Below are positions 1-64,000 of a stretch of 64,000 bases of DNA, piece after piece (positions within the stretch are counted from its first letter, which is position 1; the number at the start of each line of letters is the position of its first letter). Source of the DNA: Actinobacteria bacterium UBA7524. GTDB taxonomy: Bacteria > Actinomycetota > Coriobacteriia > Anaerosomatales > UBA912. Under the pieces are notes generated by a model. It searched no databases, was not told where the DNA came from, and saw only the letters and a program-made list of their open reading frames with translations. Both the position numbers and the translations under genes were made by a program. The stretch spans positions 1 to 64,000 of the forward strand of contig DLMY01000059.1 of assembly GCA_002478275.1 (NCBI GenBank), in the 5' to 3' direction.

Positions 1-1545
1 GTCACCGCCACCGACCCTGCGGGCAACAGCGCGCAAGACTCTGTGACCTTCACGATCGCCTACGACACCGACACGACCCCGCCGGACCTCACCGTCCTCG
101 GCGTCGAGAACGGCGTCACCTACAGCACCCCCGTCACCCCGACGGCAAGCTCCACCGACCCGTCGGCCGAGATCACCGCTACGCTCAACGGCGCTCCATA
201 CACCCCGGGCACGCAGATCTCTGCCGAGGGCGACTACACCCTGGTAGTCACGGCCACTGACCCGGCGGGCAACTCCACGACCGTGACCATAGAGTTCTCC
301 ATCTCACTGTCCGACACGACACCGCCGCCAGCGCCGTTGAACCTCACGGCCGTCGCGGACACGGACGCCATCATCGTCACCTGGAACTCGGTAAGCGCGC
401 CCGATCTCGCCAATTACATGCTCTACCGCGCGACCTCCTCCGATGGACCGTTCACCCTCATAGCCAACGTCCCCGCTGGCGCCACGACGTACACCGATCC
501 GGACGTCGACGTCCAGACTCGCTACTATTATCAGGTCACCGCAGTCGACACGTCGTCCAACGAGAGCGCCCGCTCGAACACCGCGAGCGCCCTTATCGAT
601 CCGCGCGTCGTCCGTCTGTGGGGTCCGAACAGGATCGACACCGCAGTGGACATCTCCAGCAACACGTTCTCCTCGGCGGATACGGTTATCATCGCCACGA
701 GCAGGCACTTCGCGGACGCACTGGCGGCCTCTGGACTGGCGGGCTCGTACGAGGCGCCGCTCTTGCTCACTGAGCAGGGCAGGCTACCGGCCGCTACCGC
801 GAACGAGATAAGGCGCCTCGGGGCGCGGCAGGCAATCATCGTCGGCGGACCGGCGGCGGTAGGGGAGCAGGTCGCTGCCGCCCTGAGGTCGCAGGGGCTG
901 ACCGTCAGCCGCCACGGTGGACCAACGCGCTATGAGACCGCGGTACTGATCGCCGAGGAGATCGAAGTCAACGAGCAGCGTCACGGCAGGCCGTTCACCA
1001 AGCAGATCTTCGTCGCGCGCGGGACGTTCTTCCCGGACGCGCTGGCTGTCTCTCCGCTGGCATACTCCCTCCGCGCACCGATCATGCTGACCAAGCCGAC
1101 CTCGGTCTCCGGGTCGGTCGTCGAGTACGTCTCGACTGGGGACTTCGACTCCCAGTTCGTCGCCGGCGGCCCTGATGCGGTGCCCTACGACCTGGAGACC
1201 CAGCTCGCCAGCGCAGGGACCATGACCACCATCCGCATGGGCGGCAAAGACAGGTACGAGACCGGTGCCCTGGTCGCGGAGTACGGCGTCAATCAGGGCT
1301 GGACAGAATGGAAGAGCATCGGCATCGCGACCGGTGCCGACTTCCCTGACGCCCTCACCGGAGGAGTCGCGATGGGCGAGCGCGGCGGCGTCCTCATGGT
1401 GACGCGTCCTACCTCGCTCAGTCCTGTGGTCGAGCAGCGCATCGTGGCCCACAAGGCATCTATCTTCGAATACCGCCTGTTCGGAGGCACGGTAGCCCTG
1501 AGTGAGAACGTAGCCAACCAGATCAAAGACCTGATTGGACAGTAG
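1..1545 (+). CDS. Cell-surface protein with Ig-like repeats, a fibronectin type III domain and three C-terminal cell-wall-binding 2 (CWB2) repeats; 5'-truncated by the window edge
   Basis: Frame is open from base 1 (VTATDPAGNS, repeated at ~247). FN3-like PAPLNLTA...YYYQVTAVD...NES. CWB2 signatures RLWGPNRIDTA/FADALA, GGPTRYETA/FPDALA, GGKDRYETG/FPDALTG. Confidence 0.88.
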   Translation, partial: VTATDPAGNSAQDSVTFTIAYDTDTTPPDLTVLGVENGVTYSTPVTPTASSTDPSAEITATLNGAPYTPGTQISAEGDYTLVVTATDPAGNSTTVTIEFSISLSDTTPPPAPLNLTAVADTDAIIVTWNSVSAPDLANYMLYRATSSDGPFTLIANVPAGATTYTDPDVDVQTRYYYQVTAVDTSSNESARSNTASALIDPRVVRLWGPNRIDTAVDISSNTFSSADTVIIATSRHFADALAASGLAGSYEAPLLLTEQGRLPAATANEIRRLGARQAIIVGGPAAVGEQVAAALRSQGLTVSRHGGPTRYETAVLIAEEIEVNEQRHGRPFTKQIFVARGTFFPDALAVSPLAYSLRAPIMLTKPTSVSGSVVEYVSTGDFDSQFVAGGPDAVPYDLETQLASAGTMTTIRMGGKDRYETGALVAEYGVNQGWTEWKSIGIATGADFPDALTGGVAMGERGGVLMVTRPTSLSPVVEQRIVAHKASIFEYRLFGGTVALSENVANQIKDLIGQ

Positions 1546-1651
1546 AGAGACGGGCCGCCACAGGCGTTCCTCGGCAGGTTGTGGCAGAATACCTGGATAG
1601 ACACACACGTTACCGCGGGCGAGACACCCGCTCTGTATGCAGGAGACAAAG

Positions 1652-2548
1652 ATGACCACACCGCGATTCGGCCGGCTGCTGACCGCGATGGTGACACCGT
1701 TCACCCCGGACAGAGAACTCGACCTCGATCGCGCGCAGGATCTCGCCGTGCGGCTCCTCGATCAGGGCAACGAGGGATTGATCGTCTGCGGCACCACGGG
1801 TGAGTCGCCCACGGTGTTCTACCCTCAGAAGCTCGAGCTGTTCCGCGCCGTGCTCGATGCCGTGGGAGGACGAGCTCCTGTCGTAGCGAACGCCGGTGAC
1901 AACTGCACCGCCGACAGCGTGGAGTTCGCACGAAAGGTCCAGGATCTCGGTGTAGACGCGATCATGGCGGTCGTGCCGTACTACAACAAGCCGCCGCAAG
2001 AGGGTCTGTACCAGCACTTCCGGTCGATTGCCGAGGCTGTCGACCTGCCGGTCATCCTCTACAACATCCCTGGGCGCTGCGTGATCAACATGACCGCCGA
2101 GACGACGCTTCGGCTCGCTCACGACTGCGAGAACATCGTCGCGGTCAAGGAGGCGAGTGGTGACCTGGGGCAGGTCGCGCAGATCATCGCGGGTGCGCCG
2201 GACGGCTTCGAAGTCCTCTCTGGTGACGATGAGATGACCTTGCCGATGATGGGTCTGGGCGCCACCGGCGTCATCAGCGTCGTCGCTCACGTCGCATGCG
2301 CACAGTTCAAAGAGATGATCGAGTCCCAGGCGGCGGGGGACCACACCAGGGCCCTGCGACTGCACCTCGAGCTTCTTCCCCTGATGAAGGCGCTGTTCAT
2401 GACCGCCAACCCGATCATGGTCAAAGACGCGCTCCGGCTCGTGGGCTTCCCCGTAGGAGGGGTACGCCTGCCGCTGGTCGACGCAACGCCGGAGCAGTCA
2501 GCGGAGCTTGAGCGCATCATGCGTCATGCGGGGATCCTGCCGGTCTGA
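1652..2548 (+). CDS. dapA: 4-hydroxy-tetrahydrodipicolinate synthase
   Basis: TAMVTPF, GTTGESPT, PYYNKP, LYNIPGR, VKEASG motifs; AGGAG RBS before ATG 1652. Confidence 0.96.
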   Translation: MTTPRFGRLLTAMVTPFTPDRELDLDRAQDLAVRLLDQGNEGLIVCGTTGESPTVFYPQKLELFRAVLDAVGGRAPVVANAGDNCTADSVEFARKVQDLGVDAIMAVVPYYNKPPQEGLYQHFRSIAEAVDLPVILYNIPGRCVINMTAETTLRLAHDCENIVAVKEASGDLGQVAQIIAGAPDGFEVLSGDDEMTLPMMGLGATGVISVVAHVACAQFKEMIESQAAGDHTRALRLHLELLPLMKALFMTANPIMVKDALRLVGFPVGGVRLPLVDATPEQSAELERIMRHAGILPV

Positions 2549-2573
2549 GCGCCGGACCCGCCCATCCGACCGA

Positions 2574-2597
2574 AATGTCGCACCCATGTGCGACATT
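2574..2597. terminator. Perfect 10-bp inverted repeat between dapA and rnj (hairpin or operator)
   Basis: AATGTCGCAC-ccat-GTGCGACATT; no U-tract. Confidence 0.4.
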
Positions 2598-2669
2598 GCA
2601 CGTGACCTTGTACGTCAGACCGCGCCATCAGGGCGGTCGCTCTATCGGAAGTGAGTACACCTACAACCT

Positions 2670-4337
2670 ATGACACAGAAGAAGAATCGCCTTCGCATCA
2701 TCCCTCTCGGAGGGCTTGATGAGATCGGCAAGAACATGACCGTGTTCGAGTGCGGCAACGACATGGTCGTCATCGACGCGGGCATCATGTTTCCCGATGA
2801 CGATCATCCGGGCGTCGACCTCGTACTCCCGGACTTCAGCTACGTCGTCAAACGCAAGGACAAGCTCCGTGGCATCGTGATCACCCACGGCCACGAGGAC
2901 CATACCGGAACACTGCCTTACCTGCTCAAGGAGCTGGGCGACAAGGTCCCGGTACTCGGCACGAAGCTCACCCTCGGCCTCATCCAGGGCAAGCTCGACG
3001 AGCACGGGATCAAGAAGGCGAAGCTGCGCGAGATCCGTGCCGGAGCCCACGTGAACCTCGGTTCGTTCGGTCTGGACTTCATGGCCATCAACCATTCGAT
3101 CCCTGACGGGGTCGCCGTGATGATCCGGACGCCGTTCGGCAACATCCTGCACACCGGCGACTTCAAGTTCGACCAGACGCCGGTCGACGGCAGGCTCACG
3201 GACTACCAGGAGCTTGCCAAGGCCGGCAAGCAAGGCATCCTGCTGCTGATGAGTGACTCCACGAACGCGGAATCGCCGGACATCACCCGCTCTGAGGCCT
3301 CGGTCGGCCCCGCGCTCCATTCGATCATGGCGAATGCGGAACAGCGGGTGATCGTCGCCTCCTTCTCCAGTCACCTCCACCGGCTCCAGCAGGTCTGCGA
3401 TGCTGCCGTGGCGTGCGATCGAAAGGTCGTGGTCACCGGCAGGTCGATGATCAACAACACCAAGATCGCACGCCGTCTCGGATACCTCGATATCGCCGAG
3501 GAGAACCTGATCGACGCATACGAACTCGGCGACCTGCCGCCCGAGCAGGTCTGCGTGCTCTCCACCGGCAGCCAGGGCGAGCCTCTCTCCGCGCTCGCGC
3601 GGATGGCGAACGGCGACCATCGCACGGTCCAGATCGAGCGCGGCGACACGGTCATCATCTCCGCATCGCCCGTGCCCGGGAACGAGAAGGCCGTCGGCCG
3701 CGTCATCAACCGGCTCATCAAAGCCGGCGCCCACGTCAAGCACAAAGGCAACTCCCCGGTACACGTCTCCGGTCATGCCGGCGCCGAGGAACTCAAGATG
3801 ATGCTGAACCTCATCGAGCCGAAGTACTTCGTCCCGATCCACGGTGAACCGCGCCATCTTCATGCGCACGCCGATCTCGCCCGACAGGTCGGGATCGCAT
3901 CCGAGGACATCTTCGTCATGGAGAACGGTGACTGCCTTGAGATCACTGAGACCTCAGCGCGTCTGACTGAGAAGGTCGAGTCCGGAGTCGTCTACGTCGA
4001 CGGTCTGTCCGTCGGAGACGTCGGCAAGATCATCCTTCGCGACAGGCAAGCGCTCGCCCGTGACGGCATCGCGACGATCGTCATCGCGATCGACGCGTCC
4101 ACCGGCAAGCCGGCGGGAGAGCCTGAGCTCGTCATGAGGGGCGTCACCGTCTCGGAGAGCGACCGCCTGCTCGAAGAAGCCCGCGCTCGTGTGGCCAAGA
4201 CCCTGGCGAAAACCGCAAAAGAGGGTGCGACAGACCACAACGTGATCTCGAACGCGGTCCGCGAGTCCCTGTCGCAATTCCTGTGGGAGCGGATCCGGCG
4301 CCGGCCGATGATCATCCCCGTCGTCATGGAGGTCTGA
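2670..4337 (+). CDS. rnj: Ribonuclease J
   Basis: PLGGLDEIGKNM, THGHEDHTG, HTGDFK, HVSGHA, PIHGE, C-terminal RRPMIIPV. Confidence 0.97.
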   Translation: MTQKKNRLRIIPLGGLDEIGKNMTVFECGNDMVVIDAGIMFPDDDHPGVDLVLPDFSYVVKRKDKLRGIVITHGHEDHTGTLPYLLKELGDKVPVLGTKLTLGLIQGKLDEHGIKKAKLREIRAGAHVNLGSFGLDFMAINHSIPDGVAVMIRTPFGNILHTGDFKFDQTPVDGRLTDYQELAKAGKQGILLLMSDSTNAESPDITRSEASVGPALHSIMANAEQRVIVASFSSHLHRLQQVCDAAVACDRKVVVTGRSMINNTKIARRLGYLDIAEENLIDAYELGDLPPEQVCVLSTGSQGEPLSALARMANGDHRTVQIERGDTVIISASPVPGNEKAVGRVINRLIKAGAHVKHKGNSPVHVSGHAGAEELKMMLNLIEPKYFVPIHGEPRHLHAHADLARQVGIASEDIFVMENGDCLEITETSARLTEKVESGVVYVDGLSVGDVGKIILRDRQALARDGIATIVIAIDASTGKPAGEPELVMRGVTVSESDRLLEEARARVAKTLAKTAKEGATDHNVISNAVRESLSQFLWERIRRRPMIIPVVMEV

Positions 4338-4341
4338 GGGG

Positions 4342-5145
4342 ATGGCAGAAGCACTCAGGGCGCTACTGCTCGGAGCTGTACAGGGGGTCGCCGAGTTCTT
4401 GCCGATATCGTCTTCCGGTCACCTCCGGGTGATACAGGACGTGTTCGGCTGGACCGAGGAGTTCGGACTGGCCTTCGACACGCTCCTGCATCTCGCCACG
4501 CTGCTCGCGGTCGTCATCTACTTCCGCGAAGACATCTGGCACATGCTCAAGGCGGCATTCTCTCGCCGTTCTGAGGTCGCCAGCGACCGGCGTCTCGCCT
4601 GGCTCGTGGTCGTTGCCACGGTCCCGACAGGCCTGATCGGCCTTGTAGGGTCGGACTGGTTCGAGACGGCCCCCACGCTCTACGTGGGCATCGCCTTCCT
4701 GGTCACAAGCGCAGCACTCACAGCCGCCGACAGGTGGTCCCGCAAATCGCTGCATGACGCCTCGAACCTTCACTGGTGGCGTGCGATCGTCGTGGGCATC
4801 GCCCAGGGCGTGGCGATCATGCCCGGCATCTCACGCGCGGGAGCGACGATGGTAGCCGGACTCGGAATGGATCTGGACCGTGAGCAGGCTGCGCGTTTCT
4901 CGTTCCTGCTCTCGACCCCCATCATCCTTCTGGCCGGCGCGAAGCAAGGACTCGACATACTCGTCGAGGGCACCCACATTCCGGGACTCGTGGCGATACT
5001 CGTTGGCTTCGTCGCGGCCTCAGTCACCGGCTACCTCGCCATTGCGGGACTCATGCGGTTCATCCGGCACCACTCCTTCAGCGTGTTCGCCATCTACACG
5101 GCACTACTGGGCACCAGCGTGATAGTCTGGCAATTGGCTGTGTAG
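4342..5145 (+). CDS. uppP: Undecaprenyl-diphosphate phosphatase (BacA)
   Basis: QGVAEFLPISSSGHL, PGISRAGAT, AARFSFLLSTP; hydrophobic. Confidence 0.95.
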   Translation: MAEALRALLLGAVQGVAEFLPISSSGHLRVIQDVFGWTEEFGLAFDTLLHLATLLAVVIYFREDIWHMLKAAFSRRSEVASDRRLAWLVVVATVPTGLIGLVGSDWFETAPTLYVGIAFLVTSAALTAADRWSRKSLHDASNLHWWRAIVVGIAQGVAIMPGISRAGATMVAGLGMDLDREQAARFSFLLSTPIILLAGAKQGLDILVEGTHIPGLVAILVGFVAASVTGYLAIAGLMRFIRHHSFSVFAIYTALLGTSVIVWQLAV

Positions 5146-5181
5146 TAGGCACATCACGAGCTGATCTCACGAAAGGGCACG

Positions 5182-7419
5182 ATGGCGACCAAACGTCAGA
5201 AGAAGGGGACAGCAAGCTCGAGGACAGCGCGCAAGAACAGTGCGCCCGCGACATCGGCTTCGGTTCTGGACCCTGACTCACGAAACGACATCATCGGCAT
5301 CAGCCTCTCCGCCTTCGCCATAGCCATCGCGGTGGCGTTGTTGACGCAAGGCACCGGCATCGTCGGCAAGGCGGTCGCCGACATTCTGCGCATGGCATTC
5401 GGCGCCGGCGCGTACGTACTGCCGGTTCTCCTGCTGCTGTGGGGCGTGAGCTTCTTCGTACGGGCATTCGCCATTGCCGAACGACGCGTCGGTGCCGGAC
5501 TGGGCCTCATTCTCCTCGCACTCATCTCGATCCTTGCTGTCTCGGTACCGGCAGATGTGCGCTGGGACGGGCCACAACTCCAGGCGCACGGTGGTTACGT
5601 CGGCGGTGCTCTTGCGTGGATCCTGACCTCCCTTGTCGGCAGCACCATCTCCTACGTCCTGCTCGGAGCTCTGATGCTGATCGGATTGGTCGTCACCGGC
5701 CTCTCCATCTCGGGTCTCGTCGACTGGGTCTCGGCTCACTACTCTCCCAGAGAACCCGCCGAGGAGCCGAACCGGCGTCCTGCCCGCAACGCGCGGACCA
5801 TGGCGCTCGCCGACGTCGACGACAAGGAAGCGGACGCTGAGGGCGAGGGCCGTTCGCGCGCTCGCCGCAAGTCACAAGAGGCCGAGCGCGACCCGCAAGC
5901 ACGCAAGCAGACCGTCCCCACACCGCGGACCGCGACGCCCCGGGCTATGGAGGGTTTCGTCCTGCCAGACATCAGTCTGCTCGCGCGTACCCACCAGGCC
6001 GCCTCGACCCATCGAGCCTCCGACAGAGAGCTCAAAGCCACCGCCTCGCTCATTGAGGAGACCCTGGCCACGTTCGACATACCGGTCAAAGTCGTCGGCT
6101 GGATACCGGGACCCACCGTGACCATGTTCGAACTCGAACTGCCACGGGGCATAAAGGTGAATCGCGTGACTCGGCTCGCGGACGACATCGCGCTCGCACT
6201 CGCCACCACGACCGTTCGCATCCTGGCTCCGATACCCGGCAAGTCCCTTGTCGGCATCGAAGTCCCCAATGACCGCCGCTCGACTGTCACGCTCGGAGAC
6301 ATCATGCGCGAAGGCGGCTCGGTCGACGGAGGACCGCTGGTACTCGGAATCGGCAAGGACGTCTCCGGGGAGAGCGTGCTCGCGGACTTGGCGACGATGC
6401 CTCACCTGCTCATCGCAGGCTCGACCGGTACCGGAAAATCGGTCTGCATCAACGCGCTGCTGTGCAGCATCCTCATCCGCGCGACACCCAGCGAAGTGCG
6501 GCTCATCCTCATCGACCCCAAGCGTATCGAACTCTCGCTCTACAACGGGGTCCCTCACCTCTACGTGCCCGTGGTCACCGAGGCGAAAGAGGCCGCGAGC
6601 GCCCTCGCATGGGCGGTATCCGAGATGGACCGCCGGCTCAAGGTGCTCCAGAAAGCAGGCGCGCGCAACATCGCCATGTACAACGCGATGGTCCATGACG
6701 GCAAACTCGGTGATGACGCCGAGGAGATGCCGTACCTGGTGATAGTCATCGACGAGTTGGCCGACCTCATGATGGTCGCCGCACGTGAGGTCGAAGACTC
6801 GATCTGCCGACTGGCGCAGCTCGCACGTGCAGCGGGCATACATCTCATAGTCGCGACGCAAAGGCCGAGCACCGACATCATCACGGGTCTCATCAAGACC
6901 AATATCACCAACCGTATCGCCTTCGCGGTCGGAAGCAGCATCGACAGCAGGGTCATCCTCGACCAGCCCGGTGCGGAGCGCCTCGTCGGTCTGGGCGACA
7001 TGCTGTTCTCGACGCCCGCACTCTCCAAGCCGCGTCGCATCCAGGGAGCGTTCGTCACGGAAGACGAGATCTCCTCGATCGTCGACCACGTCCGCACCCA
7101 GGCCGAACCCGACTATCACGAAGAGATCCTGCACCTGAAGGTCGCCGCGTCGGGCGGGGGAGTAGAAGGTCCCGATGACGATGACCCGTTGCTCTGGGAA
7201 GCCGCCGACATCGTCGTCACGAGCGGCATGGGCTCCACCTCACTCCTGCAGCGACGGCTCAAGGTCGGGTATGCACGCGCGGGACGTATCATGGACATGC
7301 TCGAAGCGAAGGGGATCGTCGGTCCGCCCGACGGAAGCCGTCCCCGCGACGTGATCGCAGACATCGAAGACCTCGAGACGATCAAGCGGATCGATCGTGA
7401 AGACATGGAGGACATGTAA
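5182..7419 (+). CDS. ftsK: DNA translocase FtsK/SpoIIIE
   Basis: N-terminal TM helices, PHLLIAGSTGTGKS, IDELADLMM, ATQRPS, gamma domain LQRRLKVGYARAGRIMD. Confidence 0.97.
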   Translation: MATKRQKKGTASSRTARKNSAPATSASVLDPDSRNDIIGISLSAFAIAIAVALLTQGTGIVGKAVADILRMAFGAGAYVLPVLLLLWGVSFFVRAFAIAERRVGAGLGLILLALISILAVSVPADVRWDGPQLQAHGGYVGGALAWILTSLVGSTISYVLLGALMLIGLVVTGLSISGLVDWVSAHYSPREPAEEPNRRPARNARTMALADVDDKEADAEGEGRSRARRKSQEAERDPQARKQTVPTPRTATPRAMEGFVLPDISLLARTHQAASTHRASDRELKATASLIEETLATFDIPVKVVGWIPGPTVTMFELELPRGIKVNRVTRLADDIALALATTTVRILAPIPGKSLVGIEVPNDRRSTVTLGDIMREGGSVDGGPLVLGIGKDVSGESVLADLATMPHLLIAGSTGTGKSVCINALLCSILIRATPSEVRLILIDPKRIELSLYNGVPHLYVPVVTEAKEAASALAWAVSEMDRRLKVLQKAGARNIAMYNAMVHDGKLGDDAEEMPYLVIVIDELADLMMVAAREVEDSICRLAQLARAAGIHLIVATQRPSTDIITGLIKTNITNRIAFAVGSSIDSRVILDQPGAERLVGLGDMLFSTPALSKPRRIQGAFVTEDEISSIVDHVRTQAEPDYHEEILHLKVAASGGGVEGPDDDDPLLWEAADIVVTSGMGSTSLLQRRLKVGYARAGRIMDMLEAKGIVGPPDGSRPRDVIADIEDLETIKRIDREDMEDM

Positions 7420-8232
7420 GTGCAGGACCCGTTCGACAGCAGATCCAATTCCCTGGGAGACGCTCTTGCCAAGGCGAGGCGCCAACTGGGCAGATCAATC
7501 TCGGAAGCCGAGTCGGTCACGCGCATCCGCGCCAAGCTGCTCGATGCACTCGAGAAGGGCGACTACGACGTCCTTCCGAACCCCGCGTACGTTCGCGGGT
7601 ACATCATCAGCTATGCCAAGTTCCTCGAACTCGATCCCAAGCCCCTGCTCGAGCTCTACGCCGAGGAAAGCGGTCATCATCACACCCGCGAACAGCTCCG
7701 CGCGCCGGAACAGGTCGTCGCACCAAGGGAAAGCACTCTGTTCGTTCCGGCACGCACGGCCCTGCTGGTTGCAGCAGCCATCGCGATCATCGCCCTTGCC
7801 GTGTGGGGCATCGGACGGGCAGTAAGGGGCCCCGAGGAACTTCCGCCCGTGCCCATCTCACCCGAGGCCACCTCGACCGTCGATTCCCCGCCCGCTCAGA
7901 TGGGGGAGACAGCCACGATCGCGCCAGACGGAAGTGACACGGCACCAACGACCCCGGATACCAGTGCACCCCCCGGCACGCCCTTTGAACTGCGGATCGA
8001 CATCTCGCCAGAAGGCGCATCATGGCTCCGCGTGACCGTCGACGGACTCACCGCCTACGAGGGCACACTCGCCGGCGGCCAGTCCAAGGAATGGCAGGTC
8101 ACGGATACAGCGGTGATACGTGTAGGCAAACCGTCGGCCGTCACCGTCACGCGCAACGGTACGCCCGTGCGGCTCCCGACATCCGAGAACACACCCGAAC
8201 TGACCTTGTCCGTCGACGATCCTGCCGAATAG
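7420..8232 (+). CDS. rodZ: RodZ-family helix-turn-helix membrane protein (DUF4115 C-terminus)
   Basis: N-terminal HTH (TRIRAKLLDALEKGDY...YVRGYIISYAKFLELD), one TM helix, C-terminal SWLRVTVDG; ftsK-rodZ-rimO-pgsA synteny. Confidence 0.85.
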   Translation: MQDPFDSRSNSLGDALAKARRQLGRSISEAESVTRIRAKLLDALEKGDYDVLPNPAYVRGYIISYAKFLELDPKPLLELYAEESGHHHTREQLRAPEQVVAPRESTLFVPARTALLVAAAIAIIALAVWGIGRAVRGPEELPPVPISPEATSTVDSPPAQMGETATIAPDGSDTAPTTPDTSAPPGTPFELRIDISPEGASWLRVTVDGLTAYEGTLAGGQSKEWQVTDTAVIRVGKPSAVTVTRNGTPVRLPTSENTPELTLSVDDPAE

Positions 8233-8294
8233 GCCAGGGTCGCTCAACGTGCTTCGCACAAGGGCGAACACGTTGCATCTGAGGGAGGAACACC

Positions 8295-8792
8295 ATGTCG
8301 AAAGACCAGAGTTTCGATGTAGTCAGCCAGGTGGACCTGCAGGAGGCCGACAACGCAGTCCAGCAAGCCGCCAAGGAACTCGTTCAGCGCTACGACCTCA
8401 AGAGCACCGGTTCGACCGTCACGCTCGACAAGGCGGCCTCCACTGTCACCATCACGGCACCAAGCGACTTCGTGCTCACCCAGGTCAAAGACGTGCTGAA
8501 CACGAAGCTGGTCAAGCGCGGCATCGACCTCAACGCGCTGGCCTGGGGCGAGGTGCAGTCGGCGTCAGGCGGCACCGTGCGTACCACAGGCCACATCGTC
8601 AACGGTATCGAGGCGGAGCTCGCCCGCAGGATCAACAAGGAGATCCGCGACGAGAAGTTCAAGGTGAAGGTCCAGATCGAAGGTGACAAGCTCCGCGTCT
8701 TCTCGCCCAAACGTGACGTGCTCCAAGACGTCATCACCTTCCTGAAGTCGCAGGACTACGGCATCCCGCTGCAGTTCGTCAATTACCGCTAG
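8295..8792 (+). CDS. yajQ: YajQ-family nucleotide/c-di-GMP-binding protein
   Basis: SFDVVSQVDLQE, RYDLK, QIEGDKLRV, KRDVLQ, PLQFVNYR. Confidence 0.95.
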   Translation: MSKDQSFDVVSQVDLQEADNAVQQAAKELVQRYDLKSTGSTVTLDKAASTVTITAPSDFVLTQVKDVLNTKLVKRGIDLNALAWGEVQSASGGTVRTTGHIVNGIEAELARRINKEIRDEKFKVKVQIEGDKLRVFSPKRDVLQDVITFLKSQDYGIPLQFVNYR

Positions 8793-8797
8793 CTCAG

Positions 8798-10168
8798 GTG
8801 ACGGCAGTCGACACGACAACGAACGCAGGACCGGTCGCGCTCGTCACCCTCGGATGTCCCAAGAACGAGGTGGACTCCGACCGTATGCGCGCGCGCCTGG
8901 AATCTCACGGGTACGAGATCACCGACGACCTCGCAACAGCCCGTATCGCCATCGTGAACACCTGCGGCTTCATCCAAGACGCGGTGGAGGAGTCCATCGC
9001 CGAGACCCTCGATCTCGCCGAGTGGCGTGATGCACAGCCAGGCAGGCTCTTGGTGGTCGCCGGATGTATGGTCTCGCGCTATGGCGACGGGCTGAGCGAC
9101 AGCCTCGATGAGGCCGATGCGTTCGTCCCGGTGTGCGATGAACCGCGGATCGCCGAGATCGTCGATGTCCTCGTGCAGGCGAGCGAGACCAACGCCGGAG
9201 CCGCGTCAACACCCCGGCCAGCCGCCTCACCCGCGAACCCCGCCGCCCCGGAAGGCACCGCGCGCACGACGACGCATGGCTCCTCGGCGTACCTGATGAT
9301 CAGCGACGGGTGCTCGCGCGCCTGTTCGTTCTGCACGATACCGGCCATACGCGGACCGTACCGCTCAGTCCCGTACGAGACGGTACTCGACGAGGCCCGT
9401 ATGCTCATCGCATCCGGCGTGCGTGAACTGGTCCTCATCGGACAGGACACGTCCTCGTGGGGCCGGGACCTCACCGAGGGCCGCGCGCTCGCCGACCTCG
9501 TCGCCGGTCTCGCGGTGATCGACGGCCTCTCGTGGCTCCGGCTGCTCTACGTACAGCCCGACAGCATCACCGACGAGCTGCTCGAGACCATGGCCGCGCA
9601 CCCGACGGTGTGCAGGTATCTCGACATTCCGCTGCAGCACTCCTCGGGTAGTGTGCTGCGCGCGATGAATCGCACCGGTTCCGCCGAGGAGTTCCTGCCG
9701 CTGTTGGCACGCATCCGTGGGATCATGCCGGATGTCACCTTGCGCACCTCGCTCATCACGGGTTTCCCGGGCGAAAGCCGCAGCGACTTCGAAGGGCTCC
9801 TGGAGTTCGTGGAACGCGCGGCATTCGACTACGTAGGCGTGTTCCCGTACTCGCCCGAACCCGGCACGCGCGCGGTCGACCTCGAGCGTCTGCCCGCGAA
9901 ACGCACCCGTCTTGCACGTGCACAGCGCTTGCGTGACGTAGCTGACGCGGTCAGTACCAGCCGGGTCTCCGAGCTGGAGGGCGCCCGTATCGACGTGCTG
10001 GTCGATGGTGTGGACGAGGAGGGTGTCTGTGTGGGACGCTGGCGCGGACAAGCTCCCGAGATCGATGGAGTGGTCCTGCTCGACCGGCACGTCCCCGCTG
10101 GTGACATCGTGCCCGTCCGGGTCACCGGCACACTCCTGTACGACCTCGAAGGTGAGGTACTGACGTGA
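8798..10168 (+). CDS. rimO: Ribosomal protein S12 methylthiotransferase
   Basis: LGCPKNEVDS, NTCGFI, radical-SAM CSRACSFC, YLDIPLQH, QAPEIDG. Confidence 0.94.
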   Translation: MTAVDTTTNAGPVALVTLGCPKNEVDSDRMRARLESHGYEITDDLATARIAIVNTCGFIQDAVEESIAETLDLAEWRDAQPGRLLVVAGCMVSRYGDGLSDSLDEADAFVPVCDEPRIAEIVDVLVQASETNAGAASTPRPAASPANPAAPEGTARTTTHGSSAYLMISDGCSRACSFCTIPAIRGPYRSVPYETVLDEARMLIASGVRELVLIGQDTSSWGRDLTEGRALADLVAGLAVIDGLSWLRLLYVQPDSITDELLETMAAHPTVCRYLDIPLQHSSGSVLRAMNRTGSAEEFLPLLARIRGIMPDVTLRTSLITGFPGESRSDFEGLLEFVERAAFDYVGVFPYSPEPGTRAVDLERLPAKRTRLARAQRLRDVADAVSTSRVSELEGARIDVLVDGVDEEGVCVGRWRGQAPEIDGVVLLDRHVPAGDIVPVRVTGTLLYDLEGEVLT

Positions 10169-10800
10169 AGGCCCTGCTCAATCCGGCGAACAAGGTGACC
10201 TTGCTGAGGATGTTCTTCATTCCGGTGTTCGTTGTCGCCTTGCTGGCCAATCTGCCGGTCTGGGGACCGATCTGGGCGGCGCTCCTGTTCACGGCGCTCG
10301 CCGCGACAGACGCCGTCGACGGCTACCTGGCTCGCAGCCGCAACGAGGTGACCAACTTCGGCAAACTGATCGACCCTCTTGCCGACAAGTTGCTCGTCAC
10401 GGCAGCGCTCGTCGTTCTCGTCGAACTCGGCCAGATACCCGCCTGGATCGCGCTCGTCATCATCTCCCGCGAGTTCATCGTGACGGGTCTGCGCATGATC
10501 GCCATCGTCGAAGGCCGGATCATCTCGGCAGGCTCCTTCGGCAAAGCGAAGACGGTCTTGCAGATCATCGCCATCGTCGGCTTCATCATCAAAGACAGCC
10601 AGCCCGTAGCCATGCTCGGGGAGTGGATCTGGGCCGGTGGCGATCTCGTCTTGTACATGAACATCCTGTCCTGGGTGATCATGGCCGTCGCACTGGTCCT
10701 CACCATCTGGTCGATGGTCGACTACTTCTACCACGCACGCGACGTCATTCAGCTGCCGACGGTCCAGCGGGAGCAAGACCACCACCCCGAAGACGAATGA
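10165..10800 (+). CDS. pgsA: CDP-diacylglycerol--glycerol-3-phosphate 3-phosphatidyltransferase
   Basis: NPANKVTLLR, TDAVDGYLARSRNEVTNFGKLIDPLADK, SREFIVTGLR. Confidence 0.95.
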   Translation: MKALLNPANKVTLLRMFFIPVFVVALLANLPVWGPIWAALLFTALAATDAVDGYLARSRNEVTNFGKLIDPLADKLLVTAALVVLVELGQIPAWIALVIISREFIVTGLRMIAIVEGRIISAGSFGKAKTVLQIIAIVGFIIKDSQPVAMLGEWIWAGGDLVLYMNILSWVIMAVALVLTIWSMVDYFYHARDVIQLPTVQREQDHHPEDE

Positions 10801-12056
10801 TCATGTCCCCGGCAAGGAAGACCGCGGCGATACTCACCGTCGGTACCGAACTGACAGCCGGACTGTCGCTGGACACCAACACCCGGACCATCGCCGCGAA
10901 GCTCACGACCGCAGGTTTCGACGTCCGCGAGACGACCAGCGTCCCCGATGACGCTGCACTGGCCGCCTTCGCCATGACAAGACTCGTCGAGGCGCACTCC
11001 CTCGTCGTTGTCACAGGCGGCCTCGGCCCCACCCACGACGACGTCACCCTTCAGGCGGCCGCCGACGCCTTCTCTCTCACACTCACACCCGACCCTGCGC
11101 TTCTCAAGGCCCTGGAAGGCGTCGTGTCGCTTCACAGCCACCCACGCGCCCAGGAACAGGTCCTGCACCAAGCGCTAGTCCCCGAAGGCGGCACGGTGCT
11201 GATGCCCTCGACCGGCACCGCACCGGGCCTGGTGATCACGCTTTCAGAGCACCAGGTGCTCGTTCTCCTCCCCGGGCCACCTCATGAGATGGAGCCGATG
11301 CTCCACTCCTTCCTCGCCGAGGAGACCACGGCCGTCTCGGTCGCCACCATCCGATGCACGGGGATAGGGGAGTCCGACGCGCAGTTGAGAGCGCAAGATG
11401 CGCTTGGCGACGTGAGCGGCATCGACTTCACCGTACTGTCCTCGCCGGGCGATGTGCGGGTGATCCTGCGCGACACGGGTGCGGGACAAGCGGCGCTCGA
11501 TGACGCCGCGTCTCGCGTGACCCGTGACCTGGACGAATGGTGCTACTCGACGGACGGGTCTTCGCTCGCACAGGTGGTGGTGCGACTCGCCAGGCAGCAA
11601 GGGGTCACGCTCGCCACCGCCGAATCATGCACCGGAGGTCTGGTCTCCGCAGGGATCACCTCGGTACCCGGCGCGTCCGATGTGTTTCTCGGAGGACTCG
11701 TCACATATGCGGACGAGGCCAAGACGGATCTCCTCGGCGTGCCGGCCGGCACGCTCGAGGAGTATGGCGCCGTCAGCGCGGAGACCGCGGCTGAGATGGC
11801 CCTCGGCGCCTTAGGCCGCACGGGCGCCGACCTCGCCGTGGCGGTGACCGGCATAGCCGGTCCCGGCGGGGCGACGCCGGACAAGCCCGTGGGACTCGTC
11901 TGGTTCGGTATGGCTCGGCGGTCGGGCCTGAGTGCGGACGCGGTCACCCGGCACCACCAGCTTCGAGGCGATCGGGATACGATCAGGACACGCGCGACCA
12001 TCGTCGCGCTCGACCTGCTACGCAGAGCGCTACTGGAAGAGAGGACGAACGGATGA
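10797..12056 (+). CDS. cinA: CinA-family protein (MoCF-like domain plus NMN deamidase PncC domain)
   Basis: VGTEL...DTN, TGGLGPTHDDVT, LPGPPHEM, AESCTGG, GAVS, TGIAGPGG...KPVGLV; ATGA overlap with the pgsA stop. Confidence 0.93.
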   Translation: MIMSPARKTAAILTVGTELTAGLSLDTNTRTIAAKLTTAGFDVRETTSVPDDAALAAFAMTRLVEAHSLVVVTGGLGPTHDDVTLQAAADAFSLTLTPDPALLKALEGVVSLHSHPRAQEQVLHQALVPEGGTVLMPSTGTAPGLVITLSEHQVLVLLPGPPHEMEPMLHSFLAEETTAVSVATIRCTGIGESDAQLRAQDALGDVSGIDFTVLSSPGDVRVILRDTGAGQAALDDAASRVTRDLDEWCYSTDGSSLAQVVVRLARQQGVTLATAESCTGGLVSAGITSVPGASDVFLGGLVTYADEAKTDLLGVPAGTLEEYGAVSAETAAEMALGALGRTGADLAVAVTGIAGPGGATPDKPVGLVWFGMARRSGLSADAVTRHHQLRGDRDTIRTRATIVALDLLRRALLEERTNG

Positions 12057-12631
12057 GGGTCTTCATCGGGGTCGCTTTGCCCGAGCTGATGCGTGAGGCG
12101 CTTTCGGGCGCATGCGAGCTCATCCGGGAGGACGGCAGGGGTTGGGCAGACGACAAGTGGGTGCCGCGCGAGAACCTGCACATGACCCTCAAGTTCATGG
12201 GTGACCTGCCCGACGATGCCGGCCCCGACCTCGTGTCGCACCTGGCCGGGGCCCTGCGGACCAGCTCTCCATTGACACTGCCGATGAAAGACCCCGTGTG
12301 GCCGCTGGGTGGCCTCAAGAAGGCAACGATGCTGTGGAGCACGTTCTCGGACCCGGAAGGGGCATGCGAAGCGCTCGTTTCGACGATCGAGGACGTGGCT
12401 GCGGACTTCGGTGTCGTCCCGGACTCCCGCGTCTTCAACCCTCATGTGACGCTGGTGCGCACGCGCCACCCACGCGAGCTTCACTGCAAGCAGGAGGCTG
12501 TCGAGTTCGTGCAAGGTCTCCTCGGCGCAGAGCCGTCCTTGTCAGTGCCGGATGTTACGGTCTATTCGAGCAGACTTGGCAAGAGCAGACCGTACTACAA
12601 GGTGCTGGGCTCGGCGCGGCTTGGCGATTGA
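12053..12631 (+). CDS. thpR: RNA 2',3'-cyclic phosphodiesterase (2H phosphoesterase)
   Basis: MRVFIGV, two HxT motifs (NLHMTLKF, PHVTLVR); lies between cinA and recA. Confidence 0.92.
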   Translation: MRVFIGVALPELMREALSGACELIREDGRGWADDKWVPRENLHMTLKFMGDLPDDAGPDLVSHLAGALRTSSPLTLPMKDPVWPLGGLKKATMLWSTFSDPEGACEALVSTIEDVAADFGVVPDSRVFNPHVTLVRTRHPRELHCKQEAVEFVQGLLGAEPSLSVPDVTVYSSRLGKSRPYYKVLGSARLGD

Positions 12632-12657
12632 CATCGAACACGTGTTCGTAGTATCGT
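12628..12657 (+). promoter_or_regulatory. recA promoter with a LexA (Cheo) box
   Basis: TTGACA at 12628-12633, then the palindrome CGAACACGTGTTCG (12635-12648) and a -10-like TAGTAT/TATCGT. Confidence 0.9.
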
Positions 12658-12707
12658 CCAGGCGTGCCCCGAAGGAGACCCGGCCGAGACCGAGGAGCCA
12701 GTGAAGC

Positions 12708-13757
12708 ATGGACGCGGACAAGACCAAGATCCTGGATGTCACCAAAGAGCAGATCGAGCGCAAGTTCGGCAAGGGTTCACTCATGAAGTTGGGGGAGCAC
12801 GCCGCCGTCACCAAGGTGGCAGCGATCCCTACCGGCTCTTTGGCGCTCGATGCCGCTCTGGGTATCGGGGGTGTCCCGAGAGGCCGGATCGTCGAGATCT
12901 ACGGGCCGGAGTCCAGCGGCAAGACCACATTGGCCTTGCAGGTACTCGCTGAAGCGCAGGCCGAAGGCGGGATCGCGGCGTTCATCGATGCCGAGCACGC
13001 TCTGGACCCGAAGTACGCCGCCGCACTGGGAGTGGACGTCGATGAGATCCTCATCTCCCAACCGGACACCGGCGAACAGGCCCTTGAGATCGCAGACATG
13101 CTCGTTCGCAGCGGTGCCATCGACGTGGTAGTCATCGACTCCGTCGCGGCCCTCGTGCCGCGTGCCGAGCTCGAGGGCGAGATGGGGGACGTCACGGTGG
13201 GTCTGCAGGCACGACTCATGAGCCAGGCGCTCCGCAAGCTTGCAGGATCACTGAACAAGTCCGATACGACCTGCATCTTCATAAACCAGCTACGCGAGAA
13301 GATCGGTGTGATGTTCGGCAGTCCCGAGACCACCTCCGGCGGACGCGCCCTCAAGTTCTACTCAACCGTGAGGATCGATGTGAGGCGGATCGATTCGATC
13401 AAGCAAGGTACCGAGATTGTCGGAAACCGGGTCCGCGCCAAGGTCGTCAAGAACAAGGTCGCCGCGCCCTTCCGTCAGGCCGAATTCGACCTCATGTACG
13501 GGCAGGGCATCAGCAAGGAAGGCAACCTTCTCGACCTGGGCGTGGAGGAGGGCGTGGTGGCCAAGTCAGGGGCCTGGTACACGTTCGGCGAGGAACGGCT
13601 CGGCCAGGGCAGGGAAGCAGCCAAGGACTACCTGCGTGAACACTCGGCTCTGCGCTCCACGATCGAATCACAGATACGGGAGCGCCTCGGCCTGCCCTCC
13701 ACCAATGGCAGTAGCGCGGCTGTTGCGGCCGAGCCCGCCGATGCGAAGGCAGAGTGA
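12708..13757 (+). CDS. recA: Recombinase RecA
   Basis: [45 protein letters not shown]. Confidence 0.99.
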
Positions 13758-13793
13758 CACGCTCAGCCTGACGGAGGGGTCTGAAGGGTTCTC

Positions 13794-14438
13794 GTGATGC
13801 TTCCTGCCGCCGGGTTTCTTGACATAGATGTCCCTGAACGTACATCCCGGCTGCGCATACTGCGAATCGACGAGTGCGGGTTTCACAGGACCACCTCCAA
13901 GGCGGTCGTGTCCGCGCTCGGTCTTCGCGACGGGGACTGCGTCGAGCTGACCGCCCTATCCGCAGGACTTGACGAGTCCGAGCCTGCGGCGGCGATGCAG
14001 CGCGCCCTCCTGTTGCTGGGTTACCGCGCCCGCTCGCGTGCCGAGATGGTACAGGCGCTGGAGCTCGACGGATACCCGCAAGAGGTCGTGGAAACCATCT
14101 GCGCGCGGCTCGAAGACACCGGGCTGATCGATGACGAGCGGTTCGTGGAGGAATTCGTCCACGCCAAGATCCGCGCGTCGTGGGGTTCACGTCGAATCAT
14201 ACGGGACCTCGAGGCAGCCGGGGTTCCCGAGGACATCCTCCAGCGGTGCACTGAGGCGCTCACCTCAGACGACACTGAATACGAGCGCGCGACCGAGCTC
14301 GCTGTGAAACGGGCGTCCCGGCAGCCGGACGTCGCCAAACTGGCGGCGTTCCTCGCCAGAAGGGGATTCCCGGCACCCGTCGCATGGCGGGCTGCACGCT
14401 CGGCAACAGATGCGATCACGTCTCGGTCGCAGGAGTGA
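13794..14438 (+). CDS. recX: Regulatory protein RecX
   Basis: ALLLLGYRARSRAEM, GLIDDERF, WGSRRIIRDL, FLARRGF; directly after recA. Confidence 0.88.
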   Translation: MMLPAAGFLDIDVPERTSRLRILRIDECGFHRTTSKAVVSALGLRDGDCVELTALSAGLDESEPAAAMQRALLLLGYRARSRAEMVQALELDGYPQEVVETICARLEDTGLIDDERFVEEFVHAKIRASWGSRRIIRDLEAAGVPEDILQRCTEALTSDDTEYERATELAVKRASRQPDVAKLAAFLARRGFPAPVAWRAARSATDAITSRSQE

Positions 14439-14512
14439 TGCCACTCCGGTAACGACCTCGATCACGGGCGCTTCGACCGCACCAAAAGTGCGTCGAGCGC
14501 TGCGCTTTTTCC

Positions 14513-14542
14513 TTGACGCTCCTAGCTGGCAGGACGTACTAT
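14513..14542 (+). promoter_or_regulatory. Sigma-A-type promoter upstream of the RNA candidate and rny
   Basis: TTGACG (14513-14518), 18-nt spacer, TACTAT (14537-14542). Confidence 0.7.
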
Positions 14543-14548
14543 TAACGC

Positions 14549-14699
14549 GGCATATGTGATTCTCCGTCACGGTGCGTCAGATGCCGCGCCGGCGGTAAGC
14601 GTTAAGAAACTCATCGATGGACAGCGGACCGGGACAACCAGTCCTGGCTGCAGCGTATAACGTATCCATGCACCGAGTGACGCGCAGCTCACATCTGCC
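14549..14699 (+). ncRNA. Candidate structured RNA, 6S/Ms1-like rod with a central bubble
   Basis: Nested helices: 14549-14559/14689-14699 (10 of 11 bp), 14565-14570/14677-14682, 14571-14577/14668-14674, 14580-14584/14662-14666, apical 14629-14635/14641-14647. 5' end matches the predicted TSS; lies upstream of rny. Confidence 0.6.
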
Positions 14700-14838
14700 A
14701 GGCGGGCGTTGCTCGGTTTTCTCGTTCTTCGAGTGCTGTCGCTTCTCGTGGAGCGTTTCTCCGGCCACCGGCCGCACCACTGTCAAGTTATCAATGTGCC
14801 TTATACTGCCCACGAGATAACCCGGAAGGAGGCGCCCG

Positions 14839-16371
14839 ATGAACCCTGTCGGAGCTGCACTCATCGCTCTGGTCATCGGCGCTGCCCTCGGCTTTGCACT
14901 CAACCGTTTCATCATCAAGGGCCGCACCGCACGTGCGGCCGATGATGCGGTAAGAGTCGTCAAAGACGCCGAGAAGCAGGCTGAGACACTCAAGAAGGAA
15001 GCCTTGATCGAGGCCAAGGACCAGATCTTCCGCATGAAGCAGGAGGCGGAAGACGAGGCCAAGGAGCGCCGCAAGGAGATCACTGCCCTGGAGAACCGCC
15101 TCGCACAGCGTGAGGAGAGCATCGACCGCCGCGCGGAGTCCCTGGACAAGCGCGAGCATCAGCTGTCCTCTCAGCAGGGACAGATTGCCAAGCGCGAGAA
15201 GGACCTCGAAGAGTTGATCGAAGAAGAGCGCAACCGCCTCCAGTCGCTTGCCGGCATGACGGCCGATGAAGCCAAGGCGCATCTGATGCGGACCGTCGAG
15301 GACGAGGTGAAGCACGATGCCGCCGCGTTCATCCGTGAGACGGAAGCACGGGCCCGCGAGGAAGCCGACAAGAAGGCCCGCAACATCGTCGGCATAGCGA
15401 TCCAGCGTGTCGCAGCCGATCACACAGCTGAGTCCACGGTCTCGGTCGTCCATATCCCGAGCGACGACATGAAGGGCCGCATCATCGGTCGCGAAGGCCG
15501 CAACATCCGGGCGTTCGAACAGCTCACAGGCATCAACCTCATCATCGATGACACCCCCGAGGCAGTAATCCTTTCGAGCTTCGACCCGGTCCGGCGTGAG
15601 ATCGGACGTATCACGCTGGAAACCCTGCTTGCGGACGGAAGGATCCATCCCGCCCGTATCGAGGAGATGTTCAACAAGGCGGAAGAACAGGTCGCCCAGC
15701 AGGTCCAGGAGGCCGGCGAGCAGGCTGCGTTCGACACCGGTGTCCACGGCTTACATGCCGAACTCGTCAGGACACTCGGTCGCCTGAAATTCCGCACCTC
15801 CTACGGGCAGAACGTCCTGAAGCACTCGACCGAGGTATCGCATCTCGCCGGGGTCATGGCTGCCGAGCTTGGCGTGGACGTCACCCTCGCCAAGAGAGCC
15901 GGTCTACTCCACGACCTCGGCAAAGCGATCGACCACGACATCGAAGGTCCGCACGCGATCATCGGCGCGGACCTGGCTCGCAGGATGAACGAGCCCAAGA
16001 CCATCCTGCACTGCATCGAAGCGCACCATGGTGACGTCGAGCCTGCCACCGTCGAGGCGGTCCTCGTACAGGCCGCCGACGCCATCTCCGCCGGCAGACC
16101 CGGTGCACGCCGCGAGACCCTTGAGAGCTACATCAAGCGTCTCGAGAAGCTCGAGGCGGTCGCCCAGAGCCAGCAGGGCGTCGAGAAGTGCTACGCCATG
16201 CAGGCCGGCCGGGAGATCCGCGTCATGGTCAAGCCCGAGCAGATCAACGACGCTGACGCGGTCGTGCTTGCCCGAGACATCGCCAAGCAGATCGAAGAAG
16301 AACTCGAATACCCAGGCCAGATCAAGGTCATGGTCATACGCGAGAGCAGAGCGGTGGACTACGCGAAGTAG
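14839..16371 (+). CDS. rny: Ribonuclease Y
   Basis: N-terminal TM helix, coiled coil, KH ([14 protein letters not shown]), HD (GLLHDLGK), [15 protein letters not shown]. Confidence 0.98.
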
Positions 16372-16409
16372 TCCCCCGCGTTATACTCTAGACGGCTACC
16401 AGCCATGCG

Positions 16410-16438
16410 GAACGGGTCGCCTCAAGAGCGGCCCGTTC
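16410..16438 (+). terminator. GC-rich hairpin after rny
   Basis: GAACGGGTCGC / GCGGCCCGTTC, 11-bp stem with one G-U pair; no U-tract. Confidence 0.45.
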
Positions 16439-16470
16439 GCCATGTACGCACGGACCCCGGAGCACCGAAG

Positions 16471-17553
16471 ATGTCAGGCGACAAGGAATCACTGATCGGC
16501 CTCGTATCCGCCGTTTCCGGTGAGGCCTACCTCAAGGTCGAGGAGACCTTCGGCAACGGTTACGTCAAGCTACGTATCTCCGAAGCCGAACGTCGCCAGG
16601 CCAAGCACGACATCCGCAGCGTCGAGGACATCGTCGTCGAGCTTCTCCGAAACGCTCGCGACGCCAAAGCCACCAGGATACTACTGGCCAGCAGCCGTGA
16701 AGGATCGGTCCGCACCCTGACCATGATCGACGACGGGGTAGGGATCCCGCCGCACATGCACGACCGCGTCTTCGAGCCGAGAGTCACCTCCAAGCTCGAA
16801 TCCATGGTCATGGACCGATGGGGTGTCCACGGTCGCGGGATGGCTCTCTACAGCGTCTCGGAGAACGTCCTCTCGGCTGCCGTGGCGTCCTCGGACACGC
16901 ACCGCGGCACCGCCGTGACCATCACAGCTGATTGCGAGACTCTGCCTGAGCGAACGGACCAGTCCACCTGGCCGCAGACGGAACGCGACGAGTCAGGTCT
17001 CGTCCGCGTCGCCCGCGGTCCCCGCAACATCGTTCGCCACGTTCTCGAGTTCGCCTGCGAGCACCCCGATCTTGAGGTCTACCTCGGTTCGCCGGTAGAG
17101 GTGCTGGCGACCCTGGCGGCCCTGTCGCGAGACACGATCGATACCGCCGACCTGTTGTTCGCCGATGACCTGGAGCGTCTGCCCGTCTGGCAGCGACCCG
17201 GTGCCGCAGCTGACGCTGCCGAGCTCGTCGAAGTGGCCTCCTCCATCGGTATCTCGATCTCCGAGCGGACGGCCCATCGCATCCTCGCCAACGACATGCC
17301 GCCGCTCGATACGGTTCTGCGCCTCGCACATGCCGAGGAGGACGAGCCCACTGCACCCGCGACGCCCGACATCTACCGGGACCGCAAAGGACTGAAGATC
17401 CATCACACCGACCTCACCGAGTTCAAGCGCGAGATGACCACTGCGTTCGACAAGCTCGCGGAACGCTACTACATCCATCTTCGGGGCGAACCCCGTGTCA
17501 AGATCGCCCGCAACGGCATCAGTGTGCGTTTCGACGTCGAAAAAGAGGACTGA
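16471..17553 (+). CDS. Uncharacterised GHKL-family ATPase (MutL/TopoVIB-like N-terminal domain, unknown C-terminus)
   Basis: VVELLRNARDA, IDDGVGIP, RVTSKL, GVHGRGMALYSV, GTAV; GGAG RBS before ATG 16471. Confidence 0.82.
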   Translation: MSGDKESLIGLVSAVSGEAYLKVEETFGNGYVKLRISEAERRQAKHDIRSVEDIVVELLRNARDAKATRILLASSREGSVRTLTMIDDGVGIPPHMHDRVFEPRVTSKLESMVMDRWGVHGRGMALYSVSENVLSAAVASSDTHRGTAVTITADCETLPERTDQSTWPQTERDESGLVRVARGPRNIVRHVLEFACEHPDLEVYLGSPVEVLATLAALSRDTIDTADLLFADDLERLPVWQRPGAAADAAELVEVASSIGISISERTAHRILANDMPPLDTVLRLAHAEEDEPTAPATPDIYRDRKGLKIHHTDLTEFKREMTTAFDKLAERYYIHLRGEPRVKIARNGISVRFDVEKED

Positions 17554-17672
17554 CCCTCAGCGGGATAAGCGATATACTGTATTTCTACCGCATTGAACTC
17601 TCGTACCAGCAGACATGCAGCACGCCGCAGTCACGCGGCACGACGCACAGACATATCAGTGGAGGCACTACA

Positions 17673-17945
17673 GTGGAAGTCCTCAAGGTATCCACGAAGT
17701 CCAATCCCAATTCAGTCGCCGGTGCCTTGGCCGGCATCATCAGAGAGCAAGGTGCGGTCGAGATCCAGACGGTCGGAGCGGGTGCGCTCAACCAGGCCGT
17801 CAAGGCGATCGCCATCGCCCGAGGATTCACAGCCCCTTCCGGCATCGAGCTCACCTGCGTGCCGGCTTTCGCGGACATCACCATCAACGGAGAAGAGCGG
17901 ACGGCGATCAAGCTTCTCGTCGAGCAGAAGGACCTGCGTCGCTAA
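17673..17945 (+). CDS. spoVS: SpoVS-family (Alba-like) protein
   Basis: MEVLKVSTKSNPNSVAGALA, VGAGALNQAVKAIAIARGF, PAF...GEERTAIK. Confidence 0.95.
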   Translation: MEVLKVSTKSNPNSVAGALAGIIREQGAVEIQTVGAGALNQAVKAIAIARGFTAPSGIELTCVPAFADITINGEERTAIKLLVEQKDLRR

Positions 17946-17978
17946 AGCCCGCTCATACTGGCAGGGAGGCCATCGTCC

Positions 17979-18800
17979 ATGCGGTTCGACCTCCACGTCC
18001 ACAGTACGGCCTCGGACGGTAACCTCGACCCCGCGGACCTCGTTTCGCATGCGACCGCACTCGGAATGACCGCACTCGCGATCACCGACCACGACTCGGT
18101 TGCCGCGATCCCCGAAGCACTCGCGGTCGCTCGCGACACAGACCTCACCGTGATCCCCGGCGTCGAGCTCTCCGCGAGCTGGGAAGAGCTCGACGTCCAC
18201 ATCCTCGGCTACTTCATCGACATCGATGACGCGTCCCTGCTCGCCAGGTTGACCGAACTGAGGCAGGCGAGACTGGCGCGCGCACGGCACATGGTCGAGC
18301 GCCTGCGATCCGCCGGTCTGAAAGTCAGTATCGAGGACGTCTTGTCACTTGCCGAGGGAGGCTCGGTCGGACGCTCGCACGTGGCCCGGGCACTCGTAGA
18401 ACAGGGACACGCCGAGGATACCTCTGACGCCTTCAGGCGCCTCATAGGCCGCGGAAGACCCCACTACGTCCCCAAGCCCGTCGCTGAGCCTGAGATGGTC
18501 GTGCGTACGATCGTGGAAGCCGGTGGCCTGCCCGTCCTCGCACACCCGGGGATAACGGGCGTAGACGGACTCATTCCCCAGCTTGTCAGCGTAGGCCTCA
18601 GGGGGATCGAGGCGTACCATGGAGAGCACACCCCCGAACAGTGCGGGTACTACGCATCGATCGCCGCCGAACACGGACTCCTTGTGACCGGAGGCTCTGA
18701 CTTCCACGGCGAGGGGGCCCCCGGATCGGGTATGGGCGAAGTCCAGATGCCCGACTCGGTTCTCCACGACCTGTTCGCACAAGCCGGGCGCGAACTGTGA
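17979..18800 (+). CDS. PHP-domain phosphoesterase (TrpH/YciV type)
   Basis: DLHVHSTASDG, AITDHDS, IPGVELS, VHILGY, GRSHVARAL, LAHP, TGGSDFHG. Confidence 0.9.
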   Translation: MRFDLHVHSTASDGNLDPADLVSHATALGMTALAITDHDSVAAIPEALAVARDTDLTVIPGVELSASWEELDVHILGYFIDIDDASLLARLTELRQARLARARHMVERLRSAGLKVSIEDVLSLAEGGSVGRSHVARALVEQGHAEDTSDAFRRLIGRGRPHYVPKPVAEPEMVVRTIVEAGGLPVLAHPGITGVDGLIPQLVSVGLRGIEAYHGEHTPEQCGYYASIAAEHGLLVTGGSDFHGEGAPGSGMGEVQMPDSVLHDLFAQAGREL

Positions 18801-20134
18801 AGACCTACTCCGTGCGCACCTTCGGGTGCCAGATGAACAAGCACGACGCCGAACGCATCGCCGGCCTGCTCGAATCGTGCGGGATGGCGGCTGCGCAAGA
18901 TCCCTCCTCGGCGGATGTGGTGGTCTTTCTGACCTGCTGCGTCCGGGAGAACGCCGACGAGCGACTCCGCGGCCAGGTCGCCAGCCTCAAGGCGCTCAAG
19001 ACCGCTCGACCGGGCACGCTCATCGCAGTCGGGGGATGCATCGGACAGCGCGACGGCGAGTCGCTGCTGCGCGCATTGCCCCACGTCGACATCGTCTTCG
19101 GCACCCACAACCTTGGACGCCTGCCCGTCTTACTCCAGGAAGCAGAGGGCTCCGACCTGCCCGTGGTCGAGGTCCTCGACTCGACCGACGGTTTCACGAC
19201 CGATCTGCCCAGCCGACGCGAACGTGCCTTCCACGCCTGGGTCCCGATCACCGTCGGATGCGACAACTTCTGCAGCTACTGCATCGTGCCGCACGTCCGG
19301 GGCCGCGAACGCAGCCGCCCCGCCGAGCAGATCGAAGCCGAACTCGAGCGCCTCGCTGCAGACGGCGTGCTCGAGGTCACGCTGCTCGGCCAGAACGTGA
19401 ACTCCTACGGGCGCGACCTGTACGGCGAGCCCCGCTTCGCGCGACTGCTGCGAAGCGCCGCCACCTCCGGCATCCAGCGCATCCGATTCGCCACGAGCCA
19501 CCCTAAGGACCTCTCCGACGAGACCATCAACGTCATGGCAGCCGAACCCGCCATCTGCGCCTCACTCCATCTGCCGGTCCAATCCGGCTCTGACCGCATC
19601 CTGAAGGCGATGAACCGTCACTACACCGCCGAGGAATACCTGGCGCTGGTGGAGCGCCTCTACGCCGCGATGCCCGGGCTGTCGCTTTCGACCGACATCA
19701 TCGTGGGATTCCCGACCGAGTCAGAGGCCGACTTCGAAGACACCATGACCCTCGTCGAGCAGGCCAGGTACGACCAGGCGTTCACCTTCATCTACTCTCC
19801 TCGCGAAGGCACTCCGGCCGCCGAGATGGACGGGCAGGTGCCGCGAGATGTGACGCAGGTGCGCTTCGACCGGCTCGTGCAACTCGTTCACTCCTCGGCG
19901 ACGCGCAAGAACGCCAGGCTGGTGGGAACGGTGCAGCGGGTGCTTCTCGAAGGTGGGTCGAAGCGCGATCCTCGCGTGCTCACCGGCCGGAACGAAGGCA
20001 ACAAGGTCGTACACGCGGCGGTTCCCGAAGGCACATCTCCCGGACAGTGGGCGGGCAGGATCGTCGACATCCGCATAGAGCGCGCGCAGACGTGGTTTCT
20101 GGAAGGGTCCCTGGAAGTGCCTCTCGAAGGGTAG
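18797..20134 (+). CDS. miaB: tRNA-2-methylthio-N6-dimethylallyladenosine synthase
   Basis: TFGCQMNKHDAE, CCVRENA, GCDNFCSYCIVP, LLGQNVNSYG, HLPVQSGS, FIYSPREGTPAA. Confidence 0.96.
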   Translation: MKTYSVRTFGCQMNKHDAERIAGLLESCGMAAAQDPSSADVVVFLTCCVRENADERLRGQVASLKALKTARPGTLIAVGGCIGQRDGESLLRALPHVDIVFGTHNLGRLPVLLQEAEGSDLPVVEVLDSTDGFTTDLPSRRERAFHAWVPITVGCDNFCSYCIVPHVRGRERSRPAEQIEAELERLAADGVLEVTLLGQNVNSYGRDLYGEPRFARLLRSAATSGIQRIRFATSHPKDLSDETINVMAAEPAICASLHLPVQSGSDRILKAMNRHYTAEEYLALVERLYAAMPGLSLSTDIIVGFPTESEADFEDTMTLVEQARYDQAFTFIYSPREGTPAAEMDGQVPRDVTQVRFDRLVQLVHSSATRKNARLVGTVQRVLLEGGSKRDPRVLTGRNEGNKVVHAAVPEGTSPGQWAGRIVDIRIERAQTWFLEGSLEVPLEG

Positions 20135-20179
20135 TAACCCAGTTAGGGCGACGGGTCGAGCCGCCGGGAGGTGCCGCTC

Positions 20180-21505
20180 ATGTCAGAGGTCTTCGGGGTG
20201 ATAGCCCCTCATCCGCCGATCATGGTCGAGTCGGTCGGCGGTGCGGACTCAGAGGTCACGTCTGCTTCAGCCGAGGCCTTGCTCGAGGCGGCCGGACTGT
20301 TGCGGCGCTTCGGCCCCGAATCGGTCGTGATCATGTCGCCACATTCCCCCGGGGCTGCAGACGCCTTCGTCGTCGACACCGCGGAACGTTATTCGGGCAC
20401 CTTGTCACAATTCGGAGCACCCGAGACACATCTCACGTACCCCGGCGACCGGGAACTCGCTGACAGGATCCTCGCGGAACTGGACGCGCGAGGGATCGCC
20501 GGGCTCGACAAGGGAGCCGTCGCGTCCATGAACTCAGGGCACCTCGATCATGGGGTGATAGTGCCGATGAGCTTCCTGGACCCGGCGGGAACGTGGCCGA
20601 TCGTCGTACTGTCGCTCTCGTGGTTGCCTTACGCGGACCATGAAGAGCTCGGTCGCGCGGTCGCAGCGGCAGCCCGAGCGCTGGGTAGGCGGATCGCCTT
20701 CGTGGCGAGCGGGGACTGCTCTCATCGCCTGAAACCCGGTGCCCCCGCAGGCTATTCACAGCGCGCCGCCGAATTCGATGCTCTTCTAGTCGACCGCATC
20801 GCCGACTCCGATTTCGAGGCGCTCTCGCACATCGATCCCGACCTCGTCGACGAAGCAGGGGAGTGCGGGTTGCGCTCGTTCATCACGCTGGGCGCTGCGG
20901 CCGCGCCCGCCAAAGCGCGGGTGCTCGCCTACGAGGGGCCCTGGGGCGTGGGTTACCTGACTGCGGTCGTGAACGAAGGTGGCGTGTCGAAGGAAGCATC
21001 CACCAACGAGCTGGTCGACCTCGCCAGACGCACCATCGAGACCTACGTGAACGAAGGGCGTACGCTGGCTCCGCCACCTCTGTCGACCCCGGACCTCCCC
21101 GCACGGGCCGGCGCGTTCGTCTCGCTTCACCGGGGTGGCGAGTTGCGGGGATGCATCGGCACCATCGAACCGACGGAATCCGACCTTGCCCACGAAGTGG
21201 TGCGAAACGCCATACAGGCCGCCGTCTGCGACCCGCGCTTCCCGCCCCTCGAGGCCAGCGAACTCGCGGACCTCGACGTGAAGGTCGATGTACTGCACCC
21301 GACAGAAGGTTGCGAGTTCGCGGACCTGGACCCGAAACGCTACGGTGTCGTGGTGACGTGCGGACATCGCAGGGGGCTGCTCCTGCCAGACCTCGAAGGT
21401 GTGGACACCCCCGAGCAGCAAGTCACGATCGCATGCCGCAAAGCCGGCATCTCACCCGACGAACCCATCGTACTGGAGCGCTTCCGTGTCGACCGCCACA
21501 CCTGA
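20180..21505 (+). CDS. AmmeMemoRadiSam protein: LigB/Memo-like domain fused to an AMMECR1 domain
   Basis: N-terminal APHPP, SPH, LDHG, ASGDCSHRL, AGECGLRS, YEGPWGVGY; C-terminal GAFVSLH, LRGCIGT, DPRFPPL, GLLLPDLEGV. Confidence 0.9.
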   Translation: MSEVFGVIAPHPPIMVESVGGADSEVTSASAEALLEAAGLLRRFGPESVVIMSPHSPGAADAFVVDTAERYSGTLSQFGAPETHLTYPGDRELADRILAELDARGIAGLDKGAVASMNSGHLDHGVIVPMSFLDPAGTWPIVVLSLSWLPYADHEELGRAVAAAARALGRRIAFVASGDCSHRLKPGAPAGYSQRAAEFDALLVDRIADSDFEALSHIDPDLVDEAGECGLRSFITLGAAAAPAKARVLAYEGPWGVGYLTAVVNEGGVSKEASTNELVDLARRTIETYVNEGRTLAPPPLSTPDLPARAGAFVSLHRGGELRGCIGTIEPTESDLAHEVVRNAIQAAVCDPRFPPLEASELADLDVKVDVLHPTEGCEFADLDPKRYGVVVTCGHRRGLLLPDLEGVDTPEQQVTIACRKAGISPDEPIVLERFRVDRHT

Positions 21506-22469
21506 GGTTTCCTCGGCAAAGACGGTCATCGCGATCGTCGGGCCCACCGCCACAGGCAAGAGCCACATAGCAGAGCTTGTCGCCGCTGCGGTGGGCGGAG
21601 AAGTGGTGAGCGCGGACTCGATGCAGGTCTACCGGGGAATGGACATCGGGACCGCGAAGACGCCGCCCGAACGCCGTACGGTGCCCCTGCACTGCGTCGA
21701 CCTCGCTTCTCCAGGCGAGGAGTTCTCCGCGGCCCTCTTTCAACGCGCCGCGCGCGATGCCATCGACTCTGTCCGCAGTCGCAGCAACACTCCGGTCCTG
21801 ACCGGGGGTACCGGACTGTACGTGAGCGCCGCGCTCGATGACATGCACTTTCCGGCCGGCGAGCTCGATTCCGCCACGCGACGGGAACTGGAAGCGCTGG
21901 CCGAGAGCATCGGGGCGCAGGCGATGCACGAGCGCCTCACCGCGGTCGATCCGGACTCGGCGGCCCTCATACATCCCCACAACGTCCGCCGCACGATCCG
22001 CGCACTTGAGATGGCGGACTCCGGAGTCTCGTACGCCGAGCAGTCAGCGGGCCTGCGCAAGCCGGTGAGCTTCTACGATGCGTGTTTCCTCGGCCTGACG
22101 ATGAAGCGTGCCGCACTCTACGCGCGCATCGACGCGCGCGTAGACGCGATGTTGGATGCCGGACTTCTGGATGAGGTCCGAGGCCTGCTGGATGCGGGGC
22201 TTCGCGATGCGCTGACAGCGACGCAGGCGATCGGTTACAAGGAGCTCGTTCCCGTGCTCGATGGTCTGGCTGACCTCGACGAAGCCGTGGAGACCATCAA
22301 ACGCGAGACACGGCGTTACGCCAAACGGCAACTGACGTGGTTTCGACGTGACAGCCGCGTCGGCTGGGTAGACGTCACCGACTTGTCACCCGCACAGGCC
22401 GCAGAGAGTCTCCTGGGACTGATAGAATCAGGTGAACGGCCACCATATCCCGATTCTGAGGGGTTCTGA
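21486..22469 (+). CDS. miaA: tRNA dimethylallyltransferase
   Basis: GPTATGKS, SADSMQVYRGMDIGTAK, GGTGLY, AIGYKE, TRRYAKRQLTWFR. GTG 21486 chosen from a GGAG RBS; overlaps the upstream gene. Confidence 0.95.
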   Translation: MSTATPEVSSAKTVIAIVGPTATGKSHIAELVAAAVGGEVVSADSMQVYRGMDIGTAKTPPERRTVPLHCVDLASPGEEFSAALFQRAARDAIDSVRSRSNTPVLTGGTGLYVSAALDDMHFPAGELDSATRRELEALAESIGAQAMHERLTAVDPDSAALIHPHNVRRTIRALEMADSGVSYAEQSAGLRKPVSFYDACFLGLTMKRAALYARIDARVDAMLDAGLLDEVRGLLDAGLRDALTATQAIGYKELVPVLDGLADLDEAVETIKRETRRYAKRQLTWFRRDSRVGWVDVTDLSPAQAAESLLGLIESGERPPYPDSEGF

Positions 22470-22491
22470 GTACGACCGGAGGGGCATCACG

Positions 22492-23346
22492 ATGGACTTC
22501 ACCAAGATGCACGGTCTGGGCAACGACTTCGTCGTTATCGAGGACCTTGCCGAGGAATACGATTTCTCTCCCGAGGCCGTCCAGTGGATATGCCACAGGA
22601 ACTTCGGTGTAGGAGCTGACGGACTGATCCTCGTCCGCCCCGCGACCAACCCGGATGCCGACTACTTCATGCTGTACTACAACTCCGACGGCAGTCTCGC
22701 CGAGATGTGCGGTAACGGCGTGCGCTGTTTCGCGAAGTACGTCGTGGACCACGGCCTGGTCACCGCCGAGCAGGAGACGCTTCGGGTGCAGACGCTTGGA
22801 GGGGTCAGAGCGATAGAACTGTACTGTGACGAGAAGGGACGCATGACGGACGCGACCGTGGACATGGGCGAGCCTATCCTTCAACCGAGCCTCATACCCG
22901 CGTCGTTCGACGGCGACCTGGTATTCGAGTGCCCGGTCGAGACCTCGTTCGGCACGTTCGCGGTGACCGCCGTGTCGATGGGAAACCCGCATGCTGTCAT
23001 ATGGGTCGAGGACGTCGACACCGCACCGGTCGAGCTGGTCGGGCCGCTCATCGAGACCCACGAGATGTTCCCGGCCAAGACGAACGTCGAATTCGCTCAG
23101 GTCCTGGAGAACGACAGGATCCGCCTCAGGGTCTGGGAGCGCGGGGTGGGGGAGACGTTGGCTTGCGGCACCGGAGCCTGCGCCACGCTCGTCGCCGCGG
23201 TGCTCTCGTGCCAGACCGGACGAGAAGCCACGATCGAGCTGCCCGGAGGGGAGCTCCATATACGCTGGAGCGAGGACGAACACGTCTACATGACAGGCCC
23301 CGCCGCAGAGGTCTTCACGGGTTCTATCGTCATCGACGCCACGTGA
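22492..23346 (+). CDS. dapF: Diaminopimelate epimerase
   Basis: FTKMHGLGNDF, GVGADGL, NSDGSLAEMCGNG, SMGNPH, ERGVGETLACGTGACA. Confidence 0.97.
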   Translation: MDFTKMHGLGNDFVVIEDLAEEYDFSPEAVQWICHRNFGVGADGLILVRPATNPDADYFMLYYNSDGSLAEMCGNGVRCFAKYVVDHGLVTAEQETLRVQTLGGVRAIELYCDEKGRMTDATVDMGEPILQPSLIPASFDGDLVFECPVETSFGTFAVTAVSMGNPHAVIWVEDVDTAPVELVGPLIETHEMFPAKTNVEFAQVLENDRIRLRVWERGVGETLACGTGACATLVAAVLSCQTGREATIELPGGELHIRWSEDEHVYMTGPAAEVFTGSIVIDAT

Positions 23347-23446
23347 TACCATAACCCAACGTCTGCACGCAGGAAACGCCTGCGAGAGCAGCGAAACCGG
23401 CGCGTGAGCGCGCGACCGGCCCCGACACGAAAGGGATGTACGCACC

Positions 23447-24604
23447 GTGAGGACTGCACAGCGCATCGCCAACCTTCCCCCGTACCTGTTCGCTGAGATC
23501 GATCGCAAGAAGGAGGCGAAGCTGGCGCAGGGCATCGACGTCATCTCCCTGGGCATCGGCGACCCCGACATGCCCACACCAGACAACATCATCGACGCGA
23601 TGGCAGACGCCATACGCGTTCCCGGCAACCACCAGTATCCCAGCTACTTCGGGGCGAAGCGCTACCGCGAGGCCTGCGCCGAGTGGATGGACCGCCGATT
23701 CGGGGTCCAGGTCGACGCGGACACCGAAGTCCTTGCGCTCATCGGGTCCAAGGAGGGCATCGCCCACATCTTCCTCGCCTACGTCGATCCCGGTGACGTG
23801 ACCCTGGTGCCGGGATGCGGCTATCCCGTCTATCACACGGGCGGCATCCTCGCAGGCGGGGATAGCTGGTTCATGCCCATGAACGAGGAGAACGACTTCC
23901 TCGCCGACTTCGAGAGCTGCCCCGCTGACGTTCTTGCCAGGGCGAAGATGATGTTCATCTCGTACCCGAACAACCCGACCTCGGCGATCGCCACTCCCGA
24001 GTACTTCGACAAGGCCATCGCGTTCGCACGCGAACACGACCTGCTGTTGATCCACGACAACGCCTACAGCGAGATCGGGTTCGACGGGTACCGCCCCCCG
24101 AGCCTGTTGGAGCGGCCCGGCGCCAAGGACGTCGCCATCGAGCTGTTCAGCTGCAGCAAGGCCTACAACATGACCGGTTGGCGTATCGCTTTCGCCGCAG
24201 GCAACCCGTCTGTCATCAAGTCCCTCGGGACCGTCAAGAGCAACATCGACTCCGGCGCGTTCACCGCAGTACAGGACGCCGCGATCGAGGCGATGCTCGG
24301 ACCCCAGGACATCACCTTCGAGATGTCCGATCTCTACCAGCGCAGGCGCGACCTGGTCATGTCGGCTCTTTCCGACATCGGTCTGTCGGCCCGCACCCCC
24401 AAAGGCACGATCTACGTGTGGGCGAAGGTACCCGATGGCTTCGATTCGGCCGGTTTCGCCGCCAAGGTGCTCGAAGAAGCCAACGTCATCGTCGCACCGG
24501 GCAATGCATACGGCCCCAGCGGCGAAGGCTACATCCGCATCTCACTGGCCACCCCGGATGAGCGCCTGACCGAGGCGATCGACCGCATCAAGAACACCCT
24601 CTAG
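23447..24604 (+). CDS. dapL: LL-diaminopimelate aminotransferase (class I/II PLP enzyme)
   Basis: LPPYLFAEID, SLGIGDPD, LIGSKEGI, YPNNPT, HDNAYSE, SCSKAYNMTGWR; follows dapF. Confidence 0.82.
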   Translation: MRTAQRIANLPPYLFAEIDRKKEAKLAQGIDVISLGIGDPDMPTPDNIIDAMADAIRVPGNHQYPSYFGAKRYREACAEWMDRRFGVQVDADTEVLALIGSKEGIAHIFLAYVDPGDVTLVPGCGYPVYHTGGILAGGDSWFMPMNEENDFLADFESCPADVLARAKMMFISYPNNPTSAIATPEYFDKAIAFAREHDLLLIHDNAYSEIGFDGYRPPSLLERPGAKDVAIELFSCSKAYNMTGWRIAFAAGNPSVIKSLGTVKSNIDSGAFTAVQDAAIEAMLGPQDITFEMSDLYQRRRDLVMSALSDIGLSARTPKGTIYVWAKVPDGFDSAGFAAKVLEEANVIVAPGNAYGPSGEGYIRISLATPDERLTEAIDRIKNTL

Positions 24605-24619
24605 GAGACTCGGCATCGC

Positions 24620-25915
24620 ATGAGCGGGCGCGGCAGACCGCCCGAATGGGAGAGAGATGACAGCAGGCAACGTGCTGTTCTCGTCGGCGTCGACCTCGGC
24701 AACAGGGACTGGCCTGTCGAGGAGTCCCTCGCCGAACTCGAACGTCTCGTGTACACGGTCGGCGCCGATGCCGTCGCGGTCGCGACGCAGCGACTCGACC
24801 GTATCGACCCGCGCACGTTCATCGGACCGGGCAAGGCCGAGGAAGTACTCCAGCTTGCCAAGGCCAATGCGGCAGATGTGGTGGTCTTCGACGACGACCT
24901 GTCTCCTCGGCAGCAGGCCAACCTGGAGGACATCATCCCTGACGTCCGGGTTCTCGACCGCACCGGCCTGATTCTCGACATATTCGGCCTGCACGCGGTA
25001 AGCCGTGAAGGTAAGCTCCAGGTCGAGCTTGCGCAGCTCGAGTACGTTCTCCCGAGGTTGCGGGGCATGTGGGGCCACCTCGTGCGCGAGCGGCTCGGAG
25101 GCGGCAGGGGAGCGCGGTTCGGCGCAGGAGAATCGCAGCTGGAGACGGACCGCAGGCTCGCGCGCAAGCGGATCGCCGACCTCAAGAAGGAGCTCAAGCA
25201 GGTATCTGCCGCCCGCAGCGTCCAGCGCAAGGCTCGTGCGGGAAGCGGTGTGTACCGCGTCTCGCTCGTCGGCTACACCAATGCCGGGAAGTCGACGTTG
25301 CTCAACGCGCTTACCGGCGACGATGTGCTCGCCTACGACATGCTCTTCGCGACTCTCGACTCCACGACACGCAAACTCACGCTGCCCGATGGGCGTGAGT
25401 GCACGCTCACAGACACCGTCGGCTTCATCCACAAGCTGCCGCACGGCCTGGTCGAGGCGTTCAAATCGACCCTCGATGAGGTCCGTGAGGCGCAGCTGCT
25501 GCTCCACGTGGTCGACGGGTCTCACCCTCAGGCAGAACCCCAGATGCGCGCCGTCGACGCCGTTCTGGCCGAGATCGGGGCGGATCAGACCCCCCGCGTG
25601 ATCGTCATCAACAAGACTGACTCCATGAGCGAGGAGACACGCGCCTTCCTGGGCCGTCGCTACGCCGAAGCGGTGTTCGTCTCCGCCGCTGAAAGCAAGG
25701 GTCTGGATGAGCTGCTGGAGCGCGTAGCCAGCGAGGCCGTGACCGGAAGCCGGACGCTCGACCTGCTCGTTCCGTATACCCGGGGAGATATCGTCATGCT
25801 CGCCCACGAACGGGCTCATGTCGTGTCGGAAGAGCACGTGGAAGACGGTACGCTGCTCACCGTACAGGTCTCCTCGGACGTCTCCGCGAAGTTCGAGCCG
25901 TTCGCGCGGAGCTGA
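24620..25915 (+). CDS. hflX: GTPase HflX
   Basis: LILDIF, EGKLQVELAQL, GAGESQLETDRR, GYTNAGKSTL, LFATLD, DTVGFI, NKTD. Confidence 0.97.
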   Translation: MSGRGRPPEWERDDSRQRAVLVGVDLGNRDWPVEESLAELERLVYTVGADAVAVATQRLDRIDPRTFIGPGKAEEVLQLAKANAADVVVFDDDLSPRQQANLEDIIPDVRVLDRTGLILDIFGLHAVSREGKLQVELAQLEYVLPRLRGMWGHLVRERLGGGRGARFGAGESQLETDRRLARKRIADLKKELKQVSAARSVQRKARAGSGVYRVSLVGYTNAGKSTLLNALTGDDVLAYDMLFATLDSTTRKLTLPDGRECTLTDTVGFIHKLPHGLVEAFKSTLDEVREAQLLLHVVDGSHPQAEPQMRAVDAVLAEIGADQTPRVIVINKTDSMSEETRAFLGRRYAEAVFVSAAESKGLDELLERVASEAVTGSRTLDLLVPYTRGDIVMLAHERAHVVSEEHVEDGTLLTVQVSSDVSAKFEPFARS

Positions 25916-25918
25916 GAG

Positions 25919-26545
25919 CTACACGATACGGCGGAAGAGCGCGACGACCTTGCCGAGAATGGCCAGTTCAGTGGCGTAGATCGGCTCCATTGTCGGGTTC
26001 TCCGGCTGCAGCCTGACCCTGTGCCCCTCGTGATAGAAGCGCTTGACCGTCGCCTCGTCCTCGATGAGTGCCACGACGATGTCGCCGTTGACCGCGGTGC
26101 TCTGCTGCCGGACCACCACGTGATCGCCGTCCAGTATCCCCGCGTCGATCATCGAGTCCCCGCGGACCTTCAGGATGAACGTCGTTTCGTCGGCGACTTC
26201 CGAGGGCAGGCTCATCGTGCCCTCGATGTTCTCTGATGCCAGGATGGGGGCGCCTGCCGCAACGGTTCCTACGATCGGTACCGCCCGCACCTGGCCGTAG
26301 TCCACGCCGCGCTCGGTGTCCCGAAAGTCGAAGACCTCCAACGCTCTGGGCTTGGAGGGGTCGCGCCTGATGTAGCCCTTGGACTCCAGCGCAGAGAGAT
26401 GCGAATGGACGGTGGAAGAGGAGGACAGGCCGACCGCTTCCCCGATCTCGCGGACCGAGGGAGGGAAGCCCTTCCTGTGTATCTCCGCGCGTATGAAGTC
26501 CAAGACCTCCTGCTGGCGCTTGGTGAGACTCCTGGCGTAGGCCAT
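25919..26545 (-). CDS. lexA: SOS repressor LexA
   Basis: [15 protein letters not shown] cleavage site, VRGDSMI (Ser), EATVKRF (Lys). Confidence 0.98.
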
Positions 26546-26561
26546 CTCTACCCCCTGATAC

Positions 26562-26706
26562 CGAAAGTATGTTCGGTATCAGTCTAGCGGGACGACGACC
26601 CGGATGCAAACAAACGTTCGCATGCGCGGCCGTCGGGTCTTGTGTAAGAGTCCGGGTTTGCATACGAACACGTGTTCGGTATATCATGCAGACGAACATA
26701 TGTTCG
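26562..26706. promoter_or_regulatory. Four LexA boxes in the divergent lexA / LysM promoter region
   Basis: CGAAAGTATGTTCG 26562-26575, CAAACAAACGTTCG 26607-26620, CGAACACGTGTTCG 26665-26678, CGAACATATGTTCG 26693-26706. TTGCAT (26658) and TATCAT (26682) flank box 3. Confidence 0.9.
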
Positions 26707-26795
26707 TCCCCATCGACCACGCGGGTGATGGGATGTCAGACCCGTAGCGTAGATTCGAACCCGAAGTACCGGCCGAAGCGCAAGGGGAGTCAGAG

Positions 26796-27161
26796 ATGGA
26801 CAGAGCGAACGATCGTACACCCACACAGAGGCAGGCCGCCCACGTGGCGACAGCCATTCGACTCGACGCGACAGAGGCGCTACTGGTTGCAGCGGTCGTA
26901 ATAGCCCTCCTGTACGCACTGACAGTCGCGGTGGCCCGTCCCGGAGCACCCGCCGATGTCCCGACCACGACTATCCGGGTCTCCGACACACAGACGCTCT
27001 GGTCACTCGCTTCCGAGTACCGGGTTTCCGGATTCAGCACCGCACAGACCGCGGAACTGATCAAGGACCTCAACGGCATGGATGACTCGTCACTCCAGGC
27101 CGGCGCGCGGATCCTCGTGCCGGCCACCACCGAGCTGGCTACCGCTCTGGCCTTACGCTAG
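26796..27161 (+). CDS. Membrane-anchored LysM protein, probable SOS cell-division inhibitor (YneA/ChiZ/DivS-like)
   Basis: One TM helix, then VSDTQTLWSLASEY...IKDLNGM...LQAGARILVP; divergent from lexA and upstream of nrdR. Confidence 0.85.
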   Translation: MDRANDRTPTQRQAAHVATAIRLDATEALLVAAVVIALLYALTVAVARPGAPADVPTTTIRVSDTQTLWSLASEYRVSGFSTAQTAELIKDLNGMDDSSLQAGARILVPATTELATALALR

Positions 27162-27247
27162 ATGCAGGCGATGTGACACGGAGGGACGCTGCCTGCATCG
27201 ATCTGCACTTCGAAATCAGGCGAAAAGTTGACCGAAACCGCTTCCTT

Positions 27248-27294
27248 ACACCATATCTTGTGTGTTAGTGTTCTTGAAAGCCAAGATATAGGGG
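27248..27294 (+). promoter_or_regulatory. Tandem NrdR boxes
   Basis: ACACCATATCTTGTGT (27248-27263) and AGCCAAGATATAGGGG (27279-27294), 31 nt apart; match acaCwAtATaTwGtgt. Confidence 0.85.
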
Positions 27295-27299
27295 GAGCC

Positions 27300-27746
27300 A
27301 TGCGGTGCCCGTTTTGCGCTCACGCTGAGACCAAAGTGGTCGATTCACGTGTCTCGGAGTCACAGGATGCCATCCGCAGGCGCCGTGAATGCCTGAAATG
27401 CCAGCAACGCTTCACCACTTACGAGCGCCGCGAAGAGATGCCTCTCATGGTCGTGAAGAGGGACGGATCGACCGAACCGTTCGACCGCGGCAAACTCCTG
27501 CGGGGGCTCGTCGTCGCGACAGCGAAGCGCAACGTGCCGACCGAACGGCTTGAAGCCCTCATCGACGACATCGAAGGTGAACTCCACAATACGCTGCGTT
27601 ACGAGATCACCGCTCGCGAACTCGGCGACATGGTCCTGAAGTTCCTCAAGAACCTCGACCGGGTGGCCTACATCCGGTTCGCCTCGGTCTACAAGTCCTT
27701 CCAGGACCTCGACGAGTTCTACCAGGAGCTGCGAGACATCGAATGA
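27300..27746 (+). CDS. nrdR: Transcriptional repressor NrdR
   Basis: MRCPFC...KVVDSR, IRRRRECLKC..RFTTYER, ATP cone, DRVAYIRFASVY. Confidence 0.98.
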   Translation: MRCPFCAHAETKVVDSRVSESQDAIRRRRECLKCQQRFTTYERREEMPLMVVKRDGSTEPFDRGKLLRGLVVATAKRNVPTERLEALIDDIEGELHNTLRYEITARELGDMVLKFLKNLDRVAYIRFASVYKSFQDLDEFYQELRDIE

Positions 27747-27828
27747 CCGAACAGGGCGACGAACACGACGTCCCTGTTACCTGAACGGCCGGCCAACACA
27801 ACGAGAGCGATACGAGAGAGGCGAGAAC

Positions 27829-29988
27829 ATGGTGATGGAACGAGCGGTGACAGTGCTAAGACCCTCTGGATCCGTTCCCGGTGCGGACGCCACCGACATC
27901 GCTTTGCTCGTCTCCACCGCCTCGCGCCAGGAGATCGACGAGTGGGACTGCACCAAGATCTCCGACTCTCTGGTCAAGGAGGCGGGTATCGAACCTCATC
28001 TCGCTGAGGAGATCGCTGACGCCGTCGAGTCACGCATCGATGGCACCAACCTCATGACTGTGACCACCGCGATCATCCGAGAGATGGTCGACCTGGAGCT
28101 GCTCGAGCGTGGCATGACGACAGCTCACAAGAAGCACAGCCACCTTGGACTCCCGATGTGGGATGTCGAGCAGATAATCACGAACGCCAACAAGGAGAAC
28201 TCGAACACGACACACAACCCGGAGAGCATCAACCTCACCATCGCAGAGACCATCCTCAAGGAGTTCGCTCTGCGAAAGGTGTTCAGCGAGGACGTTGCCG
28301 AAGCTCATTATGTCGGTGACGTGCACCTCCACGACCTCGGCTTCATCATCAGGCCCTACTGCGGTGGCCACTCGCTGGAGTACATCAAGAAGTACGGTCT
28401 CAACCTCCCGAACATCACGAGCGTCTCGAAGCCCGCGAAGCACGCTGAGGTCCTGATCGGCCACATGGTCAAGATGGCGAGCGCGCTGCAGGCCCACTAC
28501 GCCGGAGCCGTAGGGTGGGAAGCTGTCAACGTCTTCTTCGCCCCGTACCTGGTCGGCAAGTCAGACGAGGAGATCGACCAGCTCGCCCAGATGCTCATCT
28601 TCGAGTTCAACCAGCTTGCCGGTGCGCGGGGAAGCCAGGTGGTCTTCACCGACTTCAATCTGTACTACAACATCCCCGAGCACTTCGCCGATACCCCGGC
28701 CATCGGCCCCGGTGGGGTCTACACCGGAAAGACCTACAGTGACTACGAGAAGGAAGCCCAGGCCTTCATCAGGGCCATGTTCAACGTCTACCTACGCGGC
28801 GACGCACACGGCAAGACGTTCGTCTTCCCCAAGCCTCTACTCCACATCGGCGATGGTTTCTTCCGGACGCAGGGACACGAGGAGTTCCTCGAGCTCGCGT
28901 GCGAAGTCGCCAGTAAGCAGGGAATCACGTACTTCGTGTTCGACCGTGGAGACGAGGTCACCGTCTCCCAGTGCTGCCGGCTCAAACTCAAGCTCAGCGA
29001 AGAGCAGCTCAGTGAGACCGTGACTCCGGAGCGGATGCGTTTCTCTGCGCTCCAGAACGTGACCATCAACCTGCCCCGCATCGCATACAAGGCGCAAGGC
29101 AACGACCAGGCGCTGTTCATGGAGCTCAACCGCGCACTCGAACTCGTCGCCAAGGCCCACGTCCAGAAGCGCGACTTCATCCAGGATCTCTTCGATCTGG
29201 GCGCCGAAGGTCCGCTAGGCCTGCTCACCCAGAACATCGACGGCGACCCGTATCTCAAGATGGACAGACTGACGTATCTGGCAGGACTGATCGGTCTCAA
29301 CGAGCTCGTCCAGATACACACCGGGCAGCAGCTCCATTCCTCGAACGAGGCCCTGAGGTTCGGTCTCAAGGTCATCTCGGCCATGAATCTGAAGTGCAAG
29401 GAACTCTCGGAGCGTCATGGCATCAACCTCGTCCTCGAAGAGAGTCCTGCCGAATCAGCCGGCTACAGGCTTGCGAAGCTCGATATGAAGTACTGGCCGG
29501 CGCAGGCTGCAGAGGTAGTCAAGGGCGATCTCGCCTCGGGCAACTACTACTACACCAACTCCGTGCACATCGCGGTCGACGCGGATGTCGACTACATCGA
29601 GCGTGTGGAGAAGCAGTCTCGTTTCCATCCTTTGATCGAGGCCGGGGCGATCGTCCACGTGTGGCTCGGAGAGCACGAACCGGAGCCTTCCTCCATCAGG
29701 TCGTTCGTTGAGAAGACCTTCCGCAACACCCAGTGCTCGCAGATCGCCTTCAGTCCTGAGTTCACGGTATGTGAGGGCTGCAGAAGGACGACCCGGGGAC
29801 TCAAAGCACAGTGCCCGCTCTGCGGCTCGCTGGACGTCTACGGGGTCACTCGTATCGTCGGGTACTTCTCCAAGATCCAGACATGGAACAAGTCGAAGGT
29901 CGGAGAGCTCTACGAACGTGTCCGTACCGATCTGGGTAGTGCCGCAGGCGCTCCCGAATGTCGCTCAGTCGGTGAACCCGCAGCCTGA
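27829..29988 (+). CDS. nrdD: Anaerobic (class III) ribonucleoside-triphosphate reductase
   Basis: N-terminal ATP-cone-like region, KENSN, HLHDL, RPYC, SQCCRL, TINLPR, YYTNS, Zn CEGC/CPLC, glycyl-radical TRIVGY. Confidence 0.96.
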   Translation: MVMERAVTVLRPSGSVPGADATDIALLVSTASRQEIDEWDCTKISDSLVKEAGIEPHLAEEIADAVESRIDGTNLMTVTTAIIREMVDLELLERGMTTAHKKHSHLGLPMWDVEQIITNANKENSNTTHNPESINLTIAETILKEFALRKVFSEDVAEAHYVGDVHLHDLGFIIRPYCGGHSLEYIKKYGLNLPNITSVSKPAKHAEVLIGHMVKMASALQAHYAGAVGWEAVNVFFAPYLVGKSDEEIDQLAQMLIFEFNQLAGARGSQVVFTDFNLYYNIPEHFADTPAIGPGGVYTGKTYSDYEKEAQAFIRAMFNVYLRGDAHGKTFVFPKPLLHIGDGFFRTQGHEEFLELACEVASKQGITYFVFDRGDEVTVSQCCRLKLKLSEEQLSETVTPERMRFSALQNVTINLPRIAYKAQGNDQALFMELNRALELVAKAHVQKRDFIQDLFDLGAEGPLGLLTQNIDGDPYLKMDRLTYLAGLIGLNELVQIHTGQQLHSSNEALRFGLKVISAMNLKCKELSERHGINLVLEESPAESAGYRLAKLDMKYWPAQAAEVVKGDLASGNYYYTNSVHIAVDADVDYIERVEKQSRFHPLIEAGAIVHVWLGEHEPEPSSIRSFVEKTFRNTQCSQIAFSPEFTVCEGCRRTTRGLKAQCPLCGSLDVYGVTRIVGYFSKIQTWNKSKVGELYERVRTDLGSAAGAPECRSVGEPAA

Positions 29989-30029
29989 AAGACCAGTCCG
30001 TAACGCAAAGCACGACTCAAGGAGGCAAC

Positions 30030-30275
30030 GTGCACGTCAAGCTCTTCGTCAAGGACGATTGTCCCCGGTGCCCTGCGGCCAAGCACGCGCTCCGCGACTT
30101 CGATGCGGTCCAGGTCTTCGACGTCGGCGAGATCGACGGGTTGGCGGAAGCCTCCTTCCACGGCATCCTGGCTACCCCGTCGACGCTCATCGTCGACTCT
30201 GCCGGCGTGGAGGTCGAGGGCTGGCGCGGCGAGGTTCCCGATCCGGCTCGCATACGCGAGCTCCTGGCCCAGTAG
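30030..30275 (+). CDS. Small thioredoxin/glutaredoxin-like redoxin (NrdH-like)
   Basis: KLFVKDDCPRCPAAK, GLAEA...ILATPS; AAGGAGG RBS; lies between nrdD and nrdG. Confidence 0.85.
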   Translation: MHVKLFVKDDCPRCPAAKHALRDFDAVQVFDVGEIDGLAEASFHGILATPSTLIVDSAGVEVEGWRGEVPDPARIRELLAQ

Positions 30276-30291
30276 GCCTCGGGGCGCGCAC

Positions 30292-31020
30292 ATGAGGACT
30301 CTGTCCCCGTACCCGGTCACCGAAACGCCTTCCCGGCGAATCGCCGGCATCCTTCCCGCTGGGATGCTGGATTGGCCGGGCCGCGTGGCCCCCACCATCT
30401 TCCTTTCTGGCTGCAACTTCACGTGTCCGTACTGTCATAACGCTGAGCTACTGGCACCCTCTGTGAGTGAGGACGGATGGGGTGAGGTCAAAGCGTACTT
30501 GAGAAGAAGACGCTCCTGGATAGACGGAGTCGTCATCACCGGTGGCGAGCCTGCAAGCGACCCTGACCTCATCCCGCTACTGACCGCCATCGCAGACGAG
30601 GGGCTGCCCATCAAGCTCGATACGAACGGCAGTCGGCCCGACGTGGTCGAGCGCGTGATCGCCGATGGTCTCGTCCAGAGACTCGCGATCGACATCAAGA
30701 CGACGTGGGAGCGCTATCCCGAGATCAGCGGTGTCCCTGACGTGGCCGCCGCCGTGCGCCAGACCGTTGCGATCGTTGCGCAAAGCGGTATCCCGCACGA
30801 GTACCGCACCACCGTCTACCCCGGGATCGTCGCCCCGGAGGACCTTCCCGAGATCGCAGCCGAGCTCTCAGGTGGCGAGCTGTACGCCATACAGCAGTTC
30901 AGGTCCGGCCAGACACTGGATCCCCGGGCCGATGCCATCGAGCCCTACAACGCCGACATTCTCAGACATGCCGCTTCCCAGTGCGACAAGTACCTGCCCA
31001 CCATCACGAGAGGAGCATGA
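30292..31020 (+). CDS. nrdG: Anaerobic RNR activating radical-SAM enzyme
   Basis: LDWPGR, GCNFTCPYCHN, GVVITGGEP, KLDTNGS, EYRTT. Confidence 0.92.
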   Translation: MRTLSPYPVTETPSRRIAGILPAGMLDWPGRVAPTIFLSGCNFTCPYCHNAELLAPSVSEDGWGEVKAYLRRRRSWIDGVVITGGEPASDPDLIPLLTAIADEGLPIKLDTNGSRPDVVERVIADGLVQRLAIDIKTTWERYPEISGVPDVAAAVRQTVAIVAQSGIPHEYRTTVYPGIVAPEDLPEIAAELSGGELYAIQQFRSGQTLDPRADAIEPYNADILRHAASQCDKYLPTITRGA

Positions 31021-31026
31021 CGCGAC

Positions 31027-31458
31027 GTGCGTGTGCCCATCAAACGTCTGGACCCGACGCTGCCACTGCCGGCCTACGCGCACGAGGGCGATGCGGGCCT
31101 GGACCTGTTCGCGGCCGAGGACATCGATCTCGCCCCGGGCCAAAGAGCTCTGATACCCACAGGCATCGCTGTGGCGATTCCCGAAGGATTCGCCGGCTTC
31201 GTCCAGCCCCGTAGCGGCCTGGCGATCAAACAGGGCCTCAGTCTCGTGAACACCCCAGGCCTCATCGATGCCCACTACCGTGGCGAGATCAAGGTCATCG
31301 CCATCAATCTCGACCCGTCCTCGACGATAAGCGTCTCAAGGGGCGACAAGATCGCTCAGCTCGTCATCCAGCCCGTCGCACGCGTGGAACTCGCAGAGGT
31401 CGACGACCTCGACGCGACCGTGCGAGGGGAGGGAGGCTTTGGCAGCACGGGCGTCTGA
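31027..31458 (+). CDS. dut: dUTP pyrophosphatase
   Basis: [39 protein letters not shown]. Confidence 0.97.
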
Positions 31459-31903
31459 GCAGCCGCGTGTGCGTGTAGCCGCTCTGATGACCATCAGCGG
31501 GAGGGTGGCGTTCGTCCGCCACCGCTTCGCGGACCACTCCTACCATCTTCTGCCAGGTGGAGGTGTGGACTACGGCGAAAGCCTCAGCGAGGCACTCGTC
31601 CGAGAAGTCGCCGAGGAGACCGGCCTGGCGTGCACCGTCACGAGGCCGCTCATCATCAGCGACTCGATAGCGCCTGACGGCAGCCGTCATGTCGTCAATG
31701 TGACCTTCGCGGCACTTGTCGACGAGGGAGCGGTAGTGACTAAGGCACCGAAGGACCCGCGGGTCGAGACGGTCGATCTGGTGGCTCCGCAAGATGTCTC
31801 GTCTTTGGACCTTCGTCCGCCGATGGCCGAACACATCATCAGGTATCTTGCCGACCCGCAGGGGTTCGAGGCTGTTTACCTGGGAAGTATCTGGCGTCCC
31901 TAG
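31439..31903 (+). CDS. NUDIX hydrolase
   Basis: Nudix box [26 protein letters not shown]; start uncertain (TTG 31439 or a later GTG). Confidence 0.9.
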
Positions 31904-31944
31904 TACTCCAAGAGCGGGATGCCGCCCTCGCCTGGTACTTCCGA

Positions 31945-31972
31945 ATGTCGGATAATCAATCTTATGTTACCT
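31945..31972 (+). other. Putative chromosomal dif site (XerC/XerD)
   Basis: ATGTCGGATAA-TCAATC-TTATGTTACCT: 11-6-11 layout with ATAA/TTAT inner arms and a TTATGTTA XerD arm; AT-rich, intergenic, at the gene-strand switch. Confidence 0.82.
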
Positions 31973-32061
31973 ATACGATTCAGCCCCCGCACCCTCTCCA
32001 CGCTTCATGAGGCTGATCGATAGGACCCCTCTGGAGGACCTCTCCAGTGTCCCGGAAGGGC

Positions 32062-32364
32062 TCAGGCCGAGAAGTATCGACTTTCGAACGCGGACTTGGT
32101 GAGTTCGTCGAGGTCTTCCTGGACGGCCTCCAAAGCCGCGTAGGCTTCGTCCGTAGACCCGTACAGCGCGACCGGTCGCACATCGTCCTCATCGTCAACG
32201 CTCACCGCTTCGATTGCGAAGCTCTCTGTCCCGTCCACTTCTTGCTGCGGCGGGTTGCGGTAAAGGATGTCGTCGCGCCACTCCAGATCGGGCTCGTCGG
32301 GTTCGTCGACCCGCGTCACACGAAGGCGATAGAAGTCGGCTGCCGCTCCGATAATGGGACTCAT
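32062..32364 (-). CDS. Hypothetical acidic protein (100 aa)
   Basis: GGGGAG RBS plus ATG; D/E-rich; last gene of the minus-strand run. Confidence 0.7.
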   Translation of the reverse strand: MSPIIGAAADFYRLRVTRVDEPDEPDLEWRDDILYRNPPQQEVDGTESFAIEAVSVDDEDDVRPVALYGSTDEAYAALEAVQEDLDELTKSAFESRYFSA

Positions 32365-32379
32365 CGCTCCCCCGGCCCC

Positions 32380-32811
32380 CTACTCGAGTCTGGAGTACTG
32401 GGTACTCGCAGAGATGTACCCTACGGTGCCGTCGGCGTCTTTGACCTTGTACCAGCCGTTCTCAGTGGCGATATGAGCCAGCTTGCTGCCCTCGGTCAGC
32501 CCTCGGATGAGTTCCGAGTCACGAGCTGCCTCGCGCCGGAAGTTCAGCCCGTCCACCAGCACCACGACACTCTGACCCGAGCCTTGTGCTTCGGCCTCCG
32601 CTTCAGGCGCGGCCTCAGAGCCCTCGGTCTTCGTCTCCTCGGATCCAGGCTCTGGAGCGGCTGTTGACTCTTTGCTGCTGTCTTCGGGCGCCACTGCAGC
32701 TCGGTAGTCGCCCCACCAGCCCATCACCGTGAAGAAGATGATGGCCAGCACCACGACCCCTGCGAGTGTGCGCACGGCGATAGATGGCGTCAGACGCAGC
32801 TTGGCCATCAT
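32380..32811 (-). CDS. Membrane-anchored bacterial SH3-domain protein
   Basis: TM helix, acidic linker, DGLNFRREA...IRGL..GSKL...ENGWYKVKDADGTVGYIS. Confidence 0.85.
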   Translation of the reverse strand: MMAKLRLTPSIAVRTLAGVVVLAIIFFTVMGWWGDYRAAVAPEDSSKESTAAPEPGSEETKTEGSEAAPEAEAEAQGSGQSVVVLVDGLNFRREAARDSELIRGLTEGSKLAHIATENGWYKVKDADGTVGYISASTQYSRLE

Positions 32812-33368
32812 ATGTACATCCCTCCGCCGTACACCGCCGCATCCTCCACTTCGTACTCAGCACATGCATCCGCAAGTAAGGACGCGGCCTTGTCGAACTG
32901 GCGCGATACACGCGCAAGATCCATCGAGCCGACCGCCTCCAGTACGAGTTCGGCGGACATCTCATCGTGGATCCGGCCGCTTTCCTCTGCTATGACGTGT
33001 GCGGCATCGGCGAGAGCCTCGGCGACCGGCACGATCCTCGCCGGGATCCGCTTGGTGTCGAGCTCGTCGCGCACGATACCCATGCGCACGTTGACCTCGG
33101 CAAACGCACGGCGATCCACGTTGTGAGGGTCGGTCGAGAACGCGATAAGGGCCTCGTCGCTCTCATCGGCGAGATGGCGCATAACAGCTTCCAAGGTCCT
33201 TCGCGACGCCAGGACCTGCTCTTTCGCACCGACCATACGGACCACGTAGCGGCGTACGACGCGGAATGCGGCGTAGCGAACGCCGAAGAACGCCCCGACT
33301 ACCGCTGCGATCAGGGCCAGTACCAGCACTATCCAGAGCCACAGGGCTATCCCGCCAAACTCAGGCAC
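32808..33368 (-). CDS. Hypothetical protein with N-terminal TM helix and helical cytoplasmic domain
   Basis: Hydrophobic N-terminus followed by basic residues; ATGA overlap with the SH3 gene. Confidence 0.75.
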   Translation of the reverse strand: MPEFGGIALWLWIVLVLALIAAVVGAFFGVRYAAFRVVRRYVVRMVGAKEQVLASRRTLEAVMRHLADESDEALIAFSTDPHNVDRRAFAEVNVRMGIVRDELDTKRIPARIVPVAEALADAAHVIAEESGRIHDEMSAELVLEAVGSMDLARVSRQFDKAASLLADACAEYEVEDAAVYGGGMYI

Positions 33369-33403
33369 GCGACCTCACTAACACCGTATCCGACAGATCC
33401 GCT

Positions 33404-34708
33404 TCAGCAGCCTTCGCGCTGATCGAGCACCTTCTTGGCCTTGCCCGCGGTACGCTCGATGGTTCCGGGCTCGACCAACGTCACCTTGACGTTCAGGCCG
33501 ATGACCGCATGCAGGCGCTCGGCCACGTTGCGGGTGAATGCCACCATATCCGCCATGATATCCGAAAAGACCTCCTCGGCGACCTCGATACGCAGCTCGA
33601 TGTCGTCTAAGCCGTGCTTGCGGCCCAGAACGATCAGATAGTGAGGTCTTACCCCTTCGATCTTGAAGAGCACGTCTTCGATCTGGCTCGGGAACACGTT
33701 GACGCCTCGGATGATGAGCATGTCGTCCGTCCGCTGACGGACCGGTTCCATGCGCGCCAGCGTGCGACCGCACTCGCAGCGCTCGGTGTGCAGACGCGTG
33801 ATGTCGTGCGTGCGGTAGCGCAGGACCGGGAAGGCCTCTTTGGTCAGTGAGGTGATGACGAGCTCGCCCTCCCCGCCCTCGTCGACCGGCTCTCCCGTCG
33901 TGGGGTCGATCAGTTCTACCAGAAAATGGTCCTCGTTGATGTGCAAGCCGGCTCTCGCCTCGCACTCCCCTGAGACGCCGGGGCCCATGACCTCGGACAA
34001 GCCATAGTTGTCGGTCGCGCGGATGTGGAGCTTCTCTTCGATCTCGCGGCGTGCGGCGTCGGTGCACGGCTCGGCGCCGAACAGGCCGAGTCGCAGCGGC
34101 AGGTTCGAGAAGTCGACGCCCAGGCGCTCCCCTACCTCGGCGATGTAGAGCGCATAGCTTGGCGTGCTGATCAGCACCGTGGTGCCGAAATCCGCCATCA
34201 TCATCAGGTGACGCTCGGTGTTGCCCGCGCTCGCGGGGATGACGGTCGCACCCACGCGCTCCAGCCCGTAGTGCATGCCGAAGCCGCCCGTGAACATGCC
34301 GTAGCCGAACGCCATCTGTGCCAGATCGGTATGCACGACGCCCGCAGCGGCCGCGACGCGCGCGGTGAGCTCGGTCCACGTCGCGATGTCACCCCGCGTA
34401 TACCCGACCACGATCGGCTTGCCGGTCGTGCCGGAGCTGGAGTGGATACGCACGACATCGTCGAGTCTCACAGCGAACAACCCGAACGGGTACGTGTCCC
34501 GAAGCGTCTCCTTGTCCGTGAACGGCAGCGCGCGCACGTCATCGAGCGAGCGGATGTCTTTGGGCTTCACCCCTGCCGCATCCATGGCCGCCCGGTAGTG
34601 CGGCACGTGCTCGTGGACCCACGCTGCGGTCGCCTGCAACCTCCTGAGCTGCAGTTCCCGCAACGCTTCAACATCCATGGTCTCGTACTCGGCATTCCAG
34701 ATAGCCAT
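33404..34708 (-). CDS. paaK: Phenylacetate-CoA ligase family protein (copy 1)
   Basis: YPFGLFA, HSSSGTTGKP, YGMFTGGFG, TPSYAL, GAEP, YGLSE, RYRTHD, IRGVNVFPSQIE. Confidence 0.92.
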   Translation of the reverse strand: MAIWNAEYETMDVEALRELQLRRLQATAAWVHEHVPHYRAAMDAAGVKPKDIRSLDDVRALPFTDKETLRDTYPFGLFAVRLDDVVRIHSSSGTTGKPIVVGYTRGDIATWTELTARVAAAAGVVHTDLAQMAFGYGMFTGGFGMHYGLERVGATVIPASAGNTERHLMMMADFGTTVLISTPSYALYIAEVGERLGVDFSNLPLRLGLFGAEPCTDAARREIEEKLHIRATDNYGLSEVMGPGVSGECEARAGLHINEDHFLVELIDPTTGEPVDEGGEGELVITSLTKEAFPVLRYRTHDITRLHTERCECGRTLARMEPVRQRTDDMLIIRGVNVFPSQIEDVLFKIEGVRPHYLIVLGRKHGLDDIELRIEVAEEVFSDIMADMVAFTRNVAERLHAVIGLNVKVTLVEPGTIERTAGKAKKVLDQREGC

Positions 34709-34713
34709 GATCC

Positions 34714-35466
34714 CTACGACTCCTCCCCTGCCACGGCGAGCCCTCCGCCCAGGTAGATGTGCCGGATACTGTCATCGCCGAGGAGGTCCGCCGATGCCCC
34801 GGACAACACCACCTCGCCGGTACGCATCACATATCCCCTATCGGCATGCTTGAGCGCCAACTTCGCGTCCTGTTCGACCAGCAGGATCGTCAGACCTTCG
34901 CTCTTGAGCGCGTCGAGTGCCTGGAAGATCTCTGCGATCACCTTGGGTGCCAGCCCGAGTGAGGGCTCGTCGAGCAACAGCAGCCGCGGCTTGGCCATGA
35001 GCGCCCTGCCCACCGCCAGCATTTGCTGCTCGCCTCCCGAAAGCGTCGCGGCCGACTGGCTCGCACGCTCCCTGAGCACGGGAAACAGCGTATATACGTT
35101 CTCGATCAGCGCCCCGACCGCACCACTGCGGCCTAGAGGATAGGCGCCAAGCTCGAGGTTCTCTGCCACCGACATCGGTCCGAACAGCAGCCTGCCCTCA
35201 GGCACGAGCGCGATCCCTTGCCGGATCGCCGCCTCAGGCGTGACGCGCGTGATTTCCGCGCCTTCGTACACCACGCGCCCGCTCGTCAAAGAGACCAGTC
35301 CGACCACCGACTTGAGCAGCGTGGATTTCCCCGCCCCGTTGGCGCCGATGATCGTCACGAGCTCTCCTCGGCGGACTTCGAGGTCGATATCGCGCAACAC
35401 GTCGACCCGGCCATAGGCCGCACACAGCGACTCGATGCCGAGAACCACCGGCTGCTGCTCAGTCAT
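34714..35466 (-). CDS. livF: HAAT-type ABC transporter ATPase (LivF-like)
   Basis: GANGAGKST, VPEGR, LSGGEQQM, DEPSLGLAP, VEQ. Confidence 0.9.
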   Translation of the reverse strand: MTEQQPVVLGIESLCAAYGRVDVLRDIDLEVRRGELVTIIGANGAGKSTLLKSVVGLVSLTSGRVVYEGAEITRVTPEAAIRQGIALVPEGRLLFGPMSVAENLELGAYPLGRSGAVGALIENVYTLFPVLRERASQSAATLSGGEQQMLAVGRALMAKPRLLLLDEPSLGLAPKVIAEIFQALDALKSEGLTILLVEQDAKLALKHADRGYVMRTGEVVLSGASADLLGDDSIRHIYLGGGLAVAGEES

Positions 35467-36232
35467 CGAGGTCCTCCTCGCCGAGATAGGCCTTGATGAC
35501 TGCAGGGTCCTTCTGTATCAGCCGTGGAGGGCCTTCCGCGATCTTTGCACCGCGGTCGAGCACGACGATCTCATCGGAGACCTGCATGACCAGGCCCATA
35601 TCGTGCTCGACGACCACGATCGTCACGCCGTGGTCGCGTATGCGGTAGAGCACATCGGCAAGCCCTGCCGTCTCTGTCGCGTTGAGTCCCGCTGCCGGCT
35701 CGTCGAGCAGAAGCAGCTTCGGGGACGTGGCCAGCGCGCGGGCGATCTCGAGCAGGCGCCTCAGGCCGTGCGGCATATCGGCGGCCGGGGTGTCACGTCG
35801 CTCGGCCAGGCCGACCAGACGAAGCAGGCGGTCGGCTTCCTCGGACGCGAGGCGTTCCTCGCGAAACGCACGTGGCAGGCGCAGTGCAGCGGACGTGAAA
35901 CCGCTCGACGTGCGCGCATGGGTGCCGACCATGACGTTCTCGTGGGCGGTCATCTCCTCGAACAGGCGCGTGTTCTGGAACGTCCGGGCGACTCCCCGAC
36001 GAACGACGCGGTCCGGACGTGAGCCCAAGAGCTCTTGTCCGGCGTATGTGGCACTGCCGGCATCGGGAGTGTCGAAGCCGGTGAGCACATTGAACAACGT
36101 GGTCTTGCCGGCACCGTTCGGGCCGATGACCGCTTTGATCTCGCCTTCGTGCACGTCGAACGAGACATCGTCGACGGCCACGAGGCCCCCGAAACGCTTG
36201 GTGACACCTCTGACCGCCAGGGTGCCGCTCAT
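35459..36232 (-). CDS. livG: HAAT-type ABC transporter ATPase (LivG-like)
   Basis: FGGLVAV, GPNGAGKTT, ARTFQN, DEPAAGLN, VEHDM, VIKAYLG. Confidence 0.9.
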   Translation of the reverse strand: MSGTLAVRGVTKRFGGLVAVDDVSFDVHEGEIKAVIGPNGAGKTTLFNVLTGFDTPDAGSATYAGQELLGSRPDRVVRRGVARTFQNTRLFEEMTAHENVMVGTHARTSSGFTSAALRLPRAFREERLASEEADRLLRLVGLAERRDTPAADMPHGLRRLLEIARALATSPKLLLLDEPAAGLNATETAGLADVLYRIRDHGVTIVVVEHDMGLVMQVSDEIVVLDRGAKIAEGPPRLIQKDPAVIKAYLGEEDLDD

Positions 36233-37230
36233 AGCTTGACACCCACAGATCTCAAACCCGCTCTGTACAGGCCCGCGAAGCCGGCGGGCGCCAGCAGCAT
36301 CACACTGATGATGATCAGGCCGTAGAGGTCAGCCTGCCAATCCTGGATGACCGCCAACGTCTCGCGAGACAGACCTGGAAACACCGCATCGGCGAATCCC
36401 GCGAGTGTGAGTATCAATGCGGCGGCCACCGGCCCCGCAAGCGAACGCCCGCCACCCAGAACGGCCATCGCAACGAAGATGACGGAGTTGTGCAGCGTGA
36501 ACGACGACGGGGAGATGAATCCGACCACGTGAGCGTACAGACAGCCTGCCACCCCCGCGTAGACGGCCGAAGCGGTGAATACCCGGACCTTGAGCCCTGT
36601 GATGTCCACACCGCTGGCGACCGCACCCTGCTCCGAACCGTGAAGGGCGAGCATCGAGCGACCGGGTCTTCCGGAAACGATGTTGCCGGCGATGATGAAA
36701 CCCACTGCGACAGCTCCCCACACCAGCCAGTATTTCGCCTGGGGGGACTCGAACACGAAGCCGCCCAGTGCGGCAAGCGGTATGCGGGAGAATCCGTCAG
36801 GGCCGCCCGTGATACCGGAAGCCTCGACGAACGCCACGTGCATGATCTCGCCGAAGCCGAGTGTGGCCATGGCGAGGTAGTGCCCTTTGAGGCGCAGGCT
36901 CGGTAACGCGAGCAACATCCCGCCGATCGCAGTGACGAGCACGGCGGCCAGAAGTCCGATGATCCACGGCAGTTCGAGCCTGGTGGTCAGATAGGCCGAA
37001 GTGTAAGCGCCAAGGCCGAAGAATGCAGCATGACCCAAAGAAACCTGGCCCGCGTATCCGAACAGCAGCGCAAGGCCCAGTACGACCAGTGCGTTCACAC
37101 CCACGAACGTGAAGACCTTCAGAACGTAGCGCGCGTCCGACCCTGTCGCAAGCAACGGCAACGCCGCGAAGAACAAGGCCACGACGGCCCCGGGAACGTA
37201 TCGCAGAAGCGCTGCCCGGCCCATCGTCAC
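36229..37230 (-). CDS. livM: HAAT-type ABC transporter permease (LivM-like)
   Basis: GYAGQVSLGHAAFFGLGAY, LRLKGHYLAMATLGFGE, TGGPDG. Confidence 0.9.
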   Translation of the reverse strand: MTMGRAALLRYVPGAVVALFFAALPLLATGSDARYVLKVFTFVGVNALVVLGLALLFGYAGQVSLGHAAFFGLGAYTSAYLTTRLELPWIIGLLAAVLVTAIGGMLLALPSLRLKGHYLAMATLGFGEIMHVAFVEASGITGGPDGFSRIPLAALGGFVFESPQAKYWLVWGAVAVGFIIAGNIVSGRPGRSMLALHGSEQGAVASGVDITGLKVRVFTASAVYAGVAGCLYAHVVGFISPSSFTLHNSVIFVAMAVLGGGRSLAGPVAAALILTLAGFADAVFPGLSRETLAVIQDWQADLYGLIIISVMLLAPAGFAGLYRAGLRSVGVKL

Positions 37231-38108
37231 ACCTTCTCACGCACAGCGCGGCCGAACATGCCCTGCGGCCTGACGAACAAGACGAGCAGCAACACGAGAA
37301 GCGATATCGCGTCTTTGAACGTCGACGATATGAACGCGATGGACATGCTCTCCAACAAGCCAAGGGTAAGGCCGCCGATCACCGCCGCGAACGGGTTTCC
37401 CAGACCTCCGAGTATCGCCGCGGCGAATCCCTTGATCCCGAACGAGGGCCCGATGTTGAAGGCGGTCTGGGTGAGCGGCGTTGTCGCCAGACCCGCCAGC
37501 GCACCCAACGCGGCCGCCAGCGCGAACGACAGTGTGACCATGGAACGCGGGTCGACACCGACAAGTCGCGCAGCCGAGCGGTCTATCGAACACGCACGCA
37601 TGGCCTTACCGACACGCGTGCGTGTGTAGAGCAGCGAAAGCAGCACCACGGCGATCGCGGTCAATGCGAAGATCCAGAGCGTCTGTCGGTCGATGGCCGC
37701 GCCCAGCACCCGGAATGACGGTCCGGGCGTGAAGGCAGGCAAAGACTTCTCCAGAGGACCGAACGCATGGCGCGCCAAAGAACTCAGCAACAGCGAGCCG
37801 CCCACCGTGATGATGATGAGAGCCAGAGGGTTGCCGTCCTTGCGTGGCCGTATCGCGACCAGCTCGAACACGATACCCACGACGGCGGTAAGCGCCACCC
37901 CCATGAGCCCAGCAACCACAAGCGGCACGTCGAACATGCTGTACGACCACCAGGAGAGCATGCCGCCGAGCATGACGAACTCGCCCTGAGCGAAGTTGAT
38001 CACTCCGGTGGAGGCGTACACTATCGTGAAGCCAAGGGCCACGAGTGCGTAGATCGACCCGTTCTTAAGGCCAGCGATAGCGAACTGCAGCAGCTCGGCG
38101 GTGCCCAC
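37227..38108 (-). CDS. livH: HAAT-type ABC transporter permease (LivH-like)
   Basis: GSIYALVALGF, INFAQGE, GKAMRA, KGFAAAILGG, RPQGMFG; start moved to GTG 38108. Confidence 0.9.
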   Translation of the reverse strand: MGTAELLQFAIAGLKNGSIYALVALGFTIVYASTGVINFAQGEFVMLGGMLSWWSYSMFDVPLVVAGLMGVALTAVVGIVFELVAIRPRKDGNPLALIIITVGGSLLLSSLARHAFGPLEKSLPAFTPGPSFRVLGAAIDRQTLWIFALTAIAVVLLSLLYTRTRVGKAMRACSIDRSAARLVGVDPRSMVTLSFALAAALGALAGLATTPLTQTAFNIGPSFGIKGFAAAILGGLGNPFAAVIGGLTLGLLESMSIAFISSTFKDAISLLVLLLVLFVRPQGMFGRAVREKV

Positions 38109-38112
38109 TTCC

Positions 38113-39306
38113 CTATTCGGCCTCCTCGGCAAGCACCCACACGCCGTCCACGACGCGATACAGCGTCAGATCGGACTCGCTCAGACCGTTGTGATCGTCC
38201 GCGGAGTACGTGAACGTACCTCCAACGCCGATGAAACCGTTCGTCGCCTCGATCTCATCGCGGACATCGGCGGCGTCGAAGCCTTCGGCCGGGAGCCGCT
38301 TGAGCGCCTCGACGACGATGTGCAGGGCGTCGTATGCGTGTCCCGCGAAGATGTCCGGACCGACGCCGTAGGCCTCGGTGTAACGGTCGACGAAGTCGGT
38401 GGCCACCTCATATGCCTCGGTACCCACGCCGTAAGACTCGGGCAGCAGGATGTGTCCCGCAGCGAAGGTGAATCCTTCGGCTGCATCGCCAGCACCCTCG
38501 ATGAGCTCGAGTCGCGCGTTTCCGGGGGCACCTATGATCGGCGCCTCGATGCCGAGGTCCTTCGCGTTCTTGAGGACCGTGGGAGCCTCACTGCCCGCTC
38601 CCCACAGCATGATCGCGTCCGGAGCTGCGCCTCTGATGATGGTCAGCTGCGCCGTCATGTCCTTGTCGTCACGCTGGTAGGTCTCCTCGGCGACGATCTC
38701 GACGCCGAAGCCGGCCGCCTCTTCCTTGGTGATCTGGACGCCGTCTTTGCCATAGCCGCCGGAGTCCGAGATCAGGGCGACGCGGGTCATTCCCTGTTCC
38801 TGCAGGTAAGAGAGTATGAACGGCACCACGACCCTGTTCGGCCAGGGGGTCTGGAAGACCCACTCGCTGAACTCGCCGGTGATGACGTTACCACCGGCCA
38901 TCGAGACCTGGGCGACACCCGCTCGCTCGACATCGCCGCGCATCGCCATCGACTGACCGGTGCCGGTCGCGCCGATGATCGCCACCACGCCGTCGCGGTC
39001 GATGAGCTTGACCGCTGCCGCCTGAGCGGCGGCCTCGTCGGTGGCGTCGTCCTCGTAGAGCACTTCGAGCGGACGGCCGTTGATGCCGCCTGCATCGTTG
39101 ATGCGTGCAACCTCAAGTTCGATCGCGTTGCGCTCAGGAACGCCGAGCCCTGCATAAGGACCGGTCACTGAAAGCACGGCCCCGATGCGGATCGGCTCGG
39201 CGTCCCCGGCGTCAACGCCAGGTTCGCCATCTGTCGTACACCCAGGTAGTACCGCCACCGCGCACAAGAGCACGGCAACCCCCAGCGCTACGAACCGTCG
39301 TCTCAT
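38113..39306 (-). CDS. HAAT-type substrate-binding lipoprotein (copy A)
   Basis: Lipobox LPGC, IRIGAVLSVTG, INDAGGINGRPLE, FAGHAYD. Confidence 0.9.
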   Translation of the reverse strand: MRRRFVALGVAVLLCAVAVLPGCTTDGEPGVDAGDAEPIRIGAVLSVTGPYAGLGVPERNAIELEVARINDAGGINGRPLEVLYEDDATDEAAAQAAAVKLIDRDGVVAIIGATGTGQSMAMRGDVERAGVAQVSMAGGNVITGEFSEWVFQTPWPNRVVVPFILSYLQEQGMTRVALISDSGGYGKDGVQITKEEAAGFGVEIVAEETYQRDDKDMTAQLTIIRGAAPDAIMLWGAGSEAPTVLKNAKDLGIEAPIIGAPGNARLELIEGAGDAAEGFTFAAGHILLPESYGVGTEAYEVATDFVDRYTEAYGVGPDIFAGHAYDALHIVVEALKRLPAEGFDAADVRDEIEATNGFIGVGGTFTYSADDHNGLSESDLTLYRVVDGVWVLAEEAE

Positions 39307-39352
39307 ATCAGATGACTCCCCTCTTCCTCGGTTGCTCTACATCGTGTCCCGG

Positions 39353-40579
39353 TTACTCAGCGAGAATCCATGCACCGTCCTTGACCTCGTAGAACACAAG
39401 GTCGTCGGCGGTGAGTCCGTTGTGGTTCGTCTCGGAGAAGGTGAACACTCCACCGATACCGACGAACCCGGATGTCTTCTCGATCTCGTCGCGCAGGTCT
39501 GCCGAGGTGAAGCCCTCGTCAAGCCGCTTCATCGCTTCGACCACCAGGTAAAGCCCGTCGTACGCATGTCCCGCGAACGTGTCCGGAGCCTTGCCGTAGC
39601 GCTCTGTATAGCGCTCGATGAAGTCGACCGCGACCTGATAGCTCTCAGTGTCGGTACCGTAGGTCTCAGGGATGAGCACCTTGCCCGCAGCGAAGCGGAA
39701 GCCCTCAGCAGCTTCGCCAGCGCCCTGGATGAACTCCACGCGTGCGTTGCCGTGGCTGCCGATCAGTGGGATCTCCATCCCCAGGTCAGCCATGTTCTGG
39801 GCGACGGTAGCTGCCTCGCGGCCGGCGCTCCACATGACCACAGCCTGTGCGTCGGTCGCACGGATCCTGGTGAGCTGTCCGCTCATGTCCGTGTCACCGG
39901 GGTTGAAGGTCTGCTCTTCGACGATCTCGATCCCGGCTCCAGGCGCCAGGTCCTTCCAGACCGCAAGACCGTCGGCACCGAAACCGCCTGTATCCGTGAC
40001 CAGTCCGATCTTGGTGATCTCCTGCGCCTTGATGTAGTCGATCGTGTACGGGATGACGAGCGCGTTGCTCCAGGGGGTCTGGAACACCAGCGGGTCGAAA
40101 TCCGCCGTGATGACCGTACCACCGGCCAAGGAGACCTGTGGGATGCCTGCGCGATTGATCTCGCCGCGCATGCCCATCGTGGCTCCCGTACCGCTCGAGC
40201 CGATGATCGCAAGCACGTTGTCCTTGTCGATCAGACGCGCGGTCGCCGCAACGGCGGTCTCGGGATCGGTCGCGTCATCCTCGTAGATGACCTCGATAGG
40301 ATGGCCGTTCACGCCACCGGCCTCGTTGATGCGCTCGACCTCCATCTCGATGGTGTTCTTCTCCGGCTCCCCAAGCCCGGCGAAGCTTCCTGTCAGCGAC
40401 AGGACCGCACCGATCACGTAGGGGTCTTTCACCTCTTCGACGGTCTCCTCGGCCTCATCCTCAGGCTCGGGGGTGGTGCATCCGCTCAGCGGCACCATCA
40501 AGAGCCCGAAGATGAGAACCACGGAGAGCAGAAGACGCAGGCGCCCCTCTCTCATGATCCAACTTGCCTTACCCATCAC
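39353..40579 (-). CDS. HAAT-type substrate-binding lipoprotein (copy B)
   Basis: Lipobox LSGC, IGAVLSLTG, INEAGGVNGHP, FAGHAYD; clear paralog of copy A. Confidence 0.9.
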   Translation of the reverse strand: MMGKASWIMREGRLRLLLSVVLIFGLLMVPLSGCTTPEPEDEAEETVEEVKDPYVIGAVLSLTGSFAGLGEPEKNTIEMEVERINEAGGVNGHPIEVIYEDDATDPETAVAATARLIDKDNVLAIIGSSGTGATMGMRGEINRAGIPQVSLAGGTVITADFDPLVFQTPWSNALVIPYTIDYIKAQEITKIGLVTDTGGFGADGLAVWKDLAPGAGIEIVEEQTFNPGDTDMSGQLTRIRATDAQAVVMWSAGREAATVAQNMADLGMEIPLIGSHGNARVEFIQGAGEAAEGFRFAAGKVLIPETYGTDTESYQVAVDFIERYTERYGKAPDTFAGHAYDGLYLVVEAMKRLDEGFTSADLRDEIEKTSGFVGIGGVFTFSETNHNGLTADDLVFYEVKDGAWILAE

Positions 40580-40680
40580 CCAACCTCCTTAGAAACGCGT
40601 TCCCCTCCGGCCAAATAAACCGGCCGTGTCCCTCGACCGGGTGTCCCCGTTACCCGTACATCCTCTTCGCGCGCATCCTC

Positions 40681-41097
40681 TCAGACAGCTGCGATCTCCT
40701 CGTGCGAGACGAGCTGCACCGGCTGTCCCTCCAACAGACTCAAAGCAGCGTCGACGTCGCCGACGTTGAGCACGACGTACGTCGCCACCAGGGAGTAGAT
40801 GTACTCGATATTGACACCGGCGTCTGACACGATCTTCAGAACACGTGCCAAGGAGCCCGGTTCGTCGTCCAACCGGATGCAGATGACCTCGCTCTCCTTG
40901 ACCGTGAAACCGCGCTGCCTGAGCGCATCGCGACCGACGTCGGGCTTGTCCACCACAAGACGCAGGATGCCGTAGTCGGCGGTGTCCGAGACCGAGAACC
41001 CGCGTATGTTGACGCCATGCTCGCCCAGGACCTCGGTGACCTCGCTCACGCGACCCGCCTTGTTCTCGATGAACACCGACAACTGATGGACCTTCAT
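40681..41097 (-). CDS. Tandem ACT-domain protein
   Basis: QLSVFIENKAGR, SDTADYGILRL, DEPGSL, NIEYIYS. Confidence 0.9.
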   Translation of the reverse strand: MKVHQLSVFIENKAGRVSEVTEVLGEHGVNIRGFSVSDTADYGILRLVVDKPDVGRDALRQRGFTVKESEVICIRLDDEPGSLARVLKIVSDAGVNIEYIYSLVATYVVLNVGDVDAALSLLEGQPVQLVSHEEIAAV

Positions 41098-41687
41098 CGC
41101 ATGCACTCCCCTTCGATACATGCCTGCCGTCCCAGCTCGAACGCTCGCAGGTTCACCTCGACCGTCGCGGCCGGAACCCGCTCCTCGATGACGCTCTCCC
41201 ACTGTCCACGGTCGAACTCAAGACCCGTGGAGAGCGCACCGAGCAACACGATGTTCGCGGATTTCGGGCTGCCCGCCTGACACGCGAGCTGCTCTGCGTC
41301 GAGGAACACCGCTCCCTCGGTCTCCAAAGCACCCTCGAGCCCCTCAGGACGCTCCGTATCCCCTATGAGCACCGGCAGCGGGTCGATGATCCGCGTATTG
41401 ACGAGCAGACGCCCGCCGGGTCTCACGAAGCGCAGGCATCGAGCGGCTTCTATCAGCTCGAATGCGACCAGATGGTCCGCCATACCCGGATCGACGATCG
41501 GTGAGTGCACCTGCTCACCGAAGCGCACGGTGGTGTCCACCGACCCGCCACGCTGCGCCATGCCGTGCACCTCTGAAAGCTTGACATCAAGCCCAGCGGC
41601 CGCAGCGACCTTGGCCAACACATCGGCGGCCAGGATCGTGCCCTGACCCCCTACCCCGGCTAGAACGACAGTCGTGACGGCCATCAT
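41094..41687 (-). CDS. iorB: Indolepyruvate:ferredoxin oxidoreductase beta subunit
   Basis: GVGGQG, SEVHGMAQRGGSV, ANIVLLG, NLRAFELG. Confidence 0.93.
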   Translation of the reverse strand: MMAVTTVVLAGVGGQGTILAADVLAKVAAAAGLDVKLSEVHGMAQRGGSVDTTVRFGEQVHSPIVDPGMADHLVAFELIEAARCLRFVRPGGRLLVNTRIIDPLPVLIGDTERPEGLEGALETEGAVFLDAEQLACQAGSPKSANIVLLGALSTGLEFDRGQWESVIEERVPAATVEVNLRAFELGRQACIEGECMR

Positions 41688-43441
41688 ACGCCTCCGATAT
41701 CACAGGCGGGCCCGGCAGGTTCGATAGCGTCGAAGCGGCAGACCTGAACGCACTGGGCGCAGCCCACGCACAGCGTCACGTCGATGAACGCCTTGCCGCC
41801 CTCGACGCTGCTGATGGCCGGGCACCCGAGCCGGATGCACGCCCCACACGCCGTACACGCTTCGTCGTTTACCGCATACACCGCTTCGCGCTCTTTGAGC
41901 AGCAACGCGCAGGGTGCGCGCATGATGATCACGGAAAGCTCGTCGCGAGCGACTTCCTCCTTGACGACGCGCTCCGTCTCGGCCAGGTCGTGCGGGTCGA
42001 CCACGGTCACGTGCTCGATCCCCATCGCGGCACACAGCGCCTCGAGATCGAGCTCGCGGTTCTGGCGACCCGAAAGCGTCCGGCCGGTCACGGGATTGCC
42101 CTGATGGCCGGTCATAGCGGTGATGCGGTTGTCCAGTATCGCGATCGTCCCCACACCGGCGTTGTACGCCATATGCATCAGGCCGGTCACGCCGGAGTGC
42201 GCGAACGTCGAATCCCCGATCACGCCGACCACCGGCTTCTTCTCGGTCGAGGCGCCCGCAAGTGCCATCCCGTGCGCCATACCGATACCCGCGCCCATGC
42301 ACACGCACGAGTCCATCGCGGCAAGCGGCTGCAGCGCCGCGAGCGTGTAACAGCCGATATCGCCCGTCACCGTCGCACGCGCCTTGCGCAGCGCGTAGAA
42401 GGCGCCGCGGTGCGGACAGCCCGGGCACATCAGAGGAGGCCGGGGCGGCAGTCCCTCGATACCCGCACGCGTCTCCGGCTCGCCCATGCCGAACGCCGAG
42501 GAGACCTTGCCCGGAGACAGCTCGCCGTCGGCAGGCAACGAGGTCTCCTCGACAGGTATGCCCATGGCGAGCAGGCTCTTGGCCAGGTAGGTATCGGCTT
42601 CCTCGACCACGGCGATGCGGTCGACCGAAGCCGCGAAGCGCTTGATGCGCTCAGCCGCGAGCGGGAACCCGAGCGCGACCTTGTAGACCGAGGCCTCGGG
42701 CAGCGCCTCGCGCACGTACTGGTACGCGACGCCCGAGACGACCACGCCGAGTTCGGTCGAGCCTTCGTGTACGGTGTCGGGACCTTCGTCACTCTCGGCC
42801 CATTCGGTGAGCGCACGCATGCGTTCGTCGAGGTCGAGACGGCGTTTGCGCGCCATCGCGGGCATCATGACCCACTTGGCGGCGTCTTTCTCGTAGGGCT
42901 TCGGTTCGGCCTCGATGCGCTCCCCCACCTCGACGAGGCCCTTCGAGTGCGAGATGCGAGTCACCGAGCGCACGATCACGGGGATGTCGAAGCGCTCGGA
43001 GAGCTCGAACGCGAGCTTGGTGAAGGCCAGTGCCTCGGCCGAGTCGGAAGGCTCGAGAACCGGCACGCGTGCGAACGGGCCCCAGTTGCGCGAGTCCTGT
43101 TCGTTTTGCGAGGAATGCATACCGGGATCATCGGCCACGAGCACCACGAGTCCGCCGCTCACACCGGTGTATGCGAGCGTGAAGAGCGGGTCAGCGGCGA
43201 CGTTCATGCCGACGTGCTTCATCGTGACCAGCGCTCGCCTGCCGCCCATGCTCACTCCGGCGGCCACTTCGAGCGCCACTTTCTCGTTGGGCGCCCACTC
43301 GGCGATCACGTCTTCCATAAGTACGAGGTTTTGCAGGGTCTCGGTGGAAGGCGTGCCCGGATAAGCCACGCCGACGGCCACGCCGGCCTCCCACGCGCCA
43401 CGCGCGATCGCCTCGTTTCCGGATAGCAGTATCGCAGCCAC
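41684..43441 (-). CDS. iorA: Indolepyruvate:ferredoxin oxidoreductase alpha subunit
   Basis: GNEAIARGA, YPGTPSTE, NEKVALE, SSQNEQD, CPGCPH, GDIGCY, IGDSTF, two C-terminal 4Fe-4S motifs. Confidence 0.95.
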   Translation of the reverse strand: MAAILLSGNEAIARGAWEAGVAVGVAYPGTPSTETLQNLVLMEDVIAEWAPNEKVALEVAAGVSMGGRRALVTMKHVGMNVAADPLFTLAYTGVSGGLVVLVADDPGMHSSQNEQDSRNWGPFARVPVLEPSDSAEALAFTKLAFELSERFDIPVIVRSVTRISHSKGLVEVGERIEAEPKPYEKDAAKWVMMPAMARKRRLDLDERMRALTEWAESDEGPDTVHEGSTELGVVVSGVAYQYVREALPEASVYKVALGFPLAAERIKRFAASVDRIAVVEEADTYLAKSLLAMGIPVEETSLPADGELSPGKVSSAFGMGEPETRAGIEGLPPRPPLMCPGCPHRGAFYALRKARATVTGDIGCYTLAALQPLAAMDSCVCMGAGIGMAHGMALAGASTEKKPVVGVIGDSTFAHSGVTGLMHMAYNAGVGTIAILDNRITAMTGHQGNPVTGRTLSGRQNRELDLEALCAAMGIEHVTVVDPHDLAETERVVKEEVARDELSVIIMRAPCALLLKEREAVYAVNDEACTACGACIRLGCPAISSVEGGKAFIDVTLCVGCAQCVQVCRFDAIEPAGPACDIGGV

Positions 43442-43588
43442 GCATCACCTTTCGTCGAGTCATACCCCGGCCCGGGAATGAGAGGAATCATACCATAGGA
43501 ATACACCGAAAAGCGCTGGTCGACTGCCGAATGGTATGCGCGGAGACGTGTACGGCGCCTCTGAGTCGCCACGCACGGAAAGGGACTG

Positions 43589-44770
43589 TCAGAACCGCGA
43601 GGCTCCGACGTAGTCGCGCTTGCTCGCTATGCGTTCAGTGAGCGAGGAGATCGTGACCTTCTCACCGGTCCTCGGCGCATGCAGATAGTCGCCGTTGCCG
43701 ACATAGAAGCCGACGTGATGCACCCGGCTCGGATCGCCGTCGTAACCGAAGAACACCAGGTCACCCGGGACCAGCAGGTCGAGTCGCGTGGGGGGTATGT
43801 GCGTGCCCGCGCGGAACTGCTGGCGGCTGGTGCGCGGGATGTTGACGCCGATCTGCCGGTAGCAGTACATCGTCAGCCCCGAACAGTCGAAGCCGGCAGG
43901 AGTCGACCCGCCGTAGACGTAGTCGACCACGCCCACGAACTGCAGCGCGACCTGCACGACCTCCGGATGCCCGTTACCCAGCGCGGTCGCCTCGATCGAG
44001 CGCTCGATACCCGGGCCGCCCGAGGCCGCCCTCTGCGCCGCTGCCCGTGCGGCTTCCTCGGCGCGACGCCGCGCTTCCTCGGCGAGCCTCGCCTGGCGCT
44101 CCTGCTCCTCGCGCACCAGACGCGCGACCTCGCCCTCCAGGTCGCGGAGGTACGCGAGCTGCGCGGTGAGCGCGTCTTCGACCTGCGCCTTGGCGGCCTT
44201 CGCCTTGTTCTTGAGGATCGACTCCTCGGCCTCCCGGCGCTCGAGCGACTGCCGCACCCTGAGCACGTCATCGCGCGCCTCGGCCACAGCCGCGACCACG
44301 GCGGTATCGTTTCGGTTGATGCGCCGCATCCACTCAAGCCGGGTCAGGAAGTCCGCAAACGATTTCGTGCCGAGGAACACCTCGATCGCCCCGACATCCC
44401 CGGTGCGGTAGATCTCGCGCGCCCGCTCCTCCAGCCGCGTGCGGGCCTCGCCGAGATCCGATTCCGCCCGCTCGAGCCTGATCCGCGCGTCCTCGACGTG
44501 CTTGCGCGTCTCGGCGAGCTGCTCGGAGACGGCCTCGAACTCCTCTGCGCGCAGTTCGAGCTGCGCCTGGAGCTCGTCGAGTTCGGCCTCGGCGGCACGT
44601 GCCTTCTCGCGCGCGGCGACGATCTCGGGAGTGTCGGCGACAGGAGGGGTCGCGGATAGCGGCGCGGGAGCGTCAAGCAGCAGACACACGCCGAGAAGAC
44701 ACGCGGCGAAACGCCGCATGTGGAGCTTCGCGGTTCCTCTGGCTACGGATAGTCTACGATCGAGGCGCAT
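43589..44770 (-). CDS. Secreted coiled-coil NlpC/P60 peptidoglycan endopeptidase (CwlO/RipA-like)
   Basis: Signal-like segment, long coiled coil, YVYGG..P.GFDCSGL, PRTSRQQ, PGDLVFF, HVGFY, HAP. Start uncertain (44770 has a GGAG RBS). Confidence 0.9.
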   Translation of the reverse strand: MRLDRRLSVARGTAKLHMRRFAACLLGVCLLLDAPAPLSATPPVADTPEIVAAREKARAAEAELDELQAQLELRAEEFEAVSEQLAETRKHVEDARIRLERAESDLGEARTRLEERAREIYRTGDVGAIEVFLGTKSFADFLTRLEWMRRINRNDTAVVAAVAEARDDVLRVRQSLERREAEESILKNKAKAAKAQVEDALTAQLAYLRDLEGEVARLVREEQERQARLAEEARRRAEEAARAAAQRAASGGPGIERSIEATALGNGHPEVVQVALQFVGVVDYVYGGSTPAGFDCSGLTMYCYRQIGVNIPRTSRQQFRAGTHIPPTRLDLLVPGDLVFFGYDGDPSRVHHVGFYVGNGDYLHAPRTGEKVTISSLTERIASKRDYVGASRF

Positions 44771-44853
44771 GGTGGCTCCGTCACCTTCAAGTTCGCCTTC
44801 GATGATAGCACAGTCGGGGGCGATTCGGCTGGTAGAGGACGTGTGAGGTGAGG

Positions 44854-45061
44854 TCACTCCTCGTTGCCTTCCTCGGCGCGAATGAGCTGGCTGCCGTGTC
44901 GCACCGACAGAATCTCGATATCCATGCCGAGACGGTAGAAGACGCGGTAGGCGCCGAAGAGACTGTCGGCCCAGCGTTCCGCGGCATCCGGATCATCCTG
45001 CGATATGCACCGCAATCTCTCTCACCCGATCAAGCGCGGGGTCAGTCCAGATCACCTGCAT
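44854..45061 (-). pseudogene. ParE/RelE-family toxin remnant (frameshift plus probable internal deletion)
   Basis: Hand translation: MQVIWTDPALDRVREIAVHI, frameshift near 45001, then QDDPDAAERWADSLFGAYRVFYRLGMDIEILSVRHGSQL...*. Confidence 0.78.
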
Positions 45062-45274
45062 TTCTGGATGCTCGCCATGAGGCAACCCCGATCAAGACGC
45101 GATCAACGCCCTCATCAGTAGGCGATCGCCAGAGGAGCGCTGACATGATCAGCGACCCGATCGCTCCGTCCGGCTCGCCGGATTCTGGGTGCGATACGCG
45201 CGCGGACTGGCCGCTCGCGAACCAACCCTTCAGTGTGCCGGTGACCTCCGTGCTGATCTCCGATCGCGTCGACC

Positions 45275-46282
45275 CTACCTCGCCGTGAGACGCCTCCAGG
45301 CACGCTCCCCTTTTCGCCTCAGGCGCCAGAGCACGATCGGGGGCATGCGACGGGCGATATCGAGACGCCGCGTCACGTAGCGGTGCAACTCTTTCATCTC
45401 GGCTGGCGTCAGGTCGTGCAGCACCTGCTCGAAGTGCTCGGAGGAGATGTCCGTCTCGGCCATCTCCTTCAACCGGTCGTACACATCGGCCGAGAGCTCA
45501 GCCACCGGCTCGGCCAGCTTCTCAAGCTGTTCCTTCAACGCCGCAAGATCGAGGAAGTGCGTCTCCTTCGCCTCTTCGTCGAACGCGGCGAACTCGTAGT
45601 CGAACGGGATGTCGTGGATAGGGCGTCCGGTCACCGCATACATCTCGCTGTACAGGTACTTGACCGCCAGGCGCACGAGCCCCTCCTTCTCGATGCGGCG
45701 CATCGACGTGGGCAAGGCGGTGTCTCGCAATACCCGGAACTTCGCGACCTTGGCTGCTCGCTGGACGTACTCGTGATCCTCGGCAAGCACCACGGTCTCG
45801 TCGAAGCCGCCGATGCTTTCGTGCACATCGCGACGGACGAGTATGCAGAACCCGGCCGCGTGCGGCGACACGTACTGCATGAGCAGCAGGTACAGATTCG
45901 CCAGCTCGCAGGCGACGATGTACTCCGGATCGCGCTCCACCGGCGCCAGCTGACCGGCCGCGCAACCCAAGCGGCGCTCGACGAACTCATCGACTGCATG
46001 CTCGATGAAGGTCGCTTCGGGCTCCACGTCCGCGTCGAGGAAGAAGATCAGCTCTGTCGAAGCCGCCGCCGCTCCCGCGTTACGACCGACACCAGGACTT
46101 CCGCCTTGCACGACGCGCGCGCCTCGCTGCTCAGCAAGCTCGCGAGTCGCGTCCGTAGACCCTGCGTCCGCCACGACGATGGCGTCAGGCACCCGCGTCT
46201 GCGCCGCGAGCAAGTCGAGCAGCTGCGGAAGACGCTCCGCCTCGTTGAGCGCAGGGATGACGACTGTGATGTCAGGATTCAT
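45275..46282 (-). CDS. Family 2 glycosyltransferase with a helical C-terminal extension
   Basis: VVIPALNE, VADAGSTD, GRNAGA, FLDAD, GGFDE, AEDHEY, TSMRR. Confidence 0.9.
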   Translation of the reverse strand: MNPDITVVIPALNEAERLPQLLDLLAAQTRVPDAIVVADAGSTDATRELAEQRGARVVQGGSPGVGRNAGAAAASTELIFFLDADVEPEATFIEHAVDEFVERRLGCAAGQLAPVERDPEYIVACELANLYLLLMQYVSPHAAGFCILVRRDVHESIGGFDETVVLAEDHEYVQRAAKVAKFRVLRDTALPTSMRRIEKEGLVRLAVKYLYSEMYAVTGRPIHDIPFDYEFAAFDEEAKETHFLDLAALKEQLEKLAEPVAELSADVYDRLKEMAETDISSEHFEQVLHDLTPAEMKELHRYVTRRLDIARRMPPIVLWRLRRKGERAWRRLTAR

Positions 46283-46363
46283 GTAGTGGAGGATACCGGA
46301 CTAGCGGGGGGCGTGGGGGTGGACAGCCTCGGCAGGGCGATATGTGGCGATTCGAACTTGAAC

Positions 46364-46669
46364 TCAGGCACCTACGATGGGCCTTCCGATCAGCTCCAAG
46401 AACTCAGCCACCTGCTTACGCCCGTACAACGGTTGGCGATACCCATTGCCCTGTTCGTATGGACTGCCAGGCTTGAAGCCGGCAGAGACGAGCAGGCTTC
46501 GGAGCCGCTCCAGTTCGACCTCAGAGCAGACGCACAATCGGACCTCGTCGCCTTTCTTGTAGCGGGTCCATCCTTCCTGCGCCACGCGGACAGGATTCTG
46601 GCGTCTCACATAGCCACTACGGTCGAAGATATCCGTGAGTTCCTGGACGACTGCCGTGTTCGTTCGCAT
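46364..46669 (-). CDS. Small stand-alone LAGLIDADG-like protein
   Basis: ELTDIFDRSGYV...EVRLCVCSEVELERLRSLLVSAGF...YRQPLYGRKQVAEFLELIG follows the single LAGLIDADG domain pattern; start could be 46741. Confidence 0.55.
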   Translation of the reverse strand: MRTNTAVVQELTDIFDRSGYVRRQNPVRVAQEGWTRYKKGDEVRLCVCSEVELERLRSLLVSAGFKPGSPYEQGNGYRQPLYGRKQVAEFLELIGRPIVGA

Positions 46670-46816
46670 CCTCAGGCCCTTCGTAACGACGCGTCTGACG
46701 CATGTCGCGCAAGAGCTGCGTGCCTCAAGCTCCGACACCACTCAACTGCGGCCAGGTGGAACGACTGCGTCCTTAAGTCTCACACGGACCCTCGCCTCTA
46801 GGCCCACTCCCCGCCC

Positions 46817-47332
46817 CTACGTCACATGTATCAGCGAGACGATCTTGGGATTCCCCAGCTTGTCGCGGCCGTGCAGGAAGTCGAGCTCAATGAGGAACGC
46901 GAACCCGGCGACCTTGGCGTTCATTCCGGTGACCAGGGCACCCTTGGCAGCCGCGGTGCCACCCGTCGCGAGTACGTCATCGACGATCAGGACCACGTCA
47001 TCGGCGCTGATCGCGTCGGTGTGGACCTCGAGCGCGTCGGTACCGTACTCCAGCTCGTACTCGTGAGCAGTCGTGTTCCACGGCAGTTTGCCCGGCTTCC
47101 GAGCCGGGATGAAGCCCGCGCCAAGCTTGTAGGCGAGCGCCCCGCCGAAGATGAAGCCGCGCGCTTCGGCACCAAGCACCTTCGTGATCCCTGCGTCGGC
47201 ATACTCAGAGGCTATGGTGTCGATCGCCTCTCGAAAGCCCTCGGGGCTGGCCAGAAGCGGGGTGATGTCCTTGAAGATGATGCCTTCTTGCGGGAAGTTC
47301 GGGATGTCTCTGATGAGTGAGTCGAGATGCAC
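46817..47332 (-). CDS. apt: Adenine phosphoribosyltransferase
   Basis: IRDIPNFPQEGIIFKDITPLL, EARGF, RKPGKLP, YELEYG, VDDVLATGGT; GTG 47332 with AGGAG RBS. Confidence 0.96.
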   Translation of the reverse strand: MHLDSLIRDIPNFPQEGIIFKDITPLLASPEGFREAIDTIASEYADAGITKVLGAEARGFIFGGALAYKLGAGFIPARKPGKLPWNTTAHEYELEYGTDALEVHTDAISADDVVLIVDDVLATGGTAAAKGALVTGMNAKVAGFAFLIELDFLHGRDKLGNPKIVSLIHVT

Positions 47333-47400
47333 GGTCGGTTTCCTCTCCTCGGGGCGGACGGTGCAAGGGTACACGTTTTCGAGCAGGTACTCCATCTCGC

Positions 47401-47949
47401 CTAACGCAGCGACTCATCCTTGAGCGCAGCGACATAGGGCAGGTTGCGGTAGCAGCCCCGGTAGTCCAGGCCGTAGCCTACCAGGAACTTGTCGGGCACC
47501 TCGAAGCCACGATACGAGATCGGCAGGTCCACGATTCGCCTGACGTCCTTGTCGAGCAGCGTGCAGACACTGAGCGACGCGGGCTGCCTTGCGCGTAAAA
47601 CCTTAAGGATGTAGTTGAGCGTCAGACCCGTGTCGATGATGTCTTCTACGACCACGACAGAAGCGCCCTCGATCGAGTCGTCGAGGTCCTTGGTGATGCG
47701 CACGCCTCCAGCGGCTCCACTCGCGTACGAACTGACGGCCATGAAGTCGAGTGCAAGGGTCGTGTCGATCGCACGGCATAGATCGGCAAGGAAGAAGACC
47801 CCTCCGCGCAAGACGGTAACGAACCTCAAGTCCCCTCCCGCGTGGTCCGCGGCGATCTCCTCGGCGAGTTGGGGCACTCGCTGGGCTATCTGCTCAGCCG
47901 TGACGATCGGTTTGCCGAGAAGCTCAGCCGGTACCTGCGGGGACGCCAT
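47401..47949 (-). CDS. hpt: Hypoxanthine phosphoribosyltransferase
   Basis: VLRGG..FLADL, DFMAVSSY, VEDIIDTGLTL, LLDK, FLVGYGLDY...RNLP. Confidence 0.96.
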   Translation of the reverse strand: MASPQVPAELLGKPIVTAEQIAQRVPQLAEEIAADHAGGDLRFVTVLRGGVFFLADLCRAIDTTLALDFMAVSSYASGAAGGVRITKDLDDSIEGASVVVVEDIIDTGLTLNYILKVLRARQPASLSVCTLLDKDVRRIVDLPISYRGFEVPDKFLVGYGLDYRGCYRNLPYVAALKDESLR

Positions 47950-48393
47950 CTATCCTCGCCCGTCCTCGTCGCCCGCAGGCTCTACGGCCACGAAACCGCC
48001 GCCCTCTTCGTGCCCTCTGCCCTCTACCGACACGCCGTACTTCATCAGGAGGTTCTTGAAATCGCGCTGGTAGAAGATCTTGATGTTCACGTCCGGGTAC
48101 AGCTCGCGCAGCCTGCGGACCTTGCGGTTCTTCTTCGTGACGAGCTTCTGGCTCATCGTCGTGAGCTCGATGTAGAGATCGAAGTCAGGCAGGTAGAAGT
48201 CAGGGGTGAACGAGGCGATCGGATGCCCTTGCCGGTCCCACTCGATAGGAAACGTGGTGGGCTCGTACTCCCACGCGATCCGGTAGAACTCGAGTATCTC
48301 GGCAGCGACACGCTCGCTTGGATGCGCAAATTGGATGCCTTCGACACGGCCGCCTGGCCGCATCGCGCCCGTATCTTCGATCCGGTCCACCAT
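47950..48393 (-). CDS. Conserved hypothetical protein with a PD-(D/E)XK nuclease-like fold
   Basis: FAHPSE..A..L..Y.I.WEYEP..F...FTPDFYLP..DLYIELTT; stop codon abuts the hpt ATG. Confidence 0.7.
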   Translation of the reverse strand: MVDRIEDTGAMRPGGRVEGIQFAHPSERVAAEILEFYRIAWEYEPTTFPIEWDRQGHPIASFTPDFYLPDFDLYIELTTMSQKLVTKKNRKVRRLRELYPDVNIKIFYQRDFKNLLMKYGVSVEGRGHEEGGGFVAVEPAGDEDGRG

Positions 48394-48401
48394 GATAGGC
48401 G

Positions 48402-49103
48402 CTACATCACATCCTCGAACACGCGACCAAGGGCGCGCCGTACGAGGTGGGACGTCAACTGTTCGGTGAGCTCGGTCAGCTCTCCGAGCGTCTCGACGAG
48501 TCGCTGGCGTGTCTCCGGCGTGCGATGGCGAAACGCCGGCATCAGGATCTGCGAGAAGAACGTGGACTCACGTTCGGCGAACGTCTCGTACATGCGCAGA
48601 TGGCGTGGCTCTACACCGAATCGCCGCATGTCCCAGCAGACGTGCGCTATGTGTACGTCGGCGCGCCCGAGTTCGGGGCCTTTGGCGCCGTCGACCAGCT
48701 CGATCAGGCCGTATTCGGCGAGTTCCTTGATGAACGAGGTCGGCAGACCCAGCTGTGAGGGCGCATCATCGAGCGGGACCGTCTCAGCGTCCTCGAGCGG
48801 CAAAGACACAGTCTCGACCGCACCGACGACCTGCCTGAGCTCGACCGGGACCTTGCCTTTATCGTAGTCGGCAAGCCTGTCCCGTATGACCGCCAGAGGC
48901 AGGAAATGCTCTCGCTGCAGCCGTAGGATCAGGTCGATGCGGGCGACGTCGGCTTGAGCGAACTTCCGGTATCCTCCGGCCGTGCGCTCCGGGGAGATGA
49001 GACCCTCTTCCTCGAGGAAGCGGATCTTGGATATCGAGAGGTCGGGATGCGTGCCTTGCAGCTTCTCGACGACCTCACCGATGGTCAGATAGTCACGTGC
49101 CAT
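48402..49103 (-). CDS. MerR-family transcriptional regulator (Rv1828/FtsR type)
   Basis: LTIGEV...PDLSISKIRFLEEEGLISPERTAGGYRKF, LQREHFLPL.VI, FGVEPRHLR; directly after the FHA gene. Confidence 0.9.
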   Translation of the reverse strand: MARDYLTIGEVVEKLQGTHPDLSISKIRFLEEEGLISPERTAGGYRKFAQADVARIDLILRLQREHFLPLAVIRDRLADYDKGKVPVELRQVVGAVETVSLPLEDAETVPLDDAPSQLGLPTSFIKELAEYGLIELVDGAKGPELGRADVHIAHVCWDMRRFGVEPRHLRMYETFAERESTFFSQILMPAFRHRTPETRQRLVETLGELTELTEQLTSHLVRRALGRVFEDVM

Positions 49104-49114
49104 CGCGTGTGCAC

Positions 49115-49561
49115 TCACCCTTGCCCGCCGGCGAAGAGCATCTGGAACATGCCCACCTGGACCACATCGCCGTTGCTCAGTTGCGCCTTGTCCACGCAGA
49201 TGCCGTTGACGTAGGTGCCGTTGAGCGACCCTGCATCGGAGATGCACGCGATCCCGTCGGCAAGCTCCACGACCGCATGGCGGCGCGATACTGTCACGTC
49301 GTTCAGGAAGATATCGGACCCGGGGTCTCTCCCGATGGTGATCCGGGCCCGGTCCAGGTAGAAGCGCTCTCCCAGTTCAGGCCCCTTGCGCACGATAAGG
49401 GCAGGACCCTCGTCCTTCTCGACAGCGGCCGGGACACCGGTAAGCATCTCATCGGTCACAGGGGCGAACGACTGGGTGGTACCCTCCAGGGTCTCACCGC
49501 ATACAGGGCACTCCCTGCCACTACCTTCAGTGTCGATGCCGCACGCTGGGCACTTGGTCAT
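49115..49561 (-). CDS. Zinc-ribbon plus FHA-domain protein (GarA/OdhI-like)
   Basis: CPAC/CPVC, EGTTQSF (like GarA ETTS), IGRDPGSDIFLNDVTVSRRHA, GSLNGTYVN. Confidence 0.9.
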   Translation of the reverse strand: MTKCPACGIDTEGSGRECPVCGETLEGTTQSFAPVTDEMLTGVPAAVEKDEGPALIVRKGPELGERFYLDRARITIGRDPGSDIFLNDVTVSRRHAVVELADGIACISDAGSLNGTYVNGICVDKAQLSNGDVVQVGMFQMLFAGGQG

Positions 49562-49597
49562 CGAGCACTCCTCCCGACCAGTCTCTCGCCCGGCAGT

Positions 49598-49858
49598 TCA
49601 GTCCGAGAAGCCGAACTCTCGCTTCTGGAACGATGTCGCGATCTGCTCCTCGAGAGCCGTCATGATCTCCGGGTTCTCGAGCACCTTCTCGAGACGCTCC
49701 TCGCTCAGGCGATTCTTCACGTACGGATCCGCCAGGATATCCGTGAGCTTGCGTCCGTTGTGAAGCTCCCGGATGACGTACTCGACCACGCGCTCTTCGA
49801 GCGCATCGGTGGCAAGGTCCTCCAGGAACTCCTTCAGCTTGTCGCTGATAGTCGTCAC
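49598..49858 (-). CDS. Hypothetical helical protein (86 aa)
   Basis: AAGGAGG RBS plus GTG; protein-like composition; inside a co-directional cluster. Confidence 0.8.
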   Translation of the reverse strand: MTTISDKLKEFLEDLATDALEERVVEYVIRELHNGRKLTDILADPYVKNRLSEERLEKVLENPEIMTALEEQIATSFQKREFGFSD

Positions 49859-49908
49859 GTCGCCTCCTTGTCAGCTAGCGAACGGCCACTCAGCCGTCCG
49901 CGCTTCGC

Positions 49909-50217
49909 CTATTCTTCGTCCAGCTCCGGGCTGGGACTGTCAGGGATGGACACGCCTCGCACGTCGTTGGCGAGGATCTCGATCAGCCGCTCCACGTCCG
50001 TACCCGATATGACGTCCTCCCCTGCCTCACGCTGCGTCTTCAAGCGCCTGACGAGCTCAGCGCGCAGGATATCGATCCGCCCGTGCATCACTCTGCGCAT
50101 GTAGGAGAGCCGCTGCTCCTCGGCGTGCAGCTCGTTGAGCAGCTCCCTCAGTTCATCGTTGGACTTCGCAGCGAGATCGAGGAGTGCCTCGTCGAATCGA
50201 TCGCTTTCCTCGCTCAT
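49909..50217 (-). CDS. Single-motif RsiG/AmfC-like coiled-coil protein (candidate c-di-GMP-dependent anti-sigma factor)
   Basis: EQRLSYMRRVMHGRID = E-X3-S-X2-R-X3-H-X3-D, then ILRAEL; GGAGG RBS. Confidence 0.8.
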   Translation of the reverse strand: MSEESDRFDEALLDLAAKSNDELRELLNELHAEEQRLSYMRRVMHGRIDILRAELVRRLKTQREAGEDVISGTDVERLIEILANDVRGVSIPDSPSPELDEE

Positions 50218-50259
50218 GTCCCCTCCACTCGAACCGGTATGGCGGTTGTGAACACCCCG

Positions 50260-50268
50260 ATTGTATCA
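50260..50268 (-). promoter_or_regulatory. Extended -10 promoter element for the RsiG-like operon
   Basis: Minus strand reads TG-A-TACAAT about 45 nt upstream of the ATG at 50217. Confidence 0.5.
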
Positions 50269-50350
50269 GACACAGACAGCCATAGATGCCTTGACCTGTA
50301 CTATAACTCCAGCCAGTGACACGCGTTGTTCGCGCATACCGCTAAGCGCC

Positions 50351-51124
50351 TCATTCGCACCCCACCTGCGACTCGAGCTCGCGAGCCAGATCCTGCTCTT
50401 GCGCGCTCAGAGCGCCGAGTTCGAATTCCACCTCAAGCTCGCGGGCGAACCCCTCGACCAGCGCTTCTTGGATGCGCGGGACCGGCGGGACCTCCTCTAG
50501 CAGCTCTCCGAGCGCCGTTGCCGCGGCCTGGAGGTGGAGCTTCTGGCCAGATTCCAGTCCGAACACGCGAGCCTCACGCTCGATGTCCCTGCTCCTGATC
50601 ACCGAGCCGTGCTGCATGACGACGCCCTCGTGCCAGACCTGGGCACTGCCGGAGAGCTTGAGCCCGCCTGCGGAAAGATCGGCGTGCGTGGCGTGCAGGT
50701 AACACGCGCTCGAACCACGCTCGCCGCGTGGCCGCGAGGTCACATGCGCCGCGACCCCGAGCGCGCCGTACGACGCGACCAGCCCGCGACACAGGTAGCG
50801 GTACGAGGCAGCGACTCCGCGAGGGACCCCGTCGCCGGTCCCGGCTACCACGCAGTAGGTCACCTCGTCGTCGTGCAGCACACCGCGCCCACCCGTGAAG
50901 CGCCGGACCACATCGATCCCCAGCGACGTGCACGCCTCCAGATCGACCCCGTCTGCCGACTGGAAGCGCCCCAGACTCACCGCAGGCGGACGCCACTGGT
51001 AAAGCCGCAGCGTAGGAGGCGCTTCTTTGCGCGCGCACGAGATCTGGATCGCGCGGTCGACGGACATGTTGCGCACCCCGTCGCACGCATCATCGACGAC
51101 CAGTCGCCAGGAACGCTCACCCAT
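50351..51124 (-). CDS. Lipoate-protein ligase / octanoyltransferase family (LipM/LplA-like)
   Basis: NMSVDRA, PTLRLYQW..PAVSLGRFQ, VVRRFTGGRGVLHD, KLSGSAQ, QHGS; follows gcvPB. Confidence 0.9.
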   Translation of the reverse strand: MGERSWRLVVDDACDGVRNMSVDRAIQISCARKEAPPTLRLYQWRPPAVSLGRFQSADGVDLEACTSLGIDVVRRFTGGRGVLHDDEVTYCVVAGTGDGVPRGVAASYRYLCRGLVASYGALGVAAHVTSRPRGERGSSACYLHATHADLSAGGLKLSGSAQVWHEGVVMQHGSVIRSRDIEREARVFGLESGQKLHLQAAATALGELLEEVPPVPRIQEALVEGFARELEVEFELGALSAQEQDLARELESQVGCE

Positions 51125-52652
51125 CGGCCGAAAGACCACCGGGGTCCGGACGCCACCTCAGGTCGGGCGTACGCGCGGCTCGCGCCTCGTCCAAGCGGCG
51201 GACCGGTGTGGTGTACGGGGCGTTCTTCACGATTTCGGGGTCGGTCCTGATCTCCTCGGCGATCGAGATCATGGCATCGACGAACGCGTCCAGCGCGCTG
51301 AGCGGTTCGGTCTCGGTGGGCTCGATCATCATCGATTCCTCGACGATCAGCGGGAAGTAGACCGTGGGAGGATGGAATCCGTGGTCGAGCAGGCGCTTGG
51401 CGATGTCGAGGGTCCGCACACCGTGCTCCTTGCGCATCGCGGCGCCGGAGAGCACGAACTCGTGCATGCACATGCGGCAGAACGGGCAATCGAACAGGCC
51501 GGACAGACGCTGCCTGAGGTAGTTCGCCGAGAGCACCGCTTGCTCGCTGACCTCGCGCAACCCTTCGGCGCCCAAGGCCCGGATGTAGGCGTAGGCGCGC
51601 ACCAGCACGCCGACGTTGCCCCAAAACGTCCTGACCCGCCCGATCGAGCGCTCGGGCATCCGGCCCGCATACGCGTCGCCGTCGCGCACGACGACCGGTC
51701 CGGGCAGGTAAGACGCGAGCTTCTCCGTCACGCATACGGGGCCGGCGCCGGGCCCGCCGCCGCCGTGAGGGGTCGAGAACGTCTTGTGCAGATTGAAGTG
51801 CAGAGCGTCGAAGCCCATGTCCCCGGGCCTGCTGATGCCCAGCACGGCGTTCATGTTCGCCCCGTCGCAGTACACCAGCGCGCCGACGGCCTGTGCGGCC
51901 TCGGTGATGTCCAGGATCGACGCCTCGAAGAGCCCGAGCGTGTTGGGGTTCGTGAGCATCACGGCGGCGACGTCTTGGGCGAGAGCGGCCCTCAGGGCCT
52001 CCATGTCGACACCGCCGTCGGAGCCGCTCGGTATCGTCTCGGCCTCATATCCGCACATGCTCACGGTCGCGGGGTTCGTCCCGTGCGCGGAGTCCGGTAT
52101 CAGCACCCGCTTGCGCACATCGCCCTGGTCGAGGTGGTACGCGCGAAAACACATCAGCGCCGTCAGCTCTCCGTGAGCGCCCGCCGCCGGCTGCAGCGTC
52201 ACGCCGGGAAGGCCCGAGATCTCGCCGAGCGCCTCCTGGAGTTCCCACATCAGCTCAAGCAGCCCCTGCACGGACGCGGCAGGCTGGTGAGGATGCGCTC
52301 CTGCGAATCCGTCGAGGCGGCAGGCGTCCTCATTGATGCGCGGGTTGTACTTCATCGTGCAGCTGCCCAGCGGGTACATGCCGGAATCGACCCCGAAGTT
52401 CATCTCGGCCAGATGGCCGTAGTGGCGCATGATCTCCAGCTCGCTCACGTTGGGAAGCGCAGGCGGCGTCTTGCGCAGCGCATCGCCGAGGAGCGCCTCG
52501 AGCGGCTCCCACTCCCCCTCGGGCGCGGGCGCTTCGACGCAGCGGGATTCCTCCGCGCCCAGCTCGAAGATGAGCTCGCGCGGCCCTCGTGCGGGCCTGT
52601 GAGCGGCGGCATCGGAGTTCGCGGCTGCCGGGTGCTCAGCTGGAGCGCTCAC
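51117..52652 (-). CDS. gcvPB: Glycine dehydrogenase (decarboxylating) subunit 2
   Basis: YPLGSCTMKYNP, QPAAGAHGE, SAHGTNPA, NLHKTFSTPHGGGGPG; GTGA overlap with gcvPA. Confidence 0.96.
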   Translation of the reverse strand: MSAPAEHPAAANSDAAAHRPARGPRELIFELGAEESRCVEAPAPEGEWEPLEALLGDALRKTPPALPNVSELEIMRHYGHLAEMNFGVDSGMYPLGSCTMKYNPRINEDACRLDGFAGAHPHQPAASVQGLLELMWELQEALGEISGLPGVTLQPAAGAHGELTALMCFRAYHLDQGDVRKRVLIPDSAHGTNPATVSMCGYEAETIPSGSDGGVDMEALRAALAQDVAAVMLTNPNTLGLFEASILDITEAAQAVGALVYCDGANMNAVLGISRPGDMGFDALHFNLHKTFSTPHGGGGPGAGPVCVTEKLASYLPGPVVVRDGDAYAGRMPERSIGRVRTFWGNVGVLVRAYAYIRALGAEGLREVSEQAVLSANYLRQRLSGLFDCPFCRMCMHEFVLSGAAMRKEHGVRTLDIAKRLLDHGFHPPTVYFPLIVEESMMIEPTETEPLSALDAFVDAMISIAEEIRTDPEIVKNAPYTTPVRRLDEARAARTPDLRWRPDPGGLSADG

Positions 52653-54031
52653 AGCGAGCTCACCTCCCGCACGAACGCATCGAGCTCCTCGCGTGTGCGC
52701 TTCTCGGTCACCGCGAACAGCACGACCGAGTCCTGGTCGGACAGCACGGCAGGTCGCCCTGACCCCGCGCACAGCTCCGCAAGCCCGACTCCGGCAAGGT
52801 AACCGCGCTCGAGCATCTCGCTGCGCATCCGCTCGACATCGCCGTCGTATCTCAGCGCGAACTCACGCGCATAAGGAGCACTCGTCACCGGTGCGAACCG
52901 GCCCGTCTCGATCAGCCTGCCCTTGAGGTAGCAGGCCTTCTGCACCGCGTCGCGCGCGATCGACTGCAGACCGCTGCGTCCCACCGCGGCCAGGTACACC
53001 CCGGCCACCAGAGCGTTGAGCCCGTGGTTGCTGCAGATGTTGCTCGTGGCCTTCTCGCGCCTGATGTGCTGCTCGCGGGTCGAGAGCGTGAGCACGAACG
53101 CAGGCGCCCCGTCGACGTCCACCGTCCGCCCCGCGAGCCTGCCCGGCATCTGCCGCACGAACTCCTCGCGACACGCGAACAGCCCCAGGCCCGGGCCGCC
53201 GAACGACATGGCGTTGCCCAAAGGCTGCCCCTCGCCCACCACGATGTCGGCGCCCAGCTCACCGGGTGCCTCCAACACGCCGAGGAGCACCGGATCGGCC
53301 GCGACCACCGCAAGCGCTCCGTGCGCGTGCGCGGCCGCCGCAGCTGCGGCGACATCCTCGATGCAGCCGAGCACGTTGGGGCTCTGCACCAAGACGGCCG
53401 CTACATCGTCACCTGCGAGCAGCGACTCCAGGGTGCTGGAGCCGGGTACGATCGACACGCCAGTGGTCTCCTCGGCGGGTGAGGTCACGACCTCCACTGA
53501 AGCTGCGGCGGCGTACGTCGCGAGCGTCGCGCGCCATGCGGGGTGGACGGATACGGCGCACAGGACCTTGCTGCGCTTCGTCACCCTGCAGGCCATGAGC
53601 GCTGCCTCGGCGAACGCGGTCGCGCCGTCATACATGCTCGCGTTGGCCACGTCCATGCCGGTCAGCTCGCAGACCATCGACTGGAACTCGTAGATCGCCT
53701 GCAGCGTTCCCTGGCTGACTTCGGGCTGGTAGGGCGTGTAGGCGGTGAAGAACTCGGGGCGGCGCGCCACATGGTCCACGACGCTCGGGATGTAGTGGTC
53801 GTAGCATCCCGCCCCCGCGAGACACACGAGTCCGGTCGCGGGCGCGTTGTGTCCGGCCAGGCTCGCGAGGTGGCGGGAAAGCTCGATCTCGGTCAGAGGA
53901 CCCGGCAGCGCGAGCGGTCGTTTCAGGCGCACCGCATCGGGTACGGCATCGAACAGCTCATCGATAGCCGAAACGCCGACAGCGCGAAGCATGGCCTCGC
54001 GCTGTTCGCAGGTGATCGGTATGTAGCGCAT
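52649..54031 (-). CDS. gcvPA: Glycine dehydrogenase (decarboxylating) subunit 1
   Basis: EFFTAYTPYQPEVSQG, NASMYDGA, FGGP, TREQHIRREKATSNICSN. Confidence 0.96.
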   Translation of the reverse strand: MRYIPITCEQREAMLRAVGVSAIDELFDAVPDAVRLKRPLALPGPLTEIELSRHLASLAGHNAPATGLVCLAGAGCYDHYIPSVVDHVARRPEFFTAYTPYQPEVSQGTLQAIYEFQSMVCELTGMDVANASMYDGATAFAEAALMACRVTKRSKVLCAVSVHPAWRATLATYAAAASVEVVTSPAEETTGVSIVPGSSTLESLLAGDDVAAVLVQSPNVLGCIEDVAAAAAAAHAHGALAVVAADPVLLGVLEAPGELGADIVVGEGQPLGNAMSFGGPGLGLFACREEFVRQMPGRLAGRTVDVDGAPAFVLTLSTREQHIRREKATSNICSNHGLNALVAGVYLAAVGRSGLQSIARDAVQKACYLKGRLIETGRFAPVTSAPYAREFALRYDGDVERMRSEMLERGYLAGVGLAELCAGSGRPAVLSDQDSVVLFAVTEKRTREELDAFVREVSSL

Positions 54032-54045
54032 CCCTACGGGTCGGT

Positions 54046-54423
54046 CTACTCGTTGACGAAGGCTTCGTAGTCCCCGGCAGACATGAGCGCATCGATCTCG
54101 CTTGCGTCCGACATCTTCACCTTGATCATCCAGCCGTCGCCGTAGGGATCGGCGTTCACGGTCTCGGGTGTGTCGGAGAGCGCGTCGTTGACTTCGACGA
54201 TCTCGCCCGAGACAGGCGAATACAACTCGCTCACGGACTTGACCGACTCGATCTCGCCGAAGGTCTCATCGGCGGTGACAGCGTCCCCGGTCGAGGGAAG
54301 GTCGACGTAGACGACCTCGCCGAGCTGGTCCTGCGCGAAGTGCGAGATACCGATGACAGCAACGTCACCCTCGACTCTGACCCATTCATGTTCCTTGTGA
54401 TAAACCAGGTCGCCTGGATACAT
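54046..54423 (-). CDS. gcvH: Glycine cleavage system H protein
   Basis: HEWV, GISHFAQDQLG, lipoyl motif IESVKSVS, NADPYGDGW. Confidence 0.97.
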   Translation of the reverse strand: MYPGDLVYHKEHEWVRVEGDVAVIGISHFAQDQLGEVVYVDLPSTGDAVTADETFGEIESVKSVSELYSPVSGEIVEVNDALSDTPETVNADPYGDGWMIKVKMSDASEIDALMSAGDYEAFVNE

Positions 54424-54440
54424 CGCTCCCCGCGCTCCTT

Positions 54441-55562
54441 TCAGGCCTGTGCCTTCGACAGTGACGTACTCCTCACGAACGGCGGCCGCGTGACCACCGC
54501 CCGGACGGTCTTCTTGCGGACCGCAACCTCGAGCACCGTGCCCGCTTCGCTGAGCGCGACAGGGACGTACGAGGTGGCGATGCCCGTCGAGAGAGTCGGC
54601 GAGTACGTGCCGCTTGCCACCTTACCCACCTCGACGCCGTCGTGCAATACGCTCATTCCCGGCCTCGGCACGGCTCCGTCGACCAGCAGGCCGGTCAGGC
54701 GCCGCTGCGCACCCGCCTCACGCACGCGCTCGATGGCCTCAGAGCCCACGAACGGCCCCTTGTCGCGCGCGACCGTCCATCCCAGACCTGCCGAGACCGG
54801 ATCCACGCCACGGTCCATGTCCTGCCCGTAGAGCGGATACCCCATCTCCAGCCGAAGCGTGTCGCGCGCGCCCAGGCCGCAGGGAGTCACCTCGGGAAAC
54901 GACAGCAGCATCCTCCACAGGCCTGCTGCGTGTGCAGCATGGCAGACGATCTCGACGCCGTCTTCGCCCGTGTAGCCGGTGCGCGCCAGCAGGACCGGCG
55001 TCGCATCGAGTCTCGCCTCGGCGATAGTGAAGCGCGCAGGCGGCTCGAAGCCCTCACCCGCGAGCTCGCCGATGATCTCGAGCGCCCGAGGACCCTGCAA
55101 CGCAAGCAGCGCCGTGCGGTCGGACTCATCAGCGATCTCGACCTCGGCGGCGTGGACACTTTCCGCCAGACGCGCCCTCATCCAGTCGAGATCGGTCTCG
55201 CGGTTCGACGCGTTGACCACGATCATGTACTCCAGATCACCCGTGTGGTAGACGATCAGGTCGTCGATGATCCCGCCGTCCTCGTCGCACATCAGCGTGT
55301 ACTGCGCCTCGCCGAGGGTCGCGATCAGGCCCAGGTCGTTCGTGAGTAGCGACTGCAGGAAGTCGAACGCGCCGAAGCCGAACACACGCACCTGGCCCAT
55401 GTGACACACGTCGAACAGCCCTGCCGAGGAACGCGTGGCCTTGTGCTCCTCGATGATCCCCTCGTACTGCACGGGCATCGCCCATCCCGCGAACGGGACC
55501 ATCCTGGCTCCCAGTGCGATGTGCTCCTCATACAGCGGCGTCTTGTACAGTTGGTCGCTCAC
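54441..55562 (-). CDS. gcvT: Glycine cleavage system aminomethyltransferase T
   Basis: KTPLY, FAGWAMPVQY, LFDVCHMG, RTGYTGEDGVE, GLGARDTLRLE. Confidence 0.97.
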   Translation of the reverse strand: MSDQLYKTPLYEEHIALGARMVPFAGWAMPVQYEGIIEEHKATRSSAGLFDVCHMGQVRVFGFGAFDFLQSLLTNDLGLIATLGEAQYTLMCDEDGGIIDDLIVYHTGDLEYMIVVNASNRETDLDWMRARLAESVHAAEVEIADESDRTALLALQGPRALEIIGELAGEGFEPPARFTIAEARLDATPVLLARTGYTGEDGVEIVCHAAHAAGLWRMLLSFPEVTPCGLGARDTLRLEMGYPLYGQDMDRGVDPVSAGLGWTVARDKGPFVGSEAIERVREAGAQRRLTGLLVDGAVPRPGMSVLHDGVEVGKVASGTYSPTLSTGIATSYVPVALSEAGTVLEVAVRKKTVRAVVTRPPFVRSTSLSKAQA

Positions 55563-55608
55563 TGGACCTTGTCCCTCCCCGGCGCATGGAGCGCCACTCG
55601 TCTCGAAC

Positions 55609-56856
55609 TCACGGCAGGACCGGCTCGGCCGTCAGCTGACCGCCCACGACCGATCGCCATGCCCGCACCACACCTATCCACGCCCGCTCGAACACACCAG
55701 GTCGCGGCACGTCCGTCCCGGCCACGAGCTCGACTTGCGCAAGCATCCTGCTTCCCTGAGTCAGCGTGAGCGTCCCGATACGATCGCCCTTCGCCACCGG
55801 CGCGGCGATCCCCGGATCGAGGGTGACCGACCGCTCGATCTCCCCGTCGAGGTCGAACACCGGGACCCGGCTGTCCTTGGCCACGAGAGCCGGGACCGTC
55901 ACGTCGAGGTAGTCGGTGACGGGAACGGCCCCCAGGGTCTCCTCGGCGGATGCGAGGATCCGGGGACGGTAGTGCTCGAAGCCCCAGTCGAGCAACGTGC
56001 GGGCCTGATCGAATCGCGTGTTCTCGTTCGAAGCACCCAGCACGACCGCCGTGAGTTCGACGCCGTTGCGTGTGGCCGTGGCGACCAGGCAGTATCCCGC
56101 ACGCGAGGTCCATCCGGTCTTCACGCCCGTGGCGCCGATGTACTCCCCTATCAGCAGGTTGGAGTTCGGCAGCGGCGCCGCTCCGCCATCGCCGTCCAGG
56201 TCGATCTGCGTGAGCCCGACGGCGCGCCGGAAGGGGTCTTTGGACATCGCATAGCGGGTCAGTATCGACAGCTCTGAAGCAGTGGTGTGATGCCCCTGCG
56301 CGTCGAGCCCGTGCGGATTGGTGAAGCTCGTGTCAGTAAGACCGAGCTCGGCAGCCTTGGCGTTCATCATCTCGACGAAACGATCGGCGGTCCCGCCGAC
56401 GTGTTCGGCCAGGGCCTGGGCGGCTTCGTTGCCTGACTTCACGAGCATCGCGTCGAGCGCGTCGGAGACAGTCAGCACGTCGCCGGGTTTCAGTCCGGCG
56501 GCCGACTCCCCTATCGCCACCGCCCGTCTCGAGACCGTCAAAGTCTCGTCGAGAGAGGCGTTCTCCAACACGACCACGGCGGTCATGATCTTGGTCGTGC
56601 TCGCCATCGCGCGTTGTTCGTCGGCGGAGCGGGACCACAGCTCACGGCCGTCGGGGGTGACGAGTATGCCCGCCCGCATGGCGACGTCCGGTACAACGCT
56701 TTCGAGTTCGGGCGACGTTGCGACAGACGCGCCTCCGACCAGGTCGGACGCGAGAACCGTCGCAGACGGTGCGATGAAGCTCAGCGCAAGGAGGCCGAGT
56801 ATGAAGACGCGGAGAAGCCGCTTCTTGAAAGTCGAAGGATCAACGCTTGGCGACAT
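55609..56856 (-). CDS. D-alanyl-D-alanine carboxypeptidase (peptidase S11)
   Basis: SxxK (ASTTK), SGN, NPHGLD, KTG; signal peptide and PBP5-like C-domain. Confidence 0.93.
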   Translation of the reverse strand: MSPSVDPSTFKKRLLRVFILGLLALSFIAPSATVLASDLVGGASVATSPELESVVPDVAMRAGILVTPDGRELWSRSADEQRAMASTTKIMTAVVVLENASLDETLTVSRRAVAIGESAAGLKPGDVLTVSDALDAMLVKSGNEAAQALAEHVGGTADRFVEMMNAKAAELGLTDTSFTNPHGLDAQGHHTTASELSILTRYAMSKDPFRRAVGLTQIDLDGDGGAAPLPNSNLLIGEYIGATGVKTGWTSRAGYCLVATATRNGVELTAVVLGASNENTRFDQARTLLDWGFEHYRPRILASAEETLGAVPVTDYLDVTVPALVAKDSRVPVFDLDGEIERSVTLDPGIAAPVAKGDRIGTLTLTQGSRMLAQVELVAGTDVPRPGVFERAWIGVVRAWRSVVGGQLTAEPVLP

Positions 56857-56932
56857 GCCACTCTCTCAACACATGTGCGACAATGGACGCGTCCAGTGAA
56901 CCACAGTGCCGGGCAGGACACCAGGAGGTTTC

Positions 56933-57271
56933 ATGCGACGGATCTGTGACGACCGGGGTTACACGCTCGTCGAAATTCTCGCCGTACTGGGCATCATCGG
57001 CATCCTGACCAGCATCGCAGTAGGCACCTTCGTCGCATCGACTCAGCGCGCCCAGCGTATCGCCTGCCAGTCGAACGTCCGCATACTCGACGGATCCATC
57101 GAGACCTACCGGGCGGACCATGACGGCCGGGCGCCTGCGACGATCGACGATCTCTCCCCCTACGTGACGTCCTTCGACCGCACCTCTCGCTGCCCTGCGG
57201 ACTCCACGCAATCCCTGCGCTACGTCACCGACCCGCAGCCATCGATCGTCTGCGACTATCATGACCACTGA
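56933..57271 (+). CDS. Prepilin-type (class III signal peptide) small pilin, ComGC/PilA-like
   Basis: DDRG|YTLVEILAVLGIIGIL with E+5, then C..N...L...IE.Y, CP and a terminal C..H; AGGAGG RBS. Confidence 0.85.
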   Translation: MRRICDDRGYTLVEILAVLGIIGILTSIAVGTFVASTQRAQRIACQSNVRILDGSIETYRADHDGRAPATIDDLSPYVTSFDRTSRCPADSTQSLRYVTDPQPSIVCDYHDH

Positions 57272-57340
57272 CACTGCTGACCGACCCCGGCCGGAAGGAC
57301 CGGCGGCGCTCCTCGTCCGCCAATACGCCAAGGAGATGGT

Positions 57341-58165
57341 ATGAGGTACACGCGTTTCGAGTGGCTCGTGATCGGTGTCGGAGGAGCAGCCATAGCGGGA
57401 AGCACCCTGTTCAGCTTTGGCGCCGCACCGATGATCCAGGAGATCGTCGCACAGTTCCTGCTGTTCGCAGTGCTGGCTGCAGCGGTGCACTGGGGCCGCA
57501 AGGGCGGGTTCTATGCTGCACTGGCCGCCTCGACCATCTACCTCGTGTTGCGGATCCCCCTGGTGCTCGACGAGCAGACGCTGTATCTGGACGTCGCGGC
57601 GCTCCTGGTGCTCCGGGTCCTGAGCTACGGCCTCGTCGGCATCTTGGGTGGCGAGCTTTGCGGCCGGATCAAGTACGTCTTCGCACGCTTCGAGGACTCC
57701 GAGAGCATCGATGAGTGGAGTCATGTCTACAATCAGCGATTCACCCTGCGTGCCTTGGACAACGTCTTAGGGCAGTACTCCCGCTACGAGACGCCCTTCT
57801 CGGTGGTCATCATCAACATCTCCCAGCGCGTTCTCGACGGACTACAGTCTGCCAAGCAGCAGTCGATCGTCCGTGGGCTGGCCAACAACCTCCGCAACGA
57901 TATCCGTCTGGTCGACGAGATCGGCAGACTCGATGACGGCCGGTTCCTCATCGTGTTGCCCCAAACACCCCGGGACGGCGGCAAGGTCGTAGCAGATCGC
58001 TTGAAGCAGGGCAGCTGCCGCTTCCTGGGAGCGAAGGACGAATCGATATCGGTGACCGCCCTGGGCGCCCCCGAAGACCTGGCACGTCTCACGACATTCC
58101 GTGACAGTCTCGTCCAGGAGCCGGCCGAGGACTCGCAGGATCAGTCGGAGTCGTCCGGCTCGTAG
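57341..58165 (+). CDS. Membrane protein with a degenerate GGDEF domain
   Basis: Four TM segments, then IDEWSHVYNQRF, PFSVVII, NDIRLVDEIGRLDDGRFLIVLPQT; GG(D/E)EF is replaced by DDGRF. Confidence 0.82.
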   Translation: MRYTRFEWLVIGVGGAAIAGSTLFSFGAAPMIQEIVAQFLLFAVLAAAVHWGRKGGFYAALAASTIYLVLRIPLVLDEQTLYLDVAALLVLRVLSYGLVGILGGELCGRIKYVFARFEDSESIDEWSHVYNQRFTLRALDNVLGQYSRYETPFSVVIINISQRVLDGLQSAKQQSIVRGLANNLRNDIRLVDEIGRLDDGRFLIVLPQTPRDGGKVVADRLKQGSCRFLGAKDESISVTALGAPEDLARLTTFRDSLVQEPAEDSQDQSESSGS

Positions 58166-58587
58166 AGCTTCTCGGGCCCGATGACGGACATCCCTGCCGC
58201 TTCGAGCACGGCCGGTGCCCGCGCATCGTCGACCTTGAAGATGTCGACGGCCGCCGCCGCTCCGGGCTCGACGAACGCGTATGCGTACTCGACGTTGACC
58301 TGAGCTTCCTTGAGCACCTCAAGCACGTCTGCCAGTCCGCCGGGCCGGTCCGGGATCTCCACTGCGATCACGCGTGTGAGCGAAGCACCGAAGCCTGCGT
58401 CGTCCAACACCTTCTTGGCCCGATGAGGCCTGTCACAGATGATGCGCACGACACCGAAATCGGCCGTGTCCGCGACCATCAGCGCACGCAGGTTCACACC
58501 GGCATCAGCCAGCGTACGGGTCATCTCCGCAAGATGCCCGGGCTTGTTCTCCAGAAAGACCGAAAGCTGCTCGATCACGCCTCTCAC
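58141..58587 (-). CDS. Tandem ACT-domain protein (copy 2)
   Basis: QLSVFLENKPGHL, ADTADFGVVR, PDRPGGL, NVEYAYA. Confidence 0.9.
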   Translation of the reverse strand: MRGVIEQLSVFLENKPGHLAEMTRTLADAGVNLRALMVADTADFGVVRIICDRPHRAKKVLDDAGFGASLTRVIAVEIPDRPGGLADVLEVLKEAQVNVEYAYAFVEPGAAAAVDIFKVDDARAPAVLEAAGMSVIGPEKLYEPDDSD

Positions 58588-59888
58588 ATCCCCTCTTGCT
58601 CGGCACGCATGTCGACGACGCGCTTGGCCTTACCCTCGGAACGCTCGATGGACTTCGGCTCGACGAGCTTGACGTCGATGGACACGGCGAGCGCGGACTG
58701 GATCTCACCGCGCACCCTGCCCTGCAACGCTTCGAGCTCGCGGATCTCGTCGAAATCGGTATCCTGCGCGACTTCGACGCGCACCTCGACGGTGTCCATG
58801 GACCCCCGCTTACCGAGGATGACCTGGTAATGCGGCGCGACGCCCTCGATGCCCGCGAGCACCTGCTCGATCTGGCTCGGGAAGACGTTGACCCCGCGGA
58901 TGATGATCATGTCGTCGCTGCGGCCCGTGATGCGTTCCATGCGGCGGAACGTGCGTCCACACGGACACTCGCCCGGGATGATCCGCGATATGTCGCGTGT
59001 CCGGTAGCGGATCACCGGGATGCCCTCTTTCGAGATGGTGGTGAACACGACCTCACCATACTCACCATCGGGAACCGGCTGGAGCGTCTCGGAATCGACG
59101 ATCTCGATCAGGAAGTGGTCCTCGTTGACGTGCAGGCCGTTCTGCTCGGAGCACTCGGAAGCCACGCCGGGACCGAGCACCTCGCTCAGGCCGTAGATGT
59201 CGATCGCCTTGACGGCGAGCTTGGCTTCGATCTGGCGGCGCATGTTCTCGCTCCACGGCTCGGCTCCGAAGACGCCCGCCTTCAGAGCGAGACCCTTCAC
59301 GTCGATGCCCATCTCCTCGGCGGTCTCCGCGATGAGCAGCGCGTAACTCGGTGTGCATGCCAGGATGGTGGTCCCGAAGTCCTTGAGCACCTGGACCTGG
59401 CGCTTGGTGTTGCCTCCCGAGATGGGGACGGTGAGCGCGCCGAGCCGCTCCGAACCGTAGTGCACGCCCAGTCCGCCCGTGAACAGACCGTAGCCGTAGG
59501 TCACCTGGACGATGTCGTCGGCGGTGCCGCCGGCACACGCCAGGGTGCGTGCCATCATGTCGGCCCACATGTCGATGTCGTTGCGCGTGTAGCCGACGAC
59601 CGTGATCTGCCCCGTCGTGCCGGACGACGAATGCACACGCACGATCTCACTCAGCGGTGCGGCGAACATCCCATAAGGGTACGCGGAGCGCAGGTCGTCT
59701 TTGAGGGTGAACGGGAACGCGGCCAGGTCCTCGATACTTCGCAACTCCGGCGTCACGCCGGCGCCGTCGAAAGATGCGCGATAGAACGCCACGTTGTCGT
59801 AGACCCTGCGAAGGGTGGTGTTCAACCGCTCGACTTGCAGCTGCTGAAGCCCCTCGCGATCCATCGCCTCGAACTGCGGCTGGTACAC
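58584..59888 (-). CDS. paaK: Phenylacetate-CoA ligase family protein (copy 2)
   Basis: YPYGMFA, HSSSGTTG, YGLFTGGLG, GAEPWSE, IYGLSE, RYRTRD, GRSDDM.IIRGVNVFPSQIE. Confidence 0.92.
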   Translation of the reverse strand: MYQPQFEAMDREGLQQLQVERLNTTLRRVYDNVAFYRASFDGAGVTPELRSIEDLAAFPFTLKDDLRSAYPYGMFAAPLSEIVRVHSSSGTTGQITVVGYTRNDIDMWADMMARTLACAGGTADDIVQVTYGYGLFTGGLGVHYGSERLGALTVPISGGNTKRQVQVLKDFGTTILACTPSYALLIAETAEEMGIDVKGLALKAGVFGAEPWSENMRRQIEAKLAVKAIDIYGLSEVLGPGVASECSEQNGLHVNEDHFLIEIVDSETLQPVPDGEYGEVVFTTISKEGIPVIRYRTRDISRIIPGECPCGRTFRRMERITGRSDDMIIIRGVNVFPSQIEQVLAGIEGVAPHYQVILGKRGSMDTVEVRVEVAQDTDFDEIRELEALQGRVRGEIQSALAVSIDVKLVEPKSIERSEGKAKRVVDMRAEQEGM

Positions 59889-59915
59889 GGCTCGCTCCCC
59901 TCTCCCCTTGCCTTC

Positions 59916-61886
59916 TTACTGAACCGTCGCGGTCGGTTCTGTGGAGGGTACCACCTTGGTCCCCACGCGGACGACCTGTTCTTTGGGACGATACACCGAC
60001 TTGAACGAGTCTTCACGCACCAGGACCCCGTTCTTGCGCACGAAGCGCTTCACGACGATCGTGCGGCCGTCGATACCGCTGTCTTCGATGTGACGCATCC
60101 CGACCTCGAGCTCCGGGTCCTGGACCTCCTTGACCGGATGCGCCCTCACATCGGTCCACGGTCCGGCCTCCGCCGTGACTTCGTATCCGGGGTCGGTGCC
60201 GTACAGGCTCACTGTCACCGAGGAGTTCGAGTACGCCGTCGCGATCAGTATCCAGTGCTCGGTGTCGTTCTTGAACTTGAAGTCAGGGCCACCCCACGAC
60301 AGCGTCGCGTCACGTCCCTTGGGGTAGCTCGAGATGTAGAACGAGTGGTTCTTGCGCTCGACGATGGGCAGTCCGGATTCGAACACCGTGTTGAAGATGG
60401 TGGTGCCGAACTGACAGATACCCCCGCCGAGCTGAGGCACCAGCTTCCCGTTGACGATGGCGGGCGCCTCCTGATAACCCTTCTCGGCGGTGCGCGGCCC
60501 CACGGTCTCGTTGAACGAGAACGTCGCGCCGGGCGCCACGAGCGTACCGTCGATCGCATCAGCCAGCGTGTGGATGTTGCTCACCCGGGGCCTGTTGCCC
60601 GGGTCGTACTTGGTCGAATACGTCGAGATACGCTCGACGATCCCCATGTTCTCGGCGTCCGCGGTGGTGATCTCCGGCTCGACCCTGTGGGTCCGCAGCT
60701 CGACGACGCGCTCTCCGCCAGATGTCAGCACCCGCGTCATCTCAAGCGCAAGCGCGTCGATGTCAGGCCCCACGCCATCTTGCGACGGGACGATCGTCAC
60801 GCTACCGCCGCCGACTTTGAACGTCGCGTTCACCGCAGGTCGTCCAGCCGTCCCGACCTTGGGCATCACCGTTTCGGAAGCCTTCTCCGCATCGATGTAC
60901 GCCTCAAGGACCTTACGCTCCGTAGCGAACCCTCCGGACGCAGGCGCAGAGCTGCTCGCATCCGTTCCGGATGCGTCGACGGCGGCGTCCGGGGTCCCCG
61001 TCGCACCGTCCGCGGGAACCGCGCGAAACGCGATCCACGGCGCGATCTGCACCGCGGAGAACTCCCACGTCTTGTCCTCGTACGTGACGGTCACGGGACC
61101 GGAGAGCATCGCTTGCGCCTGGGTCAACGCATCGGCGGCATCATCATCAGTCACGCTCACGGGGACGAACTCGACCCTGACCTCGACCTGTCGCCGAGGA
61201 GACACGAACGCCCGCTACATGTCACGCTCCAGCACGTCCGTACGCGCCGCGAGGCCGACGACCGCCGGCTGCAGACTCGCCTCCGTGCCCTCGATGACGA
61301 CCGCAGCGTCCTGAGGAGCCCTGTCGGTGACCTCTCTGACACGTCCGAAGAACACCTCGGTCGATGTCTCCTCGGCAGATACCGGCGCCCTCTGATCGAT
61401 GCGCCCGACCCAGGCCGATGCGCGCTGGGTGACACGCGACATGAAGTCCCCGGAACGTCCGACGCCGTATGCACGGGCCGCCGCCGAATCGCTGTCCACC
61501 TCCACGCCGAGGAGACCCGCCGTCGCCTCCCAGCTCTCTTGCTCGAACACGACCTTGACGGGGTCCTGGATGCGCTCGCCGAGTTCTTCGGAGATCCGCG
61601 AGGCTGCGGCCTCGAGGCGCAGACCGCCAACGGACACCCCGTCGACCTTCACGCCGGGGTGCACTCGTCCGGCGCTGAACACCAGGTCGACGCCGGTGAA
61701 CACCAGCACCAGGGCCAGGACGGCCGAGGGGATGGCGATCGACAGCTGCTGCCAGAGCGGCAGTCCGCGAAATGCCGCCCACTTGCCCCTCGCGCCGCGA
61801 GAGCGGGCACGCTCGGCGCGGGCACGGCGACCGGATTCGACCAGCGTTCTCCCATCGATCTCTTGTGTGATCTCGGTTTCCTCCAC
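59916..61886 (-). pseudogene. VanW-family peptidoglycan-binding protein with C-terminal G5 domain, interrupted by an in-frame TAG at 61215-61217
   Basis: ORFs 61215-61886 and 59916-61205 share a frame (...LERDM*RAFVSPRR...). TM plus GVKVDGVSVGGL in the first part; FSFNETVG, GGGICQ, ERKNHS, GRDAT, VRVGTK in the second. Confidence 0.85.
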
Positions 61887-61889
61887 GCG

Positions 61890-62681
61890 TCAGTTCTCCT
61901 CCACGGGACGGCCTGCCTCGAACACCGGCTCGGGCGCCGCCGCAACGGTCAACTCGTCTCGTCTCTCAACAACCACGGTCACGCCCGGAAATGTCGACAG
62001 CGTACTCTTCAGCCCCCCGGGCAACGTGAGCGATTGCTCGAGGTTGTCCGGATTGCCTATCGCGACCACTTTGAACTCCCGAGCAAGAACCGTTCCGTCG
62101 ACTCGTATGGTACCGTCGCCACCGGAGAACCCGGTAAGCGCATCGACCCGCATGCCGTTGACGCTCACGGCTTCAGCGCCGCCGGCGCGCAGCTCGTTGA
62201 CGAGCGCGACGAAGTCCTGTGGCAGCAGTACGCGCTCATCGTCGACAAGCGTGACGTGGATGCCGGGACCCTTCACCAGTTCAAAACCGGCGATCGCGCG
62301 CAGGGCCTGGAGCTCTTTGGCCGCTTCGTTGAGCAACTGACTGCGGTCGGAGGTCTCGCGCTCGGCTTCGATGATCCGTGTCTGCAACCGCATGATCTCG
62401 GAACGCAACGCCGTGTTCTCGCTGGTGAGCTCCTGGATGATGATCGCCAGGTTCTGGTCGGTCTGACGTTCGGGAGATTTGGCGAGTACAGCGTTTCCAC
62501 GCCACTGGGCGACCAGCATGAAGCCGGCCAGCATGAGGGCTGCCGCCAGGGTGGCCATCAGGCGCGCATTCTGGAAACCGCGCTCGACGACACGCTCCCC
62601 TGCCGCGATGTGCCGCAGCGAGACGTCCTTGAGATGTGTGAGCTTCTCGCGGGTACGCGAGGGTTTGGACTGCTGCATCAT
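61890..62681 (-). CDS. DUF881-family protein
   Basis: TM plus coiled coil, AG...VKGPGI.VTL.D, VNELRAGGAEAVSVNG.RV, AIGNP; ATGA overlap with sbp. Confidence 0.9.
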   Translation of the reverse strand: MMQQSKPSRTREKLTHLKDVSLRHIAAGERVVERGFQNARLMATLAAALMLAGFMLVAQWRGNAVLAKSPERQTDQNLAIIIQELTSENTALRSEIMRLQTRIIEAERETSDRSQLLNEAAKELQALRAIAGFELVKGPGIHVTLVDDERVLLPQDFVALVNELRAGGAEAVSVNGMRVDALTGFSGGDGTIRVDGTVLAREFKVVAIGNPDNLEQSLTLPGGLKSTLSTFPGVTVVVERRDELTVAAAPEPVFEAGRPVEEN

Positions 62682-63022
62682 TCCCACCCGCGCCTCTGGA
62701 AGACGATGCGACGCACGGATGCGAGATTGTCGAAGAGCCTGATCCCGAAGGCCACGACCGCCGCAAGATAGAGTTCGCGCACCCCGATACGATCGCCGAT
62801 GAACACGATGAACGCAGCGAGCAACGTGTTGGTGATGAACCCGAACGCGAACACCTTGTCGTCGAAGGTCCGCTCGAGCGAGGCCTTGATACCGCCAAAG
62901 CACGAGTCGAACGCGGCAAGCACGGCGACGCCCACGTACGTGAGCAGGTTCGGCGGTATCTGCAGGTCTGTGAGTAACCCCAGCGTCACGCCGAGTGCCA
63001 GTGCGAGCACGAGCACCATCAT
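62678..63022 (-). CDS. sbp: Small basic protein family (DUF1290)
   Basis: Y..VAVLAAFDS.FGG, F..GF..N, GD..GV..LY.A.V..FG.RLF.N....RR; sits between two DUF881 genes. Confidence 0.9.
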   Translation of the reverse strand: MMVLVLALALGVTLGLLTDLQIPPNLLTYVGVAVLAAFDSCFGGIKASLERTFDDKVFAFGFITNTLLAAFIVFIGDRIGVRELYLAAVVAFGIRLFDNLASVRRIVFQRRGWE

Positions 63023-63750
63023 GACGGATCGCCTCCCACTTGCTGGAGGTACTGCGGCCGCAGGGTGCCCTTGAACGCAGCGACCTGCAGGCGGTTGGAC
63101 TGACTCACCGAGACCTGCAGGCTGAACTGCTTCTTGTAGGTGACGAGCACGAGCGAAGCACTGTGGTCCTCGGCCAGTGCGGCCTCCAGCTCGACCGGGT
63201 CACCGATCGCGCGGACGGTGTAGGGGCTGCCTATCCGCACCGAGTTGACCAGTATCGTGGTGCCCGCACAGCGGATCGGCGTGGTACCGACGATACGCTC
63301 GCCGTTGACGTCGATCGCTTCCGCGCCGCCCGCGAGCAGCGCGTTCACAACTGCCGCGAGGTCGGTGTCGTGGATGACGTAATCGTTGGGGTCGGCGCCG
63401 GGCGGCACCTCGGTCCCGTCAGCGAGGATGACTTCGAGGCCCGGGCCGACAACCCCTGACAGGCCCGCCGATGCGCGCGCCTCGCGCAACTCCCGCGAGA
63501 ACGTCTCGCGCACACCGGCGTCTTCGGCCGCTTCACGCTCAAGATCGTTCATCCGGTGGCGAAGCTCGGAGAGGCGCTGCTGCAGCTCATCGCGTTGCGT
63601 TTCCATGTCCCGGGCGACCGTCGCGAGGTCGCCGACACGGTCCGGCCGTGCCTGACCCAGGTCGCGAGCGGTGTTGAATGCGATCGCGACGAGGAATCCG
63701 AGCATGGCGAAGACTATGACGAGCGATGGGCGAAAAGTGATGCGGTCCAT
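63019..63750 (-). CDS. DUF881-family protein
   Basis: AGL..V.GPGL.V.L.D, IHDTDL..VVN.L..GGAEAI.VNGER, IRCAG.TILVN, AIGDP. Confidence 0.92.
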   Translation of the reverse strand: MDRITFRPSLVIVFAMLGFLVAIAFNTARDLGQARPDRVGDLATVARDMETQRDELQQRLSELRHRMNDLEREAAEDAGVRETFSRELREARASAGLSGVVGPGLEVILADGTEVPPGADPNDYVIHDTDLAAVVNALLAGGAEAIDVNGERIVGTTPIRCAGTTILVNSVRIGSPYTVRAIGDPVELEAALAEDHSASLVLVTYKKQFSLQVSVSQSNRLQVAAFKGTLRPQYLQQVGGDPS

Positions 63751-63806
63751 TACGTCCCGGTTTCGTGTTCGACTGAACGCTACATTATAGCAGCCGCGAG
63801 GAAGCC

Positions 63807-64000
63807 TTAGTACGTATCCTGTCCCGTCGGGCCCGGTCCCGGCGTGTCCAGTCCTAGCGGATCGAGTCCGAGCAGGACACGGATGACGGCGTGAGCCTCG
63901 TGAGCGGCGGCCACCATCACCCGGGAGGCCAGTAACGGCAGCCCCCCGCGAACGTCTGACTCGAAGTCGCCGGCGACCCAGACGTTTCTGGCCAGCGAAA
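63807..64000 (-). CDS. thiF: 3' end of a ThiF-like sulfur-carrier adenylyltransferase (partial)
   Basis: Hand translation: ...NVWVAGDFESDVRGGLPLLASRVMVAAAHEAHAVIRVLLG...*; not in the ORF track. Confidence 0.7.
   Translation of the reverse strand, partial: SLARNVWVAGDFESDVRGGLPLLASRVMVAAAHEAHAVIRVLLGLDPLGLDTPGPGPTGQDTY

Follow-up and report, generated by a model that had tools for sequence, protein, structure and literature searches.

What lies between recX and rny, the gene for RNase Y, in this genome? In many Gram-positive bacteria most mRNA decay is initiated by RNase Y, an enzyme whose dosage is critical. The window, by which we mean the whole 64,000-nucleotide stretch of DNA analysed here, carries the two genes on the same strand with a spacer of 400 nt between them. 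For this spacer the initial annotation had proposed a promoter-driven, rod-shaped RNA related to 6S or Ms1, or else a new leader controlling RNase Y. Our comparison with related genomes revealed in the spacer a folded RNA element that is conserved, measures about 175 nt and starts at a conserved promoter. The features around this element are the following (window coordinates):

10623-12056, cinA (Pfam)
12053-12631, LigT/ThpR-like phosphoesterase gene (Pfam)
12708-13757, recA (Pfam)
13794..14438, + strand, recX, the gene 5' of the element (Pfam RecX_HTH1/2/3)
14487..14507, + strand, terminator-like hairpin and T-run 3' of recX (simple scan, this sequence)
14513..14542, + strand, conserved sigma-70-type promoter: TTGACG (14513-14518), 18-nt spacer, TACTAT (14537-14542)
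14722..14838, + strand, spacer from the end of the element to rny, with a weak promoter-like site (14780-14807) and the Shine-Dalgarno sequence inside
14824-14832, + strand, Shine-Dalgarno sequence GGAAGGAGG of rny
14839..16371, + strand, rny (RNase Y), the gene that the leader would serve (Pfam RNase_Y_N, KH_1, HD)

A gene for RNase J is located about 10 kb upstream of rny (window 2694-4328, + strand; TIGR00649, 591.8 bits), a position that fits the clustering of rnj...recA...rny described for Gram-positive bacteria (PMC3328962). The gene 3' of rny (16405-17553, + strand) encodes a 382-aa protein with HATPase_c as its sole domain match and thereby differs from the ymdB-type phosphoesterase gene that comes next after rny in B. 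subtilis (PMC3328962). An RNase E/G-family gene of the same genome is found on another contig (G000:C45:44235-45038).

A DNA search with the spacer (BLAST) gave matches in 7 of 40 relatives, limited to the promoter and the ~30-90 nt at the 5' end of the element, and these seven loci either had the order recA-recX-spacer (308-365 nt)-rny or lay at a contig edge. An alignment of eight sequences displayed the conserved promoter, a 5' block GGCAnATGTGATTCTCCGCC, the motif GGCGGT about 25 nt further on, and a 3' block of the form TCACATCTGCCGGACG-loop-CGTCCGG. A covariance model built from eight sequences (R1) had matches at E <= 0.01 in 74 of the order's 146 genomes, and nearly all of these matches were single and full-length. 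A further model (R3; 69 sequences, 26-pair structure) matched 58 of the 68 order genomes in a class-wide sample, including 29/30 in family f19 and 6/6 in family f3. In the other orders of the class, R1 matched none of 83 genomes, and R3 gave short, weak matches of 39-69 nt in seven of the 83, none of them near rny or recX. We rejected these seven as homologs, since they look like ordinary terminators. A phylum sample of 150 other genomes held no full-length copy and yielded three short, weak matches of 40-60 nt. The sequence pattern GGCANNTGTGATNCTCCG, with 15 specified bases, was discarded as too unspecific: the matches listed were chance ones from many phyla, with the exception of L079, from a Coriobacteriia metagenome-assembled genome, whose model match is that of L140 with the same coordinates and score.

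Wherever the element is found, it stands in front of rny. Compared by eye with the rny coordinates, the R3 matches precede the gene by 70-330 nt in the same orientation, with the exception of a weak partial match in G126 that is on another contig than rny. When 70 model matches were fetched with their surroundings, 68 had rny downstream on the same strand; of the other two, L140 runs into a contig end and L204 is a false hit within a RelA-like frame. recX was upstream at 62 of the 70. In the one-contig genome G021, neither tblastn nor Pfam recognises the upstream frame as RecX, and the element still precedes rny. In G001, G002 and G004, which belong to the family of the window's own genome, recX was undetected between recA and rny and the gap measures about 500 nt. 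The corresponding loci (L235, L233 and L234) have an A/T-richer, diverged leader 5' end after a TACTAT box, which the covariance models missed. Diverged but recognisable 5' ends after a TACTAT or TAGGAT box were seen in G001, G002, G004 and G019, and order genomes that lack a match may hold such diverged forms; the copy in G003 is truncated by a contig end.

Comparative analysis predicts that the conserved fold is a three-way junction, in which P1 closes the element, P2 forms a side hairpin and P3 and P4 form a long arm. Its parts and the hairpin that follows are located in the window as follows:

14549..14559, + strand, 5' strand of P1, GGCATATGTGA, nearly invariant as GGCAnAUGUGAU in 69 sequences
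14564..14595, + strand, P2 hairpin, conserved, with the base CCGTC/GGCGG and the inner stem GGTGCG/CGCGCC
14599..14683, + strand, P3-P4 arm: GCGTT/GACGC, ACTC/GAGT, ATGGA/TCCAT
14624-14651, + strand, P4 apical hairpin, within the P3-P4 arm
14653-14663, + strand, small hairpin/GCGTAT patch, within the P3-P4 arm
14689..14699, + strand, 3' strand of P1, TCACATCTGCC (pair counts, full-length MFEs)
14697..14725, + strand, terminator-like hairpin and tail, TTTCTCGT, weak in this sequence (-5.7 kcal/mol)
14672..14717, + strand, alternative 12-bp helix (14672-14683 x 14706-14717), in the MFE of the window's own sequence only

P1 pairs the first nucleotides of the element with its 3' end over 11-12 bp, and a single mismatch in it is conserved (RNAalifold and covariance models). 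In the window GGCATATGTGA and TCACATCTGCC form 10 of 11 bp; this is the closing helix that the initial annotation had described, and it is conserved, forming with at least 8 pairs in the full-length MFEs of 64 of 69 relatives. The P2 segment folds as a single hairpin with at least 6 pairs in all 69 sequences, and its outer stem occurs in 27 different versions (e.g. CCGCC/GGCGG, CGACG/CGUCG, ACACC/GGUGU), with compensatory changes at all 5 modelled pairs. Compensatory changes were likewise present at all 5 modelled pairs of P4, whose core CCGGGAC-aacca-GTCCTGG (14629-14647) had already been recognised as an apical stem. P3 is the closing helix of its domain in the MFE of 57/69 relatives, with a mean of 12.1 closing pairs vs 4.9 in dinucleotide shuffles, and the irregular arm from P3 up to P4 is wholly different in sequence between groups. 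On the 3' side of P4 lies a conserved GYRUAU patch, of which GCGTAT at 14653-14658 is the window's own copy.

Conservation and covariation in relatives, which had been named as a check on the candidate, were both found. R1 gave one match per genome in 74 of 146 genomes of the order, and in alignment A3, which was fitted to the model and has 70 rows including a false hit, compensatory changes occur at 18 of the 26 pairs, a number that 0/500 shuffles reached. In A3, 94.5% of cells pair, compared with 86.9% in shuffles and 28-50% in slid controls; in an unfitted MAFFT alignment (A4) the values are 83.3%, 76.8% and 29-43%, respectively. Because the members of the order are related, shuffle controls overstate the significance of the pairing, and the slid controls together with the many distinct stems are therefore the better argument. 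The + strand is favoured by G-U pairs, which occur in P1, in P2 and in the hairpin. Folding energy, the other proposed check, was unremarkable against shuffles, with z = -1.64 for the + strand (10/200 shuffles fold as well) and z = -0.70 for the - strand, and we set the energy of the single sequence aside as unconvincing evidence. The element thus exceeds chance on conservation and covariation and not on energy.

The comparative fold replaces the rod with a central bubble that had been drawn for this sequence. Three inner helices of the rod (CGTCAC/GTGACG, GGTGCGT/ATGCACC and GATGC/GTATC) are complementary in the window without any non-pairs, yet in the 69 relatives their pairing does not exceed chance (33.4% vs 36.7% in shuffles and 34-40% in slid controls, a figure that rests on MAFFT, which aligns the variable middle poorly), and their 5' halves fall within P2, which is conserved in 69/69. 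For 14549-14699 the energies are -58.9 kcal/mol for the comparative fold, -61.8 for the MFE and -42.3 for the rod; the MFE uses part of the rod's inner helices, which stay energetically possible in the window's own sequence.

Several short motifs within the element were considered and rejected. UUCUCC after P1 does not qualify as an anti-Shine-Dalgarno sequence, as its letters are not conserved in other groups, and the idea that the GCRUAU patch mimics the 5' strand of P1 fits group 1 only, with groups 2 and 3 disagreeing. The 5' strand of P1 contains AUG-UGA, a start codon followed by a stop, 5 nt from the predicted start (14554-14559). Many members keep this site and others have CCGUGA, CAGUGA or AACGAU; a leaderless start-stop ORF was dropped, as it is not kept in all members.

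A divergent 6S- or Ms1-like RNA binding RNA polymerase was the first reading given to this locus. The element does share with 6S RNA (RF00013) a size of ~180 nt, a high degree of structure and a closing helix that joins the 5' and 3' ends. In contrast to 6S RNA, it is fixed before rny and forms a three-way junction without a central bubble. The Rfam 15 models did not match anywhere in the window at their gathering scores, and for 14400-14880 even a cut-off of E <= 10 gave no match to any of the 4227 families, RF00013 included. A canonical 6S candidate is present elsewhere in the genome, outside the window: at G000:C24:16584-16765 on the - strand, RF00013 matches over its full length with 44.7 bits vs a gathering score of 46.4. 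The premises behind the first reading also gave way on comparison. Canonical 6S had been called scarce in this phylum, and 38/41 genomes of the order have an RF00013 match, 18 of them above the gathering score; 6S had been said to lie often upstream of rny, and in G006, G021 and G022 the two are found at 322/128 kb, 1164/860 kb and 889/673 kb (6S/rny), about 195-300 kb apart. Many relatives' 6S candidates likewise score just under the cut-off, and standard annotation may miss 6S in this order. Since the genome's own canonical 6S candidate lies elsewhere and 38/41 relatives have one, the 6S/Ms1 reading is unsupported, and with a fold that is not a rod we consider it hardly credible. An enrichment of rny mRNA of about 64-fold on RNA polymerase, which RIP-seq data from B. 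subtilis in PMC11077062 indicate, is an echo of that reading and not a test of it.

The near-consensus sigma-A promoter reported earlier is present, with 9/12 consensus matches for TTGACG-N18-TACTAT, and it is one of 2 promoter-like sites found in 14000-15200 vs 0.2 expected from shuffles. We scanned the relatives for TTGAC[GCAT]-N16-18-TAnnAT/TAnnnT, which is a crude match to the sigma-70 consensus and would miss promoters of other sigma factors. At 64/68 related loci a promoter-like site ends 5-7 nt 5' of the model match, and the consensus across relatives reads cTtgacgct...tac.aT. Transcription would accordingly start at about 14549 in the window, 7 nt 3' of the -10 box. The second site of the window, CTGTCA-N16-TATACT at 14780-14807, also has 9/12 matches and is weak; its -10 box (14802) had been noticed before and taken as a sign that rny has its own promoter and that the element is an independent transcript. 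The box is indeed there, but the conclusion finds no counterpart in the relatives: in a sigma-70 consensus scan of 66 relatives' loci, from which two loci without a placed rny start codon (the window's own among them) were omitted, 0/66 had a promoter-like site between hairpin and rny. This spacer measures 66-172 nt in the relatives (median 114), and in the nearest relative, G003, it lacks the TATACT box by eye. By such sigma-70-type scans, the promoter before the element is the only conserved promoter of the recX-rny spacer. A very strong Shine-Dalgarno sequence, AAGGGAGGG or GGAAGGAGG, precedes rny at nearly all related loci.

Free-standing small RNAs, too, are built from a promoter and a terminator-like hairpin, and here a GC hairpin with T residues in its tail lies 150 nt after the promoter. 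The element might accordingly be an independent, trans-acting RNA of ~175 nt with its own promoter, ending at the hairpin, while rny is expressed separately; the single copy per genome and the promoter-like site nearer rny in the window would agree with this. Convincing matches to the element are, however, never found away from rny, the 66 scanned relatives have no promoter-like site between hairpin and gene, and the U-tail is weak in many members. Moreover, no unpaired stretch is conserved across the order, UUCUC in J1/2 of one group being CGAG or CA elsewhere. Taken together, a purely trans-acting RNA appears rather unlikely to us. A leader whose transcription ends early can double as a small RNA, so that this reading need not conflict with the one that we prefer, in which the element is part of the rny messenger.

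Position, strand and sole conserved promoter fit the reading of the element as a new leader before the RNase Y gene, which had been the second proposal for this locus. The element directly precedes rny in the same orientation, even at loci without an adjacent recX, and its promoter is the only conserved one in the spacer, with 0/66 relatives having a promoter between element and gene and the window having one weak 9/12 site. For these reasons we favour, with reasonable though not full confidence, a cis-acting structured 5' leader or attenuator of the rny messenger that sets RNase Y synthesis. Several observations speak against it: the weak promoter-like site in the window's own spacer (14780-14807), the possibility that rny is read through from recA-recX, the anatomy shared with small RNAs, and the 3-bp overlap of P1 and hairpin, which is short for a switch. 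In addition, the U-tail is poor in many members (<=3 T of 8 in 28/69), and nothing in the sequence points to RNase Y as the effector.

The hairpin abutting P1 bears on how such a leader might work. In relatives it has the form GCCGGRCG-loop-CGUCCGGY, with 8 bp and a median energy of -14.0 kcal/mol, and compensatory and G-U changes are present in it as well. Judged by its sequence, the hairpin is terminator-like with an often poor U-run: the 8-nt tail contains at least 4 T in 41/69 sequences and at least 5 in 17/69, whereas 7 of the 28 sequences with a poor tail have <=2 T. Typical tails are UUUUC, UUCGUCGU and UUGACGUA. The first three letters of the hairpin, GCC, are the last three of P1, an overlap found in 67/69 sequences, and in the full-length MFEs of 63/69 P1 retains this GCC and leaves a 5-bp hairpin. 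The window's own sequence is an outlier, its local hairpin being degenerate at -5.7 kcal/mol. Its alternative 12-bp helix uses the 3' strand of P3 and ends at the T-run; as predicted for this one sequence, the arrangement resembles a switch between P3 and a terminator.

A structured domain from +1 whose closing helix shares letters with a GC hairpin and U-tail is reminiscent of attenuators and of riboswitch expression platforms. Could the three-way junction bind a small molecule that chooses between P1 and the full terminator? That P1 begins at the predicted transcript start, that the terminator-like hairpin overlaps it by 3 bp, and that the alternative helix of the window links the P3 3' strand to the T-run would suit a riboswitch. 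The known platforms differ from the element in that its overlap is limited to 3 bp, its junction has no conserved nucleotides, no anti-terminator is evident, and the U-tail is weak in many members. The invariant or near-invariant columns of A4 fall in the stems of P1 and the hairpin and not in junctions or loops, the junction letters differ between groups, and the single copy per genome accompanies a ribonuclease gene rather than one for metabolism or transport. A small-molecule sensor is for these reasons quite improbable.

Returning to the leader reading, and starting from the observed conservation, fold, position and promoter pattern, we infer the transcript ends, the read-through, the effector and the direction of control as follows. 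Transcription would start at the conserved promoter (~14549), and the first ~150 nt would fold with P1 closing from the very 5' end, P2 as the side hairpin and P3-P4 as the arm, adjoined by the GC hairpin with its U-containing tail and shared GCC. With P1 fully formed, only the 5-bp hairpin would be left and the polymerase would read through the ~115-nt spacer into rny; if P1 failed, the 8-bp hairpin could form and a stop of transcription would become more likely. The paired 5' end may also act as a stabiliser that protects the messenger against decay dependent on the 5' end. The leader is probably a target of RNase Y, which would either bind it or cut a few A/U-rich unpaired patches, and cuts in such patches (e.g. 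GYRUAU 3' of P4) would remove the stabiliser. RNase Y would thereby hold its own level steady. The more specific version, an RNase Y-sensing attenuator in which free RNase Y, by binding or cutting the junction, decides whether P1 is held or fails, is a tentative proposal that we think more doubtful than probable. An abundant short product of the attenuator might also act alone, e.g. on RNA polymerase, on which rny mRNA is enriched in the B. subtilis RIP-seq data.

RNase Y is, by analogy, the most plausible input of the leader, and the rny 5' UTR of B. subtilis is a precedent. In B. subtilis, rny has a 164-nt 5' UTR that is cut by RNase Y, resulting in autoregulation, and that is thereby opened to RNase J1 (PMC10303841). 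RNase J, for which such cuts serve as entry sites, is encoded in the window as well. Both organisms have a long leader (164 nt there vs ~290 nt here), a sigma-A-type promoter, a very strong Shine-Dalgarno sequence before rny, a gene for RNase J and the neighbourhood recA...rny. The leader of B. subtilis differs in being A/U-rich, loosely structured and cut at many sites, and neither a conserved fold of several helices nor a terminator-like hairpin inside the leader is mentioned in PMC10303841. There is no likeness between the two leaders in sequence or at the level of Rfam, and control by RNase Y is proposed here by analogy.

A second precedent is RNase E of E. coli, which binds a stem-loop in its own rne leader (cited in PMC10303841). 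Like the element described here, the rne 5' UTR is long, conserved and structured and belongs to the messenger of the endoribonuclease that chiefly initiates decay; the rne leader senses the level of its enzyme. The two differ in enzyme family and in fold, and the Rfam scan of our element gave no match. The rne 5' UTR does have an Rfam family, and to our knowledge it has no terminator-like hairpin. By analogy with these systems, the kind of element would already be known, namely a structured leader of autoregulatory type in front of a major ribonuclease gene, and this particular element would be new.

Leaders of similar architecture may exist beyond the order. rny was found in 150/151 sampled genomes of the class, and we compared the regions upstream of it in 20 genomes of other families, 13 of which have recX upstream of rny. 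At least one promoter-like site was present in 16/20, mostly ~100-230 nt before rny. In single-sequence MFEs, a domain that begins at the predicted start is often closed by a helix, and a GC hairpin comes directly after it. A closing helix with a following GC hairpin was noted at L239-L245, L250, L251 and L254-L256; in families f27 and f32 the hairpin has a clear U5 run, and L242 has GCUUGAGUGA.../UCGCUCAUGC, then CCGG-loop-CCGGG-AUUUUU. As these folds are single-sequence predictions from predicted starts, the likeness seen is one of architecture. The rny leaders of the other orders may represent one class-wide family that has diverged beyond the reach of our models.

Overall, our analysis revealed a defined, covarying RNA structure before rny in the majority of the genomes sampled from one order of the Coriobacteriia, and with it a tempting but mistaken annotation as 6S is corrected. 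In the full-text literature searched, which covered rny leaders, riboswitches and structured RNAs, the synteny of 6S and rny, and small RNAs, start sites and RNase Y of Coriobacteriia, we came across no account of such a leader in this class, and as no Rfam family matches, the element is a candidate new RNA family for annotation. We know of only one bacterium, B. subtilis, for which the setting of RNase Y levels is known even in outline, and its leader has no defined fold. The element is a concrete object for testing RNase Y homeostasis, in which, by analogy, it plausibly has a role as a leader. Should it be an RNase Y-sensing attenuator, RNase Y would gain its first described autoregulatory RNA with a conserved structure, a counterpart of the rne 5' UTR, and analogous leaders might then be at work across the class Coriobacteriia, including genera of the human gut.
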